Assembly: GCA_038046805.1 (NCBI GenBank)
Contig: JBBSVO010000006.1
Location: forward strand, 132,452 to 196,451
DNA: 64,000 bases
Source: Candidatus Micrarchaeota archaeon
Lineage (GTDB): Archaea; Micrarchaeota; Micrarchaeia; Anstonellales; Bilamarchaeaceae
Direction of reading: 5' to 3'
Shown here: piece by piece, positions 1-64,000 of the stretch
Position numbering within the stretch: the first letter of the stretch is position 1
Layout: the number at the start of each line of letters is the position of its first letter
Program-made: the position numbers and the translations under genes
The notes under the pieces: generated by a model
Databases searched by the model: none
What the model saw: the letters and a program-made list of their open reading frames with translations, nothing else
What the model was told of the DNA's origin: nothing

Positions 1-314
1 ACAATCATCCTGAAAAAGTCATGATCGAATACCTCAAAAGAAGGCACCTCTCAACAATATATGGGGGGAATCCAATTGTGCCTGAGAAAGTTGACTATAT
101 GGTTTTGGAGGAAGAACCGGACGTTCTTCATTGCGGTCATGTTCACAAGAACGGTTACACGCAATACCGGGGAACTCTTCTTATCAATTCCGGGACTTTT
201 CAGGATCGAACAGAATTTCAGATAAAACAGGGTCATGTTCCAACTCCTTGTCTTATTCCAGTATGTGATTTGAAGACAGGAAAATTAAGGACGCTTGATT
301 TCAAATCCGCTTGA
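1..314 (+). CDS. polB: DNA polymerase D small subunit DP1, C-terminal part (truncated by window edge)
   Basis: RRHLSTIYGG, PDVLHCGHVH and INSGTFQ..TEFQ motifs of the DP1 phosphoesterase domain; directly upstream of DP2. Confidence 0.93.
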   Translation, partial: NHPEKVMIEYLKRRHLSTIYGGNPIVPEKVDYMVLEEEPDVLHCGHVHKNGYTQYRGTLLINSGTFQDRTEFQIKQGHVPTPCLIPVCDLKTGKLRTLDFKSA

Positions 315-506
315 ACCGCGGTTCAAGGGCCTTGAAGTTTTTAATCCGTGGAATTCCACCGGTCTATTTGACCGGTGGTCACATCAGAAAACCTGGCGGT
401 GGAATTCCCCAGCTGTCAAAATGCTCACCAATAAGCGAGCGCCCCTCACAAGCCTTGGTCTATGACCGAGGGTGGGCGCGAGCATTTTGACACTTCAAGA
501 GCTCAT
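304..506. repeat. Highly self-complementary intergenic element between DP1 and DP2
   Basis: TTGAACCGCGGTTCAA palindrome 311-326; CTTGAAGT 331-338 / ACTTCAAG 492-499; GGAATTCCACCG 350-361 / 397-408; TGTCAAAATGCTC 414-426 / 480-492; inner hairpin CCTTGGTC-TAT-GACCGAGG 453-471. Confidence 0.75.
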
Positions 507-524
507 AATTTAAGACGTGTTTAA

Positions 525-3500
525 ATGAATATCGATGACTACAATGACCTCCTTAAGGATGGTCTCAATAAGGCATTCTCCGTTGCATCAGCAGCGCGCA
601 TGAAAAACCTTGATCCAAAATCAGATGTAGAAGTAAAAATAGCAAAAGATGTGGCTGCCAGAGTAGAAGGGGTTGTGGGTCCGCAGGGAGTTGCTGAAGT
701 TATCAGGAAAATGGAGCAAGGCGGTAAATCAAGAGAAGAAATCGCGTTTGACATCACAAAAGAAATCGCATCCGGGAAAATTTTTCAAGGCACGCTCGAA
801 CAACGAATAGAACAGGCAGTTCGTACCAGTGTTGGGATACTTACGGAGGGTGTTCTTGTAGCACCAACAGAAGGTATTGCAAAAATAAAGGTGAAAAAAA
901 ATCCAGACGGAAGCGATTTTGTAGCAGTTTACTACGCAGGTCCGATAAGAAGTGCAGGAGGAACTGCAGCAGCTCTTAGCGTAGTTATTGCAGACATCGC
1001 TCGCAGGGTTGCCGGAGTCGGCGATTATCGTGCAACAGATTCTCAAGTCGAACGTTATGTAGAGGAAATAAATATTTACGAGGCACGCGTTGCGCATCTG
1101 CAATACAAACCCCCGGAAGAGGATACAAGAATAATTGTGATGGGCTGTCCGGTTTGCGTTGATGGAGAACCGACAGAAGAAATGGAGGTTTCGGTTCACA
1201 GAGGAATATCCGGAGTTGAAACAGATCGGATACGTGGTGGTATTCCATTAGTTATTTGCGAAGGAATAGCTCAGAAGGCTGCAAAACTATTCAAATATAC
1301 GAAAAAGCTTGGGTTGGGGTGGGATTGGCTAGAAAGGATAATCAAGATAAAGCGAAAAGCGGATACATCTGAAATAAAACCAGATGATGCCTTTTTGGAA
1401 GGATTTGTTGCCGGAAGGCCTGTGTTTGCTTATCCTTCAACAAAAGGCGGTTTTCGCCTTCGTTATGGCAGAAGCAGAACCAATGGTCTGATGGCCAAAA
1501 ACATACACCCCGCCACAATGCGCGTGTTGGATAATTTCCTTGCGCATGGCACACACATGAAAATAGAAAGACCAGGGAAAGGTTGCGTGGTTTCAACATG
1601 TGGTCAGCTTGAGCCGCCAGTGGTAAAATTAAGTGATGGAAGTGTCGTGCGGGTAGAATCAATTGAATCTGCGGAAAAACTTTCCAGTCAGATTTCGGAA
1701 ATCCTTTTTCTTGGAGATATGCTTGTTGCTTTCGGCGATTTTGCAAAATCAAACCACCCTCTCATTCCACCCGGTTACTGCGAAGAATGGTGGCTGCAGG
1801 AAGTTGCTGCAAAGGGAATCGTAGTTCCAAAAGACATTTATGAAAGTGCTGCGGCATCTTTTGATTTTTCCAAAAAATGGGGCGTTCCGTTGAATCCTAA
1901 ATTTACATTCATGTGGGATTGCATCCCAGTTGCGGATATTTCCATCCTGGTACAATCTCTTAGAACAGCTAAAATTTCCTGGGACGAAGATACGCCCAAG
2001 CAACTTACACTTCTCAATGGAGATGTAAAACGAATTCTCGAATCTCTCCTGATAGAACACAGGGTTGTTGGTGAAACTCTATCAATTTGCGGTGAGGATG
2101 GAATCTCCTTGTTGCTCTCTCTCGGAATGTTTGACATGCGTGATAAATCGATCATTCACTCCCAGGCTATTTCCCCAGGTATTGATCCAGTCAATTCTAC
2201 CAATCCTGCCAATTCTACGGGTTCTACCAGTTCTACCAACGATGTGGTTTCATCGCTTTCCGGAATTAAGATTAGGCCAAAAGCAGGTACCTGGATTGGC
2301 GCAAGAATGGGCCGGCCGGAAAAGGCAAAGGAGAGATTTATGGACGGGCATCCAAACATTCTTTTTCCAACTGGATCAGACAAGAACAGGAGCCTTCCAA
2401 AACTGTGCAAGGTGCTTTCTACAAGGGAGGGAAGCAAAAGTACGAATCTTGAGCTTGCACGTTACAAATGTGGCAATTGTGGAACTACTTCTCCATGGCC
2501 TTCGTGTTACAACTGCAATTCCATATGTTCTATCGAACGAGTATGTCAGAAGTGCAGTGCAATAACAACATCAGATACTCATTGCGATGTGAAAACCGTT
2601 TCCTTTGACAAACGGCCGTTTGATTTGATTTCTGCAATGGATTCTGCAAAAAAGAAAATCGGAAATTTTATGCCAGATGATCTAAAAGGAGTAAAAGGCT
2701 TGTCAAATCCAACCCGTGTTCCGGAAATGCTCGAAAAAGGATTGCTCAGGGCAAAGTATGATTTGTATATATTTCGCGATGGAACCATTCGTTTTGATTC
2801 AACTGATGTTCCGCTTACACACTTCATCCCCGCGGAGATCGGTTTAAGCATGGAAAAAGCCAAAGGGCTCGGTTATATCAAAGACTATAAGGGGGAACAG
2901 CTTGTTTCTGAAAGTCAGCTCGTTCCTTTGATGCAACAGGATGTTCTTGTTTCAGAGGATGGTGCAGAATATTTCTTCCGTGTGTCTAAGTTTATTGACG
3001 AAATGCTCGTGAATTTATACGGGCTTCCTTCTTTTTACAATCTTTCAAAGTCCTCTGATATAATCGGCACGTTTGCAGTCGGCCTTTCCCCACACACTTC
3101 TGCAGGTGTATTATGCAGAATAATCGGAATAACAAAAGCGAATGTTGGTTATGCTCATCCATACTTCCATACAGCTAAGAGAAGGAACGCTGATGGTGAC
3201 GAAGATTCCCTAATGCTTCTCACGGACGCCCTGATAAATTTCTCACGCGCATATCTTGCTGAAACACGCGGCGGGACTATGGATACTCCGCTCGTTCTTA
3301 CAACCTTCCTTGAACCAAAAGAAGTTGATGATGAAGTCCACAACATGGAGCTTGTCTGGTTTTATCCGCTTGAATTCTATGAAGCCGCGACTAAATATGC
3401 TTCTCCAGGCGATGTGAAAATAAAAACCGTAAAGGACGTTCTTGAATCTCCGGAAAAATTTGAAGGATTTCCGATAACTCATTATTGCGAAAGCATACAT

Positions 3501-3935
3501 GATGGCAACTTACGTACTGCGTATGTCACGCTAAAATCCATTCCTGAAAAACTAGATCTTCAATTTAATCTTCAAAAGAAAATCCGCGCAGTGAATGTTC
3601 GTGATGCTGCCGAGCGCCTTATTCTGAGTCATTTCATCCCAGATCTTTATGGTAACCTTCGTTCATATTCCCGTCAGAGCTTTCGTTGCTCAAATTGCAA
3701 TACGATCTATCGCAGGGTCCCTCTTGTTGGTAAATGTACAAAATGTGGGGGAAACCTAATCCTGACAATCAACAAGGGCGGGATAGAGAAATATCTTAAA
3801 GTTTCAAAGAAAATAATCGATGAATTCGATCTTCCTGTTTATCTGAAGCAGAGGCTGGAGCTTGTTGAAAAAGAAATAAAAAGTATCTTCGAGGACGAGA
3901 AGATTAAACAACTCGGCCTCTCAGATTTTGTATAA
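525..3935 (+). CDS. polC: DNA polymerase D large subunit DP2 (no intein)
   Basis: AGPIRSAGGT, GGFRLRYGRSR, RMGRPEKA, FRDGTIRFD, KRRNADGDED catalytic motif, C-terminal Zn finger. Confidence 0.98.
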   Translation: MNIDDYNDLLKDGLNKAFSVASAARMKNLDPKSDVEVKIAKDVAARVEGVVGPQGVAEVIRKMEQGGKSREEIAFDITKEIASGKIFQGTLEQRIEQAVRTSVGILTEGVLVAPTEGIAKIKVKKNPDGSDFVAVYYAGPIRSAGGTAAALSVVIADIARRVAGVGDYRATDSQVERYVEEINIYEARVAHLQYKPPEEDTRIIVMGCPVCVDGEPTEEMEVSVHRGISGVETDRIRGGIPLVICEGIAQKAAKLFKYTKKLGLGWDWLERIIKIKRKADTSEIKPDDAFLEGFVAGRPVFAYPSTKGGFRLRYGRSRTNGLMAKNIHPATMRVLDNFLAHGTHMKIERPGKGCVVSTCGQLEPPVVKLSDGSVVRVESIESAEKLSSQISEILFLGDMLVAFGDFAKSNHPLIPPGYCEEWWLQEVAAKGIVVPKDIYESAAASFDFSKKWGVPLNPKFTFMWDCIPVADISILVQSLRTAKISWDEDTPKQLTLLNGDVKRILESLLIEHRVVGETLSICGEDGISLLLSLGMFDMRDKSIIHSQAISPGIDPVNSTNPANSTGSTSSTNDVVSSLSGIKIRPKAGTWIGARMGRPEKAKERFMDGHPNILFPTGSDKNRSLPKLCKVLSTREGSKSTNLELARYKCGNCGTTSPWPSCYNCNSICSIERVCQKCSAITTSDTHCDVKTVSFDKRPFDLISAMDSAKKKIGNFMPDDLKGVKGLSNPTRVPEMLEKGLLRAKYDLYIFRDGTIRFDSTDVPLTHFIPAEIGLSMEKAKGLGYIKDYKGEQLVSESQLVPLMQQDVLVSEDGAEYFFRVSKFIDEMLVNLYGLPSFYNLSKSSDIIGTFAVGLSPHTSAGVLCRIIGITKANVGYAHPYFHTAKRRNADGDEDSLMLLTDALINFSRAYLAETRGGTMDTPLVLTTFLEPKEVDDEVHNMELVWFYPLEFYEAATKYASPGDVKIKTVKDVLESPEKFEGFPITHYCESIHDGNLRTAYVTLKSIPEKLDLQFNLQKKIRAVNVRDAAERLILSHFIPDLYGNLRSYSRQSFRCSNCNTIYRRVPLVGKCTKCGGNLILTINKGGIEKYLKVSKKIIDEFDLPVYLKQRLELVEKEIKSIFEDEKIKQLGLSDFV

Positions 3936-3940
3936 ACTAC

Positions 3941-4339
3941 TTAAAATTTCTGGCCGATAAACCCACCTATAAGGGCGAGTATCAAGCCAATTACTGCTCC
4001 TATTGGCAATCCTATCAGTGCCCCAACCACGACTGCAATTGCTGCACCAGCCGCTCCTCCGCCTGCCATTGTAATAGCGATTGTTGCAAGTATTATTCCG
4101 ACTATTCCTGCAACGACTGATACAACTACACCTACTAATCCAGCGCCCATAAGGTCAAGTTTGAATGCCTTTACTGCATTGTATCCTGCCCACAGAGATA
4201 CTGCCAGACTAACTAATCCCAAAATAGCTCCGAGAATCCCGACTCCTAATAAACCTAGGATAAAATTCAGAATTCCAAGACCAACCAAAATGTATATTGG
4301 CATTTTGGATGCTTCAATAATTTTGCCAGTGTCTACCAT
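3941..4339 (-). CDS. Small Gly-rich integral membrane protein
   Basis: 132 aa with about 4 hydrophobic segments; GAGGTG-type RBS upstream. Confidence 0.7.
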   Translation of the reverse strand: MVDTGKIIEASKMPIYILVGLGILNFILGLLGVGILGAILGLVSLAVSLWAGYNAVKAFKLDLMGAGLVGVVVSVVAGIVGIILATIAITMAGGGAAGAAIAVVVGALIGLPIGAVIGLILALIGGFIGQKF

Positions 4340-4398
4340 AGATGCACCTCAAACCTTATTATATTTTTTTTCTATGCTCGCAGGGAAGTGTTAAAAAT

Positions 4399-4962
4399 CT
4401 ATTCTAGTGCAACTTCGACGATAGTCTCATATTTGGGTCCTTTTCCAGTGTCTCTTCCAAGAATGCTTTGCTTCAGGAAAAATTGGGTTACTTCGAACTC
4501 CCCAAAGTCTGCGTTTTTGTATTTTGCCAGAAAATCCAGCAAATTTATCCTTCTTTTTACGCGAGCAATCGTCAGATGCGGCGTGTTCTCTTCTCTGGGA
4601 AATCCGAGTTCGCCTATTCCCTCATTTATTCTATCAGAGAGTTCTTTCAACGAGTTATCCTTGCTTTTGCAGCCTATCCACACCACGCGAATATAACTCT
4701 CGTTCGGAAAAACTCCGACTCCTCTAAGTTTGACTTTTATTCTTTTTGTTTTTGCCGCAATTTTGAGAAGTGCATTTTCTATCTTTGCAATGTCATCATA
4801 TCCTATGTCCCCCAGGAATTTCATGGTTATATGCAGATTTTCATCCTCAGTTGGTCTTATACTGTCTCCTGCCTTTTCCAATTCTTTTTTTACAGCACGT
4901 AACCTATGGTGAATCTCCTTTGGAATATCAATCGCAACAAATCCCCGGAATGATTTTTTCAT
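4399..4962 (-). CDS. thpR: RNA 2',3'-cyclic phosphodiesterase (2'-5' RNA ligase family)
   Basis: RGFVAID start; two HxT motifs (LHITMKFLG, PHLTIAR). Confidence 0.93.
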   Translation of the reverse strand: MKKSFRGFVAIDIPKEIHHRLRAVKKELEKAGDSIRPTEDENLHITMKFLGDIGYDDIAKIENALLKIAAKTKRIKVKLRGVGVFPNESYIRVVWIGCKSKDNSLKELSDRINEGIGELGFPREENTPHLTIARVKRRINLLDFLAKYKNADFGEFEVTQFFLKQSILGRDTGKGPKYETIVEVALE

Positions 4963-5015
4963 GTTATTATCATGGCCACAGTATTTTTAAATATTTGCCA
5001 CATTATCTGTCTTTC

Positions 5016-5264
5016 ATGGAACCAAGAACCAAAAGACCCGGATCAAGAAGCCCTACTGATCACACAAGACCTGTCACGTTTGCAGGTGGCAAAAAGCCAG
5101 GTTTGAGAGACGGCCCGAGGACGATTATATTCCTAGCTACTTCTGATGTACAGACCATTGGAATCATATTATATGAGTTATCCAATCGTAACATATTTGT
5201 TAATGCAACTACGGATGCCTTCACGTTTCGTGGTTCAAAACCAAAGCGTCCATTAGAATTTTAA
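5016..5264 (+). CDS. Small hypothetical protein (82 aa, MEPRTKRPGS...)
   Basis: ATG at 5016 about 25 nt after TATA-like TTTTAAATA; fills the gap before pmbA; start revised from the ORF track. Confidence 0.45.
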   Translation: MEPRTKRPGSRSPTDHTRPVTFAGGKKPGLRDGPRTIIFLATSDVQTIGIILYELSNRNIFVNATTDAFTFRGSKPKRPLEF

Positions 5265-5286
5265 ACTGTGCAACTTATCTAATCTC

Positions 5287-6558
5287 ATGCTCGAAAAGAT
5301 TCTTTCGTATGGTGCTGATTCTGCCGAATTATTCTTTCAGTCGGAAAAAGGAACCTCAATTGAGATCGTCAATGGATCAATAAAATCCGCGGAATCCAGT
5401 ATTTCTTCTGGTTATGGACTTAGAGTCGTGAAAAACAAACGTATTGGTTTTTCTTATTTTGAATACGTGCATGGCGGAAATCCGAAAACTGCCACGGAAA
5501 ACGCGATAAAACTGTCACAACTTTCAAAACAATCTGATTTTTCATTTATCTCAGGTTCTAAATTTCCAAAAATCAGAACGGTTGATAAGACATTGTCCGG
5601 AGCTGGAGAAAATGACGCAAGAAATTGGGCCTATTCAGTGGCTAATCAAATAAATAAACACACCAAAACTTATCGTGTAATTGTTTCGTTTTCAAATTCG
5701 GAAACCCAGATAGCGAATTCGGAGGGTTTCACTGCAGCATATCCTTCAACCAACTTCTCAATCTATGCCGAAGCAATGAAAGGAAAGAGCTTTGGTTTCT
5801 CTCATTTTTCCAGCCAGTTTATGCCAGACTCCGTAGAAGTGGTGGGTCTGAATACCTCTAACATGCTGAAATCCATGAAAGATGCAAAAAAGCCGGAAAG
5901 CGGTAAGTATGTAGTTGTTTTTTCTCCATTTGCAATGAGAAGTGTTCTTGGAATCCTTCTTCAGTCTTTTTCAGGAGATTGGAAACGGAAGGGAATTGGA
6001 GTATTAGCAGATAAGTTAAAACGAAAAGTGTTTTCTGATTCTTTCTCTTTATCTGATTCTCCACTTTCCATAGGTTCATCCTCTTTTCCATTCGATGATG
6101 AGGGCATTTCAGCTCACGAAACAAAACTTGTCGAAAAAGGAGAGGTCTCATCATTCATGTATGATCGTGCAACTGCTGCCCTGGAAGGGGAGTCTAACAC
6201 ACGTGCTTGCGGATCGTGCTCTCGTTCTTCTTATTCTTCGCGTCCTGGTATAGGGTATTCGAATCTCGTTATTGGTCCTGGAAATTACGGTGATTTTGAA
6301 AGAGAACTGGAAAACTTCATTCTCGTAGAGTCACTGCATGGTGCCCATACTGCAAATGCACTCACCGGAGACTTTTCCCTGGAAGTTCCAGTTGCCTTTC
6401 ATTTCCGCAAAGGGAAATCCTCCCCAGTTCGTGGTTTCATGCTCAGTGGCAACATCTTTAAGCTTTTCAACTCAATATTAGGAATAGAAAAGGAATTCAC
6501 GATATATGATAATCTTATTTCGCCAAGGATTGCCTTTTCAGAAGTAAATATTATCTGA
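5287..6558 (+). CDS. TldD/PmbA family protein (PmbA/TldE-like)
   Basis: GYGLRVV..RIGFS, FPFDDEG, HTANALTGDFS, GNIFKLF motifs; no HExxxH seen. Confidence 0.9.
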   Translation: MLEKILSYGADSAELFFQSEKGTSIEIVNGSIKSAESSISSGYGLRVVKNKRIGFSYFEYVHGGNPKTATENAIKLSQLSKQSDFSFISGSKFPKIRTVDKTLSGAGENDARNWAYSVANQINKHTKTYRVIVSFSNSETQIANSEGFTAAYPSTNFSIYAEAMKGKSFGFSHFSSQFMPDSVEVVGLNTSNMLKSMKDAKKPESGKYVVVFSPFAMRSVLGILLQSFSGDWKRKGIGVLADKLKRKVFSDSFSLSDSPLSIGSSSFPFDDEGISAHETKLVEKGEVSSFMYDRATAALEGESNTRACGSCSRSSYSSRPGIGYSNLVIGPGNYGDFERELENFILVESLHGAHTANALTGDFSLEVPVAFHFRKGKSSPVRGFMLSGNIFKLFNSILGIEKEFTIYDNLISPRIAFSEVNII

Positions 6559-6618
6559 ACATTATCTGAATAATACCTGAATAATACGCCGTATACTTCG
6601 TCTTTGTGGTGAATTCTA

Positions 6619-9600
6619 ATGCGTGATTTTGAAACAACTGAAAAGATCGCAGTGCCGGAAAAGCTCATAGACCAGATCATAGGTCAAGATAAGGCAGTTG
6701 AAATAATAAAAAAAGCTGCAAAACAAAAGCGCAATGTCCTTCTCATAGGTCCGCCAGGTACAGGCAAAAGCATGCTCGCACAGGCAATGGCAGAGCTAAT
6801 GCCTGCTGAAGAACTGGAGGATGTTCTTACTTATCCAAATCCAAATAATGAGAATCAGCCACTTATCAAGGCAGTTAAAACTCATCCTTCACCAGATGAA
6901 ATAGAAAAGAATAAGGAATACAAAATGCTGTTTCATCCAAAAGAGCTTTTGGATATGAAAAGAGGAACTACCGGGAAACCCATGCCTTTGATTGGTATGG
7001 GAAGAAGAATATTTCGCATGAGCCGAGCCATGGATGATCGCATGGCAGGTGGCGGTTCTAACCTCTTCATGTTGATTCTGATTGGTATAATTCTTCTTGC
7101 AATAATTTTCTATCTTGATCTTGCAGAAAACATAAAATGGCTTCTTCTGGCGGGAATTTTCGGTATTGCATTTTTATATATCATTTCAAGTGCTACCCAG
7201 GGCTTAAGCCGCAGGTTTATGCCGACAGAAAATGCAAACCCGAAATTAATCATTGATAACAGCGAGAAATTTACTGCACCATTTATTGATGCTACGGGTG
7301 CAAAAGCCGGCGCGCTTCTCGGAGATTGTAAACACGATCCGTTGCAATGTTTTTTCCCATCATCTACGACCTATATCGTTAAGGACGAGAAAATCCTTAC
7401 AGTTGCTTTGAATGAACTTGTTGATAACTTGCTAGCAAAATACCCAGAATTAATTCAAAGAGATGAAAAATATGAAGGGTTGATTCTCCCAAAAAACGAG
7501 GAGATTTACACTATTGGTTCATTGAACGCAAACACAATACCTGTACGTATTTTATGTGTAAATAGAAGACTGCGCACAGGGAAGGTATCCATTGTTAAGA
7601 CTGGTATCACTCGTTTATTAGTAACCCCGGAACACAAAATATTTTCCGGTGGAAATCTCATAGAAGCCGAAAAAATTAGGCCAAGTTCACAATTTTCTTT
7701 ATATTTTAATCCAGTGATAACGAAGGATGACGTCATAAGGACATTTTCAGAACAAGACCAGGCAGATGCAGTTAACTATTATAAATTCGTAAAAATAAAA
7801 GAGTCAAATCCTCCTTTTGGATACAAGAAAATTGCCAAAATAATGGGGATAAAATCAGGACAGACCCGGTGGTGGAACAACAAAAAATGTAAACCAAAGG
7901 CAGTTCAGACAATAGAACGCCTTGAACATCTTGGTTTGCTTCCCTTCGGTGTTAATAATGCGGTAGCACCAATAGTTGCTAGAGTTTTAGGCACTACCTT
8001 TGGGGATGGAGGTATCTTTTCAACTCTCAATGGAATATTTTTATCTTCTTCTGAAGAAGATTCTCTTAATCAATACGCACAGGATTTAATCTCCATCTTC
8101 GGAACGTCTATAGAACATAATTTTGAGCGCCGAATCAGCGGTGTCAATAATACCGGAAGAGTTGTATGGAACACGAATCGCGATGTCGTTCGTTTCTTCA
8201 TAGCTCTCGGAGCCCAGGTTGGAAGAAAGAACAAAAACGTTCGAATACCTTCGTGGATTAATCTGAGCTCGGAAGTGCAGCAGGAATTTTTCGGAGCTTT
8301 TTTAGGGAATGAACTATGTAGTCCAAGATTCTCCAATGACCAGAACAAGATACAGTGTTTTTGTTTCGGACTTGCCGGAAGTCGTTCATTGGAACAAAAT
8401 CGAAAAGAGATTTTATCTACTCTTGCCCATTATCTGAATTCTTATGGAATCCAAACCTCCCCAAACATAAATGAAAACGAATTCAAAAAAGGGAGATATA
8501 TATGGAGACTGGGAATATCAACAGAAGTTGAGAACTTAATCCGATTTTACCAGCTTATTCCTATTCGTTATTCAAATGCAAAGCTATTGAGAGTTCAGGA
8601 TGCAATAGAACAGGTTTTGGAACGAAAAAAATCAAAATACAAAGACTTCCTACGCATCGGAAAGAGTGAAAAATATGTTTTGGCCACTCTTCGCGTTTCG
8701 GGAAACACACTTCAAAAGATTATTTCGAATGAAAAGTTGGTTTTTGATTCTTCATCTGTGCAATTTTCCGGTTATGTCTATAACATAACAACCGAGTCTG
8801 GCAATCTTTTCGCAAATGGAATCCTTGCAAGCAATTCGGGAGGTCTCGGCACCCCCCCTCATCTCCGTGTCGAATCAGGCGCAGTCCACCGTGCGAACAA
8901 AGGGGTTCTTTTCATTGACGAAATCGCATCTCTTAAATGGCACTGGCAGCAGGAACTTCTGACTGCAATGCAGGAAAAGAAATATCCAATAACCGGGCAG
9001 AGTGAAATGAGCTCCGGAGCTCTTGTTAAAACAGAATCCGTTCCTAGCGATTTTGTTCTAGTTGCTGCAGGAAATTTACCTGATCTTCAACAGATTCATC
9101 CAGCGCTTCGTTCGCGTATAAGAGGTGCCGGCTATGAAGTTTATGTTGAAGACAGCATGGACGATACTCCTGAAAATGAAGACGGGCTTATTCAGTTTAT
9201 AGCTCAGGAGGTCAAGAAAGACGGGAGGATCCCCCACTTTAATCGGGATGCAGTTATTGAAATCATTGAGGAAGCGCGGCGCATGTCTGGTCGAAAAAAG
9301 AAATTCACCCTGAATCTAAGAGAGCTCGGTGGACTTGTACGTGCCACCGGAGATATTGCGCGTGAGCGGGGCTCCCGGTTTGTCGAACGCGAACACGTGG
9401 CTCTTGCAAAAAAGGTTTTCAGTTCTATAGAAGGCCAGCTCGGAAAGAAATTCGTAGAGCGAAAAAAGGATTATGAAACATTCATGCATGAGGGTTCTGC
9501 AGTTGGAAGGGTAAATGGCCTTGCAGTGCTCGGAGAATCCTCTTCTGGTCTTGTTCTTCCAATTGTTGCTGAAGTTACGCCTGCTTCATCAAAAAGCGAG

Positions 9601-10116
9601 GGAAAGGTTTTTGCAACAGGAAAGCTTGGAACAATTGCCAAAGAAGCAGTTGAAAACGTTTCGGCTATCGTAAAAAAGACAATGGGAACGGATATATCAA
9701 AAAGCGATATTCACATACAATTCCTTCAAACATACGAGGGCGTGGAAGGAGACAGTGCTTCCATTTCCATCGCAGTTTCGGTAATCTCCGCGATGACAGG
9801 AATTCCAGTAAAGCAGGATTATGCTCTTACTGGTTCTGTCGACGTACGTGGGGATGTTCTTCCTGTTGGTGGTGTCACGGCAAAGACCGAGGCCGCAATA
9901 GAAACAGGCCTCAAATATGTGCTGGTTCCGAAAATGAATTTTGAGGATATCATTCTTTCGCCGGATAAAAAAGGAAAAGCAGAAATAATTCCGGTTGCGA
10001 ATATAATGGAGGTTCTCAGGCATGTTCTTGTTGATTGTCCAGAGAAGGTGAAACTGCTTGAATCGATGAAAGCTGGTGGAAACGTCAAATCAAAACAAGG
10101 AAAGAAGAGAAGATGA
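6619..10116 (+). CDS. lonB: Archaeal membrane-anchored ATP-dependent protease LonB, intein-containing
   Basis: LIDQIIGQD, Walker A GPPGTGKS, two TM helices, Walker B LFIDEI, catalytic EGDSAS and K(TEAA). Confidence 0.96.
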   Translation: MRDFETTEKIAVPEKLIDQIIGQDKAVEIIKKAAKQKRNVLLIGPPGTGKSMLAQAMAELMPAEELEDVLTYPNPNNENQPLIKAVKTHPSPDEIEKNKEYKMLFHPKELLDMKRGTTGKPMPLIGMGRRIFRMSRAMDDRMAGGGSNLFMLILIGIILLAIIFYLDLAENIKWLLLAGIFGIAFLYIISSATQGLSRRFMPTENANPKLIIDNSEKFTAPFIDATGAKAGALLGDCKHDPLQCFFPSSTTYIVKDEKILTVALNELVDNLLAKYPELIQRDEKYEGLILPKNEEIYTIGSLNANTIPVRILCVNRRLRTGKVSIVKTGITRLLVTPEHKIFSGGNLIEAEKIRPSSQFSLYFNPVITKDDVIRTFSEQDQADAVNYYKFVKIKESNPPFGYKKIAKIMGIKSGQTRWWNNKKCKPKAVQTIERLEHLGLLPFGVNNAVAPIVARVLGTTFGDGGIFSTLNGIFLSSSEEDSLNQYAQDLISIFGTSIEHNFERRISGVNNTGRVVWNTNRDVVRFFIALGAQVGRKNKNVRIPSWINLSSEVQQEFFGAFLGNELCSPRFSNDQNKIQCFCFGLAGSRSLEQNRKEILSTLAHYLNSYGIQTSPNINENEFKKGRYIWRLGISTEVENLIRFYQLIPIRYSNAKLLRVQDAIEQVLERKKSKYKDFLRIGKSEKYVLATLRVSGNTLQKIISNEKLVFDSSSVQFSGYVYNITTESGNLFANGILASNSGGLGTPPHLRVESGAVHRANKGVLFIDEIASLKWHWQQELLTAMQEKKYPITGQSEMSSGALVKTESVPSDFVLVAAGNLPDLQQIHPALRSRIRGAGYEVYVEDSMDDTPENEDGLIQFIAQEVKKDGRIPHFNRDAVIEIIEEARRMSGRKKKFTLNLRELGGLVRATGDIARERGSRFVEREHVALAKKVFSSIEGQLGKKFVERKKDYETFMHEGSAVGRVNGLAVLGESSSGLVLPIVAEVTPASSKSEGKVFATGKLGTIAKEAVENVSAIVKKTMGTDISKSDIHIQFLQTYEGVEGDSASISIAVSVISAMTGIPVKQDYALTGSVDVRGDVLPVGGVTAKTEAAIETGLKYVLVPKMNFEDIILSPDKKGKAEIIPVANIMEVLRHVLVDCPEKVKLLESMKAGGNVKSKQGKKRR
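7348..8835 (+). mobile_element. Intein (496 aa) with LAGLIDADG homing endonuclease in LonB
   Basis: Interrupts HDPLQ|SGGLGTPPH; starts Cys (CFFPSS); block B VTPEHKIF; LAGLIDADG-like ARVLGTTFGDGG; block F VYNITTESGNLFANG; ends ASN before Ser+1. Confidence 0.93.
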
Positions 10117-10145
10117 TCCGGCGTTATGCAATTGTCATCAATCGC

Positions 10146-11396
10146 TCACATCCCCGTCTTCACAATTATATTCTCCCCAACAGATGTTATCAAATTAAAC
10201 GGGAGTCCGTACTTCTTTTCGAACATCGTCTGCACTAAAATTGAACCTTCTGTTCCGTTTATACCTACGACCTTTCCGATGTATGTTCCGTGGTCGTTTA
10301 TTACCTCTTTTCCCTCAAGCTTCATATTGACTAGAAGGTCTATTCTCATTCCGCGCACAATATTTGTGCTGACATAACCTGCAATTATCGCAATCAGCAG
10401 GACCGAGAAGAAATCCGCGAAACTAACATATGGCGGTTTATAATTAAGCACCCAGTCGCTTCCGGTTTTCAATACCAGCATTGCAAGTATAAGCGCTATG
10501 GCGTAAAGCGAATATCTTGTTATAAGGAACGTTCTTTTTTCCAGCACCGAGTCTATGCTTTTTCCGACTATCGCGAACAGTGCTGCAAGGATGAATATTG
10601 GAAGTGCGTTTCCAAATACGTTTGCAACGAGTTTCTCGCCGGAGAATCCCATACTTATTCCATTGTTCCACGAGAAATACGTGACAAGAATTGCAAATAT
10701 GAATATTACAAATGTGCCGACATAAGCAACCCAACTCGAATTTCCAAAAGAAAATCTAAAATCGCTTAGAATAGATGTTATGTAATCCTCAATTCCAAAT
10801 CCTTTTAACAGCAGATAAATGCCTACAATTACTCCGACCGGCTGCCATCCCATTCCAAGATAGCTTGATGCAGAAAGAAGAAGGACTAGGAGCGCAGGTA
10901 TCCCGATTATTATTCTGGCATAATATGGATCGCGTATCTTGTCAAGAAGCACGAAGTATGTTTTTTCAAGTTCCTTTGCCTGTTTTATGAATACGATCTT
11001 AGTTGAATTTATCTTTAATCTCGAGCGGATTACTGGTATTATTTCTTCATCCGATGCACCGTCCGATACCAGAATGCAGGATTCCGCATGCGTTTCGCGG
11101 ACGATTCTATCCAACTGCTCACTTATCTCCCTGTCTGCGCTATAACCAAGTTTTTTGTGGCCTGTAAGCGTTATTACCTCCGCGTTTTCTCCATCTTTTT
11201 TCAGCTTGTCATATATTTTTACTGCGTAAAATATTGTATTGGAATCCGGGTCTTCCGGGTCTGCAAGTGCAAGCTTCAATGCAGCGTTTATGTTTGCCTC
11301 CCTGCCAATGACAGGACCACTTACTTTTCCCTTTTCGTAAATGTCGTTGTCCCGGTCTATGCAGAGTACAAGCAACGGTCTTTCCATATTCTCCAT
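10146..11396 (-). CDS. DUF373 family membrane protein with C-terminal PRC-barrel-like domain
   Basis: LVLCIDRDND, DPEDPDSN, VSDGASDE motifs; multiple TMs; GKEVINDHGTYIGKV. Confidence 0.88.
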   Translation of the reverse strand: MENMERPLLVLCIDRDNDIYEKGKVSGPVIGREANINAALKLALADPEDPDSNTIFYAVKIYDKLKKDGENAEVITLTGHKKLGYSADREISEQLDRIVRETHAESCILVSDGASDEEIIPVIRSRLKINSTKIVFIKQAKELEKTYFVLLDKIRDPYYARIIIGIPALLVLLLSASSYLGMGWQPVGVIVGIYLLLKGFGIEDYITSILSDFRFSFGNSSWVAYVGTFVIFIFAILVTYFSWNNGISMGFSGEKLVANVFGNALPIFILAALFAIVGKSIDSVLEKRTFLITRYSLYAIALILAMLVLKTGSDWVLNYKPPYVSFADFFSVLLIAIIAGYVSTNIVRGMRIDLLVNMKLEGKEVINDHGTYIGKVVGINGTEGSILVQTMFEKKYGLPFNLITSVGENIIVKTGM

Positions 11397-11452
11397 AATG
11401 TTATAGTGAAAGTTAAAAGGTTAAATAGATTTGGTTGCACTGTTGATTGCTG

Positions 11453-12037
11453 ATGTCGGTCCCTTCTTATAGAAATGGCGGTCGAGAGCCTCGTGAGCGG
11501 TCGGCCAACGGCTCTCTGAAGCTTTATCATATACGTCATGCGATTCGGGAGAAATGGTGCCTGGTTGAGCAGGCCGTAACCCTCTCGTGGTCAGCCGATT
11601 CCAATGATATCCGCGTAAGAACCCGGTTCTCAAATATAAGAAAAAAACAGCTTCGCTGCATGAACGACAAAGAGATAAAAAAATTTTTCTCAGCGTTGGA
11701 ATATGTTGTGCAGACCCACATGAGTCCGATGCCGCAAGTTCTGCGCTGTTCTGCAGATTCTTGTTCAGGCCGTAAAAATGGAAAATCAAACGGCTGTTGT
11801 TTTATTTGCCGGGGAATCCAGGATTTAACAACGCATCACGTAATTCCAAGAGAAGTTGGCGGAACGGATGACGAGCGCAATCTAATGTCCCTTTGCAGGC
11901 CGTGCCACGACACCCTCACAACAATCACCAATGAAATGCAGGATGAGGGGAGAAAGATTGGTGAAAGCCCCCATTTTGTTGATTACGTTGTCCTGGTGCT
12001 TGAGATAAAATCCAGATTAAACGGGAATAAAACATAA
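11453..12037 (+). CDS. HNH endonuclease domain protein
   Basis: CFIC...TTHHVIPREVGGTDDERNLMSLCRPCHD. Confidence 0.8.
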   Translation: MSVPSYRNGGREPRERSANGSLKLYHIRHAIREKWCLVEQAVTLSWSADSNDIRVRTRFSNIRKKQLRCMNDKEIKKFFSALEYVVQTHMSPMPQVLRCSADSCSGRKNGKSNGCCFICRGIQDLTTHHVIPREVGGTDDERNLMSLCRPCHDTLTTITNEMQDEGRKIGESPHFVDYVVLVLEIKSRLNGNKT

Positions 12038-12128
12038 TCAAGACCCGAAACGCGAAACCAAAAACATGGAATTTTAAAGGAGCAGGCGGACATCCGATAA
12101 TTTAAACTTTGTTCGCAAAATAAATTGC

Positions 12129-13213
12129 ATGCCCGAACCGTGGTTTCCCTTGCCAATGGCACTTGCCCCGCCAAAGGAGAAAACCGAAAAAACAGGTTCG
12201 ACAATGCCGTTGCCAGTTTTTGCATTGGAGCTGCTGGAAACAGACAAATTGAAAATGAAGCTCGGTCTGGACAGGGCGTATTCCGCCTTTGAAAACCTGC
12301 GTGGTCTTTACAAAGGAATGCTTGCCGGAGAAAAAAGTGGCGAAACGGGAACGCTTGGCATAAAATACTTCTTAAACAACGGTATCACAAAATCCCAGTC
12401 TGAGGTTTTGGCGACAAGAAAAGGAGACTGCGACGAAATAACGCGGCTGGCATTTCTTTCTGCCTCCGGACTGGGAGTGCAAAACGCAGTCATGGTTGAG
12501 ATGACCTGGATAAATCCAAAGACAAAACAGTTTGAGGGGCATTCCGCGCTGGTTCTGAAGCCTGAGAATCCGTTGGATGCCCCCATAGTTTTTGATTTTA
12601 CATATCTGCATGATGGAAAACCGCTGGAATCGGCAAATCTTGAAAAAGGGCTGAGAACGCTTTACGCAGAAGATGCGAAGAACCCTGATTTTAAGATGGC
12701 GCAGTTTGGCACTGTTGCGGAAGTGGAAGCGTCGTATTACGACAAGGTCGGATGGCATTATTCCACCGTAGGGAATTGGGAAATGACCGCGCTGGCTTAT
12801 GAAAGGGCGGTGAGCCTTGTACCAGATAGCTTTGAGTATACTAAGGATTTGGCTTTGCGTATAAGAAATTGAAGAAATACGAGAAGGCATTGGATGCGTA
12901 TAAACGCGCTTTAGAAACAGTGGACGGAAAGTTGGATCTGCAAGTGCATGCTAACGCAGGTGAGATGGCACTAAGACTCGACAGACATGATGAAGCAATA
13001 GATTCATTGAAGACAGCACTTTCTATTAGTACTGATGTACAACTTGATATAAAAATAAGAGGAAATCTTGCAAGTGCGCTGTTTGGTAAAGGATTAATGG
13101 CCAACAATGAAAAAAGATATGAAGAAGCCCTCAAACTGTTTAGAGAAGCATTACTATATGAACCAGACGATAAGGATATACTAAAAGCGATTAGAAGATT
13201 AGAAACAAAATAA
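12129..13213 (+). pseudogene. Transglutaminase-like + TPR protein, split by a 1-bp frameshift near 12851 (real or assembly error)
   Basis: GDCDE..., GHSALV, FDFT Cys-His-Asp pattern; adding one G at 12851-12852 gives the continuous TPR DLGFAYKKLKKYEKALDAYKRALE; total span is 3n+2. Confidence 0.72.
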
Positions 13214-13222
13214 AGAAAATAA

Positions 13223-13597
13223 TTATCGTATATTTGGACGCGGTTTGAGTTCGGTAGTGGTCTCGATGGGTACAAATCCGACTGTACCGTCTGGATCAAG
13301 TTTCATTAAATTTCCACTTTCTTTACTAGTAAATAGTATTGATCCATCTTTCTCTCTTTCTATTATTTTACCTTCAGCCAAAAGATCTCCGTCTCTAAAA
13401 AATATTTTTATATTCCCATCTCTTCGTTCTAACAGGACTACCCCATTAGCATACGTAATCTGTGATTTCGTAGGCACCGAACTTTTCGCATCAGCCATAA
13501 TTCCTTCTCGCGTTGAAGATTTAAAATCAGTTGGCTTGACGGGGGAACAGGATAGGGCGAACGCAGTGATTGAAGCACCAACAATCAATCTTCTCAT
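13223..13597 (-). CDS. Small secreted or lipoprotein-like hypothetical protein
   Basis: MRRLIVGASITAFALSC signal peptide / lipobox-like start. Confidence 0.65.
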   Translation of the reverse strand: MRRLIVGASITAFALSCSPVKPTDFKSSTREGIMADAKSSVPTKSQITYANGVVLLERRDGNIKIFFRDGDLLAEGKIIEREKDGSILFTSKESGNLMKLDPDGTVGFVPIETTTELKPRPNIR

Positions 13598-13710
13598 GTT
13601 GTAACTTTAGTCAAAAAAGGATATAAACCTATCATTATGACTATCCTACTCGGAGACTAATATAAGACTCAAGACGCTAAGCCCGAAACAGGCTGTGAAC
13701 TGGAAACCGT

Positions 13711-14565
13711 TTACTTGCACGCATGCGTTTTCTCGTCACAGACTTCACCGGACGCACAATCTTTGTCAAATGTGCATGAGCCTATCTTTGCATCACACAT
13801 GTGCTGCTTTGTATTACAAACCTGCCATATTCCGCAATCCTTGTCGCTGCTGCACATTCCTTTATTGGGAGTGCATACATGCTTTTTCTTTTCGCAGTAT
13901 TCCCACGCAGAGCAGTCATTGTCCATCGCGCAATTTCCCTGGGTTGCAACGCACTTGTTTGTTTCCGGGTTGCATCTTGCCCATTTCTCACAGTCTCCAT
14001 CGCCTATACAAAATTCTTTCTTTGCAAGGCAGAAGTTCGTCTTGACATCACATGTCTGCCATGTTTCGCAGTCTCCGTCAAAATTACATCTTCCTGTATT
14101 CGCTTCACACTTTCTGCTTAATTCATCACAGCTTTCCCAGCCCTTGCAATCATAATCTGTGCTGCACAATCCAGGTCTCATGGAACATTTGTGGGTTTTC
14201 TGGTCGCATACCTCGTATGTTTTATCACATGCCTCATCGCTTGTGCAGAATCCCGCCTTTGGAACGCATGCATTATCCGCAATAGAACAAACCTGCCATT
14301 TCTCGCAATTTGCATCTCCTTTGCATTTGTTTGCCTTGAAGTCGCAGGTATGCGTCTTACTGTTACACGTTAGTAATGGGTCGTTACATTCTTCTTCCTT
14401 TTCACAATAACCCTGTTTCAACACGCAGGATTTTTTCTCAAGGTCACATTTCTGCCAGTCTTTGCAGTCCTTGTCCTTACTACACCCGCTACCTCCTATG
14501 CATCCCGCACCGAGAAAGCTCAATCCACCCAATACAATCAGCAAAAGTATAATGCGCTTGTCCAT
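13711..14565 (-). CDS. Cys-rich repeat lipoprotein (about 10 repeats of CxxDxDCxxWxxCDxxxxxC)
   Basis: Likely start MDKRIILLL...LGAGC lipobox; about 26-aa four-Cys repeats. Confidence 0.8.
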   Translation of the reverse strand: MDKRIILLLIVLGGLSFLGAGCIGGSGCSKDKDCKDWQKCDLEKKSCVLKQGYCEKEEECNDPLLTCNSKTHTCDFKANKCKGDANCEKWQVCSIADNACVPKAGFCTSDEACDKTYEVCDQKTHKCSMRPGLCSTDYDCKGWESCDELSRKCEANTGRCNFDGDCETWQTCDVKTNFCLAKKEFCIGDGDCEKWARCNPETNKCVATQGNCAMDNDCSAWEYCEKKKHVCTPNKGMCSSDKDCGIWQVCNTKQHMCDAKIGSCTFDKDCASGEVCDEKTHACK

Positions 14566-14705
14566 GGGGATGTAGTACTTACGAAGGTAATTAAAATTTA
14601 GCTTTTTCTTCGCGGTCTTGCGTCTCGCGTCACGTGTCCCGTATTTTGGGTCTTCTTTCAATAAAAAAGGAAACGTGCGGAACAAGAAAAACAAAAACCG
14701 GAAAC

Positions 14706-15389
14706 TTATATTTTTTCAAGAATTTTCGGAAGTCCAGAAAGAGTTTTGATTGTTGAATCCGCGGAACTTTTTTTTCGTTTCGTTTTTATTTTTTCCGAAT
14801 ATTTTCCGCGCTTTACAAGAATCGTTTTCATACCCGCCTTTTTTGCGGGAAGGACGTCCGCGTCCTCACGGTCGCCGATCATAACACATTCGTTCGGTTC
14901 CACACCAATTCGTTTAAGAATAATCTCGAAAAATTTCCTATCCTTTTCCCTTCCGATTTCTTCGGAAACAAAAACATCCTCGAAATAGTGTTCTATTCCC
15001 ATTCTGATCAGTTTATCCCATTGTTTTACCGCGTTTCCGTTCGTTGCTATATATAACTTGTATCCGCTTTCGCGGAGCTTTATCAGTAATCTCGGGACTT
15101 CGGGATAAGGTAGAATCCCGGTTTTTGTATTATGGTATGCAGCAACAGCTGCGGCAACGTAACGGGCCGGTCTCCTCACTCCGAGCTTGCGGCACAATTC
15201 GTCAAACTGATTAGGGTAATTCGAGCCGCGTTTTTTGATTATTCTTGCGAGCATTTCGTGCAGCCTTTCCGCCTCCTCGTCAACCCCTGCCTCTATCATC
15301 GCGCGTATGGCATTCTTTCTCGCAAGTTCCGCGAATTCAGAGCTGGGAAAAAGCGTGTCGTCAATGTCAAAGAATATATACTTTACCAT
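14706..15389 (-). CDS. HAD-superfamily hydrolase (TIGR02253-like)
   Basis: FFDIDDTL, TNG..KQWDKL, MIGDREDAD. Confidence 0.93.
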   Translation of the reverse strand: MVKYIFFDIDDTLFPSSEFAELARKNAIRAMIEAGVDEEAERLHEMLARIIKKRGSNYPNQFDELCRKLGVRRPARYVAAAVAAYHNTKTGILPYPEVPRLLIKLRESGYKLYIATNGNAVKQWDKLIRMGIEHYFEDVFVSEEIGREKDRKFFEIILKRIGVEPNECVMIGDREDADVLPAKKAGMKTILVKRGKYSEKIKTKRKKSSADSTIKTLSGLPKILEKI

Positions 15390-15461
15390 GTTATTCCATT
15401 CTGATAATCGTCAGATAGCTTTAAAAATGGTTTTAGACACAGTTTATGGTTGGGTGTGATT

Positions 15462-18400
15462 ATGCCAAATCCGAAACAGATCGTATTGCACGTTAATTCC
15501 GGGAAATCTTCGCTTGTGGATATGCATGAATGGATGAGGGCCACTATAAAGAAAGATACAACTGATGAGCAATTGAATATACCGGCGACCAAACCAGACG
15601 TTTATGATTCGGTTTTTATTGGTTTTATCTATAAGAATCCAAGGGATAATGACGAGATTTGGGCAAGAGTTTATACTCCGATTTATGATAAGAAGAATGC
15701 GTTCACAGGTAATTTTCTTGTAACAGAAGCCCGGCTTTCTGATTTGATTGGTGACAAAAAGAAAATAGATGCAATAGAAGGGGCCATATTGAATCTTCCC
15801 AGTCGTTCAATTGGCGAATTTCGCATGTTGAAGGAGCTGGTATCTCCTCAGCATTCTCTTAATGATGACGGGTATGATTCTGGTACGGGCTATAGATTTA
15901 GTTACGGGAAAAGTGTGGGACGTGACAAAATAGTTTTCCCAATGGGCCGTGAGCTTAAGCACGTTAACGTAGCTGCACAAGAGCCTGTGGATGTCACCGT
16001 ATCCCGAGCCGGTGTAGCCGCCCCAATCTCTCGAATAGCATTCGATGGCGAGATGTGGACTGCAAAAAAAGCAGTTAAGGAAATAATTGAAGCTCCCGCA
16101 ACCGATTTGAGCAAAGTAAATCCAAATGACCAGATTGGGTTTGGCAAGTGGCTGAATGGGCAGATGAAAGAAAAATTCAGTAATTTTGATTTTTCCAAAT
16201 TATCCAAGGATGACCAAAAGGAATTGGTGAAGCATGTTTCGAATCTTATTTCGAATAGACTGCTTGCCAGTCTTGCAAAAGCAGAACCGCCCGCTGCAAC
16301 AGAAAGACCGCCAGCCACAACCGCGCAGGCGCCTGCTGAAAAACCCAAGAGGGAATTATCCGAGCGTGAACTTGATAATTTGCTTGATGAATTGGAAGCC
16401 CCGGATGCGCTCAAAAAAGCTATTCCAAAACCGAGCGGTTCACCACGAATTGCAGAAAATGTTGAACTTGCCAGACGCGAGAGCGCTGCCAAAGAGGCGC
16501 GTCTCTCCAAAGTAAGCGAACCGGTGCAAGCCCCAGTGTTTCCAACCGAACAGGAATTAAACGCAGATATTCGCCAATTTGTCAATTCTTTAGACAGTAC
16601 AAATCTGGCAACATGGGGTGAAGCAAGCGATGTTGTTGACCATATTCTGGAACAGCGGAAAATCACAGTTCCATTGAATTTCGCGCTCAGGGAAGGACTT
16701 GAATTATATGCATCGAACGAAATCACGGCTCACACGCAGGACGTGTCACCAGCGGTTATGTATGAGTTAGAAGACCTCAAAAACGAAGTAACGAAAGTCG
16801 TGAATCGGGTGAAGTTTGACAAGTCCGGCCAGGGTGCAAGCCCGTCCAAAGTAATTAACGAAGTTTTGCGTCAAAAGAATCTAGGAAAAGATTTTGTTTC
16901 CCAGAACGATATGAAAGAACTTTCCAGTTTTGCCGCAAGCGAGCTTGTGCGCAGGCTTAATGAGGTTGTTGTCACTACAACGAATCCAGAGAGGCTGAAG
17001 CCGGAAGTTATGAACTTGATTAAAGGAGACTTACAAATGTTTATTTCAACAGGTAACTATTCCGAGATTTCTGGTGCTACTCCTGATTCGGTTGTAAGGC
17101 TCATTCTCACAAGAAGCATGCGACATCTGGTTAAAACGACTGGTGGCATTACCGGAGCGGATATAAAAGAACTCGAAACATATGTGCAACCCCAGTTAAT
17201 CGCACGCAGAGCTGAACTCGTTAAGCTGGCCGCAGAAGCACAGTCCCGTTCTCGCGCAGAGATCGCTCCAGCTGTCTCAACATCAAGAACGGAATCGAGT
17301 CTTCCTCCAACTATTCCCCCATCGGAAGTTTCCGCTCAAAGAGAGGCAGAACGACAACGACAATTAGCAGCCGAAGCAGAGAGGAGAAGAACACTGGCAC
17401 CACCAACTCCCGCACCAGCCGCACCAATAGTTGCGCCAGCAGTTTCCACCCCCATCGTTTCATTATCCCGCAAAGCAGTTTCAGTTCAGGATGTCGCCAA
17501 ATCATTCACCGGAAGCTATACTCCCGGGCAATTGATTGAATTGAACCGCACTTTTGCAGAAGCGCCGGAAGCGCGGAAATACACATCTGCATATCACGTC
17601 GTCTATCAAAAACAAAGCGATGACGGCAGCATGCTTCTTTTCGTAAAGGCGCACGGAGGCGCACGGATTTACAGGTATGATATTCCTGCAGGGTTTTTTG
17701 ATCCATCTTCGGTAACGATTTCGAGTGCGGTTCTACAAAATCTAAAATCTGCAGGTGCATCTAATTCAGAGGCAGATGCGATTGCGATGATAATGACGAA
17801 GTCATTTGTTTCCAACATAGTTACTGGGGAAGTCCAGTCTTTTGTTTATGCCAATGGCGGCATGAGCAACACGAATTATCTTTCACTTGGCAAGTCACGC
17901 GATGAATATCGTATTCCCAAAGGAACAAGATTCTCAAGGCTTATTACGCCACTTGATTTTGTAAAGGACTTTTCAGCAGAAGATAAACGAAAATACCTTG
18001 CAGAGCCCACAGAGAATCCAGACGATTATGAAGTTCTTGGTACAATGATTGCCGGAACCCGCGCCATGATTTTTAAAGAGCATAAATCCGCGATGGAATC
18101 TGCAATCTCCTCGTACTTAGAAGGTAATCCAGAACCGTTTGCAAAATTGCTTCTTTCCTATGCAATGGAAGGTCAGGCCACTTCAGCAGTACATATACAG
18201 GTTCTTTCGGTTTACTTAATGTACAGGCTTCAGCAGGAAGGACTGATGGATTTCACCGGAATCTACGCGAAATTAAACGGAAAGACGATAAAGCCGTTAA
18301 AGGATGCGGAAGATATTCTGAAAAGAGCAAGAACCAAATCCGGCGCGCAGGAAGTTTTCGCAATTCTTCAGGAATGGGAGAACAGAAAAGTAATGGGGCT

Positions 18401-19295
18401 TGGAAAAGAAGGTGCAGTTTCAAAGCTCACGGAAATCCTGAATTACGCAAATGAAAATTTCATGGCAGAAAAGCCGCCGAAAGGGTACAGCAGGAGCGGA
18501 AAGATTTACCCATACCTAAAGAGCCGTGCAACAAAGAAGGTTGCATCGGAAGTTAATCCGGTTGATGGAAAGCTCGGGCCGATTACGCTTATGGCATGGA
18601 TGTTCGTGATGACCGAACCATCTCTGGCAAGGGGGCCGGATAAGGACCCAAGAAAGAATCGCTTGGAAGCCGAACCTCTCCATGTCGCAGATGTAGCGGT
18701 TTTTAAGGAAAAGAGAGATGTAACTACCAAACGAGGGGAAGGATCAACTTATGAATTGAATCTCCATTTCTTCTCTAAAGGAGGCGATAAGCTTACCGAA
18801 GCAGCATATCTCAAATCCCAGGGCCTTACTCGCGATCAAGCACTTTTTATGTATTATGGGCTGATGCTTGCACGTGATACGATCCCAGGTACAGATGGAA
18901 ATATGGGTTGGTTCATCATTAATCCGAATAGGAAGGAAAGGCAGGATAAAAATATATTCTACACTGGCTTTTTGGATATGGACCGTGGCAAAATATTCCC
19001 AGTAACCTATGAGAAGGATACAGCAATTATTGGGGATAGCCCTATACTTGAAAATGTTCAATTTATGACACACATTGATAAAGACAAAAAAGAGATCCAC
19101 CCCTGGGTTGTTCCTGAAAAACAACCTTGGGAAATGGATCCAGCAGTTGTAAGTAGGTTGTATTCTGTCCAGTCAAATAACAACACATTTTTCCTTCCCA
19201 ATTACGGAACACCATCAAGACCAGATAAAAACGGAAATATTTACCCGGGTTCGTTTATTATTGGGAATGGTACGATAAAAGATTTGACGAAGTGA
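15462..19295 (+). CDS. Large orphan protein (about 1277 aa) with Pro/Ala linkers
   Basis: Long uninterrupted ORF; GGTG RBS before ATG 15462; no family recognised. Confidence 0.8.
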   Translation: MPNPKQIVLHVNSGKSSLVDMHEWMRATIKKDTTDEQLNIPATKPDVYDSVFIGFIYKNPRDNDEIWARVYTPIYDKKNAFTGNFLVTEARLSDLIGDKKKIDAIEGAILNLPSRSIGEFRMLKELVSPQHSLNDDGYDSGTGYRFSYGKSVGRDKIVFPMGRELKHVNVAAQEPVDVTVSRAGVAAPISRIAFDGEMWTAKKAVKEIIEAPATDLSKVNPNDQIGFGKWLNGQMKEKFSNFDFSKLSKDDQKELVKHVSNLISNRLLASLAKAEPPAATERPPATTAQAPAEKPKRELSERELDNLLDELEAPDALKKAIPKPSGSPRIAENVELARRESAAKEARLSKVSEPVQAPVFPTEQELNADIRQFVNSLDSTNLATWGEASDVVDHILEQRKITVPLNFALREGLELYASNEITAHTQDVSPAVMYELEDLKNEVTKVVNRVKFDKSGQGASPSKVINEVLRQKNLGKDFVSQNDMKELSSFAASELVRRLNEVVVTTTNPERLKPEVMNLIKGDLQMFISTGNYSEISGATPDSVVRLILTRSMRHLVKTTGGITGADIKELETYVQPQLIARRAELVKLAAEAQSRSRAEIAPAVSTSRTESSLPPTIPPSEVSAQREAERQRQLAAEAERRRTLAPPTPAPAAPIVAPAVSTPIVSLSRKAVSVQDVAKSFTGSYTPGQLIELNRTFAEAPEARKYTSAYHVVYQKQSDDGSMLLFVKAHGGARIYRYDIPAGFFDPSSVTISSAVLQNLKSAGASNSEADAIAMIMTKSFVSNIVTGEVQSFVYANGGMSNTNYLSLGKSRDEYRIPKGTRFSRLITPLDFVKDFSAEDKRKYLAEPTENPDDYEVLGTMIAGTRAMIFKEHKSAMESAISSYLEGNPEPFAKLLLSYAMEGQATSAVHIQVLSVYLMYRLQQEGLMDFTGIYAKLNGKTIKPLKDAEDILKRARTKSGAQEVFAILQEWENRKVMGLGKEGAVSKLTEILNYANENFMAEKPPKGYSRSGKIYPYLKSRATKKVASEVNPVDGKLGPITLMAWMFVMTEPSLARGPDKDPRKNRLEAEPLHVADVAVFKEKRDVTTKRGEGSTYELNLHFFSKGGDKLTEAAYLKSQGLTRDQALFMYYGLMLARDTIPGTDGNMGWFIINPNRKERQDKNIFYTGFLDMDRGKIFPVTYEKDTAIIGDSPILENVQFMTHIDKDKKEIHPWVVPEKQPWEMDPAVVSRLYSVQSNNNTFFLPNYGTPSRPDKNGNIYPGSFIIGNGTIKDLTK

Positions 19296-19299
19296 TACT

Positions 19300-20937
19300 A
19301 TGCCTGAACCAAAATTTAAACAAAGAGATGATCTTGCTTCTGTACAGTTAGAGTTGGCGAATGCGTTAAGGCCACTTCTGGAATACAAATCTCTTTCTGC
19401 CAGGGAGCTTGGAAGACAGCTTACTATCCTTAGCGAAGTTGTTAAGCGCATGTCCACTTCAGGTAACCTTGATGAGAACAGTGCGAGTTTCATTGGAAAG
19501 ACATTACGTCCGATTATAAGCGATTCAAACGTCAGTGAAAATACCCGTGCATATGCACGGTCTATTTTAATTCCGCTTTCCAGGCCAACACCTGCTGGTG
19601 CAAGGGAAGGCGCTGCGGCTGCAGGAGGAGTGGTTAGCGAACTTGATCCATATCGTTACTCTCTTTTGACCGGGACAGATGCAGCTGCTCAATTTGGAAG
19701 AGATTTAGAAAAGATACTCCATTATGAACCAATTATTCAGGGTGCAATAAAACCAACTACTGATAAGGGAACCTCATTTACTTTGGCTCCAATCGTTCCT
19801 GCAGAGCTTGGAGGGTATTTTGGTTATAATCTGATTAGCGACAAAGGAGACATCGAGACCGCACAAAAACTTAGTAATGCTGTTTTAAGGGTTCAAGCCG
19901 GACTCGCCGGTCCACGAGAGACTGTGTGGCTGGCAAATCAATTCGCCGGGTCAGATCAGCTAAAAAAAGAACTTGGGGCAGATACCTTTTCTAAATTTGT
20001 TTCTGAACTCAAAAAAGGAAATGTTGATGAGGCGATGAAACTGCTTCCAGAAGGCAATGCAATGAAACAATATCTTGGTAAGGTAAAAGAACAAGGCGTT
20101 TCTATCGAGGAAAGGTCGGATCGCGAGAGCATTACCTTATATCGTTGGGGCGCAGGAATAATCCTCAAATTTGATGAGCAGGAGTACAAACTTTGGCGCA
20201 AATTAAATACCCGTACAGAGAGCAATCCTCTTTATGTTGTTATTTTGGCAGTAGGTGTTGGTTATTCAGATTCAATGTTAAAGTACAATATGGTGAAGAC
20301 TGAGAGAAGGCCTGGAAAAGAGCCGGTAGTCACCACTACAAAAAAGTCAAAAGAACTGACAGACGCATGGTATGAAAAGGGAACACTGGATGTTGCTGGT
20401 GCGGTTGGAGTCGGAGCCGTAGCTTCAGTCCTTAAGGTTCATGTGGATGCATATGAGCAGTCTATTTCCATTACACCTCTCGCACAGTATACTGCTGGTG
20501 GTGCGGGTCTTATCGGAGTTCCTTATTTGTTAGACTTTAGGGAAATTAAATTTAAGCGTGGAACTACCGGAGAAAAGGATTTTTGGGACATTGAATTAAG
20601 AGGGGGTAAAGAGCTAGGGCCAGTTGGAAAAGTTCCGCTGGCAAGGTTACTTTCAGTTGATCTCGAAGCTGGCTGGGGGATGCTTCAGAACGGAATTGAC
20701 GGAAAAGTTACTTTATTGGCACGCCCGGGAGAGAGAGTCTGTATTTCCATTTCAGGCAAATTGGGCAGAGACGATATACGAAAATCTTTCTATGGTGGCG
20801 CTGCAGGAGTAAGATTTCCAATCTATGGGCCGTTTGAGGGAGAATTAAGCGGTTTTGTAACTCAATTTCCATCACCCAAATCCAAAAATCCGTATCTTGA
20901 AGCTGGTGGCTGGGCTAACTTAGTTGTTCGTTTCTAA
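19300..20937 (+). CDS. Orphan protein (545 aa) with beta-rich C-terminal half ending in Phe
   Basis: Long ORF 4 nt after the previous gene, likely co-transcribed. Confidence 0.8.
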   Translation: MPEPKFKQRDDLASVQLELANALRPLLEYKSLSARELGRQLTILSEVVKRMSTSGNLDENSASFIGKTLRPIISDSNVSENTRAYARSILIPLSRPTPAGAREGAAAAGGVVSELDPYRYSLLTGTDAAAQFGRDLEKILHYEPIIQGAIKPTTDKGTSFTLAPIVPAELGGYFGYNLISDKGDIETAQKLSNAVLRVQAGLAGPRETVWLANQFAGSDQLKKELGADTFSKFVSELKKGNVDEAMKLLPEGNAMKQYLGKVKEQGVSIEERSDRESITLYRWGAGIILKFDEQEYKLWRKLNTRTESNPLYVVILAVGVGYSDSMLKYNMVKTERRPGKEPVVTTTKKSKELTDAWYEKGTLDVAGAVGVGAVASVLKVHVDAYEQSISITPLAQYTAGGAGLIGVPYLLDFREIKFKRGTTGEKDFWDIELRGGKELGPVGKVPLARLLSVDLEAGWGMLQNGIDGKVTLLARPGERVCISISGKLGRDDIRKSFYGGAAGVRFPIYGPFEGELSGFVTQFPSPKSKNPYLEAGGWANLVVRF

Positions 20938-21045
20938 GGGCGCAAATCCGAGTGTTCAATCAACTGACAATATTCATGAACGGTTCGCCGTTCATGACAT
21001 CGATTGAGACAGGATAACATTCTTGTCTCAGGATAACTGATCTAT

Positions 21046-24000
21046 ATGGTTTCATATGTCGCTGGAACGTGGCGCTTCGTTCTACCTCTACTGCTACTTA
21101 TTGCCTTTTTTCCCCTCAGCTCTTTTGGCGTAGATAAGACTTATTCCTCTTATACTTTCTATAATTCTCCAGGAGTAACTGATGTTTATCTGAAAACAGA
21201 TATAGGTATTTCCAACAATGTCGAGGTTACGTCATTAGGCCTTCAGCTCCCATCTGGAGAATATTGTCCTGGGAAATTTTATGTTTCACCAAAGGTAAAT
21301 ATAAACTGGCCGAAAGACAAATCCAATTTTTATGTGGTTTCATATTATCCTCTTGGTAATACCGAATCCTGTTGGCCGCTTACTGGTTCGAGTAGTAAAA
21401 CCCAATGTCCTTATCTCCCAATTTCGTACAGTACTATAAACGAGAATAAAAATGCGGAATTTTTAAGCGATTCATCTTACGCGAGTGTTTTGTCTCTTGG
21501 TTTTTATCTTTCTTCATCATCAAATGTTTTGACGGATTTCTATGACCAAAAAATTGCAAAATACTTTGTTGAGGCAACAACAGGAAAGATATATGAAAAC
21601 AAAAAAGGCGGAGTCAATCTCTTCTGCAAAGGCGCGTCATCAATTGTTGTTGATGGCGCCACGATGACGACACAGTCTTTGGCCAGTACTTCATCGCAGA
21701 GCATTGCACTTGGAGAAGGGGCTCACTCTGTCTCATCCAAATTATCTGGTCTTGAATGTGTCGGTGCAGTAAAAAAGTATCCGGATGATGATAAATTTTT
21801 CAGAGTATATCTGTTTAAAGAGAATCCATGGGTTCCGAGTTTGAGTGACACCACTGCGTCACTGTCGGTAACTGTTCTAAATACGCAATTTTCCGCAACA
21901 GCTACAAAATCCTATCCAACTACTTCAAATATTCTTATTTCGCCAGGGGGGACAACCAATGTATATATCCTGGTTAAAAATACGGGCGATGTTCCAGTAA
22001 AGGCATCAAGCATAATGCTTGGTGCGTCGAGCCCTGGTTTTACTATTGGTCCAGGACCTGTCAGTGCGGTAAATCCGTTCAATCCATTCGGTTCTCCAAT
22101 CCAGAACAGCTATAACAAGGAAATCGCCCCGGGTGAGGAGGGAACAGTTATCCTAACAATTACTGCGCCAAATACGATTCCAGATAATGCAAAAGTTAAT
22201 TTCAAACTCAAGGTTTCTGCAACTGAAAAAACCTGCGTTGGAAAAGATACCTACGAAACAGTTGACTTGTCATTTGACTATCAGATAACCCCGTTGAATC
22301 AGGCGGATAACTGCAAATTCGATCCTACTTCAAAAACAATAAACAAGGATGCAACGGATTATTTCACTCTTTCCTGTACTGATCAAAACAATGCTCCCAT
22401 TGCATGTCCGAAAGACATTTCCGTGACTGCTGATCCAAGCGATATTGTAAGCCTTTTATTATACGAGCCGACAACCGGAACAACCATTGTAAAAGCTCTT
22501 GATTCCGGAAGCGGTGCCGTTGTCGCAATAAATTCATTCCCGTTCTTCATCTGTTATGCTAATGTTACTGTGCCCAAGGTTGATGTTCCTCCGCCACAGA
22601 AAAAGAAAGACTGCGTGCTTGCACCATCCACCCAAACAATAAACGGAACAGGAAATTCCGCGGAATACACTCTCACGTGTCTTCAGGATGCAGTTGCAGT
22701 TCCATGTCCGAACAGCAACGAAATTACAGTCACTACAAGCAGTCTTGTTTCTTTTGACAGCTATTCCAAATTAGGTTCTGGTCAGGCAAAAATACAGGTT
22801 ACTTCCAAATCAGAAGGCAGCGGTTCAATCGCAGTAAGCGACAAAAAAGGAATGGTTTGCAGTGCAGATGTTGTTGTTGAAAAGCCAACTCAGCCTCCTC
22901 CACCCGTAGAGCCTGTAAAGACCTGTGCAATTTCTCCTTCACCCCAGACAGTTGAGGGCCTTGGAAAAAACATGGAATTCACAATGCTTTGTTATTCTGA
23001 CGGAAATCCGACTTTGTGCGAATCTACTGCATCTGCAGCAGGCCTTACGGTTACAAATGGCGTTGGAACAATCAGTAGCTATTCTGTTAAAGGAAAATCA
23101 TCCACACTTATCAATGTCACAAGTACTGCGCTTGGAAATGGAAAGCTTCAGGTTTCAACAAGCAAATCAGGGCCCCCATTGTGCGAGGCAGACATTACTG
23201 TAAAATCTCCGCCAACACCTCCGCCAAATCAAACTCCTACAGTTTATTCCTGCGATGTTACTCCGGATAATCCTCTTGTAACTCAGAACAAACCACAGAC
23301 ATTTTTAGTAGAATGCTTCAACAACAGCAAATCAATTCCATGCACTGATGTTTCCTGGGGAGCCGTACCTGCTCTTGAAGCAAAGGCAAATCTGTTACTC
23401 AATAATATGGCTATTTTCACTATTTCCGGGCAACCAGGAACTCTTGGTGCCGTATCCGCGCTTCCATTTAATCAGGCAACAATCTGTTCCACAAACGTGG
23501 TTATAGCCGCAGAGGTGCCACCTCCACCGGCAAACGAGACGCCGGTAACGCCACAAATTGATTCCTGTGCAATTTCCCCGGATTCCCAATCAATAGAAGG
23601 CCAAGGCGTTTATACATCCTATTCGCTTGTGTGTTATGCAAACAAAACAGTTACTACCTGTCCTGAATTTTCCGGCATGGGTATTTCCATTCCTAATGGT
23701 GTTGGTTCTGTAGAGAAATATGAGGTATCAAAGCAAATTGCAACTATTGATGTCCTCACCCAATCATTTGGTATAGGAACCCTTTCGGTTTCATCAAAGA
23801 ATAAATCTTTTTCATGCAGTGCCGCACTTGAAGTTACTGAACCAGCACAACCAACAGTGCGGAACACGTGTGCAATCGCTCCGTCCGGGGTTACCGTTAC
23901 CCAAAACGCGTCCACTAGTTTCTCTGTTGCGTGCATGACAAATTTTGCACCTGCGCCCTGTTTTAATATAACCTGGACCGCAAGGAGCATCGATGCCAAA

Positions 24001-24990
24001 CTAATCTCCTTTGGTCACCAATTTGCGATATTTAATTTCACTTCTCCACCGGGAACTTTGGGCGAGGTTGATGTAAATTGGAACAATGATGCACTATGTA
24101 CTGCCGCGGTTCTCGTGGATACGCCCGTGCTTCCACCAGGAAACTTAACCAACCTCACAAACCTAACCAACCTAACTAATTTGACTAATTTAACCAACTT
24201 GACAAATCTAACCAACCTTACGAACTTAACCAACCTCACAAACCTAACCAATCTGACTAATCTAACCAACTTGACAAACCTAACCAATCTTACCAATATT
24301 ACTAACCTGACTAACATAACCAACGGAACCACGGGGTTCAGGGAATTTTGCAGGATTACCGCACCGTTTTTGGTTGTGCCTAACGTCAGTTTTGACATGG
24401 ATTTGAATTGTTACGATGAAATCGGGCTTCCGGTATCATGCGACAATGTTGCATGGGGCACAAGCCTTCCAGGCGGTCTTTATGTGTGGGATGCACAGGA
24501 GGACCGCGGTGCGTTAATGACTGTAAATTACGGGGGCAACATTACCTTTTCAGTATCCGCGGATGTAAACAAGTTGTTTCCGTATTCATGTTCCGCGAAC
24601 ATTACTCTTGTCGGTTCAGGTGCAAACATAACCAATCTGACAAATCTTACAAACGCAACCGAATTCTTTGAAGCATGCGCCTTGAAGCCATATTTCTGGC
24701 TTGCAAAACCAGGTGAGCAACGCGATTTTGACCTGTCATGTATTTTGGATATTAAGAATGGAACAACTGAGGACTGCTCTAATGTAAACTGGGATGTTTC
24801 AACAACTGATTTCAGCATTACCGAGCACGCCATCAATGAGTCAAAGGCGATAGTTACATCCGCTCCGCTCGTTGGAGGAAACTACACGACAATCCTTTCA
24901 GTTACCGCAACCGGAACAAAAACAGGGAAGAAATACAAATGCACTGCGGACCTGATGCTTGGCGGAATGTTCTGCCATGATTACGTTTAA
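21046..24990 (+). CDS. Large secreted surface protein with repeated Cys-bonded Ig-like modules and an (NLT)n glycosylation array
   Basis: Signal peptide; about 100-aa repeats (C.I.P..Q.....F.L.C......PC...C.A.V.V) separated by Pro linkers. Confidence 0.85.
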   Translation: MVSYVAGTWRFVLPLLLLIAFFPLSSFGVDKTYSSYTFYNSPGVTDVYLKTDIGISNNVEVTSLGLQLPSGEYCPGKFYVSPKVNINWPKDKSNFYVVSYYPLGNTESCWPLTGSSSKTQCPYLPISYSTINENKNAEFLSDSSYASVLSLGFYLSSSSNVLTDFYDQKIAKYFVEATTGKIYENKKGGVNLFCKGASSIVVDGATMTTQSLASTSSQSIALGEGAHSVSSKLSGLECVGAVKKYPDDDKFFRVYLFKENPWVPSLSDTTASLSVTVLNTQFSATATKSYPTTSNILISPGGTTNVYILVKNTGDVPVKASSIMLGASSPGFTIGPGPVSAVNPFNPFGSPIQNSYNKEIAPGEEGTVILTITAPNTIPDNAKVNFKLKVSATEKTCVGKDTYETVDLSFDYQITPLNQADNCKFDPTSKTINKDATDYFTLSCTDQNNAPIACPKDISVTADPSDIVSLLLYEPTTGTTIVKALDSGSGAVVAINSFPFFICYANVTVPKVDVPPPQKKKDCVLAPSTQTINGTGNSAEYTLTCLQDAVAVPCPNSNEITVTTSSLVSFDSYSKLGSGQAKIQVTSKSEGSGSIAVSDKKGMVCSADVVVEKPTQPPPPVEPVKTCAISPSPQTVEGLGKNMEFTMLCYSDGNPTLCESTASAAGLTVTNGVGTISSYSVKGKSSTLINVTSTALGNGKLQVSTSKSGPPLCEADITVKSPPTPPPNQTPTVYSCDVTPDNPLVTQNKPQTFLVECFNNSKSIPCTDVSWGAVPALEAKANLLLNNMAIFTISGQPGTLGAVSALPFNQATICSTNVVIAAEVPPPPANETPVTPQIDSCAISPDSQSIEGQGVYTSYSLVCYANKTVTTCPEFSGMGISIPNGVGSVEKYEVSKQIATIDVLTQSFGIGTLSVSSKNKSFSCSAALEVTEPAQPTVRNTCAIAPSGVTVTQNASTSFSVACMTNFAPAPCFNITWTARSIDAKLISFGHQFAIFNFTSPPGTLGEVDVNWNNDALCTAAVLVDTPVLPPGNLTNLTNLTNLTNLTNLTNLTNLTNLTNLTNLTNLTNLTNLTNLTNLTNLTNITNLTNITNGTTGFREFCRITAPFLVVPNVSFDMDLNCYDEIGLPVSCDNVAWGTSLPGGLYVWDAQEDRGALMTVNYGGNITFSVSADVNKLFPYSCSANITLVGSGANITNLTNLTNATEFFEACALKPYFWLAKPGEQRDFDLSCILDIKNGTTEDCSNVNWDVSTTDFSITEHAINESKAIVTSAPLVGGNYTTILSVTATGTKTGKKYKCTADLMLGGMFCHDYV
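24142..24330 (+). repeat. 21 tandem 9-bp units encoding N-[LIG]-T
   Basis: 17x NLT, then NIT NLT NIT NGT, with varied synonymous codons. Confidence 0.97.
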
Positions 24991-25376
24991 ATGGCATTAT
25001 CTATTATCTCCTTAATCCCAATATCCACTTCTTCAATATCTGTTTTTTCTATTCCTTTGAAAAAAGAACCCATCGCCAGTGGTTTCATAGAGGAAATTAT
25101 CGTTTTCCCATCAGTCTCAAAAACCGAAATTCTGCACGGCATGCAAATGGAGATGAACGGATTTTTCGTCAATACCATATCCGCGTTTTTCGCAGAGCAG
25201 AATTCGATTATCTTCATATTGCCGTGCGAAAATCCCTTTGCCGCGAGCCTTTCCCGGATATCGTAAACCGCGAATATCGCCCAGCTCTTTTTTTCAATAT
25301 TTTTCATTACGGAAACGACCGCATCATCAAATAGTTTTTCCGTGATTTTTGAGAATATAAAATCTGTTTCATCCAT
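24987..25376 (-). CDS. DUF302 domain protein
   Basis: IIEFCSAK.A, ICMPCRISVFE motifs. Confidence 0.85.
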   Translation of the reverse strand: MDETDFIFSKITEKLFDDAVVSVMKNIEKKSWAIFAVYDIRERLAAKGFSHGNMKIIEFCSAKNADMVLTKNPFISICMPCRISVFETDGKTIISSMKPLAMGSFFKGIEKTDIEEVDIGIKEIIDNAI

Positions 25377-25415
25377 TCATCTCACCGTCCATACGTTCTG
25401 GTATGAATATCCTGT

Positions 25416-26909
25416 TTATATTATCCCGTGCGTCTCGGTCAATCTCGGAACAATAATCTCATATTTCCGCTCAATTTCATCCTTGAATTCCGAGCTTTTC
25501 TCTCCATGCACAAGGAAAATCCGCTTAAGCCTTTTTATTCCCTTGACAAACCGGACAAGGTCGTCGTGGTCTGCATGCCCTGAGATGCGAACTTCAGCAA
25601 CTTTCATGTTTATCTCAATCTCTTTTTCTCCCTGGCCTCGGAATTCGTCTTCCTCGTCAGGTTCTGGTTTAATGCCGCCCACGTTCGTTTTTGATGCTTC
25701 TTTCTCTCCATGTCTTCTTCTTTCCCTGCCCCTGCCAAGCCGCATTCTTTTCTGGCCATTGAGAAGCGCCCTTCCGCGCGTTCCCTCTGCCTGATATCCG
25801 ACAAATATCAACTTGTTTTTAGGGTTTCCTGCTAATTTCTCTATGTAAAATAATGCCGGACCGCCGCTGAGCATACCTGAGGTAGTGACTATTATCGCCG
25901 GCTCTGCCAATACGTCCTCCCGTTCCTTTGATTTCGGGTGGAAAAAGAACGGGCTGTTGAACGGGTCGTCTTCGCTCATCAGGATTCTTTTCTTTATGTC
26001 ATCATTGGCGTAGTACGCGTTGTGCCTGTATATTCGCATTGCCTTTCCGATCATCCCATCAATGTATATTTTTGTTTTTCCGAGCGCTCCAGAGCGCATG
26101 TAATCGTCTAATAAAAGCAAAATCTCCTGCGCCCTTCCAACTGCGAACGAAGGAACTATCACGTGCCCGCCTTCATTCAGCGTTTTGTTTATCTCCCCAA
26201 CAAGCTTTTTCGCGGATTCCTTCATGGTTGGCAAAACATCATGTTTTCCGGCATATGTGGTTTCCATAATCAGGGTTTCCGCACTTAATCCCTGCTCACA
26301 CCCATCCAGTATTCTGGTATTGCGCGTGCAAATATCTCCGGTATAAAGTATTCCGCCTTTTTCGTTTATTCTGACCATTGCACTTCCTAGTATGTGCCCT
26401 GCATTATGTAATGTAAATTCAAATGGTCCTTGCGTAGGCTCATGATACTCAACCATGTTCATCTGCTGAAGCGCATTATCCACGTCCTGTTGTTTGAATA
26501 ATTTTTCCTTTTGTATTCTGCGATAATCTGATAACAGAACTCCGGCAAGGTCTCGCGTTGGTTTTGTTGCGTATACTGTTGGTTTTGCCTTGGCAGCGTA
26601 AATATGCGGGAGATATCCAGAATGGTCCAGATGTGCGTGGGTTATCACGATTCCCTGAATGTTTTTTATGTCATTATCTGAAAGCGCAGGGTATTGGGTC
26701 ACTTCTCCAAGTTTTATTCCGCAGTCAAGCAGCATGCTTTTGGGTTTGCCCCTTCCTCCGTGGCCGTGAGCCTGTCCGGTTTCCTCCAGCAATATCGCGC
26801 TTCTTCCGACTTCTTCAGCTCCGCCGTAAAATGTTGCCCTTATGATCTCACCATTCAAACCATCCCCAACTTTATTTTTGCTTCTTCGCTCATTAAGTCT
26901 GGCGTCCAT
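25416..26909 (-). CDS. Beta-CASP metallo-beta-lactamase ribonuclease (aCPSF-like, no KH domains); true start may be nearer 26858
   Basis: GGAEEVGRS, THAHLDHSG, AGHILGS, YTGD, FAVGRAQE, SGMLSGG, SGHADH. Confidence 0.92.
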   Translation of the reverse strand: MDARLNERRSKNKVGDGLNGEIIRATFYGGAEEVGRSAILLEETGQAHGHGGRGKPKSMLLDCGIKLGEVTQYPALSDNDIKNIQGIVITHAHLDHSGYLPHIYAAKAKPTVYATKPTRDLAGVLLSDYRRIQKEKLFKQQDVDNALQQMNMVEYHEPTQGPFEFTLHNAGHILGSAMVRINEKGGILYTGDICTRNTRILDGCEQGLSAETLIMETTYAGKHDVLPTMKESAKKLVGEINKTLNEGGHVIVPSFAVGRAQEILLLLDDYMRSGALGKTKIYIDGMIGKAMRIYRHNAYYANDDIKKRILMSEDDPFNSPFFFHPKSKEREDVLAEPAIIVTTSGMLSGGPALFYIEKLAGNPKNKLIFVGYQAEGTRGRALLNGQKRMRLGRGRERRRHGEKEASKTNVGGIKPEPDEEDEFRGQGEKEIEINMKVAEVRISGHADHDDLVRFVKGIKRLKRIFLVHGEKSSEFKDEIERKYEIIVPRLTETHGII

Positions 26910-27196
26910 CTCGGTTCCCAGACAACCTCTACTACGACGTCTTTGACGCCCTTAAGCTTTTTGGTCTTCTCCTCGCAATCACTTAGGATATAACTCAAAA
27001 GCGGACATGCGGGTGTAGTGAACGTCATTTTTACATGGACGTTTTTGGTATTTTCATTTTTTCCGCCCTTGCGCGAGGTCTGTACAGTTTTTTCTATCAA
27101 AACATCATAAATAAGGCCCAGGCTGACAATATCCACTCCCAGTTCGGGGTCCATAACATGTTTCAGTGCATTTAGAACTTCCTTTTTTGTGACCAT
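26855..27196 (-). CDS. Metal-sulfur cluster assembly factor (DUF59/SufT-like)
   Basis: VMDPELGVDIVSLGLIY, TTPACP, VWEPRWTPDLMS. Confidence 0.93.
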   Translation of the reverse strand: MVTKKEVLNALKHVMDPELGVDIVSLGLIYDVLIEKTVQTSRKGGKNENTKNVHVKMTFTTPACPLLSYILSDCEEKTKKLKGVKDVVVEVVWEPRWTPDLMSEEAKIKLGMV

Positions 27197-27280
27197 TCAA
27201 CCAGCTGTTTTTTTTGACCTGTTTTGATTTCCTGACGCACAATATTAAAGCTTGCGTTACAAATTAAGTAGGGGGATACA

Positions 27281-27673
27281 ATGAAAGAAATAACTATTAT
27301 AGCAAAGAACGCACTGGGCTCATTGGCAGTTGTTTCCGAGGCATTGGGAAATGTCGGGGTAAATATAGAAGCTATTTCTGCATATGAGAAAAATGACCGG
27401 GCTGTCTTTCGTCTTTTGACCAACGATGTTAATACTACGATGAAAGCTCTTTCAAAAGTTCCGGATGTAACCGCACGTTCTGAAGATGTGATTGTCCTGA
27501 GGCTTGTAAACAGGCCGGGAGAGCTTGCCAAGATTACGAGAAAACTTGCGAATAAATCTGTTAATCTTGAAAGCTTATACATCGTCAGCAAGGCAAGCGA
27601 TTTCACAGAGGTTGCCGTAAAGCCTTCAGAAGCTGATTTTGAGAAAGCGAAGGGAGTGCTGGGGGTAAAGTAA
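27281..27673 (+). CDS. Tandem ACT domain protein
   Basis: GSLAVVSEALGNVGVNIE and NRPGELAKITRKLANKSVNLE. Confidence 0.88.
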   Translation: MKEITIIAKNALGSLAVVSEALGNVGVNIEAISAYEKNDRAVFRLLTNDVNTTMKALSKVPDVTARSEDVIVLRLVNRPGELAKITRKLANKSVNLESLYIVSKASDFTEVAVKPSEADFEKAKGVLGVK

Positions 27674-27730
27674 TTGTCTTACTGAGTCGAGGATCGTCTC
27701 GCGTTTTGAGTTCCGCGCGAAACTAGCAAA

Positions 27731-28471
27731 TCATCCGCTCGCTACTGCCGCCTGCGGTCTTGCAGCTTCCATTGCTCTTGCTTCCATATTCTCGTCTGCC
27801 ATAACTGCCCCTCTTGCAAGAAGTTCGTTTACAACGGCATCTGCCATACCTTTGGTATAAACGCAAAGGATCGGTTTCCAATCTAACAGAGCTGCAGTTC
27901 TAATCATTTCATTAACGTGCACTCTGGCATTAACTCTCGTTTCCTTTCTTCGACCAATCCAATTCCCAAAAATTCCGCCTGCAACAGCACCGATAACCAT
28001 AGAACCAACGATCAATAAGCCAGGGTCTGTCTGGCTTTGTAGTTGTGTGTGTTGTACATACAATAGATCTATCATAAGACCCGTGACAACTCCGCTTGTC
28101 AGGCCTATGCCAAGATATTCCATTACATCCACACGCAGGTCTTTATTGAGCGTGAATCTGTGGCTGCAATCTGTGCTTTGCTGGATATGCGGACAAGCGA
28201 ATCTCCCACTGTCCATTATTATTTCCAGAGTTTTATCTTTTCTCGGCGCCTCGTACAAAAAAGCCTTTGACATTCCGGCACTTCTCCCAATCGCGCTAAC
28301 CAGTCCGGATGGTAGCCCGCCATCATCGTGTTTCGGAATCTGCGAAACCCCTACAACCGAAATCAATGCGCCAACGGGCTCATACATCAATTTCCTGCAG
28401 GTTGCGAATGGTCTAGCTATCTTCCTCTCAGCAAACGCTGTAGTTCCCGTTGCAACTTGTCCACGCATCAT
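27731..28471 (-). CDS. Hypothetical membrane protein (2 TM, Gly-zipper-like)
   Basis: 246-aa ORF with GGTG RBS and two hydrophobic Gly-rich segments. Confidence 0.65.
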   Translation of the reverse strand: MMRGQVATGTTAFAERKIARPFATCRKLMYEPVGALISVVGVSQIPKHDDGGLPSGLVSAIGRSAGMSKAFLYEAPRKDKTLEIIMDSGRFACPHIQQSTDCSHRFTLNKDLRVDVMEYLGIGLTSGVVTGLMIDLLYVQHTQLQSQTDPGLLIVGSMVIGAVAGGIFGNWIGRRKETRVNARVHVNEMIRTAALLDWKPILCVYTKGMADAVVNELLARGAVMADENMEARAMEAARPQAAVASG

Positions 28472-28492
28472 GGCTTCACCATATATTTCGTT

Positions 28493-30052
28493 TTATTTTT
28501 TCGCATCTGGCCCTGGCTCAACTTTCGTGAATGGCACTGTTGCAGTTACGGTTCCAGCGTATGGTCCCCAACTCATGCTGAATGCGCCTTCATCAAAGCT
28601 GCATTGCGTTTGTGCAGCATCTCCCTTTGGAGTGCTTACAACCAATGTCGCGCATCCGACATATTCCGTAGGAACCCCCGTATCTGCCACCACGCCTTCT
28701 TTTGGTATCGCGTGAAGAACTGATACGGTCACAGTTTTCCCATCAGTTGTCGGTATTCCAGTGCTTGTACCTTCTGCGAGTACCCAGGTATAATCGTTAT
28801 TTGCATATGTCAGCTCTACCCCTGCCTTTGGAACCTTGCAATTCGGATTTCCATGAACCGGAGAACCAACAAGAACAGTTACAAAGATAACCTCTGTTCC
28901 AGTGCTGATAACATAATTCTCCGCAAGTGATGCGCTGCCCCAAACCCAGCTTGCGCCATCTATCGCATCAAACTTCATCATCAGGTTTCCGTTTTCATCC
29001 CGGGTTGCCTTATATGCTCCATCTGCTTGCTGTTCACAATCCAGGCTCACGAAAACTGCAGCACCTGTCATCACTCCGTAAAATTCGTGCTCTGAACTGC
29101 AGTCCTTTTCATCAAAAACCAATCGTTGCGGAACTGCGCCCATAGTTGTACCAAACGCTTCCAGTACACCCTTTTGCGTATAAGTCGCGGTTCCCTCAAA
29201 CTCATTCTTTACCTCGTACGTCCCGAAAAGTTGTGTTTTCAGTTCATCCTGAGTACCCTCAAGGTGAATAGTCACGGTTCCATCCGGATTTTCATCAATC
29301 GCGGATATTTTATATGCGACTCCATTGTATTCAAGGGTTCCTTCAACATAAACTGCGGCATCTGTTGCATCCGGCCCGACCTTTATCTGATACATTTTCG
29401 TAATCATGCTTCCGCCGCATTCCTCTTCAACCACCGGAGGCTGCGACGTCTCTATTGGTGTTGAGGTGTCTGCTCCTACATATTGTTCGCCATCTACAGT
29501 TTGTGGCGGGTACGAAGTATCCGCTCCCTGTGGTGGTTTTCCGCCATCCGTCCCACCCTCGGTAGTATCTACCTGTGGTGGAGTTGTAGTCTCTTCATCA
29601 GAAACAACTCCATCCCCGGTCTGAGATGGTTTTGCATCTGATTTCGAATCGGGTTTTGGCGGTGCGTTTCCATCTCCAGTTGCTGCTGAACCATCCTTTC
29701 CAGAAACAACATCCAAATAAACATCAACTCCTGCCCTTGGATTTGTAGAGCATTGATCTCCTTTACAATCCTTTGCAACTGCATCTCCCTGGGTAAACCC
29801 TCCGCCATTAACATCTGCAATGCATAATTCTCCCTCGCATTTCGGCTTGTCAGCGGTTGACGAAGAATCAGGGCATGCTGCAAGAGTTGCTCCTGATAAT
29901 GCAAGTCCTACTGCAGCCCCAAGAGCTTTTCCTGATTTTTGGGAAGCAATTTTCCCAACTTCCAACCCAAGACCTCCAAGTTCTGCCTTGAATGCTGCCC
30001 ACCCTTTGGAAGCGCCTTCTCTTAATTTTTGCCTTACAGTTGCATAGTTCAT
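28493..30052 (-). CDS. Secreted or lipoprotein-like acidic protein with Asp/Gly/Thr linker
   Basis: GAGGTG RBS; hydrophobic stretch ending LAAC; beta-rich, Cys-containing C-terminus. Confidence 0.72.
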   Translation of the reverse strand: MNYATVRQKLREGASKGWAAFKAELGGLGLEVGKIASQKSGKALGAAVGLALSGATLAACPDSSSTADKPKCEGELCIADVNGGGFTQGDAVAKDCKGDQCSTNPRAGVDVYLDVVSGKDGSAATGDGNAPPKPDSKSDAKPSQTGDGVVSDEETTTPPQVDTTEGGTDGGKPPQGADTSYPPQTVDGEQYVGADTSTPIETSQPPVVEEECGGSMITKMYQIKVGPDATDAAVYVEGTLEYNGVAYKISAIDENPDGTVTIHLEGTQDELKTQLFGTYEVKNEFEGTATYTQKGVLEAFGTTMGAVPQRLVFDEKDCSSEHEFYGVMTGAAVFVSLDCEQQADGAYKATRDENGNLMMKFDAIDGASWVWGSASLAENYVISTGTEVIFVTVLVGSPVHGNPNCKVPKAGVELTYANNDYTWVLAEGTSTGIPTTDGKTVTVSVLHAIPKEGVVADTGVPTEYVGCATLVVSTPKGDAAQTQCSFDEGAFSMSWGPYAGTVTATVPFTKVEPGPDAKK

Positions 30053-30152
30053 CAAAAACACCTCATATAATTAGATTTTGTAACATCCATTATTGTGAAG
30101 GAACATTTTTAAACATGAATCTGGACATCAACATTGATTCATTGGTGTATTT

Positions 30153-30548
30153 ATGCCTGTTCAGGATGTTATACTCGATACAAATTTCCTTCTCGTGCCT
30201 TATCAGTACAGAATAGACGTTCTCTCCGAGATTGAGCGCCTGTTGGATTCAAGGGTTCATTTCATCGTCCCTACGGGCGTTATTGCGGAATTAAAAAAAA
30301 TATCCAAGGTACGCGGTTCACAGGGAATGGCAGCCAAATTTGCACTCAAGCTTGTTGACGCGAACAAGCTGGCGCATAAGCTTTCAGTTCATCATTCAAT
30401 TGGCAGCGTGGATGACTGGATCGTCCATCTCGTGCATTCCAAAGGTTCGATCATCTGCACAAACGACGTGGAATTAAAAAAACGGGCAAAAAAGATTGGG
30501 GCTAAGATAATCTCAATGAAATCACGGAGCAAGATAGGTATTGTATAA
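30153..30548 (+). CDS. PIN domain protein (Fcf1/Utp24-like)
   Basis: VILDTNFLL, VIAELKK, VDDWI, CTNDVELK. Confidence 0.9.
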   Translation: MPVQDVILDTNFLLVPYQYRIDVLSEIERLLDSRVHFIVPTGVIAELKKISKVRGSQGMAAKFALKLVDANKLAHKLSVHHSIGSVDDWIVHLVHSKGSIICTNDVELKKRAKKIGAKIISMKSRSKIGIV

Positions 30549-30584
30549 AGTTTGCATAATCTACTGCGGTTGGTGTTTACACAA

Positions 30585-30896
30585 ATGTTGCTTGAAATCT
30601 TCATTGGCACGATAATCATCGCACTTGCGCTTTACTCAATCTGGAAGTTAACCGAGTCGCCCATCTCATTCAATAATAATATCTCTCGCGGTAAAAACAC
30701 CTTGAACATTGAGGCAAAGAGGGACATAGATTATTTGGTTATTCTGGATAAAATCGGAAAAGCGCAGCATATTTCATTTGTCCGCAGGAACATAAAGAAC
30801 GGAGAAACACTGGAATTCACTTATCCAGCATCGTCCCATACTGCAAAAATAGTTCTTGAATGCAAAAACAAAACTTATGAATTCGAGGTTATTTAA
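30585..30896 (+). CDS. Small membrane-anchored hypothetical protein
   Basis: N-terminal TM; GGTG RBS; stop overlaps the next start. Confidence 0.65.
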   Translation: MLLEIFIGTIIIALALYSIWKLTESPISFNNNISRGKNTLNIEAKRDIDYLVILDKIGKAQHISFVRRNIKNGETLEFTYPASSHTAKIVLECKNKTYEFEVI

Positions 30897-32005
30897 TGGC
30901 TGAGAGCAAAGGAAATGCCAAAATGCCAATTTTGCTTTACCGTGGGGAGCATTTTGATTCAAATTTTTTCTATTCTTCCGGAGTTGATCTAGACCACTCA
31001 TTTTTTCTTTCAAATCCCCGGGTTCTTTTTGTTCCGAAGCTTAATTTCACGCTTGCCAGAAGATTGTTTTCCGGACGGGTTATCGCTTATTCGAATGTTT
31101 CCGAGGTTTTAGGAAAGTTTATACGGAAAAAACAAATCAGAATGCTCGGAACAGACTTCCGTTCTCTTCCGGTTTCGGCTTATAAAAAACTGTCAAAACT
31201 AGCGCGTTTGAAGGACTATTCCGAGCAGTTTTTGCTCGTTCGCGCTAAAAAGCGGAAAAACGAAATATCAAAAATACGAAAAGCAGTTCAATTTTCAAAA
31301 AAGATTTTCTCAGAATTGGAATCTCGGATCCATCATATGAAGACCGAAAGCGACGTGCGCAGCTTTCTTCTCACCCGCACGCTTGAACTGGGTTTAGAAC
31401 CTGCATTTGAACCCATTACTGCAAGCGGCTCAAATTCGAGATTCCCACATTACCAGTCCGGGAATAATGCGAAGTTGCACGATATGGTTTTGGTGGATTA
31501 TGGCGTGCGATACGAACATTATTGCAGCGATTTAACCAGGTGTTTTTTCCTTAAGCACGGTACAAAAGCAGAGAAAACCTATTTGGTTATGCAGGAAATG
31601 TTCGCGGATATTATAGATAATTTCCCAGATTTCGTCTCAGGAAAAGATCTCGCGGTTTTCACTGAAAAATTATACGCGAAGCATAGTCTTCCACTCCCGC
31701 CGCATTCAATAGGTCATGGGATCGGACTTGATGTTCATGAATACCCCCGACTAAGCAAAAGATACAAAGATCTGCTCGTTGGAACAACGATGGCGATTGA
31801 ACCGTCTGCTTATTTCAATTCATTTGAAAAACGCAGCTTGCGGAAACCCTGCACTTCAGTGCTGGGAGGAGCGTTTTTCAAAAGCTTTGCTCTTCGGCCC
31901 TTGAAACCGCTGCCTTTAGGTTGCGGTGGCCGAATGAGCAAATCATTCGGGGTCAGGTTTGAGGAAACAATTGAATTCAACGGAAAAAAGGCGAAGGTTT
32001 TATAA
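30896..32005 (+). CDS. Xaa-Pro aminopeptidase (M24B) carrying a 41-aa in-frame insertion
   Basis: PHY, VDYG, YCSDLTR, HSIGHGIGLDVHE, IEP...GVRFEE metal ligands. Confidence 0.92.
   Translation: MAESKGNAKMPILLYRGEHFDSNFFYSSGVDLDHSFFLSNPRVLFVPKLNFTLARRLFSGRVIAYSNVSEVLGKFIRKKQIRMLGTDFRSLPVSAYKKLSKLARLKDYSEQFLLVRAKKRKNEISKIRKAVQFSKKIFSELESRIHHMKTESDVRSFLLTRTLELGLEPAFEPITASGSNSRFPHYQSGNNAKLHDMVLVDYGVRYEHYCSDLTRCFFLKHGTKAEKTYLVMQEMFADIIDNFPDFVSGKDLAVFTEKLYAKHSLPLPPHSIGHGIGLDVHEYPRLSKRYKDLLVGTTMAIEPSAYFNSFEKRSLRKPCTSVLGGAFFKSFALRPLKPLPLGCGGRMSKSFGVRFEETIEFNGKKAKVL
31820..31947. mobile_element. Palindromic mini-element, copy 1 (123 bp plus TCATT repeat), in-frame inside the peptidase
   Basis: TCATT at 31820 and 31943; near-identical to 36159-36330; removal restores YFNSFGVR. 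Confidence 0.85.
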
Positions 32006-32037
32006 TTTGTTCAGCGTCTAATCTTTTATTATTCTTC

Positions 32038-32087
32038 GCAGGGATAGCAATCCGCTTGAACTGATGTTCAAATCTTGTCATCCCTGC
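32038..32087 (+). other. tRNA-Leu-derived mini-hairpin (5' and 3' tRNA ends without D or anticodon arms)
   Basis: GCAGGGATAGCAA equals tRNA nt 1-13; GTTCAAATCTTG and TCCCTGC match the tRNA 3' part. Confidence 0.7.
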
Positions 32088-32127
32088 TTTAGGTATTTAT
32101 TCGTACCTATCCTAAATTCATACTACT

Positions 32128-32251
32128 GCAGGGATAGCAAAGCCTGGTCAAATGCGCAGGACTTAAGGAGCCTTTTGACTTCTAAGTAGGTCTGTGGTTT
32201 CGGAAATCCTGTCGCTTAGTGCGTTCGCAAGTTCAAATCTTGCTCCCTGCA
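32128..32251 (+). tRNA. tRNA-Leu(UAA) with 38-nt intron at canonical 37/38 (32168-32205)
   Basis: GCAGGGA/TCCCTGC acceptor stem, CAGGA-CTTAAG^A-TCCTG anticodon arm, long variable arm, GTTCAAATC T loop; relaxed BHB. Confidence 0.93.
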
Positions 32252-32454
32252 TTTTGTTTTCATCTGAGTTCTTCGGGTTTTTCGTGAGGAAATACCTCAT
32301 GAACTACCTTCCGTCAGTGAAGGTTCTGACGTAAGATCTATTTAAGCCCTGGCCTGAGGCGAGTTAGACGATTGCCTAATTAATAGTAGTCCAACGAGTC
32401 ATGGTGCTTATTTTTAAATCCTTTGAACACTAATATACTTCAATGCACACAACT

Positions 32455-34049
32455 ATGTCTAGATCAAGAGAACATAGAGCCGACCATGCAGGTAACACCA
32501 GCCATAAACAATTTGTCAGACCAAATCCAATGTTGTCGTTTTATCAAGACCCAGAAAATCCAAACTGGACTTATTTTGGAACAGGTTCTGCAGGTGCAAA
32601 AGCAGACTGGCTTTATGATAAAAGTCCGATTATAAGAGCTAATGGTTTTATCGAAGATCCAAGAACTGTTCTTAGAATGGGTTTGTTCGAAGATCATAGA
32701 AACAGAAATGGTTTAGACCGAGCGATTAGAAACCCAGAGATCTTAGGGCACTTAGGAATCTTACACTCAACAGTCCTTTTAACAAAAGGGAAGTTGAAGT
32801 TCTAGAGTATATCCTAGATCGTATTCCAGAAAAAACCCCCATGGTCGTGCGTTCATCGGCCCATGGAGACGCTGCGGGAACTGGATTTTACGATAGTGTT
32901 TTTTATATGAAAACTGGAAATAAAAAAACAGACTTAGCAAATCTCGAACTAGCAATAAAAACCGTTCTTGCAAGTGAATTTTCACAAAGAGCTTATGCTT
33001 TTAGACAAAAAAGAGAGTTAGATCATGGCGTTGCAGTCATGATCGAACCCGCTTTTGTACGAGATGTGACCCAAGAAGTTGTTGAAACAAATCACCTACG
33101 TGAATTGGATAAGGGTACGTACCTTTCACCTGATATTTCTGGTTTTGCATATACAAGTACAGAAACTGGCCGGGGGTTTGCCGGGGTTGTACTTGGTTTG
33201 CCAACTTCTGCAGTAGCGGGCAAGGGCGCAGTAATAACTATCAGACATTCTGATAACGACAGCTTATTTGGTCGTGTACCTTGGGATACGCTACCACGAT
33301 TTCAAGATTTAGTAGATCAGGCAGTCGTCTTTGATACTAGAAATGGCCAGTTAAGCGCTGCTGGGTTTTATACAGAAACAGCGCATTATGAGTTAGACAA
33401 ATTATTTGGACCATTACTTGGTCTAGAACGAGATATTGGAGAACCGATTTATGCTGAATGGGCTTTGAGACGAATAAAGGGGCAGGTAGAACGAGCGATT
33501 TTGCAAATTTCGGGAGTTTCTAGATCTGATTATTCTGTAGTTTTTCCAGCAGATCCCAAAAATATTTTTGCAAGTGCAGAATTTGTTCTGAGAAGCGGAT
33601 GTGAAGATTGTCAGGGTATATTCTTCTTACCTGATACTGTTTCGGCCAGACAACTTGCAGAATTTAATAAAACCCACAAAGGATATGTACTAGTGGCAGA
33701 TTACAAATTCTTTTCAGATGTACGTGGTCAGCATGATTATCTTGCACCAAGAGTTAATGTTTTGAGGGATTTCCATTTAGACTATGGCCAATTTGATAAT
33801 ACATCTGCAATTCTTGTATGCGGTCCACCTGAAGCAAAAAATTCCGTAAAGGGACACTTCGAAGGTGCCTTAAAAGAAGCACAAGTTGTTGGCGGATTTA
33901 ATATCGGTATGGTTGACTACGTACGTGAACGTCTTGCTTCATTGATGGGTTTGGAAAGAGAAGGACTTGACGGTAAGAATTTTGTTAATGGAAATATTCG
34001 GGCAATTGCAAGTGCGAAAGAACAGAAAATGTTACTTATTTTAGGTTAA
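32455..34049 (+). pseudogene. PEP/pyruvate-binding (PPDK_N-like) protein split by a 1-bp frameshift near 32730-32780
   Basis: GAKADWL in the first ORF; VVRSSAHGD, AIKTVLAS, VAVMIEP, ISGFAYT, EWA in the second; second frame open back to about 32730. Confidence 0.7.
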
Positions 34050-34327
34050 TTTAACCGTTAAATTTGTTTATCATAAATCTTGCAAATTTTCAACTTTTTC
34101 TCATTCGATAAGCTTAGTTTTTGCTCGAACTTCTTCGAGAATATATAAAGGGATGGCGAGTTCCATACCCTTGAAGCGTATCTCTTGCGAGTTCAACATC
34201 TGAAAGGCTACATTTTTCTGTTTTTCAAGTATGACAATTCTCCATACTTCAAACGATCCGGGCGTTAATTCGCTTGAGTTCACTCAGAAACTCGTGCAGA
34301 AGTATATTGATACCAAAGCCGTAAAAG

Positions 34328-34705
34328 TTCGTGTACATGATTTCGTTAATTCTATTCGTGCACACGGTTTTTTGACCCTTAAAACTTCGTGTGTTTCGCC
34401 TATTTTCAAGTTATAAACAAGCACACGAAAATCACACGAACTTAGGCGATCTGGAATCCACAACACGCAAGAAACGGCGTTCTGGCGCATATATTGGTGT
34501 GTGTGAGTGCTGAGTGAAAGCATGAGCACACGATCAAACACACGACTTCAAATGAATTAAGGCGTAGAACACACGAAGTCGCTAGTTTTTCCGTTCCTTG
34601 ATGGAGAGAGTGAGAAAGAAAGAGAGTTAACACCTATTCTTGCATTATAAGCAAACACACGAAAAACACTCGACTTCGCTCGGATTAAGCGTTAGAACAT
34701 ACGAA
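34328..34705. repeat. Array of CACACGA-type motifs, inverted left of about 34400 and direct to the right
   Basis: Direct copies near 34421, 34432, 34526, 34538, 34569, 34655, 34666, 34697; reverse copies (TTCGTG) near 34328, 34355, 34386. Confidence 0.75.
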
Positions 34706-34746
34706 ATCAAGCGAATTGGCTACACTGAATAGATAGAGAGATAAAA

Positions 34747-35955
34747 CTAGAAAAACGTTTTATCCAATCCTTTCTCAACTATTTTCTTGAGAAGCAAATT
34801 CTTGACTTCTTCGTCTTCAATAAGGATATTCATTAGTTCATTTGGTTTCTTGTTCGGATCAATTAACAATGTTTTTTCATCAAGAGGGTTTCCGCATTTA
34901 CCGCAGAATGATTGGACTGGCGAGTTTTTCTCTTTACAACGTAAGCAAGTTTTGATATTCAGTTTAACTTCTTTTTCTTCTGTTTTTTCTTTCAATGAAT
35001 AGACCTGCAATAACGCGTTATCAACATCCCGACCTGACAAATGAACATAGGTTGAAGCCATGTCTGAGCCTTGCGTCCAGCCAAAGTGTTCTTTCATCTG
35101 ACTTTCAGTAAGTTTGTTTGCCAACGCAGTGGCTCTTGAATGTCTAAACAAATGAGGATGAACTCTTTTCCGTATCCCTGCCTTTTCAGCAAGTGTTTTG
35201 ACAAGCACGTAGATCGAGGCATAGCGGAGATATCTATTTTTGTCCGAGTAATTAGTTGCAGACTGGGGCCATAAAGCAGCTTCTGGATCTTTTCTTGCAG
35301 GATGGATGTCAATCCAAGATGTCAGGATTGGAGCAGCCATTATTATGCGAACTCGTCTATCGCCTGTTTTGCCAGTTACTCTTAGCACAGCTCCGTATTG
35401 GTCAAAGCTGACATTTTTCATCCGCAAACTTAATATTTCGCCTATTCTGCAACCAGATTCGTATAAAACCGTGATAAATGCGCGATCTCTTTGCGTGGTT
35501 GCCATTTCAGCCATTTTCAAAACTTCGTCTTCAGTTAGCAAATGCTCGGGTAGTTTGTGATTTTCATTCTTTAGCTTTGGAGTAAGCCACCGTATCTCTG
35601 GAGGGAAAATCTCATCATTTCCTTTCAACCATTTATAGAACATTTTGAGAACGATTTTGAAGTCGTATTTGGTATGCTCTGCATAGTCCTTTGTTTCCAG
35701 GCTTCCGATCAAGTTTATGAGGTCGTCCTTTGTGGCTTCCTTAAATGGTTTCTGAAGCCATATCGCCAGGAACCTTAGGCAGTATATGACTTTTGCCACC
35801 CGGCCGTGTCCAGAGCCTTTTGCCAAGCGTATATTAGCAAATGCCTTGATCTCCTCGATGTTTTCTTTTCCAATGCCCTTTTGTTTACTTAACTGCTGCA
35901 GGCTTAATTCTAGCCTGCGCGGATAGTCATACAATTCCAACCTTCCGTTTTTCAT
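34747..35955 (-). CDS. Tyrosine recombinase/integrase with C-terminal Zn ribbon
   Basis: LYESGCRIGE (R), GKTG (K), HPHLFRHSRAT (HxxR), HFGW, TYVHL (Y); CLRC...CGKCG. Confidence 0.95.
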   Translation of the reverse strand: MKNGRLELYDYPRRLELSLQQLSKQKGIGKENIEEIKAFANIRLAKGSGHGRVAKVIYCLRFLAIWLQKPFKEATKDDLINLIGSLETKDYAEHTKYDFKIVLKMFYKWLKGNDEIFPPEIRWLTPKLKNENHKLPEHLLTEDEVLKMAEMATTQRDRAFITVLYESGCRIGEILSLRMKNVSFDQYGAVLRVTGKTGDRRVRIIMAAPILTSWIDIHPARKDPEAALWPQSATNYSDKNRYLRYASIYVLVKTLAEKAGIRKRVHPHLFRHSRATALANKLTESQMKEHFGWTQGSDMASTYVHLSGRDVDNALLQVYSLKEKTEEKEVKLNIKTCLRCKEKNSPVQSFCGKCGNPLDEKTLLIDPNKKPNELMNILIEDEEVKNLLLKKIVEKGLDKTFF

Positions 35956-36031
35956 GGTATTACCTCTGACGGAAGATCTACTTATAGTTCAGTGTCGATA
36001 TTGACATTATCGTGCTATATTCAAGCCATTC

Positions 36032-36148
36032 AGAACTCAGAGGTGGTCTGATCATGTTCCCCCTGCATTTCTTTTTGGTCTGAGTTCTTACGCTTTTTTC
36101 ACGTAAAGCTCAGAACACAGAGGCGGTCTGTGCATGTGCTCCCTGCAT
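36032..36148. repeat. Two att-like sites at exact 80-bp spacing
   Basis: CAGAACTCAGAGGTGGTCTG...CCCTGCAT and CAGAACACAGAGGCGGTCTG...CCCTGCAT; inverted arm TCTGAGTTCT at 36079-36088. Confidence 0.85.
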
Positions 36149-36158
36149 ATATTTTTTG

Positions 36159-36330
36159 TCATTTGAAAAACGCAGCTTGCGGAAACCCTGCACTTCAGTG
36201 CTGGGAGGAGCGTTTTTCAAAAGCTTTGACGCGCTTCGCGTCAAAATTTGACATCATGGATGTCAAAGCCTTGCTCTTCGGCCCTTGAAACAGCTGCCTT
36301 TAGGCTGCGGTGGCCGAATGAGCAAATCAT
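36159..36330. mobile_element. Palindromic mini-element, copy 2 (168 bp plus TCAT repeat), with two extra hairpins
   Basis: First about 70 bp identical to copy 1; 45-bp insert; last about 57 bp with 2 mismatches. Confidence 0.85.
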
Positions 36331-36434
36331 AGTCCTGGCTTTGCCAGACGGGCAAATGACTATAATCTATATGTTATATCAACTATATGGTCTTTATAGC
36401 AACAATTAAAAACTGTTCGAGGGTATAACTAATC

Positions 36435-37052
36435 ATGGATTTAGACAAAAACTCCATCTTTTCAACCAATTGGCGCATGTTCTACTGCCTCAGGCCATTC
36501 CAGTTCGATCCGCTTGGCGAGAAATACGGACTGGAGATAGAACGTGAAATCAGCGCTACGGGATTCGATATCTCCCACGAGACTGTTTTTGCATATTTGA
36601 ATCATTATTGCAGGTCGGGCATACTCAGGAAAAAAAAGAGGGGCAGACAAACATACTTTTCAGTTGTTCCTGAGAATGCGATGTCTGTCCTCGCCCTTCT
36701 TGAGCAGGAGCGCACACATTTATTCCTCCAGAAATCCAAGCTTGCCATGCTGCTGACAGAAATTTCTTTCGAATGCAGTTTTGCCCTGCTTTTTGGTTCT
36801 GCCGCAAGAAGCCAGGAAAGGGAAAGCAGCGACGTAGACATTCTAGTTGTAGATGGAAAATCAAACGAGGATATAATCTCAAAAAAAGAAGCAGTATTCG
36901 GAATCAAGATAAGCATTCATTCTGTTTCTATGAAGGAACTCAAGAGTCAATGGCACAAGGAGCCAGTCTACAAGGGCATATGGAGAGACAGGACCATACT
37001 TAAGAATTATACTAGATTTTGGGAATTGGCCTTGAAGGAGGGAAAACCATGA
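36435..37052 (+). CDS. wHTH + minimal nucleotidyltransferase (MNT antitoxin)
   Basis: LLFGSAARSQERESSDVDILVV. Confidence 0.88.
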   Translation: MDLDKNSIFSTNWRMFYCLRPFQFDPLGEKYGLEIEREISATGFDISHETVFAYLNHYCRSGILRKKKRGRQTYFSVVPENAMSVLALLEQERTHLFLQKSKLAMLLTEISFECSFALLFGSAARSQERESSDVDILVVDGKSNEDIISKKEAVFGIKISIHSVSMKELKSQWHKEPVYKGIWRDRTILKNYTRFWELALKEGKP

Positions 37053-37558
37053 AGCTTGAAAGATGTTTCGAAGGAACGCCAGAAATACCACCAAGACTTA
37101 TTGAGCAGGGTGTGGATATTGACGCTGCAAAAACCCATCTGGAAAAAGCCGAGCATAATCTTCATGCTGCACAAAAAATGGCAGAAAACAAATTCTTCGA
37201 CTGGCAGATAGTGTGCGCTTACTATTCAATGTACCACGCCACGATGGCGGCATTGTTTTTGGTTGGGCTTGAAGCCAGGTCACATGAATGCGCAATCGCT
37301 GCTTTCGAGGCGTTCTACATAAACAAAAAGGTTCCAAAGGAATACACTGCCTACCTGAAGAACGCCAAACAGCTTAGCAAGACATATTCGGATACTTTGG
37401 CTGATGCAAAGACGGAACGGATAAAGGCGTCGTATGGTCTAGGAGAGATAAAATCCGATCAGGCAGGCAAAGTAATGTCCAATGCACGTGCGTTTGTAGG
37501 AGAGATAAAGACTCTCGTTTATGCTGCTTCTGGAAACGAATATGTGAAGATGAAATGA
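37049..37558 (+). CDS. HEPN domain protein (toxin partner of MNT)
   Basis: KAEHNL.AA, AYYSMYHA..AAL, RSHECA, RIKASY; ATGA overlap with MNT. Confidence 0.88.
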   Translation: MKLERCFEGTPEIPPRLIEQGVDIDAAKTHLEKAEHNLHAAQKMAENKFFDWQIVCAYYSMYHATMAALFLVGLEARSHECAIAAFEAFYINKKVPKEYTAYLKNAKQLSKTYSDTLADAKTERIKASYGLGEIKSDQAGKVMSNARAFVGEIKTLVYAASGNEYVKMK

Positions 37559-37801
37559 TTGGTGAGAACGTGAAGGTTGTCCTTTATAGCGATCCAAGAA
37601 AGTTTTGCGAAACTTTCTTGTCTCACTACATAGCAAACCACGATGTGGGGCAGTAGAAAGATTGTGTCGCACAGTCTCATTACTTTCGTGGTTTGCTATA
37701 GCTGGATGGATCGGCTTCTGCATTTTCTTTCCCTTTGTTCGGTTTTTCTCCATTTCCTAACTTCGGTTCTCATATAAATACTCCTAAACCTCTAAAGAGA
37801 T

Positions 37802-37815
37802 TTAGGTAATCCTAA
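37802..37815. promoter_or_regulatory. Putative DtxR/MntR operator TTAGGTAATCCTAA
   Basis: TTAGG-N4-CCTAA palindrome resembling DtxR-family boxes; second copy at 38335. Confidence 0.55.
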
Positions 37816-38216
37816 TGAACGTAGTTAAAATTTTAAGATTTAGTACATCCCAGGATGCTGCAATACCCAGAGTATCAGAGCGGGAAACATCCAATGACAA
37901 TAATCCGCAACCACGCGTGCGGAATTTCTGGCGTTTCAGAAAACCAAAAGAGGAGTACGAAACCGGTAGTGTGCGGCTTAAAAAATCAAGAACGAATCGC
38001 GACGGTGATAAAGAAAAATCCGAAGATGGCGGCTCTGGTGGAGAAGGGGAGCATGATGATCCTCCAGACGAATTGGAACGCGAAATGGAACACGAAACCG
38101 ATGTTGATGTTGACGTGGGCAATGACGGCATCAGCTTCCGTATGCGCGAGACGCGAAGGCCGCACCTGAAAATGGTCCGCCAGAGGCACAAACAGGAAAG
38201 CCATGCGGGAAGCTAA
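37815..38216 (+). CDS. Hydrophilic low-complexity hypothetical protein
   Basis: 133-aa charged ORF; no family recognised. Confidence 0.45.
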   Translation: MNVVKILRFSTSQDAAIPRVSERETSNDNNPQPRVRNFWRFRKPKEEYETGSVRLKKSRTNRDGDKEKSEDGGSGGEGEHDDPPDELEREMEHETDVDVDVGNDGISFRMRETRRPHLKMVRQRHKQESHAGS

Positions 38217-38334
38217 ATCCTATTATAGCCATGGGCAGTGGATCCGTGGGCAGTGAGCTACGAATAAAGATTAACGTTGGCTTAGGGCTCAAAGCTCAAG
38301 GCCCACGGCAACAGTATGTGAATCCAAACCAATT

Positions 38335-38348
38335 TAAGGTTATCCTAA
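38335..38348. promoter_or_regulatory. Putative autoregulatory DtxR operator TAAGGTTATCCTAA
   Basis: Near-palindrome overlapping a TATA-like TTTAAG just upstream of the regulator. Confidence 0.55.
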
Positions 38349-38362
38349 CATTTATGCACTTC

Positions 38363-38815
38363 ATGAATGGCAAGCACGATATTGGCTTTGAAGAATTCAC
38401 GCGAAAGGTGGAGGATTACCTTGAGGCAATCTATGTTGTCGCGGATGAGCAGGGCTATGCAGGCACAACAGACATTGCCAAAGAACTTGGGATAAAGCCG
38501 CCAAGCGTAACCGAAATGCTGGCAAGGCTCAGGGTTCTAGGTCTTGTGCAATATGCGCCATACAAGGGAGCAAAACTCACAGAACGCGGGCTTGAAATTG
38601 CAAAAAGCGTCAAATCCAAGCATGATATATTCCGCCGGCTTTTGCATGAAATCAGCGTTCCTGATAAAATTGCAAAAATAGATGCATGCACGCTTGAGCA
38701 TAATCTCGATCCCAAAACCATTAATTGTTTTGCGGAATTCGTTTCTTTCCTGGAAACCGCGCTTTACCCTAAATGGAAAAAGGATTATGAAAAATTTCGG
38801 GAAAGGAAAAAATAG
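38363..38815 (+). CDS. DtxR/MntR-family metal-dependent transcriptional regulator
   Basis: EDYLEAIY, DIAKELGIKPPSVTEML, LTERG, DACTLEH; start revised to ATG 38363. Confidence 0.92.
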   Translation: MNGKHDIGFEEFTRKVEDYLEAIYVVADEQGYAGTTDIAKELGIKPPSVTEMLARLRVLGLVQYAPYKGAKLTERGLEIAKSVKSKHDIFRRLLHEISVPDKIAKIDACTLEHNLDPKTINCFAEFVSFLETALYPKWKKDYEKFRERKK

Positions 38816-38823
38816 AACGGATT

Positions 38824-41039
38824 TTATTGTATGCCTCCAGAACCTCCGCTAAATTGTCGTTTATACTCGCCAATATTGGTAGGTGGCGGTTGCTGAACCT
38901 GCGGCGGCCTGAAAGTAGTATCTGGTTTCTGAGCCTGTTGCCCTGGCCTTGCCCTGGTTGCTGTGAATTTTTCGCCTTCGGATCTGATTCGTTCCAGTAC
39001 GCTAGGGTCATTCGAGTGAACGACTATTTCTTTTGCATGCCCTGGCAATTGATCTAACATAATTTGGCGTTTGGTTGCAATATCTGCAACTGCCATAACT
39101 CTGGCAAGACCTTTTGTCCATAAGCAGGATACACGCGCACCGGCAGTGCACATTTCCTCACGTGAGAATCCAGATAGAAAATGCATCGAAAATGCAACTA
39201 GATCATCCCGTGTCGTAGGTCCAGGCAGTTTAATCGTCATGGGATCTGGATGTTTTCTTTCCATTTCCGTTTGCCATGACTCTCTTCGCTGGCCGCTTTG
39301 ACCAGGTTTTTCCTGAACTTTTGGAGGTGTAGATAATAATGTTCGAGCAGCCTCTTTACCGTCTACGGATCTACCAGTTATCGAATCATATCTCAGGAGA
39401 TTAATTACATCAATATGTTCTTGCGAGCCGACTATTGCTACCTCCCCTGTGCCCATATAGAAAATTACTTTAAGAGTTGGAGGGGTCGTTGTATTCTTGG
39501 GTCGGAATTTGACTATTACTACTTCGCCTTTTGTTTCGTCTTGTGCACGGGTTCGTTCTGCCTCTGCAAGATTAGGGAAAAAATGACTAATAAGATTAAC
39601 AACATTTGCAGGATTGATAACTTGTTTTCTAACTTGAATTGTGATGCTTGAAGTTTTTGAAGACCTTACCAGTTCTGCTTCCATCTCACCAATTGTGGGG
39701 CAACGCACGCCTGGCATGCGGGCATGAAATTCTATTATAATCCTGCGTGCAGCTGAATCCAACCTGATGTTTCCCTCGTAATTATAGCTTACGAATTTGT
39801 ATCTGCCATCCGCATCCTGCCGAAGATTAAATCGCTGCTCAAAGAATCTTTTGGCTATCAGATGAACATCTGCATCTGTGGGCACTCTGCCAAGTCTAAC
39901 CTCAAGTTTTTTTGTTTCCACTGATTGCAGTACTGGTTGTGCGGGGGCTGCCATCTGTGCCTGTGCGGCAGCTCGCGGGCCATCAATAGTCTCTATTCCA
40001 TGCCATCTCAACGTAAAACCCAATTTCGCATCTGTAAATCCAGTTTCATCTAATCTTCTTTGCAGGGTTGTGATGGAGAGCCTTCCAGTTTCTGAATTGT
40101 AACTGACAGCAATCGGATATCCACCTGGAACCACATAGTTGAAAGTAAAACACGATTCGTTCTCATCCAATGTAATCCGCCCTCCTGCTTCAGGGAAAGC
40201 GACACGAATTATTACGTTTATTGCATATTCAAGGTCACGTAAATTGATGTGTGCCGCAACAAACGCTGTTACTGTACCAATCCGTGTATCTTCTTGTCTG
40301 GCAGGCGCTGAGCTCGCAGGCATACTAGCTCTTTGGCCTTCAACTGCGATTTCCAATCCATAATGCTCCAACTCACTTGCTAATACTGCTTGACGAAATC
40401 CACTTACTTCAAACAATTCGTTTTCTCCTCTAACGGAAAGTTCACCAGTCGCAGATGTATAAGTTACTTCAATATCGCGTCTTTTGCGTCTTGCCCTAGT
40501 GCGATCAAGGTATCTGCAAGTAAAACCAGTAGGAGTTGATTCCATTCTGCTTTCATCAAATTCCATAAATAAACCGAGTAATGTGATGTGTACTGCATCT
40601 AATACATCCTCATCACCTCTCATGCCAGCGATTCTTACCTTAATCTCAGCCATCTCCGGCGAAGCTGGTTCGGTTGCAGGTTGAGCCTGAGAAACTTCTG
40701 TTGCGGTTAATCCTCGTTCTGTTGAAGAAATCTCCACCGCAGTTAATCCCAGTGTGTTCAATCCATTAATCATTGTCTGGCTATTGAAATTATTCGGGAC
40801 AGTTGGTCCGGAATATGTGACCGTAAGTCTATTGGTCCTTGGATCCAATCTTGATTCTATTCTATCGCTTGATCCAACAGTTTTGTGCGTCCAAACATGC
40901 ACACCTTCCTGTATATCTACACCTTGCCCCCAAAATCCAGGATAGTTTGCGTGGATAATATCTGATACTACATTATAAACTTCAGTTACAGTTCTTTTGG
41001 TTAAGGCTCCATCAAGTTCAATTTCAACCTTTTTTCCAT
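38824..41039 (-). CDS. Orphan protein built from about 6 tandem alpha/beta repeats; apparent 1-bp frameshift in the 5' A-run
   Basis: GAGGAG RBS and ATG at 41039; ATG GAA AAA A[A]G GTT joins the long frame; ORF track gives only 38824-40902. Confidence 0.7.
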
Positions 41040-41119
41040 TGTATCTCCTCAGAATTTAGATTACAATCCTATGTTCAGAAACGAATATAAATTATGACTT
41101 TCAATCCTGTTTGGTACGA

Positions 41120-42253
41120 ATGTCATCAACAAATAGATTGTCCAAATCCAAAATCCAGGAAACTGCCGTTCCAGTCTCTCAGATTTCTCAGAAATCCGAG
41201 ATGCTTGCCAAAAAGAACCCGGATGGAACCATAACCTGTCTTGCCTGCGCAAGATATTGCAAAATCCCGGAAGGTCAGGCCGGATTCTGCGGAGTGCGGG
41301 CAAACGATGACAGGAAGCTCAAACTTTTAGTCTATGGAAAGCCGTGCGCAATCTGGGTTGATCCTGTTGAGAAAAAGCCATTGTTTCATTTTCTTCCGGG
41401 GAGCAAAAGCTATTCCATCGGGACGTTTGGTTGTGATTTCGCATGCGATTTTTGTCAGAATTTTGACATTTCACAAGCCCCTTCCGAAGCGCGAGTCCGC
41501 GATCCAAAAGGCTGGAGAGATTATTTTCAGAGGCTTATCGACAAGCTGGAGTACGTGCCACCGGAAACAATCGTGAGCCGCGCAATTGAAAGCGGATGCA
41601 AATCAATCTCATTCACCTACAACGAACCGACAATATTCACAGAATACGCGCTTGACATAATGAAGCTCGGGAAAAAGGAGGGGTTGCGGTTCATCTATGT
41701 TACAAATGGCTATGAATCGCGCGAATGTTGGGATGCACTCGCACCTTACCTAACGGCTGCAAATATCGACCTAAAGGCATTCAACCAGAATTTCTATGGA
41801 AAATTGTGCAAGGCAAATTTAGAGCCAGTTAAAGAATCAATTCTTTATGTAAAAAAGAAATATCCAAAAATGTGGATTGAAATAACGACCCTTCTTGTTC
41901 CAGGCTGGAATGATACTGAAAACGAACTTCTAGATGAGGCAAAATGGCTCGCTGCGATAGACGCAGGCATGCCTTGGCATGTGACCGCGTTTCATCCGGA
42001 CTATAAGATGCAAGACTCAGAGTCTACAAAACCTGAGACGCTGATGCGTGCAAGGGAAATCGGGCGGAGCGTTGGCTTAAATTATGTCTATTGCGGAAAT
42101 CTTGGTTTCAGCTATTCAAATTATGAAACAACGGTTTGTCCGAAGTGCAAGAAAGAATTAATAATCCGGGCTGGTTTCACTGTAACGAATAATAATGTCA
42201 TTGACGGCAAATGCAGGTTTTGCGGAGAAGGAATTCCGGGTGTTTGGAAATGA
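41120..42253 (+). CDS. amrS: AmmeMemoRadiSam system radical SAM enzyme
   Basis: CLACARYC..GFCGVR, DPVEKKPLFHF, GCDFACDFCQN, FTYNEP, C-terminal CPKC/CRFC. Confidence 0.93.
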   Translation: MSSTNRLSKSKIQETAVPVSQISQKSEMLAKKNPDGTITCLACARYCKIPEGQAGFCGVRANDDRKLKLLVYGKPCAIWVDPVEKKPLFHFLPGSKSYSIGTFGCDFACDFCQNFDISQAPSEARVRDPKGWRDYFQRLIDKLEYVPPETIVSRAIESGCKSISFTYNEPTIFTEYALDIMKLGKKEGLRFIYVTNGYESRECWDALAPYLTAANIDLKAFNQNFYGKLCKANLEPVKESILYVKKKYPKMWIEITTLLVPGWNDTENELLDEAKWLAAIDAGMPWHVTAFHPDYKMQDSESTKPETLMRAREIGRSVGLNYVYCGNLGFSYSNYETTVCPKCKKELIIRAGFTVTNNNVIDGKCRFCGEGIPGVWK

Positions 42254-43095
42254 AAGTGAAGCCATCAGGAGAGGAAGAAACCGAAGTCATTCTGCGTCCT
42301 CCAGCAGTCGCCGGAATGTTTTACCCTGATGATCCGGAAGAGCTTGAAGACATGATAAAAGGATTCGTGGAAAGGGCAAAGGAAGAAACCATTTCCGGCG
42401 CACTTCGCGGTCTTGTTGTTCCGCACGCGGGTTACATATATTCCGGGACCGTTGCAGCCGTAGGATATAAACTTCTTGCGCAGCATGCACAACATGCAAA
42501 AAACATCTTTTTGTTTGGCCCTTCACATCATTCATACTTCAATGGGTTAGCGGAATCAGGAATGAATGCCTGGGAAACACCTCTTGGAAGGATAAGTGCA
42601 AAGCCAGCCGGAGGCAGTCTTAAAAGTGGTGGTCTGATCTCCCTTAATCCCGCAGCGCATGCTCCTGAGCATTGTCTTGAAGTGCAGTTGCCGTTCCTTC
42701 AGACAATCCTTGGGAAAGATCCAGATTCTTTCTCAATTATTCCGCTCTTAACTGGAGATGTTTCTTCTGCGGCAGTTGCAAAGGCAATCGAAGAGAATTT
42801 TGACAAGGGCAGCGATTCGTTTTTCATTGCAAGCTCGGATTTGAGCCATTATAATCCCTATCAGCGGGCAGTGGAGCTGGATGGAATTGCGAACAAGGTA
42901 GTTCCGGCCATTGACATACCAACAATGCAAACACGTGGGGATGCGTGCGGAAAAACATCAATTTTAATTTTAATGTATCTGGCAAAGTTAAAAGGATGGA
43001 AGGGAAAATTTCTGGAGTATAAGAATTCCGGGGACACAGCCGGGGATAAAATGCGCGTAGTTGGTTATGGCTGCTATGCGTTCTATGAAGAATAG
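42250..43095 (+). CDS. amrB: AmmeMemoRadiSam protein B (MEMO1 family)
   Basis: RPPAVAGMFYP, PHAGYIYSG, GPSHH, EHCLEVQLPFLQ, SSDLSHY, VVGY. Confidence 0.93.
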   Translation: MKVKPSGEEETEVILRPPAVAGMFYPDDPEELEDMIKGFVERAKEETISGALRGLVVPHAGYIYSGTVAAVGYKLLAQHAQHAKNIFLFGPSHHSYFNGLAESGMNAWETPLGRISAKPAGGSLKSGGLISLNPAAHAPEHCLEVQLPFLQTILGKDPDSFSIIPLLTGDVSSAAVAKAIEENFDKGSDSFFIASSDLSHYNPYQRAVELDGIANKVVPAIDIPTMQTRGDACGKTSILILMYLAKLKGWKGKFLEYKNSGDTAGDKMRVVGYGCYAFYEE

Positions 43096-43116
43096 ATATG
43101 GATCGGAGGGGTAGAT

Positions 43117-43608
43117 ATGGAAATCGCGATATTTTCAACTGGCGGAACAATAGATGATATTGACTTGGATTCCGTGACTGACAAATCGCGCGAAACCTAT
43201 CTTCCATCTGCTTTTGAACAGGCAAAAATCAGCAAAGAGATTAAAGTAACAAGAAAAATTTTAATGAAAAAGGATAGCCGGGAAATAACCGATTCGGACC
43301 GTGAACTGATCGCAAAAGAATGCGAGAAATGCATGGAAAGCCGAATATTGATAACCCACGGGACGTTTACCATGGCCGAGACTGCGGCGTATCTGGGAAA
43401 AAGGATAAGCGACAAAACGATTGTTCTGACTGGTTCAATGATCCCGCTTACAGAGCCAAAAAATGATGCAGAATTCAATTTGGGTGGGGCATTTATCGCG
43501 GTCCAGCTTCTGCCCGTAGGCGTGTACGTAGTGTTCAACGGAATAGTTTTTCATTGGTACAATGTAAAGAAGAATATAGAAGGTGGGTATTTCAAGAAGT
43601 TGTTTTAG
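43117..43608 (+). CDS. Short asparaginase-domain protein
   Basis: TGGTID, KDS, THGTFTM, VLTGSM.P, DAEFNLG. Confidence 0.85.
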   Translation: MEIAIFSTGGTIDDIDLDSVTDKSRETYLPSAFEQAKISKEIKVTRKILMKKDSREITDSDRELIAKECEKCMESRILITHGTFTMAETAAYLGKRISDKTIVLTGSMIPLTEPKNDAEFNLGGAFIAVQLLPVGVYVVFNGIVFHWYNVKKNIEGGYFKKLF

Positions 43609-43622
43609 GGCAAGGTGTATTC

Positions 43623-43889
43623 ATGCCAGACATTAGCGTAATTGCGGAAATCCAAAAAATAAAAGAGCGAAACGTTCGCGTTGAATCAGATAAAGCATGG
43701 GAAACCAGCTGGGCAAGGCGCGGCCTGCTCGCGGTAGCAACCTACGTCGTGGTCAGTCTATTCCTCGTATCAATCAATGCCCCGAATCCATGGATAAATG
43801 CACTTATCCCGGCTGGCGCGTATGTTCTTCAGACGCTCACAGTGCCTGTGCTAAAGGATTGGTGGGTTATCAATATGTACAAAAAATAA
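43623..43889 (+). CDS. Small conserved-looking membrane protein
   Basis: IKERNVRVESDKAWETSWARR followed by two TM segments; GGTG RBS. Confidence 0.7.
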   Translation: MPDISVIAEIQKIKERNVRVESDKAWETSWARRGLLAVATYVVVSLFLVSINAPNPWINALIPAGAYVLQTLTVPVLKDWWVINMYKK

Positions 43890-43901
43890 TGGTTGAATTT
43901 C

Positions 43902-45476
43902 ATGTTTGACCCGCTCTTAAGTAAAGCCTGGAAAGATGCTTGTCGAGTCCTTTTTGGACAGGAGATAGGTGAACTCCAAGATTATAGCGATTGGCTTGCA
44001 GAAATGGTTGATGCTCCAATAGTAAAAAAATCTAGTATTTCTGGAAAAGAAGTCATTCATTCAAGGGCGGACTATTCAGATTCTGCACGGTCGATAAGCC
44101 TTGAAGAAATAGACATCGGAAAAAAGTTCAACCCACTCAGTATAAACGAAATAAAGGATATTGATAGCATAATCGAGGCAATTCAAGATAGGATTTTTTA
44201 TACTGGAAATATCATACTTGGCAATTCAAAGGAAGTGCAAAAAAGCTCGAATATAAATGACAGTTTTTACATCTATAATACAACTCTTTCCGGGAATTCA
44301 AAATACATGGCTTTTTGCACCCTTGCGAGGTTGGACTCATATGGTTTTGGAGGAAATGCTTTCAGTCAATGCGATTTCTGCATCAAATGTCATGAACTTA
44401 CGCGCGTGAAAAGATCATTTGAACTGTGGATGAGCCAGGATTGCTCTGATTGCTATTACTCGCATGGATTGAAAAACAGTTCAAATTGCTTTTTTTGCTT
44501 TAACCTGGACAATGCGCGATACACTATAGGAAATTTGCAATTGCCACCAGATAAGTATGCAGAACTGAAAACCAAACTGATTTCTGAAATAGTGGATGAG
44601 TTAAAACGTGAAAAGAGAATACCTTCTCTTACTGAGATAGTACGGGATTGCGATGGTGAGATACGTTTACCTTCCAGTAATTCAAAAGTTGCAGTTAAGC
44701 AACCAGTCGACCAGAAAAAAATAGATGGGGAATTTGTCAAGACCTTTGAAATACTATTCAAAAAAAGACCATCAAAAAACATTGACGAATATGCATCTTG
44801 GTTATCCAGACACGTGAGAGGATTTGAAAGATGCAAATCCGCGGCAAGCGGAAGCGACGTATTTCTTGCAAGATATGGAAATTATTGCGACTTACCCAAG
44901 AATCGTCTTTTAACTTTGGATGAAGCAAAGGGAATAGGCCAAACTTTAAAACTAACTGCCGAGGATGTAAACTGCATTAGTTTCAAAAACATCGGTAAAA
45001 ACCTGGGAAAGATCGCATTTTTCAATACAGACATCCAGGATGGGCAAAATGCGAATAATTTTGAGTGCACCATAACGATAGATGCGTTTAACTGCCATAG
45101 GTCAGTATGCAGCGTATACTCTAAATTTTGCGCTTATTCTTTTTGGCCAAGAAGTTCACAACACATATTTGGCGGGGATACTGTCTTTGATTCAGCCTTT
45201 TGTATCAATAGTTATAACTCAGTAAATCTTCAGAGATGTATGGAAATGGATGGCTGCAACAGCTGTTCTGATTCTTATTTCTGCCATAACTGCGAAAATC
45301 TCCAGAATTCGATGTTCTGCTTCAATACAAAAAACAAAAGATACGCGATCGGCAATGCCGAATTGGAACGGGAGAGCTATGCAAAAATAAAAGAGGGCAT
45401 TCTGGAACAGATATACCAGGAACTCGAAAAGAGTGGAAAAAGCAAATATGATATTTTTAGCCTTGGAGAAACGTAA
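43902..45476 (+). CDS. Cys/Ser-rich repeat protein with two homologous halves
   Basis: Duplicated N-cap (KAWKDACRVLFG / GEFVKTFEILFK) and CxDCYYSxxLxNxSNCFFCFN-type solenoid repeats. Confidence 0.75.
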   Translation: MFDPLLSKAWKDACRVLFGQEIGELQDYSDWLAEMVDAPIVKKSSISGKEVIHSRADYSDSARSISLEEIDIGKKFNPLSINEIKDIDSIIEAIQDRIFYTGNIILGNSKEVQKSSNINDSFYIYNTTLSGNSKYMAFCTLARLDSYGFGGNAFSQCDFCIKCHELTRVKRSFELWMSQDCSDCYYSHGLKNSSNCFFCFNLDNARYTIGNLQLPPDKYAELKTKLISEIVDELKREKRIPSLTEIVRDCDGEIRLPSSNSKVAVKQPVDQKKIDGEFVKTFEILFKKRPSKNIDEYASWLSRHVRGFERCKSAASGSDVFLARYGNYCDLPKNRLLTLDEAKGIGQTLKLTAEDVNCISFKNIGKNLGKIAFFNTDIQDGQNANNFECTITIDAFNCHRSVCSVYSKFCAYSFWPRSSQHIFGGDTVFDSAFCINSYNSVNLQRCMEMDGCNSCSDSYFCHNCENLQNSMFCFNTKNKRYAIGNAELERESYAKIKEGILEQIYQELEKSGKSKYDIFSLGET

Positions 45477-45515
45477 GGATTAAAGTCATCACTAACGTTT
45501 TGTTCCATGATCCCC

Positions 45516-46100
45516 ATGTCCGATTCGGCTTTCACAAAACCAGAACGCGAATTCCTGCTCAAGTTGGCAAGGCGCGCAATAGAGCATTATCTTAAATCCG
45601 GCACGCGTTTGGATATAAAGCCGAGCGAAGTTCCGAGCGAGCGGCTCATAAAAGACGGTGCGGTTTTTGTTACTCTTTACGCGCGCAAGGACAACTCGCT
45701 CCGCGGATGCATCGGTTCTCTTGAGGCAAAACGCCCGCTTGTTTTTGATGTTGTTGAAAACGCGCTTCATTCAGCATTTGGTGATCCGCGTTTTCCTCCC
45801 CTCAAACGCGAGGAGCTGTCGAACGTGCGGATAGAAATCTCTATCCTCACAGAACCAAAACCCCTTAAAGTATCAGACAAGGACGACCTTCTTAGTAAAC
45901 TTATTCCGAACAAGCACGGGTTAATTATCCAAAAAGGTTTTGCAAGGGCAACCTTTCTGCCAGTCGTATGGGAAGAATTGAAGAAAAAAGAGGATTTTCT
46001 CACGCATCTATGCCAAAAGGCAGGGCTTTATCCTGATGAATGGAAAGATACAAGGGAAATGAAATTCTTTGTTTATGAGGCGGAGAAGATTGAGGAATGA
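45516..46100 (+). CDS. amrA: AmmeMemoRadiSam protein A (AMMECR1 family)
   Basis: GAVFVTL, LRGCIGS, AFGDPRFPP, ATFLPVVW, LCQKAGL. Confidence 0.94.
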   Translation: MSDSAFTKPEREFLLKLARRAIEHYLKSGTRLDIKPSEVPSERLIKDGAVFVTLYARKDNSLRGCIGSLEAKRPLVFDVVENALHSAFGDPRFPPLKREELSNVRIEISILTEPKPLKVSDKDDLLSKLIPNKHGLIIQKGFARATFLPVVWEELKKKEDFLTHLCQKAGLYPDEWKDTREMKFFVYEAEKIEE

Positions 46101-46142
46101 AACATCTAAGGTTTTTTAAATAGTTGCCAATAATATAATTTC

Positions 46143-47120
46143 ATGAATTGTAAGTTTAGGAATACTGCCCATCCAGTATCTGCAAAGTCAGTGCGGATCG
46201 CTGGAGTGCCCGGGATAGAACTTTTCATAACCCTTAGAACAAGAACGTGCAGTTGGAAAAAAGAAACTGGCGGATGCACATTCTGTGGAGTAGGGGGTCT
46301 TGATGGCGATATGCCACCTCTGTCTTTCAGCGAGGCAAATCTCCAGGTTGAAGGTTCGATCAGGGACTTCAAAAGCCAGGGTGGGGATGTTAGTGCAGTC
46401 ACAAAAGTCTCATTTATTTCAATGAGTGACAGCCTTCTCAATCCAATGACAATTGAGGAAAGGGCCCTGAGAATTGCGATGGAAACAGCAGTCAGAGCAT
46501 TTCCAAACGTGTCTTGTTTATCTGTAGAATCCCGCGCGGATATGCTGCATTCTGATTATCTGAACCGATTATGGGATTTCATGCAAAACGAGTTTGGAAA
46601 CGGAGTTAGTGGAGAGGTTGCAGTTGGAGTGGAAACTGCCTCCGAGTACAACAGAAATCTTTTAGGAAAGGGAATTTCAGATGCGGTGCTTGTATCTGCA
46701 TCACGAGTATTGTCCGACACAATGTGGAGTATGCGCGGAAGTTTAATCTATGCACTTTTTGAACATGAACCTCTAGCAAGAGTCCTGGCATTAAAGAACG
46801 GAATAGACTTAATGGCTGGACTTGGCGAGAGAATGCGCACGTACACTTCAATACTTTTGCTGCGTGGGTATGTCCCTGAGGATATGGCTAGTTCAAATTT
46901 GTTCCGCGATTTTGTTGAAGTTCCTGACGAGGTGGTGTTGCGAGAGTTGCGGGAAGCAGCACTACATGCAAAAAGACGCAAGCTTCATTTTGAAATTGAC
47001 TCAACAACCGCAGATCAGGAAGCTGTCAGAGCAACTTTGGGTATCATGAGTCCAGAATACCGTGCTGCGCTTGATAGATATAATCAGAGTCTTGACCCGC
47101 GCGAATTGGTGCTCAAATAA
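46143..47120 (+). CDS. Divergent radical SAM protein, TIGR01210/RaSEA-like
   Basis: LRTRTCSW.....GGCTFCG, VESR, AVGVET, LGKG. Confidence 0.7.
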   Translation: MNCKFRNTAHPVSAKSVRIAGVPGIELFITLRTRTCSWKKETGGCTFCGVGGLDGDMPPLSFSEANLQVEGSIRDFKSQGGDVSAVTKVSFISMSDSLLNPMTIEERALRIAMETAVRAFPNVSCLSVESRADMLHSDYLNRLWDFMQNEFGNGVSGEVAVGVETASEYNRNLLGKGISDAVLVSASRVLSDTMWSMRGSLIYALFEHEPLARVLALKNGIDLMAGLGERMRTYTSILLLRGYVPEDMASSNLFRDFVEVPDEVVLRELREAALHAKRRKLHFEIDSTTADQEAVRATLGIMSPEYRAALDRYNQSLDPRELVLK

Positions 47121-47305
47121 AAAAAGAGATAATTCTTACATCGTCCCTACCAGTCTTCTTGCAGCGCGTCTTGTGTCAGTAAATTCCGTTTCATCACGAA
47201 TATATTCCAATTGGTGGCGTTGGTTATGTTCTCCGAGCGTCTTCACGGCCATTTTTCTTGCACTATCATTATCTGAGTAGGTCGCTATCATACTAAGCTC
47301 AGTTG

Positions 47306-47671
47306 TTATTCGTTTAATCTCCTGTCATCCTCTCTTGCGTTCAAATGCGAAAGTGCATCTATAGACTGTAGGCGTGCGCTTTGTCTATTCTTTGTTTCCA
47401 GATATTCCCTAGCTAACATTCTTACCACTCCGACCATCTCCGCGGAATGATTTCTAATTGCTTTTTTGGACCAGTCAAAACCTTCCCGGCTGTGAACTGC
47501 ACCCACAACTGCATTACGTGCGTCCAGTGTTCTTGTTTCAATTGTTTCCCGAGGATTTCTTTCAACCTCGCGGCTCACTTTGTTTTGAAGCAGAGTTGCC
47601 AACCCCCTCACGTTTATTCCATTAGGAACTCTTCTTCCGCTTATTATATCCGCTACTTCACGTTGAGCCAT
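47306..47671 (-). CDS. Hypothetical protein
   Basis: GGTGA RBS before ATG; 121 aa. Confidence 0.6.
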   Translation of the reverse strand: MAQREVADIISGRRVPNGINVRGLATLLQNKVSREVERNPRETIETRTLDARNAVVGAVHSREGFDWSKKAIRNHSAEMVGVVRMLAREYLETKNRQSARLQSIDALSHLNAREDDRRLNE

Positions 47672-47772
47672 CTAATCACCAGTCCAGTTCTTTGGCCACA
47701 TGATTTTATACCCTTATCTCTGAATCGGTGAATTGCATATATTTTTATACTTTATTCTACCAAAGTATACTC

Positions 47773-47991
47773 ATGTATACTACCATAAAAATTGCAGAAG
47801 AGCTTAAGGAAAAACTAAGCAATATGCGGACATATGAAAGCGAGACATATGCTGAGATCATAGAAGACCTTATTGAAGACCGTCTTTCTCTCAACCCATC
47901 CTTCGTAAAAGAAATCGAAGAACGAAGAAGAGAGTACAAATCCGGAAAAACCATTTCTTTCGAAGATCTGAAAAAAGAGATGAAACGATAA
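47773..47991 (+). CDS. Antitoxin (RHH-like, RelB partner)
   Basis: YTTIKI..ELKEKL, ETYAEII, GKTISFEDLKK; stop overlaps toxin start. Confidence 0.8.
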   Translation: MYTTIKIAEELKEKLSNMRTYESETYAEIIEDLIEDRLSLNPSFVKEIEERRREYKSGKTISFEDLKKEMKR

Positions 47992-48242
47992 TGTATTCTA
48001 TAGATTTTACCGAATCCGCGCGAAAGGAGTTTCTACGTATGCCCACGCAGGAACAAGAGCGCATTGATAGCGTGCTTGATCGCATTAGATTAAAGCCCTA
48101 CTTTTTTGCTATGCGTCTGAGCGGTTCAAAAGCATATCGTATCCGCGTTGGAAAATTGCGAATTATCCTGGATATCCTGGAAGAGAATCAGCAAATAATT
48201 GTTCTCAAGCTAGGAAATCGGGAAACCGTATACTTACCGTGA
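47991..48242 (+). CDS. RelE/ParE family toxin
   Basis: YSIDFTESARKE, YRIRVGKLRII, LGNRETVY. Confidence 0.9.
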   Translation: MYSIDFTESARKEFLRMPTQEQERIDSVLDRIRLKPYFFAMRLSGSKAYRIRVGKLRIILDILEENQQIIVLKLGNRETVYLP

Positions 48243-48950
48243 TTTCGCAATCCCCAGACACTCCTCCTTAGTCAATGTGCGGACGCGCCGTTTTGCAAAC
48301 TCTTCCGGTGCGACAATTCCTGCGTGTGCATGCGCCAGAGCATTGCGCACGGACTGGTTTTTATGCTGGAAAAGAATTCGGATTATTTCCTCATCGTGTT
48401 TTGTGATTTTTGTTCCGCTCGGAACTAAAGTAATCATTTCCGAATCCACTTTCGGTGCAGGAGAAAACAAATGCCTCGGAACTTTCTGGACAAGTTCAAC
48501 ATCAAACGCGAGTTGTGCGGTTACCGACAGGCGGCCATAATTCGAATCGTTCGGCTTTGCAACCATTTTCTCAGCGAATTCCTTCTGGATAATAAGAACC
48601 GCGCGTTCGAAATCATAATCCTTCAAACGAAATATTATCGCGGATGAAATGTAATAAGGAATATTACCCATAATTATGTCTGCGTGGATTGGTTCAATCT
48701 CCAGAAAATCATCAGTGATAACGTCCACGTGCGGATTCCCATTAAATTTATCTTTCAATCCGCTTGCGAGTTCCTTGTCCTTCTCAATCGCGAGCACTTT
48801 AAGCGCACCGCCTTCTATTATCTTCTCGGTAAGCCGCCCGTCCCCTGCGCCAATCTCAAGCACAGTCTTGCCAACAACATCCGCAACCAAAACCTCCTTG
48901 CGTAAAATGTTCGCATCGCAGAGGAAGTTCTGACCCATTCGTGCCTTCAC
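48234..48950 (-). CDS. rsmA: 16S rRNA m6,2A dimethyltransferase
   Basis: GQNFL, LEIGAGDG, NIPYYISS, QKEFAE, YGRLSV, PKVDS. Confidence 0.95.
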   Translation of the reverse strand: MKARMGQNFLCDANILRKEVLVADVVGKTVLEIGAGDGRLTEKIIEGGALKVLAIEKDKELASGLKDKFNGNPHVDVITDDFLEIEPIHADIIMGNIPYYISSAIIFRLKDYDFERAVLIIQKEFAEKMVAKPNDSNYGRLSVTAQLAFDVELVQKVPRHLFSPAPKVDSEMITLVPSGTKITKHDEEIIRILFQHKNQSVRNALAHAHAGIVAPEEFAKRRVRTLTKEECLGIAKSR

Positions 48951-49189
48951 TTATTCCCCTCCATAATCAGTATTCCGTCAATTATTCCATAGGCATAATT
49001 CGCTGCCCCGAACGCGGTAAAATAATCCTTTTTCTCAAAATAGTGCTTAGCGTCCTTGTAGTAATTCTCAGCCCACTCATGGACCGAAGGGTATTTCTCT
49101 GCCAGTCCGAGCTTCTTGAATTCTGAAAGTATCTCTTTTAGTTTCTCAATATCTTTGTGCGTTCTTTCACGTTCGTCCATCAAAGCCAT
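48947..49189 (-). CDS. DUF357 domain protein
   Basis: YYKDAKHYFEKKDYFTAFGAANYAYGIIDG. Confidence 0.88.
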   Translation of the reverse strand: MALMDERERTHKDIEKLKEILSEFKKLGLAEKYPSVHEWAENYYKDAKHYFEKKDYFTAFGAANYAYGIIDGILIMEGNK

Positions 49190-49252
49190 ACATTTAATAA
49201 CCTTACAAGAGAATATAAACTTACTTTTTGTTTGATTACAACAGTGATACTA

Positions 49253-49873
49253 ATGGACAAAACTAACGATTCAAAGCCAGGAACTCAAGACCAGAAAACG
49301 CTAAACCCAAAACACGAAGCGAGCAAACTGGTCGAGCCAGGCACATATCTGGCAGGAGCAGAAGAAGTACTTCCAGGACGAGGTACCTTTAGCGAAAATG
49401 ACGAGATTTTTGCCGCAACTTTCGGTCATGTCGCATCAACCGAGCGTAACGCAATTGTTGATTCAAAGAAGCGTATTCTTGAGATAACTGTCGGAACAGA
49501 GGTTTACGGAATCGTAACCAATGTTATGGATAGTAAGGCACTTCTTCAGATTATTCCATTAAGCGATGACAAGAATGCGAGATTCCCTCCATCCGAAACT
49601 GCAGTGCTAAAAGTATCATCTATTTCCCCTTCATTCATTCGTGATATTCGTGATGGCATACGTATAGGTGACATTGTCCGTGCAAAGGTTTTCTCCACTC
49701 GTGACGGAATGGAAATAAGCATGCGCGAATCAACCGAATATGGCGTCATAAAAGCCTTCTGTTCAAGGTGCAGGCATGATATGATTCTTAAATCTGGTGG
49801 TCGTCTTATGTGCAGTTCATGTGGCTGGATGGAAAGCCGCAAGGTTTCAAAATTTTATTCTCTTAAGGAATGA
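49253..49873 (+). CDS. csl4: Exosome complex RNA-binding protein Csl4
   Basis: PG.YL..EE..PG.GT, S1 domain GDIVRAKV, GVIKAFCSRC...CSSCG..E.RK. Confidence 0.92.
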   Translation: MDKTNDSKPGTQDQKTLNPKHEASKLVEPGTYLAGAEEVLPGRGTFSENDEIFAATFGHVASTERNAIVDSKKRILEITVGTEVYGIVTNVMDSKALLQIIPLSDDKNARFPPSETAVLKVSSISPSFIRDIRDGIRIGDIVRAKVFSTRDGMEISMRESTEYGVIKAFCSRCRHDMILKSGGRLMCSSCGWMESRKVSKFYSLKE

Positions 49874-49892
49874 TGTTTTGTGAGGTGTCTTT

Positions 49893-50168
49893 ATGGAAGT
49901 TTTGATTTTGATAAATGAAAAAGGAACGCTCGAATTTGAAATGAAAGACAGTGATTCATCGCTTGGAAATCTTCTTGTTTCGAAACTTAATGATGAAAAA
50001 GGAGTGGAATTCGCTGGTTTTAAGGTAGAGCACCCATCTGAAAACAGGTGCAGCGTCATAGTTAAAACAAAGAAAGGTGACCCAGTCAAACTTGTAAATG
50101 AAAAACTTTCAGAAATTGAAGAAGAGCTCGAGTCATTCAAAAAGGATTTTAAGGCAGCAGTGAAATAA
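49893..50168 (+). CDS. rpoL: RNA polymerase subunit L (Rpo11)
   Basis: SLGNLL, GVEFAGFKVEHP; follows csl4. Confidence 0.9.
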   Translation: MEVLILINEKGTLEFEMKDSDSSLGNLLVSKLNDEKGVEFAGFKVEHPSENRCSVIVKTKKGDPVKLVNEKLSEIEEELESFKKDFKAAVK

Positions 50169-50204
50169 ATTAACCGTGAATATTATTCTCACTGTCGTGT
50201 TCCT

Positions 50205-51218
50205 ATGAAACTTAGCGATGCACTTCGTTCTCCAAAATATCAAGCGATAATACTGGTAGTCCTGCTCGCATTTTATCTTCTTTCTCCAAACGATTTTTTC
50301 AGGGTTATTTTCGGTATCTTAACTGCCCTTACATTTCTGGCAATGGTTGCACTTGAAATGAAATCTGGTGTTGATCAGCAGGGATGGAAAAACGAGATTA
50401 AGGATACTGCCGTGTTAATTATTGTGGTTTTGATCTTCTGGTTTGCAATCCAATTCCTATTGAATACGTCCTCTCCAATCTCTGCGGTTGTTACCTGTAG
50501 TATGCTTCCAAATCTCCAACGCGGAGATTTTGCAATCGTGCAGGGTGCGATTCCAAACGCGCATGAAATAGAATTAACGAAAGCGGAATTACAGCAATTG
50601 TTCGGAAAGAGCACACTCATTTTCAATGGTACAAATACGGAAGTTTTCGGTTCTGCATATTCGTATTGCCTTGGCGTTGGTTCCGGGACTCAGTTATGCG
50701 CCGCGTTTGTAAGCAGTCCGGAATCCATCACTGAGGTCCGCGGACCATTGGAATTCAAATATTCAAAATGCAATCTTGACAAGAAGACCGCAAGTGGCGG
50801 AAACAACGGAAACAGCGGCAGCGCGATAATCCGATATGAAGAGCCGTGCGTGAGCGAAGTCATCCTTTCAGCGAGCGGCAAATCTTTCAAACCAAATTAC
50901 AATAACGACGTCATAGTCTATCAGCCAGCGAAATACGAATATTATTCACTTAGCGGAGATATAATCCACCGAGCCTATTTCAAAATCAGGGTGCAGGAAA
51001 CAGGAGAATTTTATTTCCTTTCAAAAGGAGACAATAATCCCGTGCTGGATATCCAGGTTTTTGATTATTATATCGGAATGGGCAATGAGCCTATCTCAAA
51101 ACAGAAGCTAAAAGGAAAATTAATTGCCAAGGTTCCGCTTCTCGGTTACTACAAGCTTCTTCTCTCAGGTTTTTTCACAGAACCGCCACAATGCGCAACG
51201 TTGTTGGAACAGAAGTAG
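50205..51218 (+). CDS. Signal peptidase I (S26/Sec11-like) with large insert
   Basis: VVTCSMLPNLQRGD, IIHR, KGDNN. Confidence 0.85.
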   Translation: MKLSDALRSPKYQAIILVVLLAFYLLSPNDFFRVIFGILTALTFLAMVALEMKSGVDQQGWKNEIKDTAVLIIVVLIFWFAIQFLLNTSSPISAVVTCSMLPNLQRGDFAIVQGAIPNAHEIELTKAELQQLFGKSTLIFNGTNTEVFGSAYSYCLGVGSGTQLCAAFVSSPESITEVRGPLEFKYSKCNLDKKTASGGNNGNSGSAIIRYEEPCVSEVILSASGKSFKPNYNNDVIVYQPAKYEYYSLSGDIIHRAYFKIRVQETGEFYFLSKGDNNPVLDIQVFDYYIGMGNEPISKQKLKGKLIAKVPLLGYYKLLLSGFFTEPPQCATLLEQK

Positions 51219-51236
51219 TGATTCAACTGCCTTGGG

Positions 51237-52046
51237 CTATGGGCCTTGAGCAATGAGCCCTGTGCTCTGGGCCACCTCATTTAGAATCAGCAACGTACCC
51301 ACTATCGCGAGCAATGCCGCCATCATTGTCCTTTGTTTTTTTTCGTCTATCCTGGCAGAGTGTCCGGCGCCAATCCATGCCCCGGTCATTGCACCAACCA
51401 GCACTACCCCCGCCACGCTGAGATTTACATTCCCAAGCGCGTAATGCGTCATTGAGCTGGGTATTGCGTATATCGCAATCATCATCAGGGATGTGGGAAC
51501 CGCTTTTTTGATTGAAATCCCCCGCATTTTCGTCAGAAGCGGGACAAGAAGTGCACCCCCGCCTATCCCGAAGAATCCAGATGCGAATCCTGCAGATGCA
51601 CCGATCGCAGTTGTATTGATTATTTTTTTATTCAATTCTCCTTCTGCACTTTCTGTATCTCCCATCGTCTCGGTGTTTTTTTCTCTTTCCAAAAATGTCA
51701 TTGCCGCAAGCACAAGGATAAGGATTCCCAGAAGTGCCATAAGCCAGCTTCCGGCGATATACTGCGTGAGCATTGCGCCGATGATTGAGAACACAATGCC
51801 GGCAATCCCGCCAATCAGAGCGGTTTTGTATTTTATCAGCCCCTGTTTGGAAAACTGAAGCGCTCCGGCAATAGCGGTTGGTATCGTCAGTGTAATTGCA
51901 GTACCAACTGCCTCGGTTCCAGAGAACCCAAGGAGAATCCGGAAAACAGGTATTGCTACAATTGCCCCGCCTATTCCGAACAGCGATGCAAGAACGCCTA
52001 TGAGAATTCCTGCAACGAATAGTAATGCTATCAGCATGATTTCCAT
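51237..52046 (-). CDS. Sulfite exporter TauE/SafE family
   Basis: Duplicated FGIGG(G) motifs, AVGT / AVPTSL, about 8 TMs. Confidence 0.9.
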   Translation of the reverse strand: MEIMLIALLFVAGILIGVLASLFGIGGAIVAIPVFRILLGFSGTEAVGTAITLTIPTAIAGALQFSKQGLIKYKTALIGGIAGIVFSIIGAMLTQYIAGSWLMALLGILILVLAAMTFLEREKNTETMGDTESAEGELNKKIINTTAIGASAGFASGFFGIGGGALLVPLLTKMRGISIKKAVPTSLMMIAIYAIPSSMTHYALGNVNLSVAGVVLVGAMTGAWIGAGHSARIDEKKQRTMMAALLAIVGTLLILNEVAQSTGLIAQGP

Positions 52047-52060
52047 ATCAATGCGCCGGG

Positions 52061-52867
52061 TTATCCGTAATGGCTGTCTCCGAATTCAAGGGTTAAAATC
52101 TGTCTTAACCTATCTGTTAATTCGTCTTTCTCCTTTTTGGACAGTTTAAGCCCTTCCATTTTCTGGTCCCATTTGGCAAGTGCGGAAGCAATCCGTTGCA
52201 GTGTCTGCTCTCTTTCTGTGCAGGTTGCGTATTCAAGAAGTGATTTCAGCGCATAGGGCGAATTGCTTTCTCCAAGCGTATCTATTACGGCATTCTTCAG
52301 CATGTGCATAGATTCCGCTTCTATAGAAGAGAAAAACGTGAAGTGGTATGTCAACAATTTTGCCGCGTCATCCCCCTCAAGTCTTCCAAGTAACTTTACT
52401 AACGCAATAAGTCCCTCTAGCGAGAAATTATAATTAAACATCGCTCTATATACGTTTATTCTGATCTGAGAAGGATCTGCAGTTGGTAATTTTCTTTTGA
52501 AATGTTCAAAATTGTGCATTGTTTTCATATCTGCAGCCTGCGAAAGGTTTTCATGAATCATGTAAAGTATCATCTGCTTTACTGTGTCGTCTTCCTTTGC
52601 ATATGCTTCAATGATTCGGTTCTCTGCCTGAATCCTGGAATCCTCCCTTGTAGCAACAGGATAAAATCTGAATGCAAAAAATGCCTGTTCTATTTCCTTA
52701 ACCAGTGCCGCCATGCGTTCATCTTTCTTCCGTTCCTCTTCGTTCTTTTCAGGTTGTGGGGGGGCTGGAGGCTGGGCCCGAGTTTGGACTGGTTGCTGCA
52801 CAGGATTAAGATTCTCGTTTTTCTTTGCTTCCTTTATTCCGCTTGTTTCTTTTTTCTCATCAGGCAT
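52061..52867 (-). CDS. Hypothetical all-alpha (HEAT-like) protein
   Basis: Pro/Gln N-terminal linker followed by helical repeats; alternative start 52888. Confidence 0.65.
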   Translation of the reverse strand: MPDEKKETSGIKEAKKNENLNPVQQPVQTRAQPPAPPQPEKNEEERKKDERMAALVKEIEQAFFAFRFYPVATREDSRIQAENRIIEAYAKEDDTVKQMILYMIHENLSQAADMKTMHNFEHFKRKLPTADPSQIRINVYRAMFNYNFSLEGLIALVKLLGRLEGDDAAKLLTYHFTFFSSIEAESMHMLKNAVIDTLGESNSPYALKSLLEYATCTEREQTLQRIASALAKWDQKMEGLKLSKKEKDELTDRLRQILTLEFGDSHYG

Positions 52868-52930
52868 GGAAATCCCTTTAAACAGCATATTTGTTAATCA
52901 ATTTGTTATGTATTATCTGCAGGTGGTTTT

Positions 52931-53500
52931 TTGAACATACTACATGAGTTATATTTCGCCACGAGCAATGAACATAAATTCAGCGAGGCAAAACCTATTC
53001 TCGCCGCATCAGACATAACTATAATCCATTTTCCTTTTACTCATAATGAAATCCGCTCGGATAGCCTTGAAGATATCGCATCGGAGGCAGCCATTACGGC
53101 CCATTCCAAACTAAAAAAACCTGTTTTTGTTGAAGATACTGGTCTTTTCATCAATGCGTTGAATGGTTTTCCTGGAACCTACTCTGCCTGGGTCCAGAAG
53201 AAAATAGGAAACGAGGGTATTCTCAGGCTTCTCTCAGATATGCCAGCACCAGAGCGTTCCGCATCATTTAAGACTGCCATTGCGTACGTGGATAAAAGCG
53301 GAAAAACAAAAACATTCATAGGCGAGTGCGCAGGGTCTATTTCGCTAAAAACACGCGGAAAAGGTGGCTTTGGGTATGATTCCATCTTTATTCCGAATGA
53401 TTATACTGTTACATTTGCCGAAAACGTAAGTTTAAAAAACAACCTCTCTCATAGATATAAATCCTTACGGCTTTTTGCTGATTATTTGACATCCATGTGA
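52931..53500 (+). CDS. rdgB: Non-canonical purine NTP pyrophosphatase (RdgB/HAM1)
   Basis: FATSNEHKF, VEDTGLFI.ALNGFPG, GFGYD.IF, KN.LSHR. Confidence 0.95.
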   Translation: MNILHELYFATSNEHKFSEAKPILAASDITIIHFPFTHNEIRSDSLEDIASEAAITAHSKLKKPVFVEDTGLFINALNGFPGTYSAWVQKKIGNEGILRLLSDMPAPERSASFKTAIAYVDKSGKTKTFIGECAGSISLKTRGKGGFGYDSIFIPNDYTVTFAENVSLKNNLSHRYKSLRLFADYLTSM

Positions 53501-53612
53501 ATAGCTGTATCAATTGTTAGATTAACAAAATTTATTTAGGTGAATTAATACATTGAACGGCGTTCCGTTCAAAAATAAAAATTTCGATAAAGGTTCTTAA
53601 GGTGAAATTTTT

Positions 53613-54068
53613 ATGGCACGATTACATTCAAAGAAGAAAGGAAAGGCAGGTACGAAGATGCCTAAGCAGAAGTCTGCACCAGAATGGGTATCTGTTTCTA
53701 AAGCAGATTTAACTACGATGGTTGTAAAGATGGCTAAGGAAGGAGTTCCTGCGTCGAAGATAGGTCTTGCATTGCGCGACCTGAAAGGCGTACCGAGCAT
53801 TCGGGCGGTTACAGGAAAGCGCATGTGCGAATTGCTTAAAGACGAGGGTGCTTCCCCCGAATATCCAGAAGATCTTATTGCTCTTATTAAAAAGGCAGTG
53901 AAAATACGCACACATCTAAAGGATTCAACCGCTGATACGCACAACGCGGTCAAGCTTTCTCACATTGAGTCCAAGATAAACCGTCTTGTAAAATATTATG
54001 CTCGCACAGGCAGAATTCCGAAGAACTGGAGATACTCTCCGGAAAAAGCGGCTTTGCTGGTTAAATAA
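53613..54068 (+). CDS. rps15: 30S ribosomal protein S15 (uS15)
   Basis: MARLHSKKKGK, PEDL..LIKKA, ESKINRLVKYY. Confidence 0.96.
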   Translation: MARLHSKKKGKAGTKMPKQKSAPEWVSVSKADLTTMVVKMAKEGVPASKIGLALRDLKGVPSIRAVTGKRMCELLKDEGASPEYPEDLIALIKKAVKIRTHLKDSTADTHNAVKLSHIESKINRLVKYYARTGRIPKNWRYSPEKAALLVK

Positions 54069-54092
54069 TACTTCTAAATGCAGGTAGATTTG

Positions 54093-54683
54093 ATGGCTGA
54101 TAAAAAATCCAAAGTAGTTGATAAATGGAAGACAAAGGTATGGTACTCTGTCCTTGCTCCAGAAATGTTTGAAGGAAAAGAGATAGCAGAGGTTGTAGCA
54201 TCTGATGAAAAGCTTCTTCAGAACAGGATTGTAAAATGCAGTCTTATGGAAATGATCGGTTCGGGCAGCCAAAATGCGATGTTTACCTCTTTGAGTTTCA
54301 GAGTTTGTGATGTAAAGGGAAAGAATGCACACACAAAATTAATTGGCCATGAGATATCTCCTTCATATATCCGCACACTTGCAAGAAGGGGAAAAACACT
54401 TATCCACCTTGCTCTTCCTGTCAAGACAAAGGATGACGGTGCTATTAATATTAAACTGGTTGCAGTCACAGGCGCACGTGTGAGTGCAAATACGAAAAAG
54501 AACCTGCTCAATACGATGACGGAAGAAGTGCAAAAAGCCGCAGAGGAATTAAGCTATGACCAGCTTATGCAGGATGTTCTTTACGGAAGACTCGCATCCA
54601 AGATTTTCAACAAACTGAAGCAAATCACATTCATGAAACGCGTTGAAGTGCGCAAGAGCGAGAAGAAAGAAGAATTTAAGTAA
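54093..54683 (+). CDS. rps3ae: 30S ribosomal protein S3ae (eS1)
   Basis: DKWKTKVWY..APEMF, GHEIS.SYIR, RVEVRKSE. Confidence 0.95.
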   Translation: MADKKSKVVDKWKTKVWYSVLAPEMFEGKEIAEVVASDEKLLQNRIVKCSLMEMIGSGSQNAMFTSLSFRVCDVKGKNAHTKLIGHEISPSYIRTLARRGKTLIHLALPVKTKDDGAINIKLVAVTGARVSANTKKNLLNTMTEEVQKAAEELSYDQLMQDVLYGRLASKIFNKLKQITFMKRVEVRKSEKKEEFK

Positions 54684-54698
54684 TTCTCGGCTGATTTT

Positions 54699-55025
54699 AT
54701 GCTTCCAAACATGGATCCAAAGCAGATGGAGCGCATGATGAAGCAGATGGGGATAAATTCAAGACAGATCCCTGCATCCCGCGTTGTTATTGAAACTGAT
54801 TCTGAGAATCTTATTATTGAAAATCCACAAATTACGGAAATTTCAATGCAAGGCCAGAAATCTTATCAAATCGCCGGAACAATCCGTTCGGAATCCCTCA
54901 TCAGCGAGGAAGACATCAGGATGGTTATGGATCAGGCGGGTGTAGACAAGGAAAAGGCCGTGGAATCCCTGAAAAAGCACAAGGGAGACATCGCTGCGGC
55001 GATAATGGAATTGAAATCAGAATAA
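54699..55025 (+). CDS. nac: Nascent polypeptide-associated complex protein
   Basis: DPKQMERMMKQMGI, UBA-like EEDI.MVM.QAGV...GDIAAAIMEL. Confidence 0.94.
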   Translation: MLPNMDPKQMERMMKQMGINSRQIPASRVVIETDSENLIIENPQITEISMQGQKSYQIAGTIRSESLISEEDIRMVMDQAGVDKEKAVESLKKHKGDIAAAIMELKSE

Positions 55026-55093
55026 CCAAGTTAACTAAAGTAGTTTAGTATAATTTAATTTATTCTCAGGATTAACTATCAGGATGTGTTCTT

Positions 55094-55516
55094 ATGTTGG
55101 CTATGGCTATTGCTCGAAAACCTTTTTTTGATAGTTTAAATCCTTTCAAACGCGGTCCGAGCCGATCGACCGTTAAAGACTGGTTGCTAAGCGGAGATCA
55201 TACTGCTCTTTGTGAAAACACTGTTTTGTATCGCGGTGCTGTTCTTTCTGCCGCAACCAATCTCGTTTCAACATTAGGTGGTGAACCAATGCGCGTCAGG
55301 GATAGAGCTGCGAAATTCCTTTTAACAACAGCAAGAAGCGGCGAGGATCTTTCAGAAGTTGCCGATATTCTAGCTCCAATTGTCCGGAGAGAACTTGATG
55401 CTGACATTCGTTCAACCATCATCTTAGCGTTAAGAACGAGTTTTAATGCCGATCCAGTTTCAAGGGAGAAAATTCTACGAGCAGTGCCTGACCTAAGAAC
55501 GCTTCAACTGGACTAA
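55094..55516 (+). CDS. Hypothetical helical protein
   Basis: 140-aa ORF, HEAT-like pattern. Confidence 0.55.
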   Translation: MLAMAIARKPFFDSLNPFKRGPSRSTVKDWLLSGDHTALCENTVLYRGAVLSAATNLVSTLGGEPMRVRDRAAKFLLTTARSGEDLSEVADILAPIVRRELDADIRSTIILALRTSFNADPVSREKILRAVPDLRTLQLD

Positions 55517-55566
55517 ATCCTCTTAAATGCCAATCAATAAAAATCTTAACCGCCAATATCTGACAT

Positions 55567-56181
55567 ATGAAAAAAGAGCTCATTCTCATTGCATTTCTTA
55601 TAATCATTGCGGTTTTCCTTGTGAGTGTGAGCAATTTTTACAAAAAGAACATTGAAATTGCAGATGCAAAGAAATTCGTGATGGATGACCTGGCATCGAA
55701 GTATCCTGGTGCATCCATGTCGATCCTCAGCGTGACTAATAGAACAAATACAGCTGGGGACAAATATTTCGAGATAAAGGCAAAAGCGACCCAGGGCGAT
55801 TCCACACCCTGTCCTGAACGTGTGCACATCTACTATAATTATCCAGCGCAGAATTTCGTAACCCAGCCACCAGATTATGTTACATTGAACTGCAAGGTTT
55901 GTTCAGGAGTAGAGAACAAGAAATGCGTTATTGCATTCTCTGAAGAAGCCATAATTGCGTCTCATACAATGTCTGGTACGGCTGAGGTGGAAGCGTATAT
56001 AAAGAGTTATAAAGATGTTCTTCCACTAACCTCAGAGGATGATAGCGGGTGGCTAGTCGTATGGGATTCTCCGTTCGCTTCATATTCTTATACAGTATCG
56101 GTTTCAAGAAGTGGTTCCATCTTAGGAATTGCAAAAAAAGAGAAAAGCAATAATCTTGAAAAAAACACAACTGGTGATTAA
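55567..56181 (+). CDS. Membrane-anchored extracellular hypothetical protein
   Basis: N-terminal TM; four Cys. Confidence 0.7.
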   Translation: MKKELILIAFLIIIAVFLVSVSNFYKKNIEIADAKKFVMDDLASKYPGASMSILSVTNRTNTAGDKYFEIKAKATQGDSTPCPERVHIYYNYPAQNFVTQPPDYVTLNCKVCSGVENKKCVIAFSEEAIIASHTMSGTAEVEAYIKSYKDVLPLTSEDDSGWLVVWDSPFASYSYTVSVSRSGSILGIAKKEKSNNLEKNTTGD

Positions 56182-56183
56182 CA

Positions 56184-56354
56184 ATGAGCTGGAAACAATC
56201 AAAAGTCTCTATGCCTATGGCATCCGCAGGTATTCTTGGAGTTTCTTCTGATGAGAGGATGGCAGGAATAGAGGTTGATCCCAAAACCGTGGTAATCGGA
56301 AGCCTGCTTATAGTAGGGATTATAAAGTTAGTCTCATTCCTGTTCAAAGCTTAA
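56184..56354 (+). CDS. secG: Preprotein translocase subunit Sec61beta (56 aa; below the ORF-track cutoff)
   Basis: MSWKQSKVSMPMASAGILGVSSDERMAGIEVDPKTVVIGSLLIVGIIKLVSFLFKA: P.S.AGI and DPKTVV followed by a TM; GGTGA RBS. Confidence 0.85.
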   Translation: MSWKQSKVSMPMASAGILGVSSDERMAGIEVDPKTVVIGSLLIVGIIKLVSFLFKA

Positions 56355-56377
56355 CATGACCGCATAGATGCGGGCTG

Positions 56378-56917
56378 GTGATTTCATTGTCTGTTGAAAC
56401 CGTTCTTGGTAGCATTGCTTTGGCTTTTTTCAAATTATTGATAGGCCTTGTTCTGGCAATAGGATCAATTTATCTTGGAACAAATCTTCTTGATCGTCTA
56501 ACCAGGGATGTTGATGAGTGGAAGGAGATAAAGCGTGGGAACTTTGCCATAGGTATTCTTTTCGGCGGGGTTATTCTTTCAATTGCTATCATAATAGAAA
56601 ATGGGGTTTCTGCCGCTCTTTCCGCGATTGTGCCTGGAATGAGTTTTCCAAGTTTAATCGTCTCATTGTTTGTGTCAGTACTCAAACTTCTCGTAGGAGT
56701 TCTTGCAGCGGTTTTCTCAGTTTACATGGCGCTTCGCGTGATCGATTCCATAACCCATGATATCGATGAATTAAGCGAACTGAAAAAGGGAAATGTAGCA
56801 ATGGCTATTGTAATGGCCGCAGTGATGATTGCAGTATCCTTTGTCATAAAGAGTTCAGTGGATATTGTCATGGCTGCAACTGATTTTAGTATTATCTCGG
56901 ATTTTTTCGGAGTGTGA
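56378..56917 (+). CDS. DUF350 domain membrane protein
   Basis: Two repeats of LT.D.DE..E(I/L)K.GN.A..I. Confidence 0.85.
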   Translation: MISLSVETVLGSIALAFFKLLIGLVLAIGSIYLGTNLLDRLTRDVDEWKEIKRGNFAIGILFGGVILSIAIIIENGVSAALSAIVPGMSFPSLIVSLFVSVLKLLVGVLAAVFSVYMALRVIDSITHDIDELSELKKGNVAMAIVMAAVMIAVSFVIKSSVDIVMAATDFSIISDFFGV

Positions 56918-56949
56918 CTTTTTAAATTCAATTTTGTATAATTATAGTT

Positions 56950-57615
56950 ATGCATGTTTCCGCATGGTATGATAAGGCTGCAGTAAAATACGCGACTTTC
57001 AGGAGACCTCAAAAGGAATTTGAGGCAATCGATCATTTTCTTTCACCCAGCCAAAGGCGCATTCTAGATGCCGGGTGCGGTCATGGAGACGTATCTCGTT
57101 ATATGGCATCCAAAGGAAAAGCAGTCACTGCAATTGATGTGTCTACAGAGTTAATCCGTATCGCAGGTTCAATGCGGGCTAAAGGCTGTTCGTTTCAGGT
57201 TGCGGACATGCAACAGTTTCAACCCGATGCCGGCACCCTGTTTGATGGCGCGGTTTTTCTCTATTCCCTTATCCACAATACAAAAGATGAAACAGTCTCC
57301 ATTTTGCGGCGCACTTCGCAATTTCTCAATCCCACCTATTCATCTCTTTTTGTAGTCCTTCATAACATTAATCTTTATTCGGGTTGCGTAACCAGGGTGG
57401 TTGTACCATCCCAATTTTCCGACGATCAGGTTGAACTTTACCTGTGGCCAATGAAAGAGATTTACCAGGTGTTTTTTGATTTGGGTATGCGCAGCATCGA
57501 AATATCTGTTCGTCAGCCGGAGAGTAACGAGCTTCCGTTTCCACGTATTTATGTCGTAGGACATAACATCCAAGGGGTTCCATTGAATTATTTCGTAACT
57601 ATAAAACCATTGTAA
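56950..57615 (+). CDS. Class I SAM-dependent methyltransferase
   Basis: ILDAGCGHG, AIDVS, ADM, FDG....YSLIH. Confidence 0.88.
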   Translation: MHVSAWYDKAAVKYATFRRPQKEFEAIDHFLSPSQRRILDAGCGHGDVSRYMASKGKAVTAIDVSTELIRIAGSMRAKGCSFQVADMQQFQPDAGTLFDGAVFLYSLIHNTKDETVSILRRTSQFLNPTYSSLFVVLHNINLYSGCVTRVVVPSQFSDDQVELYLWPMKEIYQVFFDLGMRSIEISVRQPESNELPFPRIYVVGHNIQGVPLNYFVTIKPL

Positions 57616-57754
57616 ACTATTCATCGTCTCGCAAACTACGAAGTTGTTTTTTTTGACTTCGGATATTATGGATGGTCACCTCATATTAGTGGTTTGCTAT
57701 AATGTGGCCTCTCTTTTTATTCTTTGTTTTTCATTATATCCCCAGTTGATTAGC

Positions 57755-59224
57755 ATGCAAATTGACAAACACTCCAAGTTCTCAGAATGGTATAATACGA
57801 TTACAAAGGATGCCGAGCTGTGCGACCTCAGATATAATCTTAAGGGCTTTATTGTTTTCATGCCATGGGCGGTCATGAGCATGAAGCGTATGTATTCCAT
57901 TTACGAGCGCGAACTCGAAGCACACGGGCACGTTCCTGCATTGTTTCCAGCACTTATCCCCGAGAGCAATTTTAAGGGGGAAAAGGAGCATGTTGAAGGA
58001 TTTATTCCGGAAGTGTTTTGGGTTACCGAAGCAGGCAGGGAAAAACTTGAGGAAAGATATGCGATGAGGCCGACAAGTGAAACTGCCATGTACCCGATGT
58101 ATTCTCTCTGGATTCAGGGTTTGAAAGATTTGCCTCTCAAAATCTATCAGAGCTGTCAGGTGTGGAGACACGAAACCAAAGCCACAAGACCATTCATTCG
58201 TTCGCGTGAGTTCTGGTGGATCGAAGCACATGATGTTTTTGCTACTGAACAAGAAGCATTTGCACAGGTTAAAGAAGATATGGAAACTGCAGAGAAGATC
58301 ATTCACGGTGTGTTCGGAGTCCCATTTCTATTCTTCAAACGGCCGCAATGGGATAAGTTCGCAGGAGCAGATGATACTTATGCAGCAGACTGCATAATGC
58401 CGGATGGCCGTGCCCTTCAGTTGCCTTCAACACATATGCTTGGTCAGCATTTTTCAAAGGCTTTTGGCGTAAAATATATGGATGCTGAGGGGAAGGAACA
58501 GTATGGATGGCAGACGTGTTACGGTCCATGCATTTCAAGAATTTATGCTGCAGTAATCTCAGTTCACGGGGATGATAAAGGTCTTATTCTTCCGTTTGAA
58601 CTTGCCCCAGTCCAGGTCGTAATCGTTCCGATTTACAAGGGTGAAAACAAAAAAATCGTTGATTCCGAGTGCGGAAAAATTGAAAAAATATTGCGGGAAA
58701 GCGGAATAAAAGTGAAGTTCGACAATTCCGAGAACACGCCTGGCTTCAAGTTCAATCATTGGGAAATGAAAGGGGTTCCGCTTCGTGTTGATATAGGTGA
58801 GCGGGACATTTCAAACAAAAGCGTAGTTGTAGTGCGTCGCGATAACCGTGAAAAATCATTCGTGAAAGTTGCGGAACTTATTGAAAAAATAAACAAATCT
58901 GCAAAAGATGTTTCAAATTCCATCAGGGAAAAAGCCGATCAATGGTTCAAAGGCAAGGTCAATTCTGCAACAACTATGAAAGAGCTATCAAATATCCTCG
59001 AAACAACTGGTGGATTTGTACGTGTTCCGTTCTGCACTGATGAAATGGAAGGAGAAAAATGTGCGGATAAGATAAAGGAGGAAACCCATGCGAACATGCG
59101 CGGTTCTCTTTTTGAAGGAAGAGAAATCGGAAAAGAAGGAAAAGAAAAGCCAAAAGAATCCGAGAAATGCATCGCGTGCGGGAAAAAGGCGAAAATCTAT
59201 TTGTATGCGGCGAGACAATACTAA
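57755..59224 (+). CDS. proS: Proline--tRNA ligase (archaeal/eukaryotic type)
   Basis: FSEWY, RPTSET, WRHETKATRPFIRSREF, HGDDKGL, WEMKGVPLR, C-terminal ARQY; start revised to ATG 57755. Confidence 0.97.
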   Translation: MQIDKHSKFSEWYNTITKDAELCDLRYNLKGFIVFMPWAVMSMKRMYSIYERELEAHGHVPALFPALIPESNFKGEKEHVEGFIPEVFWVTEAGREKLEERYAMRPTSETAMYPMYSLWIQGLKDLPLKIYQSCQVWRHETKATRPFIRSREFWWIEAHDVFATEQEAFAQVKEDMETAEKIIHGVFGVPFLFFKRPQWDKFAGADDTYAADCIMPDGRALQLPSTHMLGQHFSKAFGVKYMDAEGKEQYGWQTCYGPCISRIYAAVISVHGDDKGLILPFELAPVQVVIVPIYKGENKKIVDSECGKIEKILRESGIKVKFDNSENTPGFKFNHWEMKGVPLRVDIGERDISNKSVVVVRRDNREKSFVKVAELIEKINKSAKDVSNSIREKADQWFKGKVNSATTMKELSNILETTGGFVRVPFCTDEMEGEKCADKIKEETHANMRGSLFEGREIGKEGKEKPKESEKCIACGKKAKIYLYAARQY

Positions 59225-59261
59225 TTTTTATTTTGTTGTGCCGCAATAACCTCTTTACATT

Positions 59262-59394
59262 AGCCCCGTCGTCTAGAGTGTCCCGTGTCTTGAGTCCAGC
59301 GTCCAGAATACGGAACGTTAAACGGGAGACAGACTTTGGTCAAGGATAGTGGACTTTGGATCCATTGACACCGGTTCGAATCCGGCCGGGGCTA
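59262..59394 (+). tRNA. tRNA-Gln(UUG) with 60-nt BHB intron at 15/16 (59277-59336)
   Basis: AGCCCCG/CGGGGCT acceptor; GTGGA-CTTTGGA-TCCAT; BHB with GTCT/AGAC helix and AG^A, TT^T bulges restores GTCTAGTGGTCAAGGAT. Confidence 0.92.
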
Positions 59395-59446
59395 TATAAT
59401 TTTTTTCAGTTTCCGGTCTCGGGTCTCGAGTTCCGGTTATATTTTT

Positions 59447-59539
59447 GGGCCCGTGGTCGATACGTTTGCAAAAACGCGACAGCGGTAAGACGCTACTCTC
59501 ACACAGTAGAGACACGGGGTTCAATTCCTCGCGGGCCCA
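59447..59539 (+). tRNA. tRNA-Val(CAC) with 21-nt intron at 15/16 (59462-59482)
   Basis: GGGCCCG/CGGGCCC acceptor; CTACT-CTCACAC-AGTAG; GTCG/CGAC helix with AT^A and AG^C bulges, intron stem CGTTT/AAACG. Confidence 0.88.
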
Positions 59540-59650
59540 ATTTTTCCTTTGTATTGCGTTTAGTGTCTTTGGTTTTAACTCTTGAAAAATTGGGAAGAAG
59601 TAAAATTTCAGCAGAAATTTTATAACAGCTCATTTTTCTATTTATCTGCT

Positions 59651-61795
59651 TTAAGCAGCCAGGGCAGTTATTCTATCAGCTATTCTTTCGGCATTTGTAT
59701 TCCTACATATGACAAATGGAATTCCCCTGCTTCTGCATATCGATGTTGCGCTTCCGGATGCGTTGTGGCCGATATGAGTTACTACTATCACAACTGTGTC
59801 GTTCTCCCCAATCGCAGCGGCAATCGCGCTGGGTTTTACATAACTTCCGTCTATAACTCTTACTTCCTTTCCAGTTCTTTCAGCCAATGTGTCTTGGATA
59901 TTTGTCATGATGTTGCCACCACAAATCACGATAATTCTTCCAACGCTTGTTTGCACAGCAACACCTTTTTCATCAATATAATTTTGCATTATTTCTATAA
60001 TAGTTCTTTCTCGGGTTTCTGCGTTGTGTTCCCGAGATCCTGCTACTGCATTAATCCAATCCAGAATCTCTTTTTCATCGGCTGCAATCAACCTGACGAG
60101 TTCTGCAAACGTCCTGCGTGCATTGTCTGATGCAAAGATTGTTTTAAGTGAAAAATCACTAAGTCCTGCAGTTATTCCTGCAATTCTTGCAAGAGCATCT
60201 ACACCATGCTCCCTGAGACTGCTGAATCTGGTTGGCCTGACGCCATTTCGTTCAAGTCGTACGTATACTCCTCTGAATAATCTTACTTGGTCATCTTCTA
60301 TATCTGGAAATGCCCTTTTTACCAGGGCTTCAATCCCAAGTTCTTCCTCACGTTTTTTCCCTTCCTTTCGCCTATCTATTATTTCTATAGCATTTTCTAA
60401 TTCCCCATATTCCATTGCTTGCAATGTTGCTTTTGCAATTTCCCTATCTTCCGCATTTCCAGTAAGGAACAGAGCAAGATCTTTCCATCTTTCGGATATG
60501 AAAATTATCGAGGCAGCCCTTATGATTTGGGCAAGCTCTGTAATATGTACGCTTGGTTCTATCTGTTTTAGTAGACTATGGAATGTTGCGTTTCCTGAGT
60601 TATTTACTGTCTCTTCAGCAATCTCCAGGATATATGCGAGAAAATCAGAACGACTTACCATTCTTTTTGGCTCAGTAAGTCTCTTATATAACTCCAGGTA
60701 CTCCGGGGTTGTTTCAATTTTTTTCAATATTTTTATCGCGGTTTGCACAGTTAACCCTCCAACCAATTCAAAGGCGCAAGATTCCTTTTTTACCGCAAAC
60801 ACATCAAGTAATCCCGTGAGTTCCTTTAGTTCTTCAAATCTCCTGGGGGTTATCCATCTTTGATTTTCCATAACTGCTCTTGCAGTTCTATCAGTTTTTA
60901 TTCCTCTTACAATTTCAGCAGCTTCGTCCAGCACTTGCGTGTCAAAGAAAAGGAGATATGGGCAAAGTCCTGCTTCGCTTGCAAGCATGCTCTTTCCCAA
61001 CACCGTGTCCATTCTTTGCTCGTACATTGCGTGTACATTTGCGCTTTTTTTCGCGTGGGTATAACAGATTGCCTTGAAACATGCAGTCTTTGTCCATTCT
61101 TTTTCAGAAATGAATTCCTTTGCAATTCCTAAAAATCTATCAATAAATGTCCGGATGTGGGTGCGGACTTCTTCATCCATGTAGCATCTTATTCCACTCA
61201 TATATTCTCTTAGTGCACATTTTCCAACATTAAGCATGTGTTCCATATTTCCTGGATCAAGGATTGCACGTATGTCATCTCTCAAACTGGGGCTTATTGC
61301 TACGCCTAAATTGCAGCTGGTTCCTTCCAAACCATCTATCGCTCTCAATGTTTCTATGATTCTGCTATATCTTTCACTTGCGCCTTTGTCTAAATCGTCA
61401 TATCCTAGTGTTACGGTTTCCTCCAGTCTTTGTGTAATGCGTTCAGTTGCAGGCCCTGCGATTTCATCAAGTGCTCTATCTAGTTTTGCAAAACTTTCCT
61501 CCAATTTAGCAATAACCCGTTTTTGGTTTCCTTCAGAATTCGCCATCAAATCTATAATCCCCAAATATGTAGTATCCATTTCATGTATCCTTGTATCAAA
61601 AAGTTCTTGTCCTTTTACCAGATCCTCTGCTTCTAACCCCAAGCTATTCAGTACGTCTCGCTTATTTTGGAGAAATAATTGTCTTAGCTCTTCTCCAAGT
61701 TGTCTTAGTCTTTCACGTTCCGGGGTGTGGAAATTAGGTCCACCCACACTTCGTATTCTTGCAGCTGGCGGAATCCTGAGCATTAGCTTTGGCAT
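59651..61795 (-). CDS. Large helical protein with C-terminal DUF2325-like domain
   Basis: IIVICGG...VVIVVTHIGHNAS......CRSRGIPFV. Confidence 0.72.
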   Translation of the reverse strand: MPKLMLRIPPAARIRSVGGPNFHTPERERLRQLGEELRQLFLQNKRDVLNSLGLEAEDLVKGQELFDTRIHEMDTTYLGIIDLMANSEGNQKRVIAKLEESFAKLDRALDEIAGPATERITQRLEETVTLGYDDLDKGASERYSRIIETLRAIDGLEGTSCNLGVAISPSLRDDIRAILDPGNMEHMLNVGKCALREYMSGIRCYMDEEVRTHIRTFIDRFLGIAKEFISEKEWTKTACFKAICYTHAKKSANVHAMYEQRMDTVLGKSMLASEAGLCPYLLFFDTQVLDEAAEIVRGIKTDRTARAVMENQRWITPRRFEELKELTGLLDVFAVKKESCAFELVGGLTVQTAIKILKKIETTPEYLELYKRLTEPKRMVSRSDFLAYILEIAEETVNNSGNATFHSLLKQIEPSVHITELAQIIRAASIIFISERWKDLALFLTGNAEDREIAKATLQAMEYGELENAIEIIDRRKEGKKREEELGIEALVKRAFPDIEDDQVRLFRGVYVRLERNGVRPTRFSSLREHGVDALARIAGITAGLSDFSLKTIFASDNARRTFAELVRLIAADEKEILDWINAVAGSREHNAETRERTIIEIMQNYIDEKGVAVQTSVGRIIVICGGNIMTNIQDTLAERTGKEVRVIDGSYVKPSAIAAAIGENDTVVIVVTHIGHNASGSATSICRSRGIPFVICRNTNAERIADRITALAA

Positions 61796-61860
61796 AATTT
61801 TTATTTGGACAGAAGAGTATATAAATTGTAACTTAGATGATTTCTTAAGGCCATATTTCT

Positions 61861-62403
61861 ATGTCTGCCATTATGAAGCTGAGAGGAAATCTTCCAAGAG
61901 TTGCGCTTACGGCGGGTTCAATTGTTGCAGCGATAGCATTATCTAAATGTGAACCCGATACGACTATTATCCGATACCAACCGGATTCAGGAGCAGCGGC
62001 AGAAGAAACTGTCTCAAGAGTGGCGAGAGTAAATTCTGTTTTTGAAGGAAAACCTTGTAGTACCATATCGGATATGGCCCTCACTAAAGACGCCCCCCAA
62101 AAGTTATCATCGGAAATTTCAATTAATTTAAATGATGCAATACTTGAGGGTGGGAAGCCAGTTGCGTTTCTAACTATATCTGGTCAAGGCCAGAATACAC
62201 TTGACACGGAAAATGATTCGCGTGGCGTATACACTATACATTGGAGTTCTATGGTTAATTTGAAAATGAGTAAAGGTAGTTTTGAGCAAATTACTATGGG
62301 GCAGAAGGGGGAATTGTTAATTTCTCTTAGCGTAGGTGCGATTTCTGTTGGTGGGCAATCTTCCTCGCTATTGTTGGATGCTTCGATTTGCAGGAATTAT
62401 TGA
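61861..62403 (+). CDS. Secreted or lipoprotein-like hypothetical protein
   Basis: Hydrophobic N-terminus ending ALSKC; beta-rich body. Confidence 0.6.
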   Translation: MSAIMKLRGNLPRVALTAGSIVAAIALSKCEPDTTIIRYQPDSGAAAEETVSRVARVNSVFEGKPCSTISDMALTKDAPQKLSSEISINLNDAILEGGKPVAFLTISGQGQNTLDTENDSRGVYTIHWSSMVNLKMSKGSFEQITMGQKGELLISLSVGAISVGGQSSSLLLDASICRNY

Positions 62404-62503
62404 ATATAATTTGCATGCGACAGGGAACGGGGATTCGCATGGTGGAGAATACGGGATTTTGAATTGAGATCGTTCTAAAACTTCTCCTTCATAATCATAT
62501 TTT

Positions 62504-63097
62504 ATGGATCGCAGGATAATCTCGCTCTACAAAAAACTCCTCTCTCAATTCGGCCCCAAGAAATGGTGGCCCGCTAATTCAGATTACGAAGTAGTCATAG
62601 GTGCAATCCTCACCCAGAACACGAATTGGAAGAATGTTGAGAAAGCAATCTCGAATTTACGTGCGGCAAAAAAACTTAACGAGAAATCGATACTCAAGAT
62701 GCAAGACGCGGAACTCGAAACACTAATCCGTCCAAGCGGATTTTACAAACAAAAAGCTGAGCGGCTCAAACTTGCGACAAGGAAATGGATGGAGTTGAAG
62801 GATAGCCGAGACTTGACTTTGGAAGAACTCCGCACTGAACTTCTATCAGTAAAAGGAATCGGAAAAGAAACTGCGGACAGCATTATCCTATATGCATTCC
62901 ACAGGCCAATCTTTGTAATTGACGCATACACGCGGCGGTTCTGCAAGGAATTTTTCGATGTTGAATTCCGAGACCGGGACTACGACGAATACCGCAAATT
63001 CTTTGAATCCGCATTGCCGAACGATGTCGCGTTGTTCAAGGAATACCATGCGCTGATTGTGGAATGGGGGAAGCAAAATAACAAGCTTCACCTCTAG
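62504..63097 (+). CDS. Endonuclease III-related HhH-GPD protein (no Fe-S cluster)
   Basis: WWP, GAILTQNTNWKNVEKA, PSGFYKQKA, LLSVKGIGKETADSI, VIDAYTRR, EYHALIV. Confidence 0.92.
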   Translation: MDRRIISLYKKLLSQFGPKKWWPANSDYEVVIGAILTQNTNWKNVEKAISNLRAAKKLNEKSILKMQDAELETLIRPSGFYKQKAERLKLATRKWMELKDSRDLTLEELRTELLSVKGIGKETADSIILYAFHRPIFVIDAYTRRFCKEFFDVEFRDRDYDEYRKFFESALPNDVALFKEYHALIVEWGKQNNKLHL

Positions 63098-63144
63098 CGT
63101 AAACATTTATAAATCCTTATTACACATAGTTATATGTGAATACC

Positions 63145-63372
63145 ATGGTAAATGTAACAATTGCAGTCCCAGAGGAATTGAAGAAGCTGTTAGATGCCCA
63201 TGCCGAAATAAATTGGAGCGAAGTTGCCAGGCAGGCATGGTGGAAGAAGGCAAGAGAGCTGGAACTTCTGAACAAATTAACCAGGGAAACCAATGCCAGC
63301 GATAAAGACGTGCTCGCACTTGCAAAATTGATAAAAAAAGGAATCGCAGACTGGCATGGTGCACAGATGTAA
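63145..63372 (+). CDS. RHH antitoxin
   Basis: MVNVTIAVPEELKK....EINWSEVARQA. Confidence 0.85.
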   Translation: MVNVTIAVPEELKKLLDAHAEINWSEVARQAWWKKARELELLNKLTRETNASDKDVLALAKLIKKGIADWHGAQM

Positions 63373-63386
63373 TCTCAGGTATTTTC

Positions 63387-63800
63387 ATGGAACTTGTTGT
63401 CGACACCAGCGTAGTCGTTGCAGCCATACTTAAGAGCGGGACAACACGCAATCTTCTTTTCAACTCTTTTGTGAAACTTTATTCTCCAGAACGGCTTGAG
63501 GCAGAACTTTTTAAGAACAAGGAAAAGTTTAAGGAGTATGCGAATCTTACAGATGACGAATTCAATAATGCAGTTGAACTTGTGCTGAAACAGATTGAGA
63601 TAATTCCGTTTGAGGAATATCGTGAAAAAGAACCAGAAGCAAAATCGGCATGCAGAAGAGACGAAAGCGATTGGACGTTTGTTGCGCTTGCATTAAGGCT
63701 GAATATTGCGATATGGTCTAACGACCCGGATTTACTGGAGGGTCAGAATAAAGTAAAGGTGTTATCTACTTCTGATTTGTTAAGGATTCTCACTGGATAA
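63387..63800 (+). CDS. PIN domain toxin (VapC-like)
   Basis: LVVDTSVVVAA, E, D.SDWTFVALA, IWSND. Confidence 0.9.
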   Translation: MELVVDTSVVVAAILKSGTTRNLLFNSFVKLYSPERLEAELFKNKEKFKEYANLTDDEFNNAVELVLKQIEIIPFEEYREKEPEAKSACRRDESDWTFVALALRLNIAIWSNDPDLLEGQNKVKVLSTSDLLRILTG

Positions 63801-63848
63801 TTTTACGAATATCACGCGCTGATTGTGGAATGGGGGGAGAGCCAGATG

Positions 63849-64000
63849 CTACATCTCGCGTAGCTCTTCAATTTTTTTCCTTTTCCATTTCTTGAACTCC
63901 TGGAAATCCATGCCAAGATATTTTATGTCATTGTCACTGAAGTTTGCAATAACCGCCACGAGCTCTTTTTTGTAATCTTCATTTTCATCAAGTTTGTATT
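63849..64000 (-). CDS. C-terminal fragment of a gene running off the window
   Basis: Open frame ...YKLDENEDYKKELVAVIANFSDNDIKYLGMDFQEFKKWKRKKIEELREM*. Confidence 0.55.
   Translation of the reverse strand, partial: YKLDENEDYKKELVAVIANFSDNDIKYLGMDFQEFKKWKRKKIEELREM

Follow-up and report, generated by a model that had tools for sequence, protein, structure and literature searches.

According to the portions of PMC3201880 and PMC5934647 available to us, the ends of the transposon IS608 are defined by four guide bases that are located 5' of each end hairpin and pair with the tetranucleotide at which cleavage occurs; at the left, the target lies beyond the element, and at the right, the cleavage site lies within it. 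IS200/IS605 elements are present in more than 65% of the Micrarchaeota genomes according to a 2026 survey (PMC13343696), the accessible text of which does not treat gene-less elements such as the one described here. Transposase-free elements with IS605-type ends are known as PATEs from Haloquadratum walsbyi (PMC3119063), and palindromic repeats that reside in coding sequences are known from Rickettsia (RPEs; PMC10969869, PMC2229807) and from Methanocaldococcus jannaschii (Suyama 2005, as cited in the accessible part of PMC2229807). The mobilizer of the RPEs is not named in the available sections of PMC10969869 and PMC2229807, and the question of how coding palindromic repeats move has been left open by reviews, as far as their accessible text goes, ever since the RPEs were described.

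Here we analyze a 123-bp gene-less repeat that resides in a peptidase gene within a 64,000-nucleotide stretch of DNA from a Candidatus Micrarchaeota archaeon (this whole stretch is referred to as the window; Table 1). The genome to which the window belongs (G000) has a size of 1.2 Mb, and its reads stem from groundwater; sequencing runs that share only few words with it are no evidence of habitat. We consider it probable that this TCAT-bounded repeat is a PATE that is moved in trans by TnpA and translated as a surface loop of 41 residues. A published description of the element family was not found in the literature that we searched, in which few subscription journals were covered.

Table 1. 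Features of the host gene, the element and its second copy (positions in the window), and inserts in other genes.
Feature	Position	Strand	Remark
Xaa-Pro peptidase (M24B, prolidase-like), 369 aa including the insert	30896..32005	+	Pfam PF00557 and PF01321
TCAT target, putative left cleavage site CL, host sequence	31820..31823	+	conserved left boundary, preceding base variable
Element, 123 bp, 41 codons in frame	31824..31946	+	
Left module, in which an outer stem (31823-31834 paired with 31871-31882) surrounds the guide and the inner hairpin	31823..31882	+	fold
Putative left guide GAAA	31843..31846	+	predicts TCAT by the IS608 rule
Left inner hairpin, TTCA loop, IS200/IS605 end type	31847..31866	+	
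Right module, in which an outer stem (31886-31899 paired with 31928-31942, one bulge) surrounds the guide and the inner hairpin	31886..31942	+	fold
Putative right guide GAAA	31903..31906	+	guide/boundary covariation
Right inner hairpin, TTTA loop	31907..31926	+	7 of 8 pairs with compensatory change
Terminal TCAT, putative right cleavage site CR, inside the element	31943..31946	+	
Copy 2, intergenic: TCAT target (36159-36162) and 168-bp element (36163-36330)	36159..36330	+	
Mini-element of 45 bp with two hairpins, inserted in the linker of copy 2	36225..36269	+	absent from copy 1
AroA (L158), in-frame insert			gap versus G000 orthologue
Rad50/SMC (L170), in-frame insert			gap versus G000 orthologue
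PGM/PMM (L136), in-frame insert			gap versus G000 orthologue; outside the 59-copy set
YkgJ (L078), in-frame insert			gap versus G000 orthologue
ThyX (L155), in-frame insert			gap versus G000 orthologue
Metallophosphoesterase-like protein (L110)			gap versus G000 orthologue; named by motif, no Pfam match
TrpE (L034)			Pfam match spans insert
Amidohydrolase (L143)			Pfam match spans insert
Acyltransferase (L137)			Pfam match spans insert
uS11, insert just behind the start codon			only the usual low-complexity tail in 16 orthologues
Purine phosphorylase (P0008), in-frame insert			from protein searches
TatD (P0018), in-frame insert			from protein searches

The best PDB structural matches of the host protein are prolidases and X-Pro aminopeptidases, and its Peptidase_M24 domain (Pfam) spans residues 126-359. 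The gene is present in single copy in G000 and was found in 93 of the 99 genomes of the host family and in 35 of the 35 high-quality ones. Its reading frame (30896-32005) passes through the insert without a stop, as expected from an earlier note on this DNA that had described an in-frame, stop-free stretch of 123 bp or 41 codons. The insert had been placed between the last two Glu motifs; it does lie between E302 and E356 and, more specifically, at the turn between the two strands that bear these residues. All metal ligands (D201, D212, H274, E302, E356) are intact and invariant among 22 aligned sequences. The 41 residues are absent at each of 24 orthologue loci (24/24), including that of the same-genus genome G001 (82% identical); insert-free sequences show one clean gap between IEPSAYF and GVRFEE, and every other match to the peptidase in the family ends at or before query residue 313. 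In silico removal of 31824-31946 leaves a loop of orthologue length, so that both the predicted restoration of a normal M24 loop and the proposed comparison with empty-site orthologues turned out as the earlier note had anticipated.

A misassembly of the insert was rejected, since both junctions are crossed by low-depth contigs that stem from other studies' runs (X14 and X17 for the left one, X8 and X15 for the right one). No single contig extends across the whole insert because 70 bp are common to copy 2. Both junctions are present in the contigs of eight runs from six studies, and no empty-site joint was found there; these data consist of low-depth contigs, and two of the eight runs are flagged as possible sources. 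One 338-aa variant (P0001) leads from the peptidase into the nested insert of copy 2 and then reaches a stop. The most plausible reading is a chimera formed via the shared 70-bp repeat, which in X3 makes up a unitig of its own with roughly twice the depth, and P0001 may also be a real allele; a deletion matching P0001 would take out the tRNA-Leu gene. With junction-bridging contigs and many further copies at hand, the scenario in which only two copies exist and the reads reveal a local misassembly falls away.

The boundary of the element consists of four bases and not, as first proposed, of TCATT repeats. Among 34 copies, the right TCAT is followed by T in 13, A in 11, C in nine and G in one, and the base before the left TCAT varies as well; a 5-bp duplication of TCATT was rejected for this reason. 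Tallied across the copies, as had been suggested, the boundaries read either TCAT..TCAT or TGAT..TGAT. The left and right 4-mers are identical, and the insertion hence resembles a 4-bp duplication. However, three copies carry TTAT on the left and TCAT on the right, a combination that fits a G-T wobble and is not given directly by duplication; it therefore favors a target plus the element's own end. A MITE with terminal inverted repeats was rejected on the grounds that the ends covary as direct and not as inverted repeats in both subfamilies; they share only TTTG/CAAA, each of which is part of a separate stem. A known RNA family was likewise rejected, with no Rfam match at four loci except for the neighboring tRNA.

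Folded as DNA, the element attains -37.4 kcal/mol (z -7.12), a stability reached by none of 200 shuffled sequences, which substantiates the two modules, each with an outer stem and an inner hairpin, that had been recognized by eye. The structure of the left module is kept despite a different sequence in other subfamilies. Over 26 nt, its inner hairpin shares 88% identity with the right-end hairpins of canonical IS in relatives, in keeping with the likeness to IS200/IS605 hairpins already suspected. Compensatory changes were found in six of the seven pairs of this left hairpin, in 13 of the 15 pairs of the inner hairpins altogether, and in five of the 14 pairs of the right outer stem. Over all 29 modelled pairs, 18 are changed on both sides, a number not reached by any of the 500 shuffles or by any slid control, with the structure used in this test having been derived from the same alignment.

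A pattern scan of the genome collection for the right module gave 17 matches, 15 of which carry titles naming Micrarchaeota or Bilamarchaeaceae; chance matches made up two of the 17 genome loci (both bacterial) and three of the 15 metagenome loci. A covariance model built from 12 copies, outside of which the left outer stem was left, matches 10 of the 99 genomes of the host family and seven of the 150 genomes of the order. From all fetched loci and G000, a regular expression retrieved 59 non-redundant copies of 51-385 bp, a set that missed several model matches (e.g., L136, L138, L141, L149). The non-autonomous family presumed from two copies is therefore borne out. Intact copies of the TCAT type mostly measure 120, 123 or 126 bp, with 122 and 125 bp as exceptions. 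In a search for viral carriage, none of 29 pattern matches was an element.

The second copy, reported as near-identical at 36159, is indeed located there, between an integrase gene and an MNT-HEPN pair. It differs from the peptidase insert by three substitutions over 123 bp, and it is longer owing to an additional 45-bp two-hairpin insertion. Judging from this sequence comparison, the insertion in the peptidase gene is young. Inserts related to the 45-bp mini-element occupy other positions in three further copies (L047, L057, L168), and units of this type have target-dependent flanking repeats of 3-4 bp. G000 contains 84 pairs of adjacent hairpins (a count that includes overlapping pairs and has no shuffle control) composed of bulged hairpins of 25-30 bp, some of them positioned inside IS200 left-end hairpins (L001, L064) and inside copies of the element.

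Several observations concern the surroundings of the two copies. Copy 2 is flanked by a tyrosine integrase with a C-terminal CxxC pair (34747-35955, minus strand) and by an MNT-HEPN toxin-antitoxin pair (36435-37558, plus strand), and this region is possibly an island integrated near tRNA-Leu. The tRNA-Leu(UAA) gene (32128-32251, plus strand) has an intron in its anticodon loop, was missed by ARAGORN at default settings and found by Rfam; a short tRNA-like duplicate of both of its ends is present just upstream (32038-32088). Long tRNA introns exist elsewhere in G000 (C3:97878-98168, C3:116340-116593, C7:18710-18950, C6 near 20177, C11:15220-15487). Several of these introns contain nested hairpin pairs and, with an outer stem, GAAR and a hairpin, look like a single module of the element; in one of them, the stem TTTGAAAAACG recurs in a hairpin pair. 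G000 also has two copies of a third PATE-like type, at C2:137068-137213 (plus strand) and C4:99770-99915 (minus strand), in which the guides read GAAG and the ends TCAC.

The relationship between guides and boundaries speaks most directly to the question of who moves the element. At the right end, a guide starting with G is present in 22 of the 22 TCAT copies with a called guide and in none of five TGAT copies, four of which have C; at the left end, the corresponding numbers are 19 of 24 and none of six. These guides were counted by an automatic caller, which gave either no call or a wrong one in decayed and nested copies. The sister subfamily (G000 and relatives) combines TGAT boundaries with CAAA or CATA guides at both ends, and across the copies GAnA accompanies TCAT and CAnA accompanies TGAT, again at both ends. 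Canonical tnpA right ends of the same lineage have GAAG or GACG together with TCAC. All of these guides fit the pairs guide1:C-3, guide2:C-4 and guide4:C-1, the first two of which are stated in the available part of PMC5934647, with the third taken from IS608 sequences; the third guide base, which should be unpaired, is variable (A, T, G). The covariation amounts to few independent switches (two subfamilies plus the canonical IS ends), and p-values hence overstate it. Judged by these sequence features, the element is likely a non-autonomous IS200/IS605 derivative, that is, a PATE, and a Y1 TnpA of the HUH type acting in trans is its likely mover.

G000 encodes one intact-looking Y1 TnpA (a 165-aa open frame), located at C3:134483-134830, and one TnpB. 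TnpA was detected in six of 10 element-bearing genomes versus 19 of 89 others (p 0.015, with kin not being independent); it was not seen in four of the 10, among them G069 with its 11 matches, these genomes being incomplete MAGs. Mobilization by an HUH transposase, as put forward in the earlier note, gains support from the covariation of guides and boundaries; a tnpA gene with these ends was not found, as none of 32 tnpA/tnpB loci gave a strong model match to the ends of the element. Without such an autonomous parent, membership among the PATEs, only some of which have a known parent (PMC3119063, in its accessible part), becomes less likely. The putative right cleavage site is located 16 nt plus TCAT beyond the hairpin, as compared with about 8-9 nt in the local IS ends, and each end is wrapped in an outer stem; both features count against TnpA as the mover.

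The missing parent also fits a different mover, which we regard as unlikely: the outer stems would form a mobile dumbbell handled by a recombinase or by repair with a 4-bp core, the IS605-like hairpins would be passengers, and both the family and its read-through would be the same. Core-less copies of 51-72 bp with the same ends are common. Four 66-bp copies that lack guides and inner hairpins yet share the junctions and TCAT ends vary at nine of 14 loop positions and at none of 48 stem and linker positions; the guide-less form may thus be mobile. Moreover, many other nested two-hairpin units with flanking repeats varying with the target exist in the genome. However, a dumbbell leaves unexplained why both guides and both boundary 4-mers switch jointly according to the IS608 rule, and why the inner hairpins have accumulated compensatory changes. 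Loss of the core after insertion, for its part, is known for PATEs (PMC3119063, in its accessible part). We therefore continue with TnpA as the likely mover.

When the element was removed in silico, 24 of the 59 sites fell into a long open reading frame, and 17 of these 24 stay open with the element in place, which completes the tally of in-frame insertions that had been called for. All 17 have lengths divisible by three; 11 are in antisense and six in sense orientation. The seven broken genic sites are mostly at the start or near the end of the gene, with two possibly being true disruptions. In 13 in-frame cases, including the peptidase, homology is found on both sides of the insert (Table 1), which supports the claim of new in-frame protein sequence in an archaeon. 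In uS11, an internal GTG start downstream of the insert may be used. Outside of the 13 are L139, L107 and L146 as well as the family-less proteins L068, L087, L161, L172 and L044, which carry the insert in frame and lack homology on both sides. GatD (L147, P0007, P0011) appears to be interrupted by a 177-bp copy that separates the N-terminal domain from the asparaginase domain. This may be an in-frame insert that was disrupted during assembly; the pieces of GatD lie on different contigs, and it is not counted among the 13. The four 66-bp core-less copies (L158, L161, L170, L172; G005) all reside antisense and in frame in genes.

Among copies shorter than 100 bp, lengths divisible by three occur at nine of 10 genic versus three of eight other sites (p 0.043). 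In the window copy, the conserved ends place stops in three of the six frames, and both the frame used and its antisense counterpart are open; since such stop-bearing ends leave few open frames, the phase of the in-gene copies is nearly uniform. Of 14 non-genic copies with lengths divisible by three, 11 have an open frame +2 and 11 an open frame -2, as compared with about 0.29 by shuffling, which is only suggestive of selection for open frames, eight being sister copies and two being situated at gene ends. Some TGAT-type copies directly follow a stop codon, and one antisense TCAT copy directly precedes a start codon (ATGA); the gene is intact in each of these cases, which were seen at G000 C4 near 125690, at C1:54330 and in L074.

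The insert in the peptidase is likely translated as an additional protein loop and not spliced out. Both strands are used and the length in multiples of three is conserved, which speaks for read-through by the ribosome. Removal at the RNA level, raised as a possibility in the earlier note, could proceed via a tRNA-type splicing endonuclease, or ribosomes could bypass the insert, and the peptidase would be normal; we judge this very improbable. Removal is favored by the direct repeats on either side of the insert, by the many long and structured tRNA introns of the host, some of them shaped like one module of the element, and by the relaxed specificity of the splicing endonucleases of Micrarchaeota. 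However, none of six equivalent cut registers forms the 4-bp central helix and flanking stems of a BHB motif, the best having three of four central and two of five flanking pairs; at this strict setting, the tRNA intron in the window likewise went undetected, and relaxed motifs are possible. Removal would not require that in-gene copies in both orientations be stop-free and multiples of three throughout. In addition, a contig from an RNA run (31902-32062; low depth, DNA carry-over possible) retains the right junction, and the joined form was absent from the contigs of the eight runs. Removal at the RNA level was thus not upheld.

If the insert is translated, the peptidase could still be inactive, the insertion being a recent deleterious one fixed by drift in a near-clonal population. 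We hold this to be improbable, if somewhat less so than removal from the RNA. The insertion is young, the 41 residues are basic, contain cysteine and lie between two metal ligands, and the dN/dS of about 0.12 versus G001 mostly predates the insertion. Against inactivation stand the retention of this only copy of the gene by all of the high-quality family genomes, and the contigs of the eight runs, in which the empty allele was not seen. Other M24B prolidases have long natural insertions at the same turn, which likewise counts against inactivation; a literature search for such insertions returned no match. Finally, an AlphaFold model of the peptidase with its insert (pLDDT 89) predicts that the fold and the ligand strands are kept: the pita-bread strands 304-307 and 351-361 are retained and residues 313-345 form a low-confidence loop, with 21 of the 22 sequences of the input alignment being insert-free and biasing the model toward the normal fold. 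Translation into a tolerated loop hence remains our preferred reading.

The proposed mode of movement would be as follows. TnpA would bind both inner hairpins on single-stranded DNA, and the GAAA guides would pair with TCAT, thereby directing cuts 3' of the host TCAT and 3' of the terminal TCAT of the element. The excised element would be pasted 3' of a new TCAT, an outcome that would mimic a 4-bp duplication. With active copies of mostly 120, 123 or 126 bp and one stop-free frame per strand, landing in the right phase would leave a gene open; selection would remove disruptive landings, and in-gene copies would shrink by steps of three. We also entertain, far more tentatively, a wider reading: that of a 'peel-and-paste' single-strand mini-transposon whose length and ends are tuned for in-frame read-through on either strand, a codon-neutral alternative to IStron splicing. 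No earlier RPE-type coding repeat would have had an identified, reprogrammable mobilizer; TnpA would excise the element without leaving a scar, and the shorter guide-less dumbbells persisting in genes would derive from it.

RPE-like behavior joined to ends that obey the IS608 rule would provide coding repeats with a mover that can be named, and a one-base change in the guide predicts a switch from TCAT to TGAT. The copies also offer a natural series of inserts of 17-59 residues, from intact to trimmed, in conserved enzymes of archaea with small genomes, which is useful for studying the tolerance of new protein sequence; in genome annotation, such peptides should be recognized as element-derived.

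Several features connect the element with known systems, as far as the accessible text of the cited papers goes. It resembles the IStrons, composites of a group I intron and IS605, in its IS605-type ends, its fixed target and its harmless residence in genes; IStrons are spliced by a ribozyme, whereas the element is far too short for this, has no Rfam match and is apparently read through. With IS608 it shares a guide 4-mer 5' of the hairpin that predicts the cleavage 4-mer, a target outside and a right site inside the element (PMC3201880, PMC5934647), and a similar left spacing to the foot of the hairpin (23 nt versus 19 in IS608); in contrast to IS608, it has no tnpA or tnpB, a right spacing of 20 nt versus 10, identical CL and CR, and outer stems. 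The RPEs are, like the element, palindromic repeats (about 120-150 bp) that reside in frame in unrelated conserved genes and are tolerated as loops (PMC10969869, PMC2229807). The element has another host and is probably unrelated to them in sequence, the scans of the genome collection having returned no Rickettsia record; it also differs in its use of both strands, in a peptide that varies from one subfamily to another, and in ends that are indicative of a specific single-strand transposase. The PATEs of H. walsbyi come closest in build: they, too, are transposase-free, have near-terminal palindromes of the IS605 type, use a short target oligonucleotide, occur in core-deleted forms (52 bp) and have palindromes targeted by smaller repeats (SMR-A; PMC3119063), and they lack long terminal inverted repeats, as the element appears to do. 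Unlike in PATEs, the end hairpins of the element are wrapped in long outer stems, the left target equals the 4-mer at the right end, and the lengths are mostly multiples of three with many copies in frame, the accessible text of PMC3119063 reporting no PATEs that code in frame. The family described here is thus a PATE-type element combined with RPE-type behavior: real, mobile and recurrently coding.
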